Source of the DNA: Lingula anatina
Taxonomy: Eukaryota; Animalia; Brachiopoda
DNA length: 64,000 bases
Assembly (NCBI GenBank): GCA_051362555.1
Contig: CM120641.1
Coordinates: 43,096,401 to 43,160,400, forward strand
Reading direction: 5' to 3'
Shown here: positions 1 through 64,000 of the stretch, one piece after another
Position numbering within the stretch: position 1 is the first letter of the stretch
Layout of the letters: each line of letters starts with the position of its first letter
Notes under the pieces: model-generated
The model's input: the letters and a program-made list of their open reading frames with translations, nothing else
Databases searched by the model: none
Told to the model about the DNA's origin: nothing
Program-made: the position numbers and the translations under genes

Positions 1-2051
1 ATACTGAAGTAACTATGATCTCAGTCCTGCCTACTGTGCATTGAGTTTTAAAGTAGGGAGAACAGGTTGACATGCAATTGCCTTGAATAAGCATTATATG
101 TTTAACATGATACAGGTGACTGTGCTGTTTATCTAAAATATGTAACTTGACACTCTGTTTTACTTAAATATTTTGGATTAGGTCACATTAAACCCAGTTT
201 TCTATCATCTGCAAATTATGTACTTAAAAATGTCATTGCAAAAAAATTAATCATTTTAGATGATAGGTTACTGCTCTTTTGAAAATGCAAATCATGTTCT
301 TAATAACAAATTGAAATTATTTATTACAAAAGGCTTGATTTTTAACTTTTTTAATGTGCCTTTGAATTGATTAATTATCTTGGATATTCCTTAAAGATTT
401 AGACAGCATCTAATGCTTAGCATTTTAACTTGTTTTTTTAAATTTCCAAATGAGATACTTTATTGAAAGAAAATGCTGTGAATTTGCTCAAAGAATGGTG
501 TTTTTAATATAGTGACAAAACTCTTATCAAGAGAATAAATGTAAATGTAACTCAATAGCTAAGGACGTTATGTACTTTAGTGAAAGTTGCGGAAAGGGAA
601 ATGTAAAGCATTATGGTATAGCACAAATATGACATTTAAACATAATTTCACGTAACTATTTATCCAAATTATTGAACAATTTATTCACATATTGTACTCA
701 TTTATTACGTATTATTTATGAACAGTAGCATATGTAAATAATGATACTCTTTGAAAAAATGCTTTAAAATATACTTCACTAGTTGTTAGCATATATAAAC
801 AGAAAGTATACATTTGTAAATGTACAAAATACAAGAAATAAGGTCACATTTCTATGTTAAAAACATTATTATTTTTTTATATTTGCATGTGAAAGCTAAA
901 AAGTGCTGGTTTTGTTACTAGTTTATAACTGAAATCTCTTCAAGTATAACTGCTTGGTTTGGTATGGTTGTGAATCAGGACAATGATTTTTAATGTTTAC
1001 ATTTTTCAACTTCTGACTTTCTGCTTTGAATTTTTGATTTAAAAAGTGTGCCGTCATTTTTGTTGATCTTGTAAAGGAACTCTATTACTACAACACTGCA
1101 CATTTTTATGTTTGCAGGTGAATATCCATTTTTTATTTCATGTTTGGTGATTTGACTTGGAAAATTCAGTTTTTATACCCATTCATTGAGACAGTGCCTA
1201 TGTGTCATCACTATTATATAATATGTGCATAGACAAAAGTGAACTGTAGATGACTGTGGGGAAAATTGTGAATAAAAAATACAGTATTAAAAAAATATCA
1301 CTATTTCTGTTGTATGTTGATTTAAAGGGTTTGGCACAAGTAGTTTCAGAGATAGTTAGAAACTTATCTCTGACATTTCCAGGAAGCTAATTCAGCATCC
1401 TACATATATGAAAATTCAGTCCTTTTATGATACGGCCATTTAAAGCAAATAATGGAATTTTAAAAATGAACCAGCAATAAAAATTTTCGTTCTTTATTTC
1501 TTGAAAATTTACCAATTAGGATATGATACTTGAAATGATGTGAGCTGTGTATTTCACTGGTGTGTAATTGGATCAAACAAATATTATTTTGACATAAAAA
1601 GCTAATCTCATTGCTGTATATATTGGACAATTTCAGAACCTGGTGATTAATTTGCGGTAAAATGATAAAACCTTGAAAAGTACTTCAACAGCTGTGTTAT
1701 GCACCCAAAGTTATAATAATAGTTTTTTCAAACAACAGCTAAAATCAGTTATTTTCACTTCTAGGGACAAAAACATCTGTGGCTTCATTTCATGAAGGTA
1801 CCTTGCTAGATGCTGAACAGTACATGAAAGGAAATTGTTGAGTCTAGCCATTGTTTGGAAAAAAAATCAGTTTTGTAACGTTAATAAAACTTTGATTTGG
1901 CCACATTTATAATCCATATGCAATTTTGATAAATGAATTTATTTAGAATAGTCCGGTATTAATCCTGTTTGTATGGAATTTAAAATAAAAATGAAATTTT
2001 AAACATAAATTACATCAGGAGTCTCCTGACAAAACGGACCATATATCCAGC

Positions 2052-2294
2052 CAGTGGCGGATTTAGAGGGGGTCAGGGGGGTCCTGACCACCCCCCCCCA
2101 CCCTCTTCGATTTCTGATCCCCTCTTGAAATTAGAATTTTGACTATCTGAATTAGAGTTCTAAACCGTACCAAATGGCACCGCTCGCACTCTAAAATACC
2201 AAAAATTTTCGTGCCCTTAACCCCACTCCAAGTTGGGGGGAGGGGGAGGATCGGCATCGCATCGGACCCCAAAATAATCCTGGATCCGCCCCTG
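2052..2294. mobile_element. hAT-like MITE
   Basis: TIR cagtggcggat / atccgcccctg; 8-bp TSD TATCCAGC on both sides. Confidence 0.8.
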
Positions 2295-3509
2295 TATCCA
2301 GCTATCGGAGCAACTATCGGAGCAACTTCCTCTCTCAGGAGACTATACAAACTTTTCTTAATATTTACTATACCCGAGATGAAGCATATGAAATATATTA
2401 AATTGATTCCTATTGAAAGACACAGAAACCAGCAAACCAGCTACATGTAAAAACATTTACTGGAGACCATTAACACAATTGAGCTGAGGCTGATTTTTTA
2501 AACGTAAACTAGGAGATGAAGCCATCTCTGATGTTACTCAATCCCTTTACAACCGAAAACATCCTTAAAAGCTGGACTGCAGTAGTTTCTAGTTAAAAAA
2601 TACTTTAAGCCATTCAGGTTAAAATTCAAACACCTGCATTTACCAAACTTTGATGTAATTTGATTAAAATTGAAACTTTAAAAATTTTATTGGGCTACCC
2701 TATGATATCGGGGCCCTATAAAATAGTATACAATAATACATTAATGATTTTGTAACAGACTACTAGCGGACCTTGTTTAATTTGTCCATGCAAGCACCAC
2801 TATTATTCAGCGATGACAGCTCGCAAATCTGTATTAAACACGACACAGGTCCGCGATAGACAGCCCCACTGATTTTCTTGTGTTATAAAATGAAAACATG
2901 GCCTTGAAATTCTGGGAAAACAGATGTTGTTCTAAACGACTGGCCAGTCTTTTAGATCTAAATTATTAAAATTTAAAAAATGGACTAAGTCGTATCCAGG
3001 TGCAGGGGTGGGTCGCACAATGATTCGCAAGTAGGAGAAATTGCTTTTATTTCCTACGGGAAATTTCATTTTGTTAGGTAAACCTCGTGAAGTGTGTCTT
3101 TGATTAACATTTCAAAAATAAGATAACTTAGAATATTCATGCCTAAAATTATTATCATTTATTTACAAGACATTTATATTGGCTCAGATTTGGAGCAGGA
3201 CATTTGTAAAGGTAAGTAATTAGATTACCTTCAACATTTGTTCATGAGCATTTTTTTTCTTACTAATTTGTTATTATGTATTTTGAAGTTATGCATTGAT
3301 CTGTGTAGATATTTTATTGAAGAACAAAAGCCTGAATTGTGATCATTTACAAATCATATCAACCCCTGTATTAAGAGCCTACTAATTAAGGAGAATACTG
3401 GTGTGCAAGTCTCGTGGGCTATGGTTATTTATTTTATTTGTCTTGAAATATGTGGTAAAACCATTGGTGCGATCACTTTTGAAGCCTAGGGCCACAAGAG
3501 AGCCTTTCC

Positions 3510-3779
3510 CAGGGGCGGATTCAGGATTACGTAAAGGGGGTCCAGTTTTTCAAAGAATGACAGGTCTCGGATGCGAAGCCGATCCTTGCCCCCTTGGTGT
3601 GGGTTTTGGTGCTTAAGAGGGCAAACGGTGTCATTTGGTGCAGTTTAGAACCATGATTCAGCTCTTCAAAATTATAATTTTATGAGGGGAATATTGATGT
3701 GATTTTTTCCAAAAACCGAAGGGGGGGGGGGGGGGGGGGGGTCAGGACCCCCCTGACACCCCCCCTCAATCCGTTACTG
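3510..3779. mobile_element. Same hAT-like MITE family, opposite orientation
   Basis: caggggcggat...aatccgttactg with the same ggggtcaggacccccctgac core; TSD not intact. Related fragments at ~38080-38232, ~46730-46830 and ~57297-57463. Confidence 0.65.
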
Positions 3780-5119
3780 TTTCCTTACTGACAGCTAAGA
3801 GCTGAAAAGTGCGGTAGCTGTGACTATCGCAAAACTAAAACATTATGACGTTCGCTCTAGGCTGTCACGTTAACCGGTTAATGAACTGACAAAACCACAC
3901 GAAAGGACTTTAGAATACCACATGCACTAGTCTTCCATAATGCAAATTTCAGTCAAAATCGATTAAGTGTTTTTAAACCAAACTGATAAAATCGCTGTTT
4001 ACAGAAACAGAAAAACATACGCCTATACAATGAACTAATAAAAACTGGCGTGTATAGATTTTATTTTAAGAAAATTAATTTAAATTCAGATCCGTGACCA
4101 CCTGCGATGCTTTTTTTTCATTTCCGTAGAGTAGTGAAGCATTTTAAAGTCCTTTTGCTTCGTTTTTATGTTCATTAACCAATGAAAATGACAGCCGAGT
4201 GCGAATACGTTCAGTGCATCACATATTTTCCTGATAAACGGAGTCTGTTGTGGTCTAGTCTTGACATTCATATGTATTAGCGCTAACGACAAAGAATAAT
4301 AAATACCTAATGAGGGTAGCATTCTAACGGATATTTTGAAGTTGTAAATCAGAATGTTATATTGGTATTAATTTCAGTTGTGTTAAAAAAAATAGATTAA
4401 ATCTTTTTAAATGGATATGAAATAAAAAATGGATGATTATAATAAAGCTTTTGATTATGATTAAAACAATACAATGAGAAAACTGGTTGATCGTATTCCT
4501 CGTTTATTCCTTCCCTTTCATCAAAAATATTTTGAACACATTAAGCCTACATGATTGGCCTAATGTTAGGTAGGGTATACACAACAAATTATGGGAATTC
4601 TGCTTAGACCTACTTGTAGTTAAAACGAATTTTTTACAAAACAAATAAGTCGTATTTAATCACATTATATCACAATCAGGCCTTTGATATAATTGAAATA
4701 CGAGCATTTTCTAATAAGATTAGGAATAAATTTCTTTTTTGTCTTTTGTCGCTGTTTTGTATTCGTGCTAGCACTTAATAGGTCTTTAGAAGGTCGCCGC
4801 TAGGTCAAATATGCCGTCATAGCCAGACACCGCGTGACGCACGTATACAGTTTCTCTTAATGCGCAAAAACATAATCCCTTAAAGACGGCATAGCTTATG
4901 TCATATTTGATACATTCAACTGGGATTCAATAAGAATGAGACGTTTATTCAGGAGAATTCTTTAAAGCAAAAAATTTAAGTATTCTCAAGTGAAACGAGG
5001 CTAGTGGAACGTTTATTAAGCGAGGCGTAGGGATATTGTCTGGTTATTATCCGTAAAACAGCCACCAAAAAGCGATGGGGAAGGTACAGGGATAAAAAAG
5101 CAGGTGCCCGTCCAGTAAG

Positions 5120-7682
5120 ATGTCGTCCCTCTTTCTGCTACTAGAGCTGTTTGTTCTAGTTGCCTTGTTAGAAGGAACAGTCGGTAAGCATTAAACCCCA
5201 TATTAACTGTAAAACCAGACGGCATTGCTTACAAGACCCATATCACTGCAAGCGCTTCGAATTTTAAGCTTTAAAATGGCCGAGCTGCAGCTGATTGATT
5301 ATGTTCGCCGTAGTTTGATCTACGCCCAGGCCTTGGTTAGCCTGTCGGCTGCCAAAGCTGTTTTTAAAGGAAATAAACCAATAATAATTTATGTTGTCAA
5401 TATTGTTAACACGGAGTCGACTTGCTAATCTTAAATTATAAGCTCCCAACTCCGAATGCATAAAATGCCTTTGTTAAGATGAAGGTAGAAAATATTAGAC
5501 TAAACATTCTTAGTGTATGACCTGTCCTTATATGAAATCTCTTCTACAGTTTTGGTTGATAATACACAGTGGAATTATAGCATTGCATTGTGACCTAATT
5601 ATTGGTACTAGTAGTAGTTTTGAGAATGTCCCTAAAATAAGTAAGTCAGTGGCCTCACTTTAACTCCCTGAACCACTTTTTTCTACAAACTCATATTTTT
5701 ATGTCTAGATATCCTGCAAAGCACATTTTTTCTCCTACTCAGACCTTTTAAATGTCACTATTTCCATCTGAAATATCAGGAAAACAGTGGTCTAAATAAC
5801 TCGGGAGTCATTTAGAACTAGATTCTAAATATTTTTAATTCAGAAACTGTTAAAAAAATTCAATCGAAGTCAAGCAATGACTCACAAGAAAGAAGAAATT
5901 GCCTTTTTACATTTAGGAAAATTAGACTTGGTACAAAAATCCAAAGTTCAGAGACCAATAGCTAATTGTCTAACCTCACTCCTGATACTCTACAAAATTC
6001 CATGTACAAAATGCTTTAAAGACCTTGGTTTGTTGTACAGCAACAGCTGTGCAGTTTTTACATTTATTATGCAGTGTATATATAAATTATAATGAATAAA
6101 TAATGTGCTGTAAGATTTATCTATTCCTTTGAGAAAAAATATATTATGATACTTTGCCTATGCCCTAATATATGTACATGGAACTTTTATATGGTACTCT
6201 TTGTATAAATAGACAGTTTTTGTTTCCCTGTCAATCAGCATTTAATTGTTTATGTATAATTCATATTGAAAAAAATTTGAAAACCTATATTAGAATATTT
6301 AACATGTTCAGTAAGTAGAGAAAAACAGAATCAAGAAAATGATGATAAAGGCAACACTTACACGAGGCAAATATGTTTCAGGGTTGCTGTGTCATTGCGA
6401 CATGTGTAAGGACACAAACTATACATGTGTCACAGATGGGGTTTGTTATACCTCTGTCCATCTGTCCACAGGTGGAGATATCAAATATCAGTACAGGTAG
6501 GTTGCAGTCAGATTTGTGCTGTTGGGTAATTAGTATGGTGTACTGATAGGGTCATTCCATAGTGAATATTTGTATGAATGAGATTTTTTTTCTCAATCGG
6601 CCTATTTTCAGACTTTTGGGATGGCATTGGTGCTGACTACAGTTATTAGATTTTTCGGGCTATCAGGGAATTTCAAACTTTTTGGGAGTCATTAAGTCTC
6701 ATCCCTGCATTTGAGTCATGTCAGCAATGCACACCATTTGTGTAATATTTGCATTACTTTGACTTCCCCCATTATTTTTGCTGTTTTATTATTATAATGC
6801 CCTCCAATATGGAAAGATATCAATGGTAGTTTAAAAGTGATATTAAACAGCAAATGCAAATATTACACAATTTCAAAATGTGTATCACAGTTTTGTGGAA
6901 TGACCCAAATATGAACCTAGTCTTACCAAGCAATTGAGGTAGAGTGGAAAGGTTAAGACACTATCTGTTTTAAAGTAAAGATTCTACCGTAAAACTGATC
7001 ACAGAAACTGGTCTTAGTTAAGATTGAAGATGGCTTTGTGTTCTAGTCGGCTTCAGTGCATTTCAAAGGATCGCTAAGGTCTCTCCCTTTATTTCTCAGA
7101 TTTTCTCAGAATGTTTGACAGTAGGGCCATTCACACTAGCAATTTTGATCGTGGATAATGCCTGACCGTGTTCCTAACATGGTTGACGTTTCTTTTGAGA
7201 TGTGTGCACCCCTGGGTGGGGTGCAAATAAACCCAGATAAGGACGTGGGTTCTATTGTGGTTAATACTCTAAATCGTGGGCTTATCTGGATGTTGTTCAC
7301 ATTTGGAATGTATGTACACAAATGGGCAATTTTTGCAAATTTTGCATGTTATATACAGAACAGTCACGTGTTGTATTTTTCTGATGGAAATATTTTTTTT
7401 AAATTATGAGTAAATTGAATATTTTTTGCAGCATAACAATCATTACACAACTTGTTCTTCTGCCATATTGTTCATAACATCACTTTTTATTGAGAACAAT
7501 AGTGTGCATGTTAACAGTTGCCCTAGGCAGTCTGAAACGCAAGCAAAGTGGGTTTTAATTGACTACAGTTCTATCGAGGTTTATTGAATCAAGGTAAACT
7601 TGCTAGTGTGAATGGCCCTAATGATTTCTGTTCTCAGTGCTGATATTAGGCCATTAAGATATGTCAACTTACTATATTATAG

Positions 7683-7728
<46 letters not shown>

Positions 7729-10700
7729 CTCATAATAGACCAACATCACAAAGTCAGACTACCCAGTTGACTATCTAAGATAAGCAGTCTTAACAAAGAA
7801 TTTGTTCTCACTGGGAAGACTGGTTTATTGGTGTCATACGGACCCAAGTTTTGCAGTAAAACTGAAATTGATGGGCAGTCTTAACACTGATACAAATTTT
7901 CTTCTGTTTCTGTCATTAAGTAGGAATAAATCTATAATAGTTTTCTCAAATAAAATACTTGTTTAAAATATACTTCAAAGAAGAACATATAAGAGTGAAC
8001 ATTTTTTGACTGGAATACTACTAAACAAACAAAAAGAGGTAATTTATTTGAATTAAAATATATTCTTAATTAATTTTGTGAAACTAGACACCAGGTGACA
8101 ATATTCAAAATACACTAAAAGTTTGTGCATCATAAAACTAAAAGTTTTTTTTTAATTGAAGCCTTGTAATTAGACAAAATTGCTGTAATATATTGGATAG
8201 CTGATAGGTAAAAGTTATTGTTTTCAGATTAAATTTGAAGGAAAATATAGCATACTGAAGCATGAGAGGGAAAATGTAGATGGTTAACAAGGCTATTGCA
8301 TGAGTAGTGCTGGTTTGTTGTGGTTATATATGTTGGCCACTGCAAGATAATGCTGTGTGAGCAATGATGACATGTGAAATATATGGAAAGGGCATGACTT
8401 CCTTGTATTATTTTAAAACCACAGTTTTACAGATTATTTCCTACTCTCCCATTTCTCCAAGCAGTGAAATATGGAAATTAAAATAATCTGTTCATCATTT
8501 TTGTGATTAAGAGGAAAAGAATCATACAAGAAAAACAAAAATGTTATTTAAAATTATATTTCGTTTAACTTCAGTTGAAGTAAATAAAATAACTTTTGAG
8601 TATAGAAGGCAATTTTCTTTTTAATTTTTAATGATACATAATTTTGAATTAGAAAATATTAGATGTGTTGTTGTTATATGGTTACAAAGTTTGCTGTAAA
8701 AAGTCTTTTTAAAGACTTTTTACAAAAAAGTTGGGATCAACTTTCAACTCAAGTTCTCTTGCAGAACTGCCATATATGTCATTTATAAGTTTGTGTCAAC
8801 TTTAAAGCTTAACTGTTTTGTGCACAAAAAATAAATATGACTGTGCACAAATGTCAAATTGCAATATTGTATAATACTGTTACTGACGATTATTGATTGT
8901 TAATTTGAGGGTAATTGTTTTAAGAGCATGATTATTGTTTTGTATGTGATATATATATTCAGCCACAATATTGCAGCATTCATGTTTTTTATGTAAATAC
9001 ATTGTAAAATATATATATATATATATATGTATATTTCTAAAGATGTTTAAGTTCCAAGGAAATTGATCTCCTTCCTTATTCGCTTATTTCCAAGTCTGGA
9101 ATTAGGATTACGCATTTCCCTAACTGCTTCATTTTAGTTTTGCAAGTACCATCATCTTTCAATTGCGAGCATGTTGTTTGGTGGGCCTTACACACAGTAC
9201 CATGTAGTTTGAAACAGGGGTGGGGATGGGACCATAAGGAAAAGTTGATGAAGTTGGAGAATCTTAATAACAGCTTTTCTTATCCAATCTTCTATTTTTT
9301 GTCTCCTCAAGGGCCTGGTCTTTGGTTCAAACATCTTTGATTTTCCCTTTAACATTATGGCTTCCATTTATGTTGCTTTGGGCTGCTTTTTATCTTTTCT
9401 GCATGTAGGTGTTGTATCTAATAAGTATTATGTGTTGTGATCTCACAGTTTGAAGCTCACTTTTGCACAGTCTCACTGGCAGAGGTGTAACCAAAATGAT
9501 GAAGGTGCACCTTTTTACTAAGCACTTTTTCCAGACAAGGTAAATGAAAATCAAACAAAAGTAATCATTTTCCTAACTTGAAAGATGTCAGGATGCATAG
9601 ATTAGACAAATTAAAAGGATATTTTGAAAAACTTTATGCTCTGAAGGAATTTGTAATGAATTCAGTCGAAACCCAAAGTAGTAGAGATTGGAAAATATAA
9701 ATTGGTCATCAGCAGTCTATGAATACATCTGAACTAAGAATAAAACAAAAGTATTCAATGAACTAAAGGGGGGGGTTTGGTTAAGGCAACAGATTTTTAT
9801 TACAACTAAACTTTTTGAAGCAGCCACAGCAGTTTTCATTTTTTTGCACCATGAGGCTTCTTTTGGCTAGTTCATTTTGCTGTTTGGAAACTGCGCCAAA
9901 CACATACAACTTCACAATATTAAAGTGTGGCAAAAGAGAACAGTTTTATCAATTAGAAAATATGTTATGGAAACTGTTGTTTTAGCCTCAGCTTGTACAG
10001 AACAGAAATCATGTTGTTTATGACAGACTGTTTGGGAGTTTAAGAAAGTATTTGAAATGATTGTGACATGGACCATAAAAGCATCCATCTTGACAAATAA
10101 GGACTATTTTATTAGTACCTACAATACACACATGAAATACAGTAGAAATGGAAGATGTCCTTTTAGCCAAAAGAAATCTTTCAATAACAGCTTGGTTTTT
10201 TCTTCACCACTTTCTTTTTAACACAGCCGATTATTTTTTCTTGTTATCACTTACCTTCTCAAGGGGACAACTCTTACCTAACAATTAAAAAACAGTCTTA
10301 GAATAGGGTCATTCTCACTAGCAAGTAAACTGCAGTCCAGTTAACTCCAAAGAAATTGCGGTCAAATAAACCCACTATATTTGCACATTAATACCAGCAG
10401 CAAAAGCTTTTCACCAATCTTACTTCCTATTAAGCATGCACACTAGTGTTTCATTAAAAAGTAATAAAGCAACATGGCAGGAGTTTGAGTAGCCATGGTT
10501 GTTATGCTGCACAAAATATTTAATTTACCCGTGTCAAGAAATATTTCCAACTGAAAATGTGCATTAAAATTGTGCGCAGCAAGGAAGAAAGGCAGATTGC
10601 TGTTGTTAGTACTGTAAGAAATCCCCTAGAAATCTGATAAACTGCCCAGCTGTGTGCATGCCTTCAAAATTTAAATATTCGATCTCGACTTCAATGTAGC

Positions 10701-13700
10701 GTTAACTGCGATAGAACCCTAGTCATGGGTACGTAGTCTATCCACTGTAGAAAAGTTCATCCTGAAAGGACTGCGACTCAACCTCAGTTGACATTGCCAG
10801 TGTGAATGGCCCTTTATACATAACCCATTCAAACTTTATTTTGGCCCCATTCTGAGTACTAACTGATCCGCCGACTAAAAAGAGATGCTGCTGATTCTCG
10901 ATGGTCTCCCCCCTCCACGTGCCGTCGCTGCAGGGGCCTAGCAATTAAACCTCGTAGCCGAGATTTAATCCGTTTAATGGCGCGAGTGGAGGCAGGGAGA
11001 CCATCCGGAATCAACGGCATCTCTTTTTAAGTGGGGTCGGCCAGATTTAGTCAACAGATCAGTTAGTGCTCAGATCATCTATTCTGAATGGGGCCTATGA
11101 AAAGGACCAGTGGTCTTCATTTAAGTGGACCACTTTTGAATTGTCTTGAGCCAAACAAGACCTTTTTATTTTAATCTTAAAGTGAAAACCAACTTTTGAC
11201 CCAAGTTGTTTTGTGAAACTGACCCGTGTCCACCCTCCCCTCTGTTCTCTAGAGTAGTAGGGTGACATCTTGCTTCTGTGTGTGTTCTCCCAACCCCTAC
11301 TAACAATGCATTGTTAAACACAGGTATTGTTGCCCACCAATACCTCTGTCTTCATGTATATATATAATCCTCATATTAAACCATGGCAAACTGTGTATGC
11401 TACATTGCAGTGGCTGTGGCCGCTTTACTTGGCACTTGTATTGACAGATCATGGTACTCGCATGCCCAGGTATTGACTACATCCGTAGCTCTGTTATGTC
11501 CTGTGAAACTCGTCCTTTTTACTACTGCTAACCTCGGGGGCACTTACTGGCAGCCATTACAGTTCTACAGATAGTGAAAGATAGTTGCTCAGTATCTTTG
11601 TGAGGGCAAGGGGTGTTTCATTGGGAATTGGTTATATCTATTTTTTATGAAAAAATAAACGTGAGTGAGTATTTAGTTATGATAAAAAGGCAATCTTCTG
11701 GGTGTTAAAGATTTTGAAAAATCTGAATTGTTCCCCTAAAAAACAACAACAACAAAAAATGCTGCTCTGAAAGAATAAAACTGAATAATCCAATGTTCTC
11801 TTCATTTGCTAGATGCGACAAGAGTATTCTCCCGAAGGTCCCACTTAACTGTGCACCAGTCCCAGACAACAAGGATGTATTTAATGCTCAGTGTTGCAGT
11901 ACCCATGATCTGTGCAATGAACATCTGACCCCAACCTTGGCTCCACAAATTCAGCAGCCAGGTATGAAAAATGGCTGACACAGGTCTCCTGACCCCCAGA
12001 CTCCCTTCTGGCTTAAAAATTCAGATTTTCTCCACTAGGTGAACCTGACTTGTTAAAAAAAGTTTGGGGAAAACGTCTGTGTTTTTCATATTGATGGGCT
12101 AATACAAAAAAATTTCAACTGATATTGTAGCTTGCCATCTAGAAAAAACTTGAATGTTTACCTGCCATATTGTACGTAAATCTTGCCAGCCAAGCTGAAA
12201 AAAGTCTTGGTCGTGGCAGGCAGGCAGGCCATTGGTGCTTTTAACCCTGCTTCTGTCCTTGAAGTCACCTCTTTCAGGCTTTTGCTTTGTTTAGTTCAGC
12301 CATGATCGTAGTGCAGAATTAACAGAAGGGCCCCTGGGGTCCAGGAGACCATTGTGCACAGGGAAGGGGGGGGGGGGCAGGCAGGAAAGACATTAAGGGA
12401 AAACCAAAATGTTCTTGGACCACAGATCAGGTTACATGTTGTCATATGAGGATATAATATTCAAAAATATTGACCCTGATTCAAGATGGGGTTAGGGGGC
12501 TAATGTATGGACAGCATAATTTTTGCTGAGTGAAAAAGTGTGATATCCCAAAATGCTGTTTGAAATATTATATAAAGATGATTAAAAACGGTTGTTACGT
12601 TAGTTTTGGTTTATGGTTTTATATCTGGTTCTAAAGCCCTGTGGTGCTGTCTCCCTGGATGTAAGGATACGTACACCATAACTGTGGCCAATTTGCATTT
12701 GATTTTCCCTTGAGAAGTTTTTCCAGTGTTCAGTATCTGGAAAATTAAACAAGTGATTTAGACAAAATATTCTTTTATTCCATAACTAGCTGTTACGAAA
12801 AGAAAATGCTTCTGCCACTAGGCAAGCCCATGGTGTGTGAAAATAATGATCAAATCTTAGACAAGAGCGTCATACGATGTTGTAATGAGTCGGATAGGTG
12901 CAATTTGCGAATGGCTCCAACGTTGCAACCCACTTCACCGATGCCAGGTATGATTTAAATTTTATAGAACATGTTAAAAACTATGATAAAGAACTGGCCT
13001 CATCCTTATACCAGGAGTGAAAACAAAGATATTAGCTCAAATTATCAGTCTTTAAACAAAACCGTTTTTGAAATACAGTAAGGCTGAACCTACCTCTTGA
13101 CTACTCTGCAGTTGTGAACTCCATTTTAAAGTAATTTAAGCTGTGTTGGTTTAATGAAACAAGTATATTAATTATTAAACATGATTGAATCTCATATTCT
13201 CAGTATTTACTACTGCTGATAGAAACGGAGGTCATATTTGCCAGTTTTTGCCCCACATGAATGGAGTGAGGCCAGTTTAAGGTTCCATATATCTTAAATG
13301 TTAGTTCAAGATTAAACCCCACCAGTGCCCAGGTAGAAAAGATGATAAGACTCCAGGTAGGTATGTAGTCATACAGCTGTGTTGTGTGTAATTCTGCTTG
13401 ATAGGCAACATGGTGATATACATGTGTTGCAGGCGAGATTGAAATCCAAGCAGATTTGAAGACTACATAACTGAGATTGAAAATTGCAAACTCATCTAGG
13501 TGGGTTAAAAATCTGCCTAAGTCGGATTGGAATTTCATTTCTGCCTGTATTTCAATCTTGCCTGTAATATATACCCCTATTGCATCCATTATATCTCTCT
13601 GAACAGCTATAACAGGTATGAAAAAATAATGAAAGGACCAGTATAAGTTATGTTTTTAAAAAATTGCAACTTTGCTTCCAAGAAAACGGGGGTGGGTGGT

Positions 13701-16700
13701 GGATGGGAGGCTTTAAATTATTTACAATTTCATTCTTTATAAGACCTTCATCTTTTTATTTATATATATATCCCTTGTTGCTTAATCTAGGCAGTAGCTC
13801 AGTCTTGTAAAGATTCTGTGCCAAAATTAATTAAAATTTATGTGGCATTTGTAACAGCTGTTGTTCACTGTATGTCAAGTAAGAAAAAGGTGAGTTTGGA
13901 CTAGACTTCATAAATTCAATGCTTTAACACTGTTCAAAACATTAAAAAACTATTAATTCATTGTCAGATGTGCTATTTTTGAAGTAGAAATCTGTATTAT
14001 GAAGGATCTTCAATATTGGACCAAACATTTATTTCTATGCATATTTTTGTTTCCACTTGTTCATAATTTATTTTAATAAAATGAATATCTTGGAAGAATT
14101 TTGACAGAATTTCTATACATATAAAAATTTAGTTGAGAATTGTTGTGTAGGAACTGACTATACAGTTGCATTTAATTTATTTAATACAGACCAGTGCAAA
14201 TAATTAATGTTTTGAAGTGCTTTAAATTTTAGCATATATGTGGCTGTATATTTGTCATGTTTGCTGTCTAATTGTAGACGCTGGCAAAGATCCTGATAGC
14301 TTCAGCTCGGTGGAGTTGGTGGTAGTGATAGCAGGACCAGTATGCTTTGTCTGTGTGTGCCTTATGATCACACTGTTAATCTGCAACCGCCGCCACCCAA
14401 ACTGTATGAGGTACCAGCAGCCAGAGCCCGAGATGGAAACAATGCTGCCCCCTGGTGACCAGTTGTCAATCAAAGAATTGCTGGATGACTGGACACACTC
14501 TGGGTCAGGATCAGGTAAGTTCACTAGATTTTTCAAAAATTAAAGTCAAACAGGTGGAGATCTAAAAGCTTATCCAGCATTTAAACTGCGGTAATGACTC
14601 AGTTTTTTCTTTGGAAATAATGAATTATCTACAAGTATATAATTTTGGAATTATTAAAACGGTATTTCTTTGTAGCATTTGTGGTGTTTTAGCTGTATAG
14701 AATACAACTATAAGGTAGCCTGCTTTCCATTTGTTGCAAACAATAAGTATGAATTTTCTGAATTTAAGAATTTATGACTTTAAAAAATATTGTTTCTGAA
14801 AAATTTACAATTTTCTCCATTAAAAAAAATAGTCATTAAAAATTTTGTGTAAGGCCCTTTTCTCATCAAGCGGTAGTTTTAATAGCTAGGACTGGTCTGC
14901 TTTGAGAGATCCATACATTTAATGACACGACAAGCATTCTCCGCACGTTGGCTTTTTAGTCTAGTCAATTAATGGGCCGTGCCGAGTGAGGCGCCTCTCT
15001 TACATAATAACCAGGTGATTGAGTTGTCTATCTTTCAAGGTGATCTGGTCCATGTTAGTGTACAGCATGATATGAAATGGACCTAATATACATGTAATGC
15101 AATCAAATTAGAATATGCTCAACATGTGGCTCAAGTATACTATCTCACATCTCACAATTTAGAGTGAGATATTGCTTCCACAGGAAATGCAATTCTGCGG
15201 TTTTCAGGAAAAAAATACAGCTCTGATAATTTAGGCATATTCCTGTCGGATCCTCTCTAAGACCTGGTTAAGTCCTGGGATTCCATACAGACACATTGAT
15301 AGTTTAGCAGACACATGAATGAACTGTGCATTAGTCTGTCTAAGGGGTTAGATAAGTGCTCTCAGTGCAAAACTTTTGGTGGGTGAATAATAGAAATACC
15401 TTTAATTGTTTCATAATGGAATATCATTTTTACCATTCGCAATTGTTAGAAGGTAATTTGAGATGTAATGCAAAAGTTAATTACCTTATGCAGAATTTTG
15501 AAGCTTTGGTGTTGCTCTAAAGCCATTAATAGTGCTGAGGAAAGCTTTAGGGCAACATAAGTGGTTGAATGATGAAAAATGATATGTTGGTGTATGCACT
15601 GAGCAATGGATTTGTCCATAGCGTTGTCGTATTTTTGTTTTACTTCAAAATCACCGATTCATAATGGCTTCACTTAAAGAGTCATCATGTTTGCTTGATT
15701 TTCACGAAAGTTATTTGCACATTTCATTCTTTATCAGTCCTGTTGTCCAGTGTTTTCTTCAACCCAGTATTGTATTTTTGAATTAACTCTGACAAGCTTG
15801 ACGTTAGTTTGTATGTCTGGTGACAGTATTATGTAATATTATATAAAAAGTTCTTTCTTTCTTTTTTTATTTATTATTCATTGCCAGGTTTAATGCCAAG
15901 TTTACATTACACCTCAAATTACCTTTTTGACTATTCTGAATTTTCAAAAATGAAACTTCATTGTTAAATAAAACATGTTATTTACACATACAGGTGAAAC
16001 CTTTTTGTGAATGTTTAAATATTATATACATGCTGCCCCTTTTCATGTTGGCAAATGTGTGAATGGGTTAAGCAGATGTGCTAATGTGCTAACAATATGA
16101 ATCAAACAACCAACTTATGAAACACCTTGTAGCTTATGGGTAGATGATGGTTTGAAATGAATTGGGATATTATGAAGATCTCACTTTCATAATACATTCA
16201 CTTCAGATGGACAGAATTTGAACCTCAAAGTTCATAGCATGACCACGGTTTCAAAATGTTGCTTTTGGGAGAATTCGCTTTTTGTCTACTGTTTTTCACA
16301 ACCTGCTGCCCAAGTTACGTAAATGCCTTTTTTATTTGAGGTCCCATTTTCTTGTTGGGCGATTTCCTGTTGTTCAGTACATGGTAAACAGTTGATAAAC
16401 ACAGTTTTATAACTATGGTATTAGCAACCTTGACCTTGGTATTTGGAAAAAATAACCAGCCAATAAAACATTCCCCTAAATAGCAACTAAACCACATGGC
16501 ACAAAAGAATTGATCATAGTGCTCTTTATGACCTCAGAAGTATTAGATTACTCGCAATTTTGACTCTGCTCCTTCTTAGTGTATCAAGAGGAAATGAGGC
16601 ACTTCAATGGAAGTCTCTGGTATGGCGAATACTTAGAAAAGCAAATCTAAAATATATCAGAAGAAGCAAATATTAATATTTCATAAAGATATTGCCATCT

Positions 16701-19156
16701 ATTATGTACCAGTAGTGGTCCTTTAGACATATATAGACAGATGCAGGTACAGGTTAAAGAAAATTGAAATGAAAAAATACCTTTTGTATTCTTTAGAGAT
16801 CAGATCATTTTCAGTGCACTTTTGAAAGTTTTTAATGGTCTGAAGTTTGAAGGTCAAAGTAGAACTCAAACAACAAGGTTGCTATTTGAACATAGTTTTA
16901 AGGCTTAGGTAGGACAATATGTACGCTTACTGGGGAAATAAAGTGAAAGAATAAACAAGAAAAGGTGTATCTGTAAATGTTCAAGTTGATACAGTTACTA
17001 AAATGACTAGCAAACAATTCATAACAGATAATTAAACATTAAAACATCATTCATAGACCTTATTTCACCTAAATATTCCACATAGCATTTTTAGGAGTCA
17101 TTTTTTTTTGTTTTGTTTTGTTTAGTTTTGAGGTTTTTCATGTTACCAGGACAACTGTCAGTACAATATTAAAGACATTGTGTAGTTACAAAAGAGCATT
17201 GCTACTGGTATCAAAAATATTTTCTGGAATACAATGTGTGGTAGACCTTCACATGGTGAAAATTATTTTTCTTGGAAATCCTACAATTCTTTTCTTAATC
17301 ACCAATGTATATCCTGTCAAAAACTTGTAAAAAGCACTAAAGTGAAGTTTTTATGACTGAATATTACTTAAACATGCTTAAAAAATATGAGATACTGCAA
17401 ACTTGAATTCCTTTTGGCTCAAGTTGGAAATAAGACTTTTGTTATGAAAATGGATTTTATTGTCACACATTGAAAGTAAAATATTTTGTGATTTTTGTTT
17501 CCAGGTTTACCTCTTCTAGTCCAAAGAACCATAGCACGACAAATCACCTTACAAGAGATTATTGGCAAAGGACGGTTTGGAGAGGTCTGGCGGGGTCGAT
17601 GGGGAGGAGAAAATGTGGCAGTGAAGATATTTTCCTCAAGAGATGAACGCTCTTGGTTTAGAGAAGCAGAAATTTACCAGACAGTGATGTTGAGGCATGA
17701 AAACATTCTGGGTTTTATAGCAGCTGATAATAAAGGTATTGGAAACATTTGAACACGTCCTTCAAGTGTCATTTCGGAACTAATGAAGATGTACATGTAC
17801 ATCTTCAAATTGACACATTCTTAATTTATTTATTTTGTAATTATTTATAAATCAATTATTCTTAAAATTATCATTATAAACAATATTTTTTATCATTTCT
17901 CAGATAACGGCACGTGGACTCAGCTCTGGCTTGTGACAGACTACCATGAGAATGGTTCATTATTTGACTATCTAAACAGGACAGTAGTTGATTCCACAGG
18001 CATGATCAGATTGTCATCTTCTATTGCCAGTGGCCTCTCACATTTACACATGGAGATTGTGGGAACACAAGGTGAGAAGTCTATCATAATGAAAAATAGG
18101 GGAAGGTAGTTGGAACTATTTTATAGGTGATTATTATACTTGTAATTATGAAGGTAGTAAGTGAACAGATATTTTCTGTGATTGTTCCTTCATGTTTTCT
18201 CACCCAGAACTGGCTTTTAGAATAAATAACACACCTGATCATGAAGTAGTAATCAATGTTTGCAGGTGGTAATATATGTGTGGTGTACATAACTTGCAGT
18301 TGAATTAAGCCTAAAGCCAAGGTTATGAACCTCTTGTAGTGAGACATTAGTTTCAAAGTGCCATGATGTGTGGCGGATATAGACATTTTTTTTTTCTCTT
18401 GTAAAATTACATCCTCTTTTTTCCTTTACAGGGAAACCTGCCATTGCTCACAGAGATCTCAAAAGCAAAAATATTTTGGTGAAAAGAAATGCCACATGTT
18501 GTATAGCAGATTTAGGTAAACTATTTCACCGTTGTCTTGGTTATGTCTAAGACCCCATTCCCAGAGATTAGATCGATCTACTTTAGATCGACCTAACTCC
18601 CTGGGGGTTCACGCTAAATAGCTGTCAGCAGAGCAGACACGAAAGTTAATTACCCCCTTACAGCTTGTAGTAGGCGGGACAGACATTTATCTGACAGTAA
18701 TCTGGTGAGACTCCCCGCGGGGATAGATCGATCTAAAAGCTCTGGGAATACAGCCTAATAAGTGGAATTATTTTGATCAAAGTTTATTGTAGTAAGCTAT
18801 AAATTGCACTAGTGTCAGACATTTGAATGTGGATAACATATAACTGTTTCAACCCTGGCTGTAAATTTTTTTTTCCACTCAGCTGTGACATAAGAGCACA
18901 TGGCATGCAACATGCAATAGCGTTGTTCTTGTCTGCCATCCTTATAGTGGAGGGTTGAAAGGAGGAAATATATGGCAGTGCAATAAATTAATGGGTGACT
19001 TAGTGGGGCAAAAATACTTTTAAGATTTCAGCTGAAATAAGCTAATGTATTTGAACTGATTTTTGAGACAGATTTTGTTGGGCATGGGCACTGTTGTTAG
19101 CAATTCCATGCCTGACTTAATGAAGTGGGTTTGTGGAGGTTTGTGCAAAGATTGTC

Positions 19157-19222
<66 letters not shown>

Positions 19223-20627
19223 GTTGACTTATATATACTCTAAGTTATCATTGTTTCCTTGTCAGAAGCTTTTTAACATTTTGAAAGAGAAATAAAAGAA
19301 AGTTTATGACAAGGCCTACCTTTTTTCAAAAAATTATCTGATGGTTTTAAAAATTTTTCGTATCACTTTACTTCATTTAACTTGGAGCACTTTATACATT
19401 AGAATAATAGAAACATAAGTGAAAGATTTTATATAAGTTTTTATATTAAAGGAGCTATTCTCTTTTATTTAAATGGTTAATTACTGCCATGTGTAAACTA
19501 GATTGATGATAATTTAGACAACAAAGAAGGACTTATTTAAATTTTTCCAAGCCAAATTAGCATATATTAAGATTTGGGTAAAAACAAATTACTGTGCTGG
19601 AGTAAGCCCATAGGCAGGTTATACAAAAAACACACACACGCACGCACGCACGCACGCACGGATTAACCCTGAAATCGTCAAGAGGAGAGTGGAATGTGAG
19701 AAAAATATTCAAGATTCAGAATGTTATATTTAGATGTAGATTTATGAGACTGTTAACTTTCTAAGTTTTTCCATCAGTGTGAATTAAGTTATTTTTATCC
19801 AGTGCTTTTCAAGTTTGACCTTCACACTGTAAGCGATCATTGTCTGCTTCCAGGTCTTGCTGTGCGCCATGATTCTGCCACAGACACAGTGGATATAGCT
19901 CCCAACAATAGGGTGGGCACTAAGCGTTACATGGCACCAGAGGTACTGGATGAGACTCTCAACATGAATCACTTTGAATCATTCAAGCGAGCAGATGTCT
20001 ACTCCCTTGGGTTGGTGCTGTGGGAAATAGCTAGGAGATGCTCTGTTGGAGGTAAAAGGGTTTGTCTGTTATTTGTTCTGGCATTGTTGAAGTATAGTTT
20101 TTATTGTTAAGGAGACTTTTGATTTATTATTATTATTTTGTAGTAATGGGAATCATCCAAGTTAGTTCTAGAGTAAGTCTCTCAACGTAGTTTGAAATAA
20201 AGTGAGTTTTTTGCAGGGTTTTTTAGGAGAGTGGGGCCAGAAATAATGGCAGACTAGTGAGTGCCAATAAATGCTGACAGAATTATACGCAGAATTATAC
20301 TCGGATGTTTTCTCTTCAGTTCTGTTGAATTGCACCTTTTTCCACAACAGTATGGATTCATCATAATTCACGTATTACTTTTATGTTGATATTCTTAGCC
20401 TTATTATGTGTCAGTCTTACAGGTAAAAGATAGCTGATTGCATGTTTTTGAGTTTTGTATGTCAGGTAGTGTGGACAGCCTTATTTTAGGCTCAGATGAT
20501 TTCTACAGCCATGGGTTCTTCGATGGCACTGAAATGCAATCCACTCAGTAATTATGGAGAAAGAAATGACATGTGAAACTCTACAGAAGATAAACATGAA
20601 AGTTTTGCTTTTTTCAGACCCTTGCTT

Positions 20628-20678
<51 letters not shown>

Positions 20679-21400
20679 TCTTGTTATACGATTGTACATG
20701 TGTTATTCTTCTTCTTTGTCTTTCAGCTTTGTCCCTTCTTAACCTAGATGTGTTATTTCTCCTATTCATCAAGTATTTAGATGTTATATCAACTACAATG
20801 TTGTGACATTATCTTAAATTTCAGGTATATATGAAGAATATCAGCTGCCATATTATGACTTGGTGCCCTCTGATCCCACTTTGGATGAGATGAGGAAAGG
20901 CATTTGTGAGAACAGGAACAGACCAGGCATACCCAACAGGTGGCATGGGAATGAGGTCAGTGGATCATATGTGCTGAAGAAAATTGAACAACCTTTGCTG
21001 AATATTGAACAACCTGTTTGGTGTTTGTTGAATTAGATTTTTTCTATGAATGTGCTGTATAATTCTATTACATTTCTAGTCAGGGGATGAAAGTTTTGGG
21101 TGTTTTCACTTAAAAAGAGAATGGTTGTTGCTGGGGGGAGGGGGGGTGCACAAGGTTATTGAAAATTAACTCACACCAGATTTTTTATGTACTGAAAAGA
21201 ATTTTTCATTAATTTATTTAACTTTGAGAGTAAGTAATGATACAAATTTATACAATTTCTAGGCTCTGCGTGTAATTTCAAAAGTTATGAAGGAATGTTG
21301 GTATCACAATCCTGCAGCCAGATTGACAGCACTGCGTATTAAGAAAACTTTGGCTAGTCTAGCAGGACAAGAGGACTTGAAACTGAGGTGTACATACTGA
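5120..21400 (+). CDS. TGFBR1: TGF-beta/activin type I receptor Ser/Thr kinase, ALK4/5/7 (Baboon/TGFBR1) class; 10 coding exons per isoform, ~504 aa (exon 3A) or ~507 aa (exon 3B)
   Basis: Exons, all GT-AG with continuous phases: 5120-5183 (signal peptide [21 protein letters not shown]); 6382-6496 ([25 protein letters not shown], cf. ALK5 CFCHLC..NFTCVTDGLC); 11813-11961 or 12790-12947 (CC-x5-CN Cys box); 14278-14514 ([16 protein letters not shown] plus GS box SGSGSG); 17505-17735 ([25 protein letters not shown]); 17904-18071 (L45 loop [15 protein letters not shown], the Smad2/3-type signature); 18432-18515 ([11 protein letters not shown]); 19854-20051 (GTKRYMAPE); 20825-20955; 21263-21400 ([15 protein letters not shown]). 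Confidence 0.95.
7124..7618. mobile_element. PIF/Harbinger-like MITE
   Basis: TIR gggccattcacactagcaa / ttgctagtgtgaatggccc with TA-containing flanks. Confidence 0.75.
7683..7726. repeat. (GT)n(GA)n microsatellite
   Basis: Directly visible. Confidence 0.9.
10306..10812. mobile_element. Second, diverged copy of the 7124-7618 MITE in opposite orientation
   Basis: TIR gggtcattctcactagcaa / ttgccagtgtgaatggccc; its left interior matches the reverse complement of the right interior of 7124-7618. Confidence 0.7.
10843..11095. mobile_element. Fold-back (palindromic) MITE
   Basis: ggccccatt..ctgagtactaactgatc..aaaaagagatgc..gatggtctccc is mirrored by gggagaccatc..gcatctcttttt..gatcagttagtgctcag..aatggggcc. 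Confidence 0.75.
11813..11961 (+). CDS. TGFBR1: Receptor ectodomain alternative exon 3A (Cys box)
   Basis: tttgctAG|a TGC GAC...CCA G|GTATGA; encodes [49 protein letters not shown]; 149 nt, phase 2 in, phase 1 out. Confidence 0.9.
12790..12947 (+). CDS. TGFBR1: Receptor ectodomain alternative exon 3B (Cys box), absent from the ORF track
   Basis: ttttattccataactAG|c TGT TAC...CCA G|GTATGA; encodes [52 protein letters not shown]; 158 nt, same phases and same five-Cys pattern as exon 3A, no stop codon. Confidence 0.88.
18551..18755. mobile_element. ~210-bp PIF/Harbinger-like MITE in a receptor intron
   Basis: TAA TSD on both sides; tagatcgatcta subterminal palindromes; four further copies at 59061, 59279, 59533 and 61423. 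Confidence 0.85.
19157..19220. repeat. (AT)n(AG)n microsatellite
   Basis: Directly visible. Confidence 0.9.
20628..20678. repeat. (TAG)n microsatellite
   Basis: Directly visible; source of the poly-Tyr ORF on the minus strand. Confidence 0.9.
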
Positions 21401-24110
21401 GTGTAGATACAAACAGGAATTATACTAATATGCCACCAGTTGGCAGTTGGGATTTACTCTCATGCCACCAGGTGGCAGTAGGAAGTGCAATGGCAAGATA
21501 AGATGTGATCCTCCTTGGGCTTACTACTATGTAACTTAGTAACAGCCACATATTTTTAAAAATTGAAAAAAAAAATGTTGAGAATAATATATGTGCTGGT
21601 GTTAACCTAGCCTTGCATTTACTGCATTGACCATGGAAACCAATACTGTTAACACAGTGGAGTTTGTATTTGGACTTCCTTGGGGCATTAAAAAGAAGAT
21701 GACAACAGTCGACAAAGATGCTGTACATAAAGAAAATGGGTGTTCAAAAGCTGTTGAAACTGACAAAATGATGATATATGTTCAAACAGTGATAATATGT
21801 AAGAGCATGGATGTATGTGTGATCTCTGTGCAAGAAGGGTGGAGTGGAGGCCATTCACATTTGTAGTGATTCAGAAGAAAACTCAAATCAAAACAATGTT
21901 GTCAAATGATATCCATTCATCTTAAAATGCAGGCTTTAGTATCCATAGTTTGTAGACAATTATCCAGTCTAATGGTAAAAATGGTGTGGAGCATAATGGA
22001 TTTGCTGTGAAGAAAAAACCAGATGAATGTCGGCTCCATATTTGTAATAATGCTGTATGAAAATGACTAATAATGCTTGTTGTCATTATTAATATTATGA
22101 AGCATTTTAGTACTTGTAATTATCTGTTGGACTTAGATGATTTACTATCATGGTACTGTTAAAGAATTTGCCTTATCCAGTGTATGGAAAGGATAAGATG
22201 TTTAAGCTGTTTTAAATCAAGTATAACAATCCCGGTGTATTTGCATTGAATTAGAATTTGATGTTTTATATGGAATCTTAATGGCTGTTCTTATACAGTC
22301 AGAATTGGCTGTTGTTAGATCGGTAGATACCTGTGTAAAGCCAGTGTACCTAATACTGCCCAAAAAGGGGACTTGCTGAAGACATGTACTCTTTTTTAAT
22401 TTAATTAATTTATTTAATTTATTTACTTATTTATTTTTTGGAAAGCATTATGTTGATGGAATTATTTTTTTATCTTCTTGACTGTTAGCAAAGTATGTAA
22501 GTTTCCCATGTGGAATAACCTATTTTAAGTGTAGCTTGTCAGTATAATGAAATAATAATGAAAAAATAATTTTAGCTCTAAGCATGAATGTATGTTTGTG
22601 TAATTTGTACTGATTATGAGTCAGACCAGATGAGAAGTAGTTTCTTAACTTTGCCTAGCTGAGTTGCTTGCTGCAATTTTTGTCACTACATTTGAAAGCT
22701 TGGGCAAGATAGTATTTGTATTTATTATTCAGGCTTGTACGTAATGGTGGAAAAAAGTTAATTGAATTAAGATGACAGTTTGTTAAGTTTATACAGGCAG
22801 TTCATGATAATGATAGGAAACCACTAAAACATAAGCAGTGATGTGTTGCTCAACTTCATATAGAATTAAACCTTTGCTAGCCCAGGTTCGACAACTTTCT
22901 ATTTTGGCTTCAAAATTCATCAGTTTGCTGTTTAGTAAAAAAGGCATGTGATATTTAGATGTTTGCTTCTGATTGTATAGTTAAACCACGTTTGCAGAGA
23001 ATGTGATATCACTTACAGAAGTATAACCCTGGGGTAGCGTTAACACTCACCAATTTAGCCAAATGCTAAAACTTTGAAATTGGCTAAACAAAAAGGGCTT
23101 GATTTGACTTGTTTTCGTCATATTATTAACATTTGGATAACAAATTGACAAAAAAGTGGTGATTTGGCTAAGCAAAAAAAATTACTAGTGCTATCCCAGT
23201 AACCCCTTCAGTCTCTGCAGCACTGGGGAATGTTTGGTCTTGCGAAATCTATCATCCCCACAAGTCGGCAAAAATTGGCTAAAAAGAATACCGTACCTCA
23301 CAGTATGTCTAGCCAGAGTTTCAAATAGGTGACATTTTGTAAAAAATCTGTGCCACTATGAGCTTGGCCTTCAGCCGCACTTGTTGACAAACGAATCCAT
23401 TAGTTGCTACTTTCCTAACATGTCTCTCCATAAATAAACCTGTAACTTGTTCATAACTGTAGTGGGGATGCTGGAACTGTGATAGAACCTTTGTACTTTT
23501 CCCCCAGGCTTCTAGTTGTTACCAGGCGAAGTATTAATATAGATACATATAGTATATGTCTAATTACAGTGGTAGTATATAGGTGAACGTCCTTTTAAGA
23601 CAAACGAAAGAAGGCTGCCACCTCCTTGGGTGAGACCCCCAACCAATGCATTTATGTAATTATATATATTTACAGAGGCATATGGTGCTATATTATGCAT
23701 TGTTGTATAATTTTTCATAGTAGCATATTTATAGTAAAATGCTAGACTAGCATTCGTGTTTACCGAATTCATTAAAATGATTTTTGTACAAAAATGCGTA
23801 CTGAATTTTTAACCTTAAGGTTTTTTCTTTTTCAGTTTTGTTCAATGCGTGTATCGTATTGTAGTCATATTAAAATTGAATGATGAAAAATGTCATATTT
23901 CACCTTCAAAGCCATGTGTCATTGAAAATGTTTGTCATACATCAGCTGATTTATGTGACAACATGGTGTTACTGCACGTGCAACTTGCTTCATATCATGT
24001 ACAGCATATTGATACAAGATGGATTAAGTCGCAAAATGTCCATGGCCTTTTCTTTGTGCTGGATCGCCCAGACGACATTTCATTGTACAATAAACATTGT
24101 TCATTATATC
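21401..24110 (+). other. Probable long 3' UTR of the receptor gene
   Basis: AT/U-rich non-coding tract after the stop codon; AATAAA near 23433 and 24089. The true end is not determinable. Confidence 0.4.
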
Positions 24111-27100
24111 ATTAAGCTATCAAGAATACTGTTGCTAAGTAGCAAATGATTTAAATGTTAACGAAGGGTTAGGTAATCGGTTACCATGACAGATTATTGT
24201 GTATAGATGCGCGGTGATGGAAAGTAATGCTAGGTTTACTCCCGACAAAAAAAAATTCAAGAAAAATGGAAACTGAATTAGGTCATGGTTATGTAAGTAC
24301 GTTTCTATTTATAGAGATACAGCTTCCACATAATTTAAACAAAATCCTCAAGATTACCTCATAAATAAGGGTGTAACCTCCAACATACTCAATAAATATC
24401 TGGATTTATAAAAAAAGGACAGAAGACCACGAAGGATGTCGATATTGCATGCCAGGTATATTGAAATGATAGGAATTCTTGCCTAGACTTCGGAACCGTA
24501 GCGACCTCTGTGCATACCACTTTCCTCGTTAAGAACTCAAGGGACGTACAATATGTTATTTTTATACTATTTACGAATTTTCCTTTCACTTTCGAAATAT
24601 TACTTTGATCAATTTTTACTTCAGGAAGTGAAGGTTTAGCAAAGGAGGCATGGACTCGTTCACAACAAAGTGCTTATTAGATTGGATTTTGAGATATAAG
24701 AATAGGCACCATGATTATTATTTTTATTTCTATTTGTCTTATGTGGTTTTGTGTTATATGCGTTTTGCTCTAATGAAATTGGGTTTCGGGACTTAACGTA
24801 AAAATGTTACTTCTGGAAGGTGTAAATGAATTTGATAGTAAAACCCTCACTGACGAAGTCTGTGTGGCGTATAATAAACTAGCGTTATGGGTTTCACGTT
24901 ACCAATGAAATGAAAAATCTTTTTAGTAATAAGCAATGGCCGAGGATTTGTAAGCATACTGCCTTGACAGCGTTGTGAAGATCTGTATGTATGTATTGTA
25001 TATAAAACATCGTGTAATGTTTATGCAATAAAATCCTTGTACATGTGAGGTGTCTTCAGTCTTTAAACACCTGATATGCCTAGAAAATAAGAACGACCAA
25101 GTTATTCACACACTTATATGGAGAGAAGGTACTTCTGTTTGGAATAAACACCGTATGTCTTTTGCGTGGTGTAAAACTGGCGGGACAATTATTGATGACG
25201 TCCGTTACGACTAATTTGGTCCTCTGCTCACATAGGGTCCCCAGGCTCTTATTTCGGTCCAAGGAGGCTATGGTCTTACACCTGTGAATGTCCATCATGG
25301 GGGCGATCAAGCGTGGCCCCGGAAAGCAATGGCGGTACTTGCTTGGTTGGTCTCATAAAAAAACGTGTTACGGAAAATTTTCTTATTCGTAACGTGAAGG
25401 AATATTAAATCTACTTCAGTGCAAAAATGTTGATTGGCATGTAGTCCCCTGCTGGTAGTACATGCACGTGTGAGGAAGGCTTGGGTGGCGGCACAATATG
25501 AACATGGGTGTAGCTCTGCTAATTTTGGAGTATATTCACATTTAATGTTGAAACTTTTTCACCCTGCAGCATTGAGATGCTGCACTTTTTGAAATAGCGC
25601 AACTCCGGCCCGTATGAACAAAAAAAAAAAGTTTCGACATCTAATTTCTGCTTAATCCGTAAAAATGGACCGGTTGACCCCAAACTAACAGAGATGAAAG
25701 AAGCCCCAAGTGTAACTTCTCACCTATATCATTATTTAAATGCATAGGTCTATGCAGATTCTGAAAATCGGCACAAACAAATATTTTCACAGAAAATTAA
25801 ACATTTCACAAATTTATAAATGAATAAAGGTCAATGGTCAAATCAAAGGTCATATTTGAAATCGCCACATATGACCTTCTGTCAGACTGCTATAGTAACT
25901 TTTGCATATATATTTAACAATATATTTAACAATATATTTAAATACATTTAACTTTCAAAAATTTTGACAAGGGCGACGGGCGTCACACCTGTGCAAATGC
26001 ACCGACAGAACCCAAAATTTAGGAGGCTCAAGTTGAGATTATACTGAGTATAATTTCATATCAAGCGAGGAAGACACTGGTCCATGAATTCTGTGAGGAG
26101 AACGGTGACAGTGACTTGCATCCGCCGACATGACGCGCAGGTGGCGGAGACAGCGGCGGTGCTAATAGACAGACTTGGCAGAATTGCATGCGTTGGTTGA
26201 TAACGTCACGACAGACTTATCTAACGCAATGGAAATATGAATGGTTATTCAAGGACTTCCAGTAATTTGCAGTTTTTTCCAGAAATACTTATAATTTACA
26301 AATAACACGTTGATGGAGGTAATGAATAATAATAATAATAATAATAATAATCTCTTTTTAGCGTAAAAATCCCCCATTAAAAATTCAGTACAGTTGAAAA
26401 ATAAAAAAGATTTTTCAAGACAAATGATAGAAAGTGCATATGAGTAAGAATGACAAGATTAAGAGATATACAGTATTTATATTAACATTGTCATTTGTCC
26501 TTTATTATAAGAAATTGTTTTAAAAGGTTAAAAGTGATATCGCTGGAAAAGATATGTTTTTAGTCTCTAGACACTCAGTTGAGATGACACCGAATGTTTT
26601 GAATCTATTGACAGACATTGTAACTACTGAAATAAATAAAAAGTAAATTTTCGTTTAACCTTAAAATAAATATATATTTTTCACTTTTATCGAGCTGTAA
26701 CTTGCCACTTTAAGGTTTATGTAGTTTGATTGTTATTTGAAAAAGATTATGTAAATATAGAACCCCAGTAAATTTGTATCTGATAAAAAAATCTGTATAT
26801 TTTTGGTTGGTAGGTTGTACCTGAATATGGATCAAAAGCATTAATTGTCACTCCCAGCATCAAACTAAAAAAGTAAAAAATAAATGAAAATAACAGTATT
26901 GAAAACTGAATGGATTTTGTTTCGAATAACAATTTAAAATAGCATTGGTTGTTTATCATGTAACGCAGGCTCTCAAATGAATGATTTCACGAGTGTATTT
27001 GCCCTTTTTCTTGGAGGGGGGGGGGGTTGAAAAATTGATCATGCATACTGTCACCATACAGCTCCGTGATCTAATTCCCCTAAAGAACTAATATCGATCC

Positions 27101-27770
27101 CAACCGAGAAAATGATGAGGTAATTTCATGTTCACTTTGACCTCAACAAGTCTCAGAAATCAATTCTATCCGCGCGCTTTAAATTTACCGAACGCTTTCA
27201 GAGCCAATCGATCCATTTTCAACGCACTTAAAATGAATACAGTGTGTGTGGTGCGTATTATATTCTAACATAGCTGTGACACAGAAATAGAGACATTTCT
27301 CCCAGAGGAATAAATCATTTTTCCGACAGGTATAATAATCAAACAATACAGGTACACAAAGAGCACGGTTTGCTTTTCCACCGTTTATCACGCAATGGGA
27401 ATAAATATAAACCACTCATTCAATAACGAAGCACAGAGTTCACGAAACAAGACACCCAGTTTACACGTTCAAAACGTTCACGTCTAAATTGACTTAAATA
27501 AGGGAAAACATATCTATTTATGGACACCGGGGACCTTTAACACCAATTTGTTCAGCGTCCCAATGAAGTCTGGTATGACACATTCAAAGCCCTCTTGAAA
27601 ACACACATTCACGCTTCACCTAGTGAATCAGAGTTTACTTTTGACCGACTAGCGCTATTCAGTCAATACAACGGTATTGTTGAGGGAGCCGATAGCTCCG
27701 TGTGCCAGTAAGACGGCTAGGCACGGGTCCCAGGTTGGCCCCGGCAACGCAAACACTGCTCTACAGCACC

Positions 27771-30700
27771 ATGGCTGTTACACAGGTAAGATATCTGTGT
27801 TTTTTACTAATTTTTCAGATATCAGGTAGCAATGTTTAGTACTTGTAGATGTTAAATAAGGTGTCGTTGTTACGCGAGATAGATGTTAACTGTTATAATC
27901 AGCTTAGTACTCGTTTCGTTTGGATTTAGATAAATGTAAACAATCGACTCGTCTAATACCTCTGCGATTGGCACGCATTGGGTTGCATTGATTAGAAGGA
28001 ACTTAAGCATGTCAGGGATGTATGAGCGAAAATCTGGCATTCTCAATATAAGAATATGAAGATAATTCCCAGTTCTTGAGTTTGAATTTATGCCTCCTGG
28101 ACTTTGTAATACTAAAATTACAGGGTTGAGATTTATCCATGTTCACACTGATAGACATGACACGGCCTCAAATGATCAATATGGCTTAAGATTTTAGTAA
28201 TCTTATCGCCGTTGTAATAAGTCATGACAAGTTTACTTAAACCTCTGACTGAGCAGATTTAAAACTGAATCAATTATTAACATTGCCTTCTCACCACATA
28301 TAATTCAGGCAACACAGAATATAATAATGGTTTAATATTTCAAAATTCTCATAACTGAAAAAAATGAAATATAAAAAAGAAAGGCGTACACAACCATTAA
28401 TAATATTGTCCCGCTTTAATGTTTGACCGCGTATACATGTGCCGCAGTTGCCATGAAAACGTAGACACAAACTGTGGCGGCCTCCTGCAGTATTCCGTGA
28501 GAGAACACTTTTAAGTAGCAAAATAAATTGCTGCGGCGTGTATTGTGTTCCTTAGTCACTGCTAAGAGAGGCGTGATAGGGTGACAACACAGAACACACT
28601 GGATACAGGCTCTGATATCGTAAGTCAAAGTTATAATATGACACCAATTTCACCTTTGTATTTAGCTTCTGTTTCTTTTTTTTTCTTTTTTCTTGTTCGA
28701 AGCATTTAACGATACATCTTGTGTTGTCTGTTTGACTGACAACCTGTCAATAATTCTGCGGGACAAAACGTGAGGGTAGGTTTAGGTAACACTCTTACGG
28801 CTACTCAGGTTTAGTCCATCTACATCAAGTTAGTCACAGCTACACAAATAATTGTGCCCAGACTTTCTTGACGAATTCTTGGGAGGTCCAAACTATTAAA
28901 GCAAGGTCCTTATACCCAAAGGAGGACCCTACTGACCCTTGTAAGGCTCTGTCGTCCATGGAGGGCCTGCTGCTCTCAGGGAGAACTCTGCTGTGCCCGG
29001 GAAGTAACTACTGTTTCCATTCGAAGGTCCCTACTTCCCTGGGGTGACGATCTTCGGAGGACCTGTTTCCTTTGGGGGGGGGGGGGGGGGACCTTAGAGC
29101 TCCCGAGAGTACCCAGCTGTCCTCGACAGGAGAGTTGAATAACAGAAGTACGTACTACTGTAATTGGGAATTAGGTGTATATCAATTTTTCATTCCAGCC
29201 ACGCTTCACCCCAGCCACACCATGGCGGACGGTGAAAGATCCGGTCATGGAGGAGACCGACCTGCACCGCGCCATCACCGACGGCTCTGGGAAATCCTTG
29301 TCGCAGGCCCTTAGGATTATCGAGCGCATGTCTAAAGACGAACTACTTCTCAAAAGTCAGGAAGACACTGGGACGTTCCTTCACCTCCTGGTGTCCAATA
29401 GCGAGTTGTTCTGGTCTAAGAACGCCAGCGTTATGCCCGCCGTCCCCATTATCTATAAGTTGGCGCTGTCTGGACTGGACGTGAACGCCCGGAATATCCA
29501 TGGGAATACAGCCCTCCATATAGCCTGCTTCAAACCACATGCTGAGGCGTTTATTGAACACCTGATACGAATAGGTAAACACCTAGCCCCCCCTTCTCCC
29601 TCCCCCCCTCTCTCTCTCTGCCACGTGCGTTAAAATTTTTTTATAATGTTTCTAATCAATTGAAAAATAATTTTCTCATCAGTTGAAGTAATCACGCATA
29701 TATTGAAAAAATGCATGGCCCCGTTTTTTATCGTCTCAGGTTTAGATCCTTGCCTCAGTAACAGGAAAGGCTGCAAAGTCATTCACTCTTACAGTCATCG
29801 TTTATGCCAGATCATTAAGGGACAGCCGGCAGCCAAGTCTGGGTTCTGGAGTGCAGGTAGGAATACAAAGTTCATAAATGATTTCATACCCGTTCCAGAC
29901 GCTCCAGTACCGTTCGAAACTTACATTGTAGGTTCAAATGCCAAAGGAGTCATGTATTGTATTACCTTATGCCTTAATGGTTCATCAAGCACAACTGAGA
30001 GATAATAAAGTCAATTAGTTTCAAAATCACGCACGCAAGGAACAACAAAAAAGGCTATCGGGTTCAACCTAAATGTGAATGTGGTTTGTAGCTCGAGCAA
30101 TTATTCCAGCAGCTTGACGTATGAATGAGATGCTAAAAGCGCAAACGCACAATATCGTTTACTGAAAAATCAATTAACACCACATAAAAAACCATGGCAA
30201 CCAGTGGTAAAGTGTGTATGGCAACAAAAACTGGCGATAACACTCATGTTTCACCAACAGCCGTATTCCGTATAAGCTTTGAAAATACACTCTTTGAGCA
30301 AAATTAAGCTTATTCCAATTATTTTGTTATCAAAATTCCAATTGCAATTCCAATCGTTGACTCTTAATTGTCAGTGACTCCTCTTGAATTTCTTGCGCTA
30401 AAAATAATTGTTATTTTATTTGAAACCTTTCCGTTTTCTGTCCATTTCATCTAGTTGACTGTGAAGATCTGGTCCTGGCTGAGAAATACCTCAAAATGTG
30501 GTGTCGGGTGAAGGTGAAGCGGGCCACGAAGACGCTGAAAGACGTGTGCGAGGACACAGGTAGCACGGAAATGATGAATCTCCTGAACAAATACGAGCTG
30601 ATGAATGAGATGGTCTGTGCAGCAATGGCAGGAGACACCAATAAAGTCAGCGCCATGCTACAAGATGCAGGTAGGTAAAACTGCCACTGTAAACTACTTG

Positions 30701-33700
30701 CATGTTATCACATCGTGATGAAACAGAAGAGATTTAATTTCAGAATTTGTTCGAAAAAGATTTTCGTTATTGAAGATTTAATGCTGGATACGATAAAATT
30801 ATGTACATAACGGAATCTGAGACTTCGTACTAACATACGCTCTCTTTTGAATTTTTTCAAACTTAAATTAAAAATATGAATTAAAGTGTGTCCGTAAGTG
30901 AGTGTGTGTGCGCGCGTGCGCACACACACACACATATTAATGTGTGTGTTTATATACTCCAGGCAGAGCCATTGACCTTAACACCAAAGACCACTCCTTC
31001 GAAGTCCCCAAGCCTCTGGTCATCTCACTGCAAGAAATCGGTCAAATGATAGAACCAGTGATTACAATACTGCTGAACAATGGCTTTAACAATGGCAGTG
31101 ATTATGCAGGTAACAAAATTTCATTTTAAAGAAAATGGATGGGGTATGCAGATTCATAAGACTGGGATATACAGAATCTTTGATATCATTTAAGTTAAAA
31201 AAAACCAAAGGGTTTAATCGGAAGTAAACATAAAATATACAATTTGAGAACAAAACAGTTAAGATTCATAGGGTGCGGCGTCCAAATTCAGCATATTAAA
31301 GGAACCAAATTATTGCTTTCTAGTCGCACTCTGATCTACATAACTTAATAATCACTATTTCATTGCTATATTTGATTTGTTTGCTTCAAGTTGTGACGTA
31401 TATTCCATCACTGTATTGTGCTTTTGTTGCATTTGTCTAACCATTTTTTTCTTTTTGTCTCCAGATCAACTGGAGCGGTATAAAACCTCGTTCGAAGAAT
31501 CTCAGCTGTTCGCAAAACTGGAGGAGAGCACAGTTGACTCCTATCTGGAGGCAATCCAGCTTCTCCAGTTGGACACCAGCTCTCTGGACCTGAAGTTGAG
31601 AAGTCACAAGGAGAACACCAAGGGGTGGACCTATCTTCACTACGTGTGCCATCTGTACAAAAACGCTACCAATATTATTCTGAAAAGACTTTTGATCAGA
31701 ATCATTTACAATCTCGCACTGGCTGGCATTGACGTGAACATACGAGATTCCTCTGGGGAGTCTGCGCTGATTAAGGCGTTTGAAGAGGAAGACCAAACCC
31801 TATTATTTCATATATTAAGAATAGGTAATTACAAACATGATCATTGTATGTTTTATTTCTAATATTTTACCTATTCTGATGTTTTGGTTAATTAACTGAG
31901 TTCAAAAACTGACCTGCCATTTCGCATTGCAATACAAATATACCTTAATAACAATATTAAAAACGACTATAGAGTTAATTATCTTTTTTTACTTATTAGT
32001 GTTGGCAGTTTTAAAATAAGCATATACTTTTCCAGCCACTGTGTATAAATGTGTTTCAGATATTTATGACACTTTAATCGAAAAGCTTATGGTAACTCAG
32101 CAATGGGTTTTCAGGAGTTGATAGTGTAAGTTATTCCAAAAGCTAAACCAACCTCTGAAACTTCACTTTCATATTGATGTGCATGGAGATTGAAGCTGTC
32201 CATTATTCACCAATTTGTTACAGGTGTTGACCCCTCTATAGCCACCCCTGACCACCGGGCAGTGGCCATAACAAATTATAAGTACAAGGGTAAATTTGTT
32301 CTGACAGGGAGTTACAGGCGGGTGGATCAACCGGGTCTCTGGGTTGCAGGTAAGGCGCAACCGGGGGGGGGGGGGGGGGGTCACTTACAGTGTGTAGAGA
32401 AGTATTTTCAAATTATATAATTCATCTCACTCAAGCTTAGTTGAGATTTGATAAAGAAAATGTAAAATATTATACTTTCTTTCGTATTTATATGGCTGAT
32501 ATAATCCAGACGTTTGGCTAAATAGAATTTTATTCTTTAAATTTTACAGTCGAGGATCAGGACTTGGAGAGAACGCGATGTTGGGCGGATTCATGGGCGC
32601 GTGTGAACGTGAAGAAGAATGACCGCAGTTTAAAGCATGTTGCCTTGGCGTTAGAGAACAGACAATTGGTCAGTTTACTGGAAGAGAGCGAGCACACCAT
32701 GGAGTTTGTCTGTGCCGTATTTGCGTGTCACCTGGAAAGGATGAAGAAGCTTTTGGCTTTGGGTAGAGGTGAGAGTGAAACTGATCACGTGACATGTGGT
32801 GCTGAATTTTATATTTTAGATTATTTAGGTAATCAAGTTGTTAAAATTGATCTTATCAGAAATTTGTAAATGGGACTTTCTTCCCACGCCCTAACCTTTT
32901 TTCAAGGAAATGAGTTGCTGTATCTAATTTCTGAACCATAATTCAAATATGCCCTGTATATTTCTGTTCAATAAAAATATGCCAGTTATCTAATACAACA
33001 TATCACGTTTGGTTAACGTATGGAATTCAAGCAGTTCTAAACATTACATTATCTTTTACCCCAGGGAAATGTCTTGTTAACCCAATCGACCCGTATTACA
33101 TCGCTGGGTTTAAGACCGACTATAGTGTAGAGTACGTACAGAGACCTCTGATCATTCCCGCTTTGGAGATCTGTACACCAGAAGTGATAGACTTCCTAAT
33201 ACAGTTTGGAGCTGATCTGGGGAAACACTATGAGGGTACTTTTATTTCTATTTTGTTTAATATTGTTCATAATTGATCAAATTGTCGTTTAATCATTTCT
33301 TTAATCTATTTGTGACAGCTGTAGAGTGGATATATACTGCCACAGTGTCTCGCAAAATACATTCAATTTTTAATCCTACCTTATATTGCTGTTTTAAAAA
33401 TCAGGTGACAAATACATCCCAAATAATCTAGCTAAATGTTTTTGCTTGAAACAAAATGATATATGATTCCAGCAACCGCCCCCTGTGGACCTGCGGCATT
33501 TTGGGCATTTAGAGACGACATTGACAGTCGTAACACCCTGGTTGTGGCACAGCGGGCAGACGTCACACATCTGAGAGACGAGCGAGGAGCCACCATGTTG
33601 CATCTGGCCGTGAAGCGGAAGAACAAACATCTCAAAGAAGAAATCGTCCGCGTTCTTCTTGAGCGGGACATAAACATTGCTGCCCGTGACATCGATGGCC

Positions 33701-35668
33701 TGACAGCAAGGGACTATTTAGAGAAATATGAGGTAGAAAACGCCGAATCCCTGAGAAGCATCATTGATGAGTTTGTGATATATTTTGTTACTGACGATCA
33801 GATTGAGAAAGTAGAGCAGCTAATCCTGGAGGGGTACGACCATATACTAGATATCCAAGGAGTAACGAAGAAAGGAAGAAGAATGCACACAAGGGAACTG
33901 GCCGAAATGAAGCAGTTGAAAGACATGATAAAACTACTAGATGAAATCCCTGAGTACGAGGTGTGTTTTATTAAATAAAGATATTTTACGAGGTGGAGAA
34001 CATATTTACGTGGTATATCAAAACGATTGTAGTTCCGTTTGGCCATAAGTCTCCGTAAAATTTGTAACGGTTTTTGTTTTGGTTTCGAAGAATTTTTAGC
34101 ATGCATACCGTGACGAGTCACAGTCAAAGCATTACAGATATGATTTGACATAAAAAAAGCCATCACCATTAAAATCAAAGATAAAGTAACCTTATCTAAT
34201 GGCAATGTATTTATATCGTCAGCGAGAAATCAAAGTGATGCACTCAGCTATTGAAAACGCCGACATCAAGACTATTTCCAAGAAAGCTCAAGAAAAAAGG
34301 ATAGCATGGGGTAAGTTTGAACTATTTTAATACCCAGATTTTACCAACATGGGTATATCTCGTTCGTCGTTTTCCTTTCCTCGATTTTTTGTTATAACTA
34401 ACCAGATGAACCAATGATCTTGATAGTAGGTCATTGCACGAACTGAATAATACTTTATCAAATAAATCAAGGTACCAATAGACATTAACACAAGAATCTG
34501 GTTGCTGTAGACACGATATCAAAATTCACCTCCTAGTATAACATATATGATGGTTGCAGGGACAGACAGGGGCGGTAGGTCACTAATGCATAAAGCCATT
34601 GTATACGAACAACCGAACGTTGTGGATTTCCTGTCACAGCAGTTTCCAAACATGGTTTACATGAAGGATAACGTGAGTTTTTTTATCAGTCTTTGTCACT
34701 TTACAGGGGGAATAATAACAATTGCTTGAAATGCGAAGTTAAATTAGATTTTTTTCATCATTTTTTAAAGGTGAATTTAATTTTTAGTTAATGGAAAGTC
34801 ATGGCAATTGCATTTCTAAATGTAAGAAGCACAGTGTCGATTTAAATATCTATTTGTCGGAGAAAAAGAACTTCACCAACTTAGATAATTTTTTTTTTGG
34901 TCATCATTTTTTAAAAGATATAATCAATTAAAAAATTTGGACAGAGATATTAAATTAATATTTGTTTCAGCTACTACGCACGCCCCTCCACTATTGTGCT
35001 AGCCTAAAAGACAAGAAGAAAACCTACGGCAAGATTTGGTCCATCCTCAGTCCTGCCGGAGGACACAACAATCTAGAAGCCGTTAGTGTCCAACTCTGTT
35101 GTCCTTGTTTTCTCGTTCAAATCTAATTTATTTCTGCCGTCTCTCTGCGAATATTTATAGTACAGAAGAAACTGTGGTCTTCAAAGTCTATGCTAAACTC
35201 TTTCAAAAATTGCATAATAGCGAAGACCAAATCTCAATATTTCGAGTTCTTTGAAAACAGTGATATGTATCTGATTGCTTCAGCTGACTATTTTGACAAT
35301 CGGTTTGAACTGAATACTGACTGTACTTTTTCTTTTCCAGAACAACCTGACAGTTCATGATTACCTTCGAGAAATGGAAAAGGAAACCCCAAAGAAAGAA
35401 AAGCCAAGAGGAAGGCAATTTTATGACTACAAGGTACTATCAACTGATTTGTCTTGTAAACGTTTCGTTTTATCATACAATATTTCGTCAAAGCATTATG
35501 TAGTGTGGGGCTACACAGAGTAGCATGTTTATGTTTTTGAGTATATTTGATAACAATGAAACGTATTGAATATTGTTTCAGGTTCGGGATTTAGTCCAAG
35601 TTGAAAGACAAAGACAGTACTTTGACATGACCACCCTCACGCAAAGTCAAGAACAGGTAGTTTCATAA
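27771..35668 (+). CDS. Uncharacterised ankyrin-repeat protein (~905 aa) with an internally duplicated module; 3' end uncertain
   Basis: Phase-consistent GT-AG exons: 27771-27785, 29199-29574, 29740-29856, 30455-30670, 30963-31109, 31465-31824, 32224-32349, 32550-32768, 33065-33235, 33473-33960, 34223-34310, 34560-34672, 34971-35081, 35341-35433, 35582-35656 (or read through to TAA at 35668). Ankyrin motifs: DVNARNIHGNTALHIA, GWTYLHY, DERGATMLHLAV, DRGGRSLMHKAI, RTPLHYCA. Confidence 0.85.
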
Positions 35669-35935
35669 AACAATGCCCAAGGAAGATACTTTAAATTTAG
35701 ACTTTAGAAATATGAAAGAAAACGATATATTTTAAGTCTGGATGTTATCCTGTGCATTATCTGTCTCATGAAATAGCACTTGACCCAGGTACAACCGCAA
35801 GGGAAGAATTGCAATGTGGACTGCGGTTCAGTTTAAAATAATTCTTAAAAATATACATTTGTGCCAATTTTTAACTGTATCTTTTCTACTTTTATCAAAT
35901 CAACGTGTACAAGTTTATAAACCAGTAACTAGTTG

Positions 35936-36048
35936 TGATGATGGTGGTAATGATGATGATATATCGTTGGACATTAATTGATCACATCGTCCAATGAAGA
36001 AGAACCATGAGAAGGGGTTGATAGACTGAATGTCTAACACTATCTGGC

Positions 36049-36083
<35 letters not shown>

Positions 36084-36413
36084 CGACACAACCTTTACTA
36101 AATGCAAGGCGATGACTGTTTGAAATTTTCTTGCAAAACTACTAAATAAGCCCCAATGGTGATGGTGGCAATGATGATGATATATCGTTGGACTTTAATT
36201 GATCACATCGTCCAAGGAAGAAGAATCATGAGAGGGGGTTGAAAGACTGCCTGGCGTAATGCTTAGGGACCGCTGTATTCGCGCAATGAAGAAATGCCCA
36301 AAGAAGTTCTAAAAGAACTCATTTCAGTGGGTCATATATATATATATCGACACAACCTTTACTAAATGCAAGGCGATGACTATTTGAAATCTTCTTGTAA
36401 AACTACTAAATAA
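35936..36413 (+). repeat. Local tandem duplication of ~220-250 bp
   Basis: gatgatgatatatcgttggac..gatcacatcgtcc and tatcgacacaacctttactaaatgcaaggcgatgact each occur twice. Confidence 0.8.
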
Positions 36414-37042
36414 ACCCAAACCAGGAATTATTTGTAAATCTTAATAAAATGATTAAAATTGCTGGTTTATCTTTATGAAGAACTTTGAACATACAACTGT
36501 TTTTAAATACTTTCTTCATGCGCAAGCTTTATACACACTCTTGGTAAGAAAGGTTGCCCCAATATGCTTTTATTTACATGAAATGTAAATGATCACTTCA
36601 CAGGCGCGAACTGTGATAAACCGTGCTTTTTTATTCTAGATGCCATATCTAAAATGACTAATGGTGAAAAAAAAGCGGGGAAGGTATCCATATTTTATAC
36701 CATTTATTCAAATTTGTAACATGTACCTCCTCGATGTGATTTCCATAGAGGCAAAGAAAAAAAATTAAAAAGACCACCAAATGTTACCAAATTTACACAG
36801 CATTGGGATGTGCTCCTTAAAGGTCACGTGTCTACAGGTATATAATAGCCTGTATATCTATCGCGTACTACAATTTAGGGCATTTTATGTGTGGTTTACA
36901 ATGTATTTATTACGGAATTTTAAACCTCATATGCAGAGAGAGTTGTTATCCCTTTCAGATGCGTAGTGGAAAAACTGGGTAGAAACCATTCTTTTTGGGT
37001 TTCAGTGTGTGCGTCTGTCTTTCTCGCTCTTTTTCTATGTAC

Positions 37043-37100
<58 letters not shown>
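37043..37100. repeat. (GT)n(GA)n microsatellite
   Basis: Directly visible. Confidence 0.9.
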
Positions 37101-37101
<1 letters not shown>

Positions 37102-40100
37102 GTGGTCCGAATCACCATCTGGATCAAATAATCTTTGAAGGATTCATCAACATTGCGAGATAGGGCCAACGTCCTCGTCCTTATGCAATGGATGAGCTCT
37201 CAACTACCACAATCTGTAGGCCTACAGGTAGTTTTGGACCTTCAGTCCCAACTGGGTGGCCAAAGTTCATTAGTAGCACGTGGAAGCCCATTCAGTCAAT
37301 GTGTGGTAGCAATTTAATTTAAATATTATATAAATGTTCATTATATGACATCCGGATGCTCTTACGAAAAAGGGAAGGAAATTACTCACGTTATGAAAAT
37401 CAAACAAGATATAACAATACTTTCTGTAAAATCATGCAGCTGAAGAGTTGTTCTAAAGAAAAATGTAACGTAAAAAGAGTTGGGTAATATTGAATCAGCT
37501 ATAATCAAATGGGTCAAAGGGAATCTGAGGTCAACCTTGAGGCATTTGTGTCAACTTTGATTTTATTAGGGCACTTTTTTTTTACAATACTTAAGATATA
37601 TGAAAGATACAAATGCTGAAGGGGTGTTTCTGAATAATGCTCACCACTTGATAGATTGGCTAGTTATTAATAAAAATTATACTAATTTATTTAGATGAAG
37701 GGTTGTTCTTAAAGGTAAAGTTACAATGATTATATATTAGTGTAAGATGTTGCCAAAATGGGTCAAATTTAAAGATTAATATCAAAATTTTCTAGCAAGG
37801 CAAAATGTGATTTTTGACATCTTAATTGAAGTTGGCGCTGTTGGATTTTTCTTTTTTACCCCTGAAACATGAAAAAAGTAAATAAAGATAAATAGATAGG
37901 AAAATGAACATACATGTATAAATTAATATAAATGCCTGGGCGAGTTTACAGATCAATGCCAGACCGCATGAAATTTTATCACAGCCTATATGGTCTGAAA
38001 AATTAATAATTGAAAATAAAAGTTTCTGCTTGAAAGATTGGTGAGATAAAGGAATTTACTTCAGAGGCAGATTTTTTGTCCTCTCCCCCTTCGATTTCTG
38101 AAAAAAATCACACGAATATTCTCCACTTGAAATTAGAATTTTGGCTAGCTGAATCATAGTTATAAACCGTACCAAATGTTACCGTTCGCCCTCTAAAATA
38201 CCAAAAATTCCCGGGGCCTTTAGCGGGCCCCACACTGTGTGTGTGTGTGTGTGTGTGCTCCTTATAACATGTTCTTAAAAAGCAGTCGCCCATCCTTAGA
38301 CAGTAACACTGGGAAACAAAAATTGGGGATTTATTTGGAAAAGACACATGGGTCTGATTTACAGTGCACCTTTTTTGTACACTTATGATGCGAGCTTGCA
38401 AACATTGCAGTTCAAGATAAACATTGTATTTACTTCTCAAATTATCGGTAGGAAAAATGAAGCTTTGTGGGTCACGGGTATGTACCTTTTGCCAAATTGA
38501 AACCGAAACATTTTAAAATACATTAATTTTGGGAGTGTGCTCATGCCCAGAACACATGGACATGACTCCTAGAGAGTATTCGACAAAACCATAAATTACA
38601 GTTCGAAAGTAAACAATAGAGTTGTGGGTGTAAGGTGCCGTTGATAACAGACTGCAAGGTCCTCAGATCGTCGAATTGCTCATTCAGCAATTTATCACTT
38701 TATGAAGAGCTTGAGCCGAAATACTTAATGCCCGTTCATATATCAATACTTATCGCTGCGACTCGTACTCTAATTTCTTGCAGGCAGATAAAAAGATTGC
38801 TCAAATTATCAATGACTGGAACAGAGTCAAATTCTCAATAGAAAACCCTCTCACCTGATGACCCTGCAATAATATGCAATAAATTACATTTATGTTGTTT
38901 TAAATCTATGTACTAATTTCATTATCAATACATCAAAATGTAGTGATGCTTATATATGTCAAGTGTACGTACCAAATTATGTAGATAATACGTGTAATAA
39001 GATATGATAACACGTATATGTATTTGTTGCTATAAAGTACATATGTATGTTCACTTGTTAATGAATAATCTCTGTTTGTCATATGATGGGCCTACTCTTT
39101 GTGATGATAGATGCTCCTATGTTTGTACATAGACACTTTTGATAAGTACTCGTATCCATATATGTCTGATCGATGTTAAAATTAGAGTAGTTCGTATTGA
39201 AAAAATCCTGACCGTCTTCTGGGTCTTCCAGTGCCATGTGTGTAAGTAAGTGAGTGTGTGTACGCGGAGTATAGTTAACTTTGTAGAAGAGGTGAAAGCA
39301 ACATTCCTTGTTATAAACAGACACTGTAAGTTTGACGTTACTGAATCTGCTTCTTTACATTTGCTGTTTTTACAAGTTTTTTTTTTGTTGTAAATATTAT
39401 AGCCATATTTTTGCTGCTTGGTGTCTGTATATTTGCCAGCTTTGCTGTCTAGTTCACCTTTTTCATCATCATTTACAGCATCATCATCACTATTTTCCAC
39501 AGGGTGAGCTAGTAGTCTGCTACAAAACTGTTTTATCGCTCATACTTTAATATTGAAACTATTTTAAAAGACCCTGATATCAAAGGGTATCTCACACCAT
39601 GTGGTATCATTTTTGTCAAAACGCAAAGCAATCATTTCAAATACATCGACATCGTTGTTATCACCACCATATTTGATATGAATAAAGTTACGGCATTTAA
39701 AATTAAATTAACAAGTATTTGTATATAAAGGTTCAGTAACGTTGCCGGGTTTTTTTCAATTGGTTTATTTTTGCATAGGGTAAACTGCCTTTAATTTATT
39801 CATTCATGCATTCATCATATTCAGTACTTATGTCGGCTGTGGATTGTATCTCCACATCTCTTTTTCAGCGTCTTTATATAGGGTAAGACCAATTAAGGCG
39901 CTTGTACAATCGTTTCATATTTACATTTCATATTTAATAATTACCCATAACTTAAATCAAACATAGGCCACAAAAAGCGCTTTTTTTATTAAAGATTTAA
40001 TTTACGCGAAGTCCAATTCCGTTTTCCGCTGGCAGTTTTTAAACAGAACAACTGAGAGTGATTTTTTATAAAGATGGCATCTGTTGGTCAGTGATAACCC

Positions 40101-41143
40101 TGTTTAATAAGTGCGGTCAGTACATCATCCAAAGCGTTTATGAGGTCATAGGTCATTGGACATTACTATCGCAGAAAGTCTATAGTGAGAGGCGTTCTCG
40201 TTATCTGCAAAGATATGCACCACGAGGACTGCCCGACTCGGATTGTGTGTTCACACAGTACAACATTATACTGTAGCAGTAGTACAAAACATTGTGTACT
40301 TGACTGGAAGTCATACTTTTAAAAGTTCTTTGCTCTTATGAGAGAGTTATGATTGAAATAAATTACAGAGCTGACCGGTCAGTCATAACCACCAAAGGGG
40401 ATTTTCATCCACTATAATGTTAATTATTGTGAGTAAACTAATTGCAAATTAAATGCCGTCGTAATGAGTCATGCTTATAAATACGAAGATTATGTAACAA
40501 CACTGTGGTCTCAGTTTATGTATTACAAGATAACAACAGCAATGTGCGACCATAGTCTGTTCATGTTTAATCATAAAGTATCAGAATTTAATTTTTTAAT
40601 TCTACTAAGTACGTGATGACTGGGTAGGTATTGAGCATTGTGTCAAGGGGAGGCTGTCACGGGTTTAAATTTGAAGTGCAATATCAGACCACAGTTGAAT
40701 TGGTTTTCCTCTTACAACGTACTACATACTCTGTAGACCCAAGGAAGCCGAAAGAGCACAGTTGATATTAAGACGCCATTTTAATGTGGAGATTTTACGT
40801 GCCGGTAAGGTAAGTCTGGTTTTCGTAAGTAAATCTTCGTATATTAGTTTATCTCATAGTGTTAAGCCATACATAGGGCACTAATAATATCCTCACATAT
40901 ATTGTACGATAGGTTAAAGTACAATTTTGTCAATAAATTGTGGGAGACGGGTTTGAATACGGAGCAAGACTAGATTGAAGTATTTTGACGCAGTAATGCG
41001 TTTACTGAGCCGAGCGGGTGGCTCATTTTTTTTTAAATAAGTAATATTTTGGTTAATATTCATAATCAGCTGAGTCCCGTCCAATTGTAATGATGAAAAT
41101 TCTATTTCAGTCTGTATGGGACGTGCAATGCTGAAGCTTCCTC

Positions 41144-44100
41144 ATGGCCGCCAATAGATGTTCGTTCTTGATATTTATTGCCACAGCAATCATATTTGTT
41201 GTCCTGTTGACTGTATTTGGTTACTACGGTGGCGGTAGGTTCTTAAATTTCAATGATAACGATAGTAATACTTTTATTTTCTCAATAAGAATTTTAACCC
41301 ATGGTTTTGAAGTTTTAGTTTCATAGTGTAAATACAATTGCAACAGACTATTAAAAGACTTACGATAATCAATTTAAAAAGATATATTTATCAAAATAGT
41401 ATACCAGATATACGTCCAGTTTATGCCTTCCCGACAATAACTCACACCTGACAAATTTTCCCTAGGTCCTGGTTAAACGACATTTTCCCCCGACTCAACA
41501 GCCTTTAATCACCCATTTTTGAGAGACACCAGCAGCAATTTTGAAAAAAAAAAGACAAGCTTAAGCGGATAGATTTTGGGAAATCGTGAGACTCTCATAT
41601 CATAACACGAGTTATTTTCAAACTATGTCAAGTGATGACAAACTATGACTAACGAGGTTGAACAGGGGACGGTGAATATGTCAAATTATGTTTTTAATAT
41701 TTTAACTGCCATTAGGTTCATTCAACAAGAAACGATTCGTGCTCTAAGTATTCCTTCAAATCCTGGCTTGGATTACCTTAATTATTCGTGTGATTTAAAA
41801 TTTTTATATCGTGACAGCATGCTCTTAGGACATTTATCATAGCCAAAACAGACCCAATATACATATAGTGACATGCCGAATTTCATAAATTGCACATTTA
41901 TAAGTATTTTCTGCTAAGGCCTTGAAAGCCAACTTTGGGATTTGGTCTGGGCCAAGTGAATTATTCTTCCTCTTATTCCTTGTTCTAGACCTGTTGGCTT
42001 AGAAAACTTAAAGGGATAACAACTGTTCGTATGATATCCATATTTCACAATAAATACATTGTAAACAACCCACAGAAATATAATAAATCCTTTTTTACCA
42101 CCAAAATGGCAGTTAACGCAATAATTCTGGAATTTGTGTTTGCCATCACATCACGTGACCTCCAAAGATGACTACACTCTGTAATAATCTCTTAAGAAGA
42201 TATTACAAAATACCTAACTTAAAAAAAAAAAAAAAGAAAACAGGGACTAACTTTGAATGTCGGAATGGATTCGTTAACTACTGGTAAATATGGAAAAATT
42301 CTTTTACCCCAGGAAATCCTTTTTTTGGTCAAAATGAACAGTTGTTATCCCTTTAATCTCGGCAAGTCGTTTTTCAGCATCAGCAATATTTACCATAATT
42401 ATTGTGGTGCAAAGGCCAATATTCACTGTGAGTTTATAGGACATTCTTAGTTGAGTTTTAACTATTATTAAAATCACAAAAAAGTTTTCCAAACATATTT
42501 GAAGAAAATGTTGATTGCGTTGTGCTTTCGCCTATCCTTGCTAATTCTGTTTAGTTTCTCCGCCGTGGGAAGGAGAACGTTTTTTTAATTACTCTTAATA
42601 TTGGTATTAGATCATAATCATGACAGAAATGTTTGAATGATGCTTCCACATATTTGAACTTTTTCAATTGCTGCTCGTTAAGTATATGTGGGGGAGCAAT
42701 TTTAATCCAGACCATGGAACAATAATACTGAATATGGGGTTTAAAACACAAAGTTGTGACTATCATTTGTCTTATTTCAGGTACTTCACTTTCATTAAAT
42801 CTTAAAAAAGTATATCGACCTCGTGTGCTCTGTTGGATTCTTACTACCAAGAAAAACTTTAAAACGAAAGCGAAAGCGGTGAAAGACACATGGTCCAGCA
42901 GGTGTGATGTCAGATTATTCGTTGCTTCAGACAAAGATGACGATTTAAACACAACAGTCTTCAACATAACAGACTCCAGAGAGACTTTGACACAAAAAAC
43001 TTTCGCTGCATTTGAGTATGCCTACAAGCATCATGTCAATGACGCGGATTGGTTTCTCAAAGCAGACGACGATACATACGTCATCATAGACAACTTACGT
43101 CACTTGCTGACGCCATACAATTCAGATCTACCTTGGTACCTGGGTCACCCTATACCGTGTTGTCCTCTGCCGCCCCACCCCCCGGCCGAGCCTTACATGA
43201 GTGGGGGTGCGGGATACGTCATTAGTAAAGGTGCCTTAGAGAAATTTTACCGAGTGGGATTAGGTCAAAAGCTTTGTCCAACCACAGGAAATTATGAAGA
43301 CATGGACTTTGGAAAATGTTTACATAAAATCGGCATTAAAATTGGAAAAACACAAGATTCAAATCATAGGACACTTTTTCATCCCTTTCACCCCGTCACA
43401 ATGATAAATGGAGCTGACCCCAACCTCCCAACGTGGTTTTACATATCTAGGTATCCGGGCCTGGCGGGAAATACCAAGGTGAGAAAATGCTAGAAAATCT
43501 TTTAGCAAGCAGCATAAAGATCTACGTATTTACTTATTTATTATTGTTTCTCTTCCTTTTTTTAAGTTTACACTCATATATGTAAATTTATCTGTTGTTT
43601 TATGATACTTTATAAATTTTCGTCGTCAATGACTCAGTTTGTTATACAGTTCTCAGAAAAACATAATATATTTCAACGTAACTGGACGCATGATTACCGC
43701 CTAACGACTTGTCATTAATCATCAAGAAGCCTGTTAGTATTTAACACAATGCAAACAAGATAAGGTGTGGGTTGAGTCTGGGCTGATCTCAAACCACGTC
43801 TTTGTAAGCCCCTTGCAAACCTCTATATGTGTCATGCAAACCGCACGTTGTATTTTAATTTGGTCTTCTGTGTATAATCCGCTGCAAAGAACTTAAGATA
43901 AGAAATTCCGAGAAGAGGGAGATATCATGACAGATAAGTTTTTAATTATTTGTTTTGACGCAAAGTGGACGATTGGCCTCAAGCTCAATTTAGAAAAGTT
44001 ATTCTACAAGGAATTGTAACTACTTCGAGTTTTCAATTACATGAACTGATTCATGGAACTGTTTTACTGATTAATTCATTATAGAAAGTCAACACTTTTC

Positions 44101-45852
44101 ATAAACTGACATTGATTTCAGTGAAAAATAAACGATGATATAGGACTTAAATACTTCCTCCACAGTCAAAGAGCTTTTCTCGTCAAATGCGGCGACAGTT
44201 TGGCAGTAGGACGTACAAATGAATTCACTGTTACTGATGGCTACGGTTCACTGACGTTTATTTTGGTTTTGTAGAAATAAGGTCACCTGATAACACATTA
44301 AAAAGTTTACTGACTTTGTGACATTACCATAATCGATACAGACAGCTGTTTCTATTTTTCGGATATGAATAGATAGGCCTATGTGGCAAAAAGATAAATG
44401 TTCCCTGTTCAAACACGTGGTAACAAGCCATCTGTTGCCAAGTTTTTATGTACCTGGCCTGTTTTGACGAACGTGTTAAATACACACAATGCCGGTGAGG
44501 CCTTTATAAGGCAAACATTGAAAATTCCTGGAAATTTCAGCACCCCTCGCCTAACCACCAGCCAAATAAAACTTTTCACAGAATCACAACCCATAAAACA
44601 GATATTGGAATAGCGGGAAAGCGAACGCGGCAATCCACTTAAAACCCAATCCTCATGCTTGAATCGCAGAAAAATGCATTAAGTTTATTCTCTTTACAAA
44701 CGTTTTACTTTTTAACTTATCATCATAGTTTTTAGATTTTTCTATCATTTTTGTAGTGGAGAGAGAGAGAGCGAGAGAGAGAGAGAGACCAGTTGTGGAA
44801 TAACTGTACTGAGCGTTTTTAATTTCATGAACACGTTTTTCGAAAAGAATAAACCAGGTGATGAAAACGTAAAAATAAAACAAAACTTAGAAAAACCCAA
44901 AACAAACAAACACAGAAAAAGAAACATATCAGGATAAAAATTTTAAAATATATGAATGGATAAGTAAATAAATGAATAAGCATACAGTATATAATAATGA
45001 CTATATAGATGGGTAGCCATCGCATATATCCCCACACTTCCCCATATAGTGAAGAGAAACTCATCCTCAGAAACAGCAGTCCCTAGATATCTTTGACAAT
45101 ACCTGAGTCCTATATGTATAATAATTGCAAATAATATCCACAATAACAGCATAGGAATTGAGATGAAAAAATTGCTTTATGAAGAAAAAAATATCCACCC
45201 CTGCGGAGAGCCCAGGCCCCTCGCGCTCTACATTTTGAAGGGCCCATCCACATCACTATGATAGATCTTTCAGTCACAAAAGTTTAATTTTCCTCACTCT
45301 AATGGTCCGTGAGGAGATGGCTGAAATTACACAGTAGAAAATTTTAATCATCCACCCCCATGAGCAGCTCTACCCTAAAATTCCGAAGTGTTCATGCACA
45401 TCCCTTATGACAGGTTTATCAGTCACCAAATGAAGCAGATAGCAGAAATTACAATGTAAATAAATTAGAAGCATCCGCTGTCCCTCGTACAGCCCAACCC
45501 CAAGGCGCACTAAAATTCCGAAGTGCCCATGCACATCCCTGATGATAGGTCTATTAATACCCCAAGTTTCAATTTCCTCACTCAAATGATCTCGGAAGAA
45601 ATGGCGAAAATTTCTAACGCACAGTCGCACTGACGCACGGACGGGCGGGATAACATGATCATCAACTTTTGTCACAAATAAATAAATTATAATAATAATA
45701 ATAATAGATATTGATAACGACTTTTGTTTTTTACTTATTTTCAGGGCATAGACACACTGAGCGAGGACACGGTGTCGTTTCACTACGTGGACCCTGGAAG
45801 CATGTATCTAATGCATTTCCTCCTGTACGATATCAGACGACCTGCCAGCTGA
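41144..45852 (+). CDS. C1GALT1: Core-1 beta-1,3-galactosyltransferase (C1GALT1/T-synthase, GT31)-like, copy 1, ~298 aa
   Basis: Exons 41144-41234 (type II membrane anchor), 42781-43478 (RVLCWILT, TWSSRCD, DWFLKADDDTYV, YMSGGAGYV, EDMDFGKC, FHPF) and 45745-45852 (VSFHYVDP..MY, TGA). Confidence 0.9.
42012..42352. mobile_element. TTAA-TSD MITE (Kolobok-like), copy-1 specific
   Basis: TTAA|agggataacaactgttc...gaacagttgttatccct|TTAA; absent from the paralogous intron near 49390. Confidence 0.8.
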
Positions 45853-45989
45853 TGGTGGACTTGAGCGTATAAATAGATTGTTTTGATGATTGATATCAAT
45901 AGAGAGATTTTAAAAACAAAGGGGGGGGGTGCGCCACCCTCCCTAGCTCTCTCTCTCTCTCTCTCTGTATTTGTGCGCACGCGCGCGGC

Positions 45990-46037
<48 letters not shown>

Positions 46038-46886
46038 ACATGGACAAAACTTTGTAATTTTGTCCATGGAGAGAGTAAGAAGTTCCTACTGAAAAATGCT
46101 GAGGACCAACGTTACAGCCGATACTTGAATTCGAATTAGACCGGAGCCACTCGTGATAGTACTGTAATACAACACTGGAATTCAATTCCGAGGCCCTTAG
46201 CACGCATTGGCTGCTTGGTATTACATTTAACGAATGTTCTGTTAGAAACAACTTTGCTAACATATTTTGAAATTTCTTATACGTAAATAAAGCAAACATA
46301 GACAATAGTCAGTGAAATAAAGGACCTGAGAAAGAAACCAAGGTCTATTTCCATGGACTATTACTTTCCCTACGTCCCTTTTTTGTAGTGAAAATCTCGG
46401 GTGGGGTGTAAGCATGAAAGGAATAAATAATTATAATATTATAATATAATAAATAATTATAATATTCTTTTATGACACAAGGTTACTTTGCAATTTATCT
46501 TCTTCAATTTATGCTATGGAATATCACCCAACTAGCCTGTTGATCTCGCAAATGACGGTTAATCGGTTTGCTAAATTACGAGTAAGAAGCCGTAGTGTAT
46601 GTTCATTGTTTGTTATATATTATATTCATAGTTAAATTAGTTGTTGTTTGTGTTTTTTTTATGTTCGGGCTGTTTTGGTCCGTAACACTGAGCAACAAAC
46701 TGGAAAGTTTAAAAAGAATCTGACTACCCATAGGTGGATACAGGGGCCGGTCCTGGGGTCTGGACCCCCCCCCCTTTCTTCCGAAATTACCTTTTTTTGT
46801 AGGTAACTTTCCTAATTTCCCCCCCTTTTCAGATCTGAGTCTTTTTATTTCAAGAAATGCTTGATATCTTGGAAAACACCTTCAGC

Positions 46887-47557
46887 CATCAGGCAAATTT
46901 CAATCAAATATCCTGATAGCCTAATTGATATATCAACGTTAATTCAATTTTCAAATTCAACTTAATTTCAACATTGATTCAACATTGAGGTATCAATGTT
47001 GATTCAACCTTGATGGTTCAACGTTGATTCAACTTTCATAGTCAACGTCATATCAACATAGTTTGAACGTTGACTGTCAAAGTTGATTCAACATTGATAT
47101 CTCAAGGTTGATTCAACCTTGATGGTTCAACGTTGATTCAACTTTCATAATCAACGCCATATCAACATAGTTTCAACATTGACTGTCAACGTTGATTCAA
47201 CATTGATACCTCAAGGTTGATTCAACCTTGATGGTTCAACATTGATTCAACTTTCATAGTCAACGTCATGTCAACATAGTTTCAACATTGACCGTCAACG
47301 TTGATTCAACATTGATACCTCAAGGTTGATTCAACCTTGATGGTTCAACGTTGAGTCAACTTTCATAGTCAACGTCATATCAACATAGTTTCAACGTTGA
47401 CCATCAACGTTGATTCAACATTGATACCTCAAGGTTGATTCAACCTCGATGGTTCAACGTTGAGTCAACTTTCATAGTCAACGTCATATCAACATAGTTT
47501 CAACTTTGACCATCAACGTTGATTCAACATTGATTCAATATTGATTTGCCCGCTGGG
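46887..47557. repeat. 109-bp tandem repeat (~5 units) of caacgttg/gttgattcaac palindromes, probably inside a CMC/EnSpm-like non-autonomous element
   Basis: attcaacct recurs at 47002, 47111, 47220, 47329 and 47438 (period 109); ends ccatcaggcaaat / atttgcccgctggg with an AG dinucleotide on each side. Confidence 0.8.
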
Positions 47558-48156
47558 AGTCTGTTCTTGTTTAAAACGTCAGAATTTAATTTTTTTACTC
47601 TATCTAGTAGGCCTACGTGATGCCTGGGTAAGTATTGAGTATGGTGAGAACGCTGTCCCAGTGGAGGCTATCAACGGGTTTAAATCTGAAGTGCAATATC
47701 AGTTCAAAGGTGAATTGGTTGTCATCTTACAACGTGTTACATATACCCAAGAAGGTCGAAAGAACACAGTTGAGATTAAGAAGCCATTTTAATGTGGAAG
47801 GTAAGTCTGGTTTTCGTAAGTGAATATTTGTATATCAGTTTATCTCATAGCTATCCTTAGGGCACTAATAATATCCTCACATATTGTACGATAGGTTGAA
47901 AGTACAATTTTGTTATTTTAATTTAATTATTTAAAATATTTAATTTAAAAATTGTGGGAGACGGGTTTGAATACAGAGCAAGACTAGATTGAAGTATTTT
48001 GGCGCAATAATGCGTTTACTGAGCCGAGCAGGTGACTCATTTTTTAAAAATAAGTTATATTTTGGTTAATATTCATAATGAGCTGATTCCCGTACAATTG
48101 TAATGATGAAAATTCTATTTCAGTCTGTATGGGACGTTCATTGCTGAAGCTCCCTC

Positions 48157-51100
48157 ATGGCCGCCAATAGAAGTTCGTTCGTGACATTTATTGCCACAGC
48201 TCTCATATTTGTTGTCCTGTTGACTGTATTTGGTGGCGGTAGGTTCTTAAATTTCAATGATAACGATAGTAATACTTTTATTTTCTCAATAAGAATTTTA
48301 AAGATGCATACAAAGTCAATTTTATGTCACAAAAACCAATGAAATGCCAGCATATAGTTTCAAGTAGTATAACTAAGAGAATTACCAAAAGGCATTGTTT
48401 AATTTTACCCGAAAATGATGTTTGAATGGATTTTTCTGCTGGCATTCTAAGCTGTATGTCAATGGGGCAGGAAAGTAGGTCACGAAAGTAGGTTAAATTT
48501 ACAACCAAAAATTGAAAGAAAGAAGCAGTCTAAAGGTCTTTTATGGCTGATCGAGTGATCTATTCAGTTTATCCCTTGGCATGTCGAATTTATTTGAGTC
48601 ATATAAGAATCTAGTAGAAGTGGTTTACATGTGTTATGGGAATCCACGCTCCACCGATGCTCGGTTCGTATGTACCTTTAACCCATGATTTTGAAGTTTT
48701 AGTTTCATAGTGTAAATACAATTGCAACAGACTATTAAAAGACTTAAGATAATCAATTAAAAAAAGATATATTTATCAAAATAGTATACCAGATATACGT
48801 CCAGTTAATTCCTTCCCCACAGTAACTCACTTATCAAAAATTTTCCCTAGGTCCTGGGTAAACGACATTTTCCCCCGACTCAACAGCCTTTAATCACCCA
48901 TTTTTGAGAGACACCAGCAGCAATTTTGAAAAAAAAAAATAAAGACAAGCTTAAGCGGATAGATTTTGGGAAATCGTGAGACTTACATATCATAACACGA
49001 GTTATTTTCAAACTATGTCAAGTGATGACAAACTATGACTAACGAGGTTGAACAGGGGACGGTGAATATGTCAATTTATGTTTTTAATATTTTTAACTGC
49101 CATTGAGTCAGTTCAACAAGAAGCGATTCGTGCTCTTAGTATGCGTTCAAATCCTGGCTTGGATTACCTTAATTATTCGTGTGATTTAAAAGTTTTATAT
49201 CGTGACAGCGTGCTCTTAGGACATTTATCACAGCTAAAACAGACCCAATATACATTGTGACCTGGGAAATTTCATAAATTGCACATGTATAAGTATTTTC
49301 TGCTACGCCCTTGAAAGCCAACTTTGGGATTTGGTTTGGGTCAAGGAAATAATTCCTAACCATAATCCCTTGGTCTAGACCTGTTGTCTTAAGTCGTTTT
49401 TCCACATCAGCAATTTTAACCATAATTATTGTGATGCATAGGCCAATATTTACTGTGAGTTTATAGGACATTCTTTATTGAGTTTTAACTATTATTAAAA
49501 TCACAGAAAAGTTTTCTAAACATATTTAAAGAAAATGTTGATTGCGTTGTGCTTTCGCCTATCCTTTATTCCTCCTTCTAAAATTCTGTTTAGTTTCTCC
49601 ACCGTGGGAAGAACGTTTTTTTTAATTACTCGTGATATTGGTATTAGATAATTATCATGACAGAATTGAATTTGAATGAAACTTCCACATATTTGAACTT
49701 TTTCAATTGCTGCTCGTTAAGTATACGTGGAGGAGCAATTTTAATCCAGACAATGGAAAAATAATATCGGGTTTAAAACACAAAGTTGTGACTATCATTT
49801 GTCTTATTTCAGGTACTTCACTTTCATTAAATCATAAAAAAGAATATCGACCTCGTGTGCTCTGTTGGATTCTTACTACCAAGAAAAACTTTAAAACGAA
49901 AGCGAAAGCGGTGAAAGACACATGGTCCAGCAGGTGTGATGTCAGATTATTCGTTGCTTCAGACAAAGATGACGATTTAAACACAACAGTCTTCAACATA
50001 AAAGACTCCAGAGAGACTTTGACACAAAAAACTTTCGCTGCATTTGAGTATGCCTACAAGCATCATATCAATGACGCGGATTGGTTTCTCAAAGCAGACG
50101 ACGATACATACGTCATCATAGAGAACTTACGTCACTTGCTGACGTCATACAATTCAGATCAGCCTTGGTACCTGGGTCACCCTATGCCGTGTTGTCCTCT
50201 GCCGCCCCACCCCCCGGCCGAGCCTTACATGAGCGGGGGTGCGGGATACGTCATTAGTAAAGGTGCTTTAGAGAAATTTTACCGAGTGGGATTAGGTCAA
50301 AAGCTTTGTCCAACCACAGGAAATTATGAAGACATGGACTTTGGAAAATGTTTACATAAAATCGGCATTAAAATTGGAAAAACACAAGATTCAAATCATA
50401 GGACACTTTTTCATCCCTTTCACCCCGTCACAATGATAAATGGAGCTGACCCCAACCTCCCAACGTGGTTTTACATATCTAGGTATCCGGGCCTGGCGGG
50501 AAATACCAAGGTGAGAAAATGCTAGAAAATCTTTTAGCAAACAGTATAAAGATCTACGTATTTATTTAATTATTATTGTTTCTCTTCCTTCTTTTTTTAA
50601 TTTAACACTCATATATGCATATTCATCTGTTGTTTTATGATATTTTATAAATTTTCGTCGTCAATTGTTATACAGTTCTCAGAAAAATATAATATACTTC
50701 AACGTAACTGGACACATGATTACCGCCTAACGACTTGTTATTTATCATCAAAACATGTTAGTATTTAAACAAGATAAGGTGTGGGTTGGGTCTGGGCTGA
50801 TCTCAAACCACGTCTGTCTAAATCCCTTGCAAACCTCTATATGTGTCATGCAAACCGCAAGGTGTATTTTAATTTGGTCTTCTGTGCATAATCCGCTGCA
50901 AAGAACTTAAGATAAGAAATTCCAAGAAGAGGGAGATATCATGACAGATAAGTTTTTAATTATTTGTTTTGACGCAAAGTGGAAGATTGGCCTCAAGATC
51001 AAGTCAGAAAGGTTATCCTACACACACTTAGTGTCACCCCTACTGAACCAATACTATGGGGGAGATAAATGACTGTGGAATGATATGCTCCTGGTATCAT

Positions 51101-54100
51101 TTTATTAACATCAAATTTCACAAAAAAAATCACAAAATGAGAACAAAATATACATTCTACCATAATATGCAGTTTCAAGTCCATAATTAGTACTTAGTGG
51201 CATAGCCACGTGACCTAATAATAGGTGCCAGTCTACGAGGCAAGGATTCATATAATTGTATGATGCGTTCAGGGCTTATGCTGGCCCGAGCATGAAACAC
51301 TGAATATAACAGATATTACTTTGACATATCATTCCACATATTTTCTATTATGTTTGCATCCAGACTCTGGGCAGGCCACATCACCCTGCGAATGTCCTGT
51401 TGGTCAAACCAATCATCAACTGCTCTGGGCCTTTGACAAGGAGCATTGTCATCCTGGTGAACAAATGGATAATTCCTGTCGCCAAACATGTTAGTAATAG
51501 ATGGTAGCAAGCCTGACTCCAAAACATCGATATATTTCTAGTAATTAATGTTTCCATCAACCACTATCAATTGGCCCACGCCATATATGCTGCTGCAGCC
51601 CCACACCATGATGAATATGCTGCTCCGGGTTAAAAAATTCAGTGCATGTGGTTCAAATGCTTTACCAGCAGTTCGCCAGCATCGTACCCGTCTGTCATCA
51701 GAGGTCAGACCAAAGCGACGCTCATCAGAAAAAAATATAGGACCAATTGTCATGGACTGTCCAGTTCCAAATCCTGTTGACCCCAGTTTACTCTTCGTTG
51801 CCTGTTGTGTAACGATATAAGAGGTTTCAGTCTTGCTACCCTGCTGTACACTCTATGAGCATGTAACCGACGCCTAGCAATTTTCACAGACACATTCTTA
51901 TGTGTGAAATTGTTCCACTGTGTTGTCAACTGACAAGCAGTGTCGAACTTTGATAACCTGGACATCAAAATCAGTCATCGGTCATCACGGACAGTATTTT
52001 TTCTTGGACGACTAATCAGAGGCAATTTGTCTCTTGATCTAGTGTTTCTATACCGAGCCCAGACCCTCTGCACGGTTCTGACTGAACAATTCAATTGCAA
52101 TTGCTTATATTCCGCCTCTTCAGGTTAATAACTTGCACCTATAACCGTTAGATAATTGCCTGTATCTTGCCATATTGGCACCCTGAGCTTCAGAGCTAAC
52201 TTGACACTAACCTTTTCACTGTAGCCTATCTCCATCGTGTCAAGTAACCTCTGACCAGATTCGAGTGCCCCCGCCGCCCGCCAATCAAATTTAAAGCCCG
52301 CACTCAATGACTCATTGAACGATCTAGCCAATGAACGCGAACGAGTCAAAGCGCGCTTTGTTCAAATCCGGACCAATCAAAGATAAGGCTGAATATCAGG
52401 GACTTGCACTGGGACTTGCCGTAACCTGTGGGCAGCACGCAAAATACATCATCCCTCAGTAGATAATGATGCAGGGCATCATACTGCTCTGGTTTCAATT
52501 CCGATATACTCCATGCTTTCTTTGTGTACGGTTATGCACTCGGAACCACTCGGAACTACTCGGATGTCTCCGCACTCGACAATAACTATGTTGTTAGTAT
52601 GGAGCTTGCGGAATCAGCCGAGGATTGCCGATTGACGATCAACCAATCAGCGTTTTCACCAAACTTTGGTGAAAAATTTTGAAACATGGATTCGATTGGC
52701 TTATATAAAATAGGTCAAACTATTTTCGTCAGAGGTTACTTGACACGATGGAGATAGGCTACAGTGAAAAGGTTAGTGTCAAGTTAGCTCTGAAGCTCAG
52801 GGTGCATATTGGAGGAAGACAGGAATAACATTTGCTGTACATGTACAAGACCAACAATACAATTCCATGGTATAGCGGTTTTATACTCATTAGTCACATT
52901 ATAAGTAAGCCAATCATTATAACTACCCAAGATCTGCCTACTTTTATTACTCTGAATTAGGGGGTGACACTTCTATTGTCCAGTGTGTGTACAAGGAATT
53001 GTAACTACTTCGAGTTTTCAATTACACGAACTGATTCCTGGAACTGTTTTACTGATTAATTTTAGAAAGTCGACACTTTTCATAAACTGACATTGATTTC
53101 AGTGAAAAATAAACGATGGTATAGGGCTTTAATGTAACTACATGTGCAAATAGTTCCTCCACAGTCAGAGAGTTTTTCTCGTCAAACGCGGCGACAGTTT
53201 GGCAGTAGGACCTATATATACTTAGAGAACAAATGAATTCACTTTTACTGATGGCTACGGTTCAATGACGGTTATCTTGTTTTTGTAGAAATAAGGTCAC
53301 CTGATAACACATGTAACATTTAACTGATGTTGTGTCATTACCATATAACTTATACAGACAGCTGTTTCTATTTTTCGGATATGAATAGATAAGCATTTGT
53401 GGCAAAAATGATAAATGTTCCCTGTTCAAACACGTGGTAACACGCCATCTGTTGCCATGTTTTTATGTACCTGGCCTGTTTTGACGAACGGGTTAAATAC
53501 ACACAATGCCGGTGAGGCCTTTATATGGCAAACATTGAAAATTCCTGGAAATTTCAGCACCCCTCGCCTAACCACCAACCAAATAAAACCTTTCACAGAA
53601 TCACAACCCATAAAACAGATATTGGAATAGCGGGAAAGTGAACAAGGCAATTCACATAAAACCCAATCCTCATGCCTGAATCGCAGAAAAATGCATTAAG
53701 TTTATTCCCTTTACAAACGTTTTACTTTTTAACTTATCATCATAGTTTTTAGATTTTTCTATCATTTTCGTAGTGAAGAGAGAGAGAGAGAGAGACCAGT
53801 TGTGGAATAACTGTACTGTTACGTTTTTAATTTCATGTACACGTTTTTTGAAAAGAATAAACCAGGTGTTGAAAGCGTAAAGATAGAACAAACTTAAAAA
53901 AATCCAAAACAAACAAACAAACAAACATAGAAAAAGAAACATATCAGGATAAAAAATTTAAAACATATGAATGGATAAGTATATAAATGAATAAGCATAC
54001 AGTATATAATAATGACTATATAGATGGGTAGCCATCGCATATATCCCCACACTTCCTCATATAGTAAAGAGAAGCTCATCCTCAGAAACACCAGTCCCTA

Positions 54101-55518
54101 GATATCTTTGACAATACCTGAGTCCTATATGTATAATAATTGCAAATAATATCCACAATAACAGCATAGGAATTGAGATGAAAAAAATTGCTTTATGACG
54201 AAAAAAATATCCACCCCTTCGGAGAGCCCAGGCCCCTCGCGCTCTACATTTTGAAGGACCCATCCACATCACTATGATAGATCTTTCAGTCACAAAAGTT
54301 TAATTTTCCTCATTCTAATGGTCCGTGAGGAGATGGCTGAAATTACACAGTAGAAAATTTTAATCATCCACCCCCATGAGCAGCTCTACCCTAAAATTCC
54401 GAAGTGTTCATGCACATCCCTTATGACAGGTTTATCAGTCACCAAATGAAGCAGATAGCAGAAATTACAATGTAAATAAATTAGATGCATCCGCTGTCCC
54501 TCGTACAGCCCAACACCAAGGCGCACTAAAATTCCGAAGTGCCCATGCACATCCCTGATGATAGGTCTATTAAGTACCAGTCTCTGTAAGGTTCAGAATA
54601 GGGTGGCACATGACCCTCTCAGATTTTGATGAAAATTGGTGTATTTGTTCATTATAGCCCCAAACCAACATAATGGATATTGGTTTGTTTGAATCACCCT
54701 CGGTTGCCATGGTAACAGCACTTAAAATTTTTCACCCAAGATGGCGGAATCCAGATTGCAAAATTTCAATTTCAGCTATATTTGAGCTAAAAAAACCATA
54801 AATGTGAATAAATAAATATTTTTCATTTTCAAACATTGTTAAATATCATATCCTATTTGAACTAAAAACATAAAAATATTATTTTTGCTGGCCTTTAAAA
54901 ATTAGAAAAATAACTTTGAAAATGGAGAATTTTCAAAAATTCAAAATTTTGCTAAAATGCCCAATTTTGCAAATTTCAAATACATTTTTCATAGACTGGC
55001 CAAAGCCATCTATTATCACCATACATTACATAAGAAAGTACATGTACTGTCCTTTTATAATCAAAAATAAAATTTTTTTCAAACACATTTTTCAAAAATT
55101 TATTCAATTTTTAAATTTCTTAATCCAAGATGGCGGCAACCAAATTGCACATTTTACAAATTTGTGTATATTAAAAATAACAAACATGGTAACCTTACAG
55201 AGACTGGTATTAAAATACCCCAAGTTTCAACTTCCTCACTCTAATGATCTCGGAAGAAATGGCGAAAATTTCTAACGCACAGTCGCACTGACACACGAAC
55301 GCACGGACGGGCGGGATAACATGATCATCGACTTTTGTCACAAATAAATAAATTATAATAATAATAATAATAGATATTGATAACGACTTTTGTTTTTTAC
55401 TTATTTTCAGGGCATTGACACACTGAGCGAGGACACGGTGTCGTTTCACTACGTGGACCCTGGAAGCATGTATCTAATGCATTTCCTCCTGTACGATATC
55501 AGACGACCTGCCAGCTGA
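48157..55518 (+). CDS. C1GALT1: C1GALT1-like copy 2, ~295 aa
   Basis: Exons 48157-48238, 49813-50510 and 55411-55518. Near-identical to copy 1, with a 9-nt deletion in exon 1 and about 8 aa changes in exon 2; reading frame intact. Confidence 0.9.
48302..48677. mobile_element. TTAA-TSD MITE (Kolobok-like), copy-2 specific
   Basis: TTAA|agatgcatac...gtatgtacct|TTAA; empty site attttaaccc near 41291-41300. Confidence 0.75.
51260..52174 (-). pseudogene. Frameshifted Tc1 transposase
   Basis: Fragments in several frames: SRVARLKPLIS, FSDERRF, MVWGC, HQDDNAPC, WPAQSLDANIIENMW (Tc1 catalytic motifs). Probable start MARYRQLS at 52174; 3' end approximate. Confidence 0.85.
52179..52804. mobile_element. 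Non-autonomous DNA transposon nested in the Tc1 (77-bp TIRs, 8-bp TSD)
   Basis: TIRs 52179-52255 and 52728-52804; CATATTGG duplicated at 52171-52178 and 52805-52812. An 8-bp TSD fits hAT or P-like elements. Confidence 0.88.
54575..55209. mobile_element. MITE with 19-bp TIRs, copy-2 specific
   Basis: taccagtctctgtaaggtt / aaccttacagagactggta; absent from copy 1 (ctattaatacc near 45550-45560). Confidence 0.8.
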
Positions 55519-55646
55519 TGGTGGACTTGAGCGTATAAATAGATTGTTTTGATGATTGATATCAATAGAGAGATTTTAAAAACAAAGGGGGGGGGTGCGC
55601 CACCCTCTCTCTCTCTCTCTCTGTATTTGTGCGCACGCGCGCGGCG

Positions 55647-55701
<55 letters not shown>

Positions 55702-58700
55702 ATGGACAAAACTTTGTAATTTTGTCCATGGAGAGAGTAAGAAGTTCCTACTGAAAAATGCTGAGGACCAACGTTACAGCCGATACTTGAATTCGAAATG
55801 TACCGGAGCCACTCGTAATAGTACTGTAATACAACACTGGAATTCAATTCCAAGGACCTTAGCACGCATTGGCTGCTTGGTATTACATTTAACGAATGTT
55901 CTGTAAGAAACAACTTTGCTAACATATTTTGAATTTCTTATACGTAAATAAAGCAAACATAGACAATAGTCAGTGAAATAAAGGACCTGAGAAAGAAACC
56001 AAGGTCCATTTCCATGGACTATTACTTTCCCTACGTCCCTTTTTGGTAGTGAAAATCTCGGGTGGGGTGTAAGCATGAAAGGAATAAATAATTATAAGCA
56101 ATATTCTTTTATGACACAAGGTTACTCTGCAATTTATCTTCTTCAATTTATGCTATGGAATATCACCCAACTAGCCTGTTGATCTCGCAAATGACGGTTA
56201 ATCGGTTTGCTATATTACGAGTAAGAAGCCTCCTCCCCCAAATGTCACACCAGCAGGTTTCCAAATGGTAACTTTACCGCAGAAAAATGTCCAGTGCCAA
56301 AAGAAAGCCATTTGGGGAACATGTTTGATCACGCCATGACGGACTACTCTCTACCAGGGTGGTAGATATTATAGGCACATTTTCCATATTTTGGAAATGT
56401 GGAAATGTGCCTATAATATCTGCCATTATTAAATTGACTCCCCCATGAAATTTTGACTCCGCCAACAAAACTTCATAAATCTAATTTTATTTGAGTACAT
56501 GGCTCTTATCTTGTGGTATGCATAATTATATTTAGTCACCATATCATGATATTCCACATTGTGACGAATATTTTGTTTGTATTTGAAATATTGGTGGTGG
56601 AAATTTTGGTGCAAATTAATACTTTTTAAAACAAATATTCATCGTACTACCTGTAGGATTTGGACTACCATGTCAAAATGCTACATTTTTTAATTTTATC
56701 TCAAGAAATCACCCCCTTGGCCTTTTTATTGAATTCTTCATAAATAGCAAAATGATTGAATCCCTGAATCAAATTATTGAAATTATCAGAAATTATCAAA
56801 TTATCAATCAGACAAGATAAAAGTCATATGGTCAAATAAAATAATAGGGCCTATTTATGTATGACGTTTTGTGTTTATGGGGGGGGGGGGGGGGGGGCGG
56901 GGAGTAAAAATTTCATGTGGGATTTTCATTATGAAAATTTGACTCTAGGAGTCAGATTTTCATGTCACACCGGTACATACTTTTATTAGAGACAACTGGT
57001 GGAGTGGTGTGATGCAAACAGCTTGGTTTATTTCAAATGCTAGCAAAACAAAAGAATTAGCGGTTAGACTTTAGAAAGAACAAATATCAAATCACCAAGT
57101 TACTTTAAAGATGCTGAGGTACAAAGAGTTGACGGGTTAACACTTTTAGGGGTCTATAGGGACACCAAATTTGTGCCAGTTTAAGGCCCCATTCCCATAG
57201 ACACCATCGGTCTATGTAGATCGATCCAACTCTGTGGGGACTCTCGCTGAATGCAATCATGAAACGTCTTCTCGAACAGCTAGGAAGTAATACTGACAGG
57301 GGCGGATCCAGAGATATTTTCTGACAGTCTTCCAAATTATCTTTGTTGATCCATCCTCCATTTCTGACCGTCTTCCGACAGAAAAAAATAGATACCCGTC
57401 AATGTAAATTTTAAAATCTGACCGTCTTCCGGAAGACCCAGAAGACGGTCTCAATCCGCCCCAGTATTACTGGCTCTGACCATAGGGTGTACCAGTACAG
57501 GTACCGGGTAGTCTGTTATAAATTCATTGTGTTTCAGATGTTGTCGACAGCGACAAGTCAGTCACACAGTCTCAACTAACGCAATGTCGCTCTTGTCAGT
57601 TTTTCAGTACTTGAATAGTTTTTAGCCGTCACCAGCAATATGAGCAGACGGATATTTTGGGCGCGTTTAGGTGTTTTCTTTGGTTTGTAATAAATTAACT
57701 GTCTGGAATATTTCTGTTTACATGCCTCGTTTTCTCACTCTTTTATAATATTTCTAAAATCTGTATCGATATGGATGATATTAGTAAATTGTCATCGCCT
57801 TAACGTAGTGAAATAAGTCAGGTGATATGTGTAGAGTTTGCATTAAAAATGCAAAATTGCTGAGGTAGCTAGACAAGTTATTACTTAATCCAATCACTTC
57901 TCTGATATTTACATCTCCCCGTTAGAATGTATCACTGACAACCGAAGTCGACAGCAAAATCGACTAAATGAATATGAAACATAGTCTTGTGTGATGTGAT
58001 AATAAAATCTATAAGCCTGATGGCGCTGCCATTTGCAGTCTAACTTTGGTTTTGGCAATGACAATGCATATCGCCCTCATATCGGCCTATCGAAAGACTC
58101 TAGCTCCTCGACACTGAGACAGTTTGGTTAGCATAAACAAAAAAGAACAAGCACTCGCTGTTAAAAATGTGATTTTTGAGTGGAGCACTTAAGTTTCTAT
58201 TACACCACCACACACTTTAAATTTTATTTGTAACCTCCCTCTATTTCTTGATCTCCCACATCTCTGCGTGGGGCAAGTAGATTTTCAGACCTACTTGACC
58301 GACATAGTAAGCGTCTGAGAATATTTTGACATGCCCTTATCATCACTAAGGCCATATATCATTTTATTTAATTTTGTTGGCATACAAACTTAAATTTTCA
58401 ATCAGTAAACCACCTAGATAGTGGACAGCACTGGTAATAAATATCAATTAAACATATAAAGGCCTATGTACTATATGTTTTAATTCTGGGTTTATAATAG
58501 GGGCCTAATCGTGTTTTCCACAAAGATGGAAGTCATTTAGAACATATAACTATAATAATTTTCTTGTTGGAGAAACCTACAAAATCTACCTTTTTAGGTT
58601 CAAATTTTTAAAATATTCTTGCCCCCCCCCCCCCCCTTGCAGAAACACCCATGGCTAAACATGGAAATTCAAAAGTAAAAAGTATTTTCTTTATCAAAAA

Positions 58701-59060
58701 AGTCTAGTGAAACGATAAAATTTTTTTATTATATTACACACTCACAATTTTCATAAAAACTTGTAAATTTGCCCAAAATCTTATTATTATGTTTCAAGAG
58801 GCCAACATCGTGTACTATGGTCAGGTAGGCCCTATTCTTTGATTGGCTGTTGCTCGTTAAATCACATGACCTGTCTTAACAAAATTTGATATCTACGCAG
58901 GTAAAGTTTACAGTAGGCCTAATTTGTTAAGCTATCATTTGCCATGTTTTGGTCTCGTGTGGCATTAGTGTAATACCATACCCTGCAAATGTAGCTGACA
59001 CTGAATACAGGTAATTGAGTCTGATTTGATTTCCATAGGTAAAGTTTCATATCTCTCTTA

Positions 59061-59747
59061 CACCCCATTTCCACAGATTAGATCGACCTACTTTAGATCG
59101 ACCTAACTCCCTGGGGGTTCACGCTAAATAGCTGTCAGCCGGGCGGACACGAAAGTTAATTACCCCCTTCCAGCTTGTAGTAGGCGGGACGGACATTTAA
59201 GTCGGATTATCTGAAAGTAATCTAGTAAGACTCCCCGCGGGGATAGATCGATCTAAAATCTATGGGAATAGAGCCTTAGGGTGTATTCCCAGAGGTTTAG
59301 ATCGATCCAGGGATTAAGATTTAGATCGACCTAACTCCCTGGGGGTTCACGCTAAATTGCAGTCAGCCGAGCGCGCACCATAGTTAATTACCTCTTTACA
59401 GCTTTTAGTAGGCGGGTCAGACGCTTAAGCCGGCTAAGCTGACAGTAATCTAGTGAGACTCCCCACAGGGATAGATCGATCTAAAATCTATGGAAATGGG
59501 ATCTTGTTTGGGGGTGGCCGGCTCATGTCTTACACCCCATTTCCATAGATTAGATCGACCTACTTTAGATCGACCTAACTCCCTGGGGGTTCACGTTAAA
59601 TAGCTGTCAGCCGGGCGGACACGAAAATTAATTATCCCCTTACAGCTTGTAGTAGGCGGGACGGACATTTAAGTCGGATTATCTGAAAGTAATCTAGTGA
59701 GACTCCCCGCGGGGATAGATCGATCTAAAATCTATGGGAATAGAGCT
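59061..59747. mobile_element. Cluster of three copies of the ~210-bp Harbinger-like MITE (59061-59275, 59279-59503, 59533-59747)
   Basis: Each has tagatcgacctaactccctgggggttcacg...gactcccc.c.gggatagatcgatcta; TTA flanks. Confidence 0.85.
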
Positions 59748-59940
59748 TTAGTTAAGCTAACTCTTATCAAAATAACACGACCCAGGACTGGGCCCCTGAG
59801 GACGTGTGTTTTGACAGCGCCCCTGGTTAAAAGCTTAGAGATTGTTTTTGGGACGTTAGAGTTGATGTATGAATGTCCCTTTGATGCGTTATCACGTGTT
59901 TGTGAAGAGATGAACACTGTGATAGGACGTGTCCGTCTTA

Positions 59941-61396
59941 GAGCGCATTCTCAACGAATTAAGCCAGGCTTTACAAAGCCGGTGACCTAAAAATGGCGGA
60001 CGTACATGAAAGAAAAACCGCCTAATCTTTTAATAGTCTCTCCGCCTCTCACACGCCTCCCCACACGTCGTCCCTGCGGGGTACAGTAATTAAATCTCGG
60101 CTCCGAACATTAATATTTCCGTGAATATCTCTGGTGATATTATCTCCGTAGATAATCGATTCATTGCTGCTCTACGGGCCAAATTATTTCTTTTTCGTCT
60201 CTGTTTTCAAAGATAATAGAACAGAAGAGCTTTTTTCCTTCGATCGCCTTCAGCCGCCATGCTTTCTTCACCACGAGTTTAACTGATGAGCATGCGCACT
60301 TAATATTTCTCAGGTAGCTTCCGCATGGCGAACGGAGACGCGATTTAATTACCAGGCCGAACCAACTACCAGACTCGGCACCTACGGATCCAGAATAATC
60401 CGGTATATCAGACCACACTACCCGTTTTCAAGGTGTGTGTCAGATCGCATTACAGAGTATCAGCCACCACACCGATTTTGCCTGGTGCGCGATGTGATAG
60501 CGATGATCGTAGTAATAGATAGACCCCGAGTCAGCGAGGGTTATGTGGCATACACGAGTGCGAAGCACGAGTGGATGTCACATAACCCTCGCTGACGAGG
60601 GATCTATCTTATTTAGACCACGGGTCCATTAGCGGGTTATAACGCATTCATGCGAGACGTGCGGTTATGCGAGTTACACCACGTCTGAATCTTTTGTTCT
60701 TCACTTCCACCGTGGTCTAAAGCGGGGTTGGAAAGTAGTGCATCTCATCTAGATTCATGCGCTGCTGCAATTTTCCCTGTTTATGCTAAAAATCTGACAA
60801 TACCGCAATTTTTAACATAAAATTAAGGTTCGAACATAGCCAATGATGTTTTGTAAATAAGAACTTGCAAACTTATATTCATTTAGAAAAGTAGACCTAA
60901 TTTTGATAGCGGAAGCATATTCTGTCGGGGGTTAAATATTTTCTGGGCGAGATTCAGTGAGTCGTCTGTCGCCATGTTGTCACTCGGAACTACTCCGATG
61001 TCTCCGCACTCGACAATAGTATGGAGCTTGCGGAATGAGCCGAGGATTGCCGATTTCCATGTTGTTGTATTCATACGACTCCTACTTGACGAAAACGAGG
61101 CGCGATACCCGGATGACAGGTAGGCTTACAAAATTTGTGATGGGGTATGATACTCTGTAATGCGATCTGACACACACCTTGAAAACGGGTAGTGTGGTCT
61201 GATATACCGGTTTATTCTGGATCTGTAGGTGCCGAGTCTGGTAGTTGGGTAGGCCTGATCACTGTACCCCGCAGGGACGACGTGTGGGGAGGCGGAGAGA
61301 CTATTAAAAGATTAGGCGGTTTTTCTTTCATGTACGTCCGCCATTTTTAGGTCACCGGCTTTGTAAAGCCTGGCTTAATTCGTTGAGAATGCGCTC
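59941..61396. mobile_element. 1.45-kb non-autonomous element with ~250-bp inverted arms
   Basis: gagcgcattctcaacgaattaagcc... at 59941 is mirrored at 61396; arms are 59941-60088 plus 60352-60461 vs ~61148-61396; no transposase ORF seen. Confidence 0.85.
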
Positions 61397-61422
61397 TAAT
61401 AATTCTGATACGAATTGTGTAA

Positions 61423-61637
61423 CACCCCATTCTCATAGATTAGATCGACCTACATTGGATCGACCTAACTCCCTGGGGGTTCACGCTAAATAGCTGTCAG
61501 CCGGGCGGACACGAAAGTTAATTACCCCTTAAAGCTTGTAGTAGGCGGGGACGGACACTTAAGGGGGATTATCTGACAGTAATCTAGTGAGACTCCCCGC
61601 GGTGATAGATCGATCTAAAAGTTGTGAGAACAGAGCC
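61423..61637. mobile_element. ~210-bp Harbinger-like MITE copy
   Basis: Same family as 18551; TAA TSD on both sides. Confidence 0.85.
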
Positions 61638-63582
61638 TAAGATAACTATAAAAGTGCCGTATTAAGAATTATCGGCTTGTTGTTTCACTTCAGTAAGATG
61701 TGAGAGAGGTGTCTCGCCTCTGTATGTGTTTGACCTGTAGGGCCGATTGTACGTAATACGCACAGAGCGGCGGGGGAAATAGAAAAAGGGGGAGGTTGGA
61801 CTGGTTGCAGAAAGCGCTTTTCGGTCAACAAGTGACCTTCATCAGCTGCAGAGTCCTAAAAAAAAGGGGGGTTTTAGGGAGGGGTGGTCAGTACTGTGTA
61901 TAACGCTATGGTTATCACAGGAAGGAGTGTTCGTCCTGGTATTGTCGGACTTCCTCCGCAAAGGTGTCTCGACTTTGTGTGTAACTGCTTATGCAGAGCA
62001 GGGTGCACAAATGTGCTAGGACGTCTCGTCCTTACAAAGGTGTCTCGCCTTTGTGTGTGTGTCTGCTTGGCAGATCACCGTTTGGAATGCGTGCACAAAA
62101 GTATCTCGCTTTTGAGGCTGTGGTGCTTACAGATAGCGGTACAGTAGAGGTGGTGAGGACAGTCACCTGCGTTGCCTGTGGTCACTATTGTGAGCTAGCG
62201 GGTTCAGACAGCGACGTGTTGATTGCTCAATAGTCGAGTAAGAACATTTTAGTGTTTAGGCCTACTCAGAATAAGATCACTTAGAATGTCCTCACATTGT
62301 GCGACCTAAGTTGAAAGTGCAATTTCGTCGGTAAATTGTGGGGAACGTGTTTGAATAAGCAGGGCAGACTAGAGTGACTCACTAATAAGTGTTAACTTTG
62401 GGTCCATATTTTTTGACATCGTCGATCATGAAAGGCTACATTATGAACTTTGCTCGAGGATAGTGTAGGCCGGTATTGCCCAAAATCTTATTATTATGTT
62501 TCAAGAGGCCAACATCGTGTACTATGGTCAGGTAGGCCCTATTCTTTGATTGGCTGTTGCTCGGCTCTGTTAACTCACATGACCTGTCTGAACAAACTTT
62601 GATATCTACGTAGGTAAAATTTACAGTAGGCCTAATTTGTTAAGCTATCATTTGCCATGTTTTGGTCTCGTGTGGCATTAGTGTAATACCATACCCTGCA
62701 AATGTAGCTGACACTGAATACAGGTAATTGAGTCTGATTTGATTTCCATAGGTAAAGTTTCGTATCTCTCTTAGTGTTTAGGCCTACTCAGAATAGTGAA
62801 ATAAAGGCCAAGAGGGTTGTTCAAATGCAGTGTAGAGAGACAGCGTCGATCACTAAAATATCGAGATAATATCCGCAAGAGTGGTCATTGAGGGGCTTTT
62901 CGGTCAGATTATCTTGATTTTCCAAAAATATTTCAGAGAGGTGCAGCGCAAGAAGGTTTTTAAATCCAGAGAAAATGCCGTTTACCCCGGGATAATTGGT
63001 TAAATATGAATTTTGGCGCCAAAATCCTCTTTGTGTACCTTTAAGTCACTTGCGTTTGTGGGGAAGTACAACAAAAATAATTTCTAGTTGCTCGACCGCA
63101 AGAATCACTTGCGCCGGGCAAGTAACGCACGTAGGTATGTCGAACCCTGCAGCATGACTCAAACATATTAAATTTTTAGAAAAAACGTTAGTCTGAAATG
63201 AAAAAAAAAATCTATTGACCATGTCGGATCAATGAATTCACACATTTTGAAAAAAAAAAAAAAACTACTGGTCAGCACGAAATTTTACTGGTCGTGGGCG
63301 TCGGACCAGTGATTAACATCGAAGTCTGCTATATATTTATAATCTTTATATTTAAGATGTTAATTAATTAATTTACTTTATTTCATTTTACATATTTTGT
63401 AAAATTGTAAAGTCTACCGAACATTTTAAATGGATTGAGAATGTAATTAAATAAATAAATAAATTATTATTATTACTACTGATTATTATTATAATTATTA
63501 TAACGTAATCTACAGATACATACAGTTAACTGGGTGAATGTCTGTTTCAGCCTGTATGGACGTACAATGTAGTAGTTCCCTT

Positions 63583-64000
63583 ATGGCACCCAATAGAAAA
63601 CAATTCAAGATATTTATCTTAACAGCTGTTATATTCATTGTCCTGTTGAACACATACGTTTACTACGCAGTCAATGGTCCTGGTACGTAATGATGATGTT
63701 AGTTTATTTATTTGATAAGAATTATAATCAAGATATTTGAAGTTTTAATTTAATATAACAACATATAGAAAGGCATATGATAATCATTCAAAATGGAACA
63801 AATATTGTACATGGATTTTCACAATTTCGTGACTACCATTTGTCTCATTCCAGGTACTTCACTTTCATTAAATCATAAAAAAATATATCATCCTCGTTTA
63901 CTTTGTTGGATTCTCACTACCAAGAGAAACTTTAAAACGAAAGCGAAAGCGGTGAAAGACACATGGTCCAGGAGGTGTGATGTCAGATTATTCGTTGCTT
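63583..64000 (+). CDS. C1GALT1: C1GALT1-like copy 3 (5' part, truncated by the window end)
   Basis: Exon 63583-63682 (MAPNRKQFKIFILTAVIFIVLLNTYVYYAVNGP), 171-nt GT-AG intron, exon 63854->64000 (GTSLSLNHKKIYHPRLLCWILTTKRNFKTKAKAVKDTWSRRCDVRLFVA). Confidence 0.85.

Follow-up and report, generated by a model that had tools for sequence, protein, structure and literature searches.

The window analysed here, a stretch of 64,000 nucleotides from the brachiopod Lingula anatina, carries an ALK4/5/7 receptor gene that spans positions 5120-21400 on the forward strand and supplies ten exons to each mRNA. Exon 1 (coding part 5120-5183) encodes the signal peptide, matches the RefSeq protein XP_013382711.1 and is joined to exon 2 by 62 reads in three of four runs. 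Exon 2 (6382-6496), common to both isoforms, encodes strands 1-4 and the Cys1-4 region, which make up the N-terminal half of the ligand-binding domain; it matches Pfam PF01064 (E 5.9e-5) and is spliced to either of two mutually exclusive exons, 3A (11813-11961) and 3B (12790-12947). Exon 3A was established from spliced reads and translation, and 3B from spliced reads and the RefSeq match. The domain scan, junction reads and translation place the transmembrane helix and the start of the GS box in exon 4 (14278-14514), and the end of the GS box with the kinase N-lobe in exon 5 (17505-17735). The remainder of the kinase is encoded by exon 6 (17904-18071), exon 7 (18432-18515), exon 8 (19854-20051) and exon 9 (20825-20955), followed by exon 10, whose coding part (21263-21400) runs up to the stop codon; these five exons were assigned by translation match. 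The path through exons 1-2-3B-4 to 10 yields a product of 507 aa that equals XP_013382711.1 (P0001; TGF-beta receptor type-1, Lingula anatina) letter for letter, while the path through 3A yields 504 aa. Both isoforms retain all ten ectodomain cysteines, including those of the Cys box, and PF01064 also matches 3B and 3A (the latter at E 0.019, which alone is below the cut-off). Among PDB entries the GS box and kinase are nearest to TGFBR1 (616 bits, compared with 517 for BMPR1B and 493 for ACVR1). The L45 loop, which sets Smad choice, spans exons 5-6, and its 13 residues are the same as in the mammalian TGFBR1 (ALK5) record P0047. Judged by sequence, the receptor is an ALK4/5/7 (TGFBR1-clade) type I receptor with a Smad2/3-type L45 loop, and the original prediction was therefore right to see an ALK4/5/7 receptor in what it called a non-insect-looking animal.

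Exons 3A (149 nt) and 3B (158 nt) are each flanked by AG..GT and share the donor CCAG/GTATGA. Exons 1 and 2 together contribute 179 nt, so that exon 3 is entered in phase 2 and left in phase 1. Because the lengths of 3A and 3B are each 2 mod 3, using both or neither breaks the frame: on translation, inclusion of both leads to a stop at 12819 (119 aa) and omission of both to a stop at 14294 (65 aa). This bears out the earlier claims that two tandem exons lie at these positions, with these lengths, phases, donor and peptides, and that exactly one of them must be used. A profile of 67 exon-3 peptides, run against all six frames of the window, found only the 3A and 3B sites (E 8e-18 and 7e-13; next best 0.25), and no third copy of the exon was found in the window by this profile or among the junctions at 5050-17800. 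The two exons have just 13 aligned identities, and since the residues that they have in common are only those of a near-universal scaffold, the exons must be old.

The original prediction had also pointed out that 3B is not among the open reading frames. It is indeed absent from the list of open reading frames at 70 aa, but it is present in the RefSeq protein, and it is 3A that is hidden: the sequence cluster of XP_013382711.1 has one member, and a homologue search with 3A brought up two candidates of which neither scored, although the query is short, the evidence is weak and newer annotation lay outside the scope of the search. Compared with 1.84 billion representatives, 3A gave three matches, two of them repetitive and spurious and one a real tandem-exon record. 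Another candidate, a lone atlas match at 0.84, was rejected as uninformative. The gene model of Lingula is thereby corrected, and the isoform that is commoner in the runs analysed here is the one for which we found no protein record.

Nine raw-read RNA runs were available by species label; eight were used (X6 was left out), with 6-30% of each run read. In X3, X5, X8 and X9, where joints were collected at 5050-17800, exon 2 was joined to 3A in 0, 20, 16 and 14 reads (50 in all) and to 3B in 0, 10, 3 and 6 (19), and exon 4 was joined to 3A in 0, 10, 7 and 7 reads (24) and to 3B in 0, 5, 8 and 3 (16). In X1, X4, X7 and X2, where the region was 11700-14600, there were 0, 4, 9 and 0 reads from 3A to exon 4 (13) and 1, 0, 11 and 0 from 3B to exon 4 (12); loose ends with the terminal sequence of exon 2 occurred at 3A in X4 (12) and X7 (14), 26 in total, and at 3B in X4 (4) and X7 (4), eight in total. 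Every joint in X5, X8 and X9 is of the GT..AG type with borders as predicted, and all four junctions proposed earlier as a check (6496>11813, 6496>12790, 11961>14278 and 12947>14278) are present in RNA reads. At the listing threshold of three reads from two starts per run, below which rarer both/neither forms would be missed, no joint of exon 2 to exon 4 is listed in X3, X5, X8 and X9 and none of 3A to 3B in the eight runs. Use of both exons is seen in five of the eight runs; X3 has no reads on the exons, and X1 and X2 are shallow. The claim that one gene makes two receptors is thus borne out, because the RNA shows mutually exclusive use of the exons within an ALK4/5/7 gene.

Over those five runs 3A is about twice as common as 3B (113 versus 54 reads, in which mates were possibly counted twice). 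The share of 3A lies between 0.61 and 0.80 and does not differ between the runs (chi-square p 0.67), which carry no tissue labels; a share so alike across five unlabelled runs lends no support to tissue-specific regulation. Run X7 lists six differences from the window at third positions of exon 4 but no variant in 3A or 3B (Poisson P ~4e-4), a pattern that gives only a hint of constraint on the pair, being weak, from one run and set beside a variant list for X3, X5, X8 and X9 that leaves out 95 rows. Two X9 reads join positions ~11648-11663, ~150 nt upstream, to the 3A acceptor and possibly reflect a rare cryptic donor or an upstream exon. At 14240-14275, ~10 X4 reads match over 36 nt and continue into unrelated sequence in both directions; they probably derive from another transcript.

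How the exclusion is brought about can be narrowed down to some extent. Steric exclusion is subject to a length threshold, and the intron between 3A and 3B, at 828 nt, is too long for this mechanism, which is ruled out. Nor is a U2/U12 clash evident, because every splice site is GT-AG. Owing to the frameshift, mis-spliced transcripts with both exons or neither are likely targets of nonsense-mediated decay and would be removed by it; exclusion at the level of splicing and exclusion by decay are indistinguishable in these reads. Long-range duplexes between the flanking introns, of the kind expected from docking/selector pairing, were barely above shuffles (0, 1 and 1 of 12). The 3A-3B intron does contain a GC-rich inverted repeat on the forward strand (11983-12350; arms 11983-12010 and 12323-12350) that starts ~20 nt past the 3A donor. 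Its stem has an energy of -46.5 kcal/mol, compared with -27.6 ± 3.0 kcal/mol for shuffles (0/20 as low), in a region chosen after the repeat was seen, and a 451-nt fold around the stem gives a z of -1.2. No other copy of the repeat was found in the window, and the stem may be a splicing element or a transposon remnant.

The part of the protein that is exchanged coincides with the loop to which ligand choice has been traced in vertebrates. In a structure model of XP_013382711.1 (the 3B form), built from a 59-row alignment, the ectodomain has a pLDDT of 85-95 over residues 21-100, with strands at 23-26, 36-39, 42-49, 55-62 and 86-91. Exon 3 comprises codons 60-112; set against the modelled strands, it begins within the last part of strand 4, takes in the complete β4β5 loop and strand 5, and extends through the Cys box and stalk. 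According to the accessible part of PMC8718839, ALK4 and ALK5 contact their ligands mainly through the β4β5 loop, in which a cis-proline and a phenylalanine knob occur together with an extension of five residues missing from BMP receptors; Pro77, Gly79, Lys80 and Phe82 of ALK4 are key, the proline being important for ligand binding. The same source reports that the ALK5 loop put into ALK4 confers TGF-β1 signalling, and that single-region swaps alter specificity without a full exchange between ALK4 and ALK5. The Lingula ectodomain aligns to that of ALK5 (E 7e-11), and 3B does so gap-free over the first half of the loop. With its canonical 14 residues, the 3B loop has Pro, Gly and Lys spaced as are Pro77, Gly79 and Lys80 of ALK4, and Met at the knob. 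The 3A loop departs from this pattern: between Cys5 and Cys6 it has 11 residues, the fewest among 67 exon-3 peptides, 61 of which have 14, and it has no proline at Cys6-7, where 58 of the 67 have one, while its knob residue, Leu, is hydrophobic. PDB matches of 3A to BMPR1A/1B only were also considered as a sign of BMP-type binding, a candidate that was rejected since they are not significant (E 0.04-1) and lie in the Cys box and stalk.

We consider it probable that the choice of one exon out of two produces two ALK4/5/7 receptors, both full-length, that have one kinase in common but differ in the β4β5 loop and likely also in their preferences among activin-class ligands. The difference in preference is likely by analogy with Drosophila Babo and with the ALK4/5 chimeras, the swapped part being the specificity loop. 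Its loop length and proline suggest that B is the conventional form and A the deviant one. Given the Pro, Gly and Lys at ALK4 contact positions, isoform B would act as a conventional activin/myostatin-type receptor, while isoform A, whose loop is shorter by three residues and has its proline displaced, would recognise another set of ligands or bind the same set more or less strongly. Smad2/3 would transmit the signal from either isoform. Potential ligands are available, in that the peer-review file of PMC13121700, in its accessible part, gives the ligand genes of L. anatina as two activin/inhibin genes, myostatin and Gdf15.

The odd loop of 3A could equally mean weak binding or none. On that basis isoform A might instead be a tuning or decoy form whose binding is weak, dependent on a co-receptor or absent, and which dampens or reshapes the signal. 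Its loop is the shortest of the 67 and is without the proline found in 58 of them, and diverged duplicate domains serve as inhibitory modules in zebrafish Tgfbr2a (PMC13187141, accessible text). We nevertheless regard a decoy as rather unlikely, as isoform A retains all cysteines and a hydrophobic knob residue, has its kinase intact and predominates in the reads; moreover, three caenogastropod receptors are also without the proline in the only loop recorded for them, so that a receptor may function without it. More improbable still is that the loops are functionally interchangeable, with the pair retained for dosage or splicing control or with 3A as a drifting relic. The constant 3A:3B ratio across runs, a RefSeq model with 3B only and the nine of 20 animal groups that show no swap (see below) would all fit with interchangeable loops, but the exons are old and yet frame, splice sites and cysteines are intact in both, X7 lists no variants in either and the swap recurs across phyla. 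Two receptors differing in ligand preference thus remain our preferred reading.

A comparison with other animals indicates that the Lingula case is not a lone oddity, and that the same swap apparently sits uncommented among the database isoforms of several phyla. When residues 20-215 served as query there were 490 matches; 20 clusters and 20 taxon groups were compared among the 120 matches listed. Within these, a half-domain swap starting at the fifth cysteine occurs in 10 of the 20 groups: the nemertean Lineus, the bivalves Mercenaria, Ruditapes and Pinctada (where the pair in Pinctada is an mRNA versus a gene model), horseshoe crabs and a scorpion cluster among chelicerates, and the insects Chrysoperla, Ischnura, Periplaneta/termite and Psylliodes, the exon borders in these species being deduced from protein alone. 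The X1/X2 records of Lineus longissimus, Mercenaria, Ruditapes, Limulus and Tachypleus resemble the Lingula pair closely, in that they are the same until the fifth cysteine, differ over ~50 residues and are then the same again; unlike the Lingula pair they come from automatic annotation only, whereas Lingula 3A has no record that we could find and an unusually short loop. Gene models of Gryllus (labelled 'Raf homolog' by its source) and Timema, together with another record, read through two tandem copies (P0036, P0113, P0117 and P0181). The conserved proline is missing from exactly one copy in all five lophotrochozoan pairs and from no arthropod row. Nine groups showed no swap (Liolophura, Ptychodera, Oppia, Lamellibrachia/Ridgeia, Patella, Haliotis, caenogastropods, a bivalve-like cluster and Schistocerca), a weak negative because isoforms below 90% identity sit in other clusters. 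Babylonia and Nucella are each represented by a pair of TGFBR1-like records (P0095/P0107 and P0102/P0150), and because these differ throughout they are probably gene duplicates and not splice forms. The three caenogastropod loops scored are all without the conserved proline.

Amphioxus presents a variant of the same device. TGFBR1-like isoforms from three species (P0164/P0126, P0017/P0125, P0163/P0123 and P0162) likewise pair one gene and a single kinase with two alternative ectodomains, but the whole ligand-binding domain (~85 residues) is exchanged, as opposed to the second half in Lingula, and one old gene model has both domains in tandem. This whole-domain swap is most simply taken as independent.

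The history of the half-domain pair is harder to read, since the exon trees rest on 47 columns with unsettled bootstraps, whether all 67 rows are used or 34 (33 left out). On balance, we lean towards a history in which several lineages duplicated this exon independently, or in which ancient copies were homogenised within lineages. Both clam copies have a Cys box shortened by one residue, as well as neighbouring residues, in common, which points to separate duplication or homogenisation there, and a bivalve clade is acceptable to the AU test (p 0.378). In amphioxus the duplicated unit is the whole domain, and the copies group together in the 34-row tree (89/88) though not in the 67-row tree. 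Duplication of domain exons is moreover documented 12 times in vertebrate receptors (PMC13187141, accessible text). What this reading has to accommodate is the grouping of Lingula 3A with Lineus X2 (97/79 with 67 rows, 96/88 with 34) and the cost of 14 log-likelihood units incurred when 3A is constrained with 3B. These observations would be natural under a single duplication that dates from the base of Lophotrochozoa or Protostomia, or from earlier still, with the Babo exon-4 cluster as a homologue and with losses afterwards, for example in gastropods. Such an origin, to which we give a little short of even prospects, would also account for the single cysteine position at which the swap starts throughout the 10 groups, for the one proline-less copy in each of the five lophotrochozoan pairs, and for the record that reads through two tandem copies, the first of them the same as an Ixodes record. 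Against it, 3A and Lineus X2 are both long branches in the same short and unsettled trees, and the pairwise lead of Lineus X2 is slim (103 versus 101, 99 and 98). The AU test rejects neither 3A with 3B (p 0.105) nor the Lineus pair (p 0.071), and the cross-phylum deviant clade (p 0.181) and a chelicerate clade (p 0.25) likewise stand. Finally, the shared intron makes the same exon a natural unit of repeated duplication. Repeated duplication or homogenisation therefore remains the reading that we favour, and the exon pair poses a clean question of ancient homology versus repeated duplication.

The best-known precedent is Drosophila baboon, where Babo-A, -B and -C arise from mutually exclusive fourth exons and show tissue bias, with a presumed preference for Myo, Actβ and Daw (PMC7371420 and PMC11195991, accessible parts). 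As in Lingula, an activin-branch type I receptor there has mutually exclusive exons and isoforms that differ only in the ligand-binding domain, and in isoform records from four other insect groups the swap occurs at the same cysteine. The fly has three such exons, whereas Lingula has two, and the comparison, which covered insects other than Drosophila, assigns 3A and 3B to none of a, b and c. Vertebrate ALK4, ALK5 and ALK7 have the same fold and use the β4β5 loop as specificity site (PMC8718839, in part), but are separate genes where Lingula has splice forms. Tandem multi-LBD receptors (ACVR1, BMPR2 and TGFBR2; PMC13187141, in part) also have duplicated ectodomain exons within the TGF-β receptor family; in these, whole-domain copies occur together in one protein, while the half-domain copies of Lingula cannot combine in frame.

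The usual view gives invertebrates a single type I receptor of the activin branch, which serves several ligands, and treats the Babo splice forms as peculiar to flies. In the literature covered, descriptions of the switch were confined to Drosophila; this coverage did not extend to subscription journals, with the original Babo papers and lophotrochozoan TGF-β reviews among them, and earlier remarks on other arthropods or molluscs may exist. The accessible text of PMC13187141 does not mention babo or amphioxus, that of PMC3863949 has nothing on babo isoforms and that of PMC7522025 nothing on receptor isoforms, while the accessible main text of PMC13121700 does not mention isoforms, splicing or ALK4; the literature search also returned no report of alternative splicing of the amphioxus ALK4 ectodomain. 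The device itself is thus known from Babo and present in automatic annotations, and no description seems to exist of its breadth, of the deviant loop in 3A or of the variant in amphioxus. A broader proposal, which we put forward as possible though doubtful, is that splice-switching of the ALK4/5/7 loop is a general invertebrate answer to many ligands. It would comprise a half-domain pair as old as the protostomes and ancestral to Babo exon 4, a proline-less class of lophotrochozoan exons (in brachiopods and ribbon worms) that reads another ligand, and an independent whole-domain version in amphioxus, all before the split of vertebrate ALK4, ALK5 and ALK7. Natural pairs of swapped loops on an identical backbone provide a test of how type I receptors choose their ligands.

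Two further features of the window may be recorded. Upstream of 3A, positions 10850-11100 hold a palindromic interspersed repeat, MITE-like in character, to which hundreds of reads from other loci align at 90-95% with loose ends. Downstream of the receptor, a multi-exon ankyrin-repeat gene lies at ~29175-34730 on the forward strand, with Pfam ankyrin families recognised in three of the seven open reading frames scanned.
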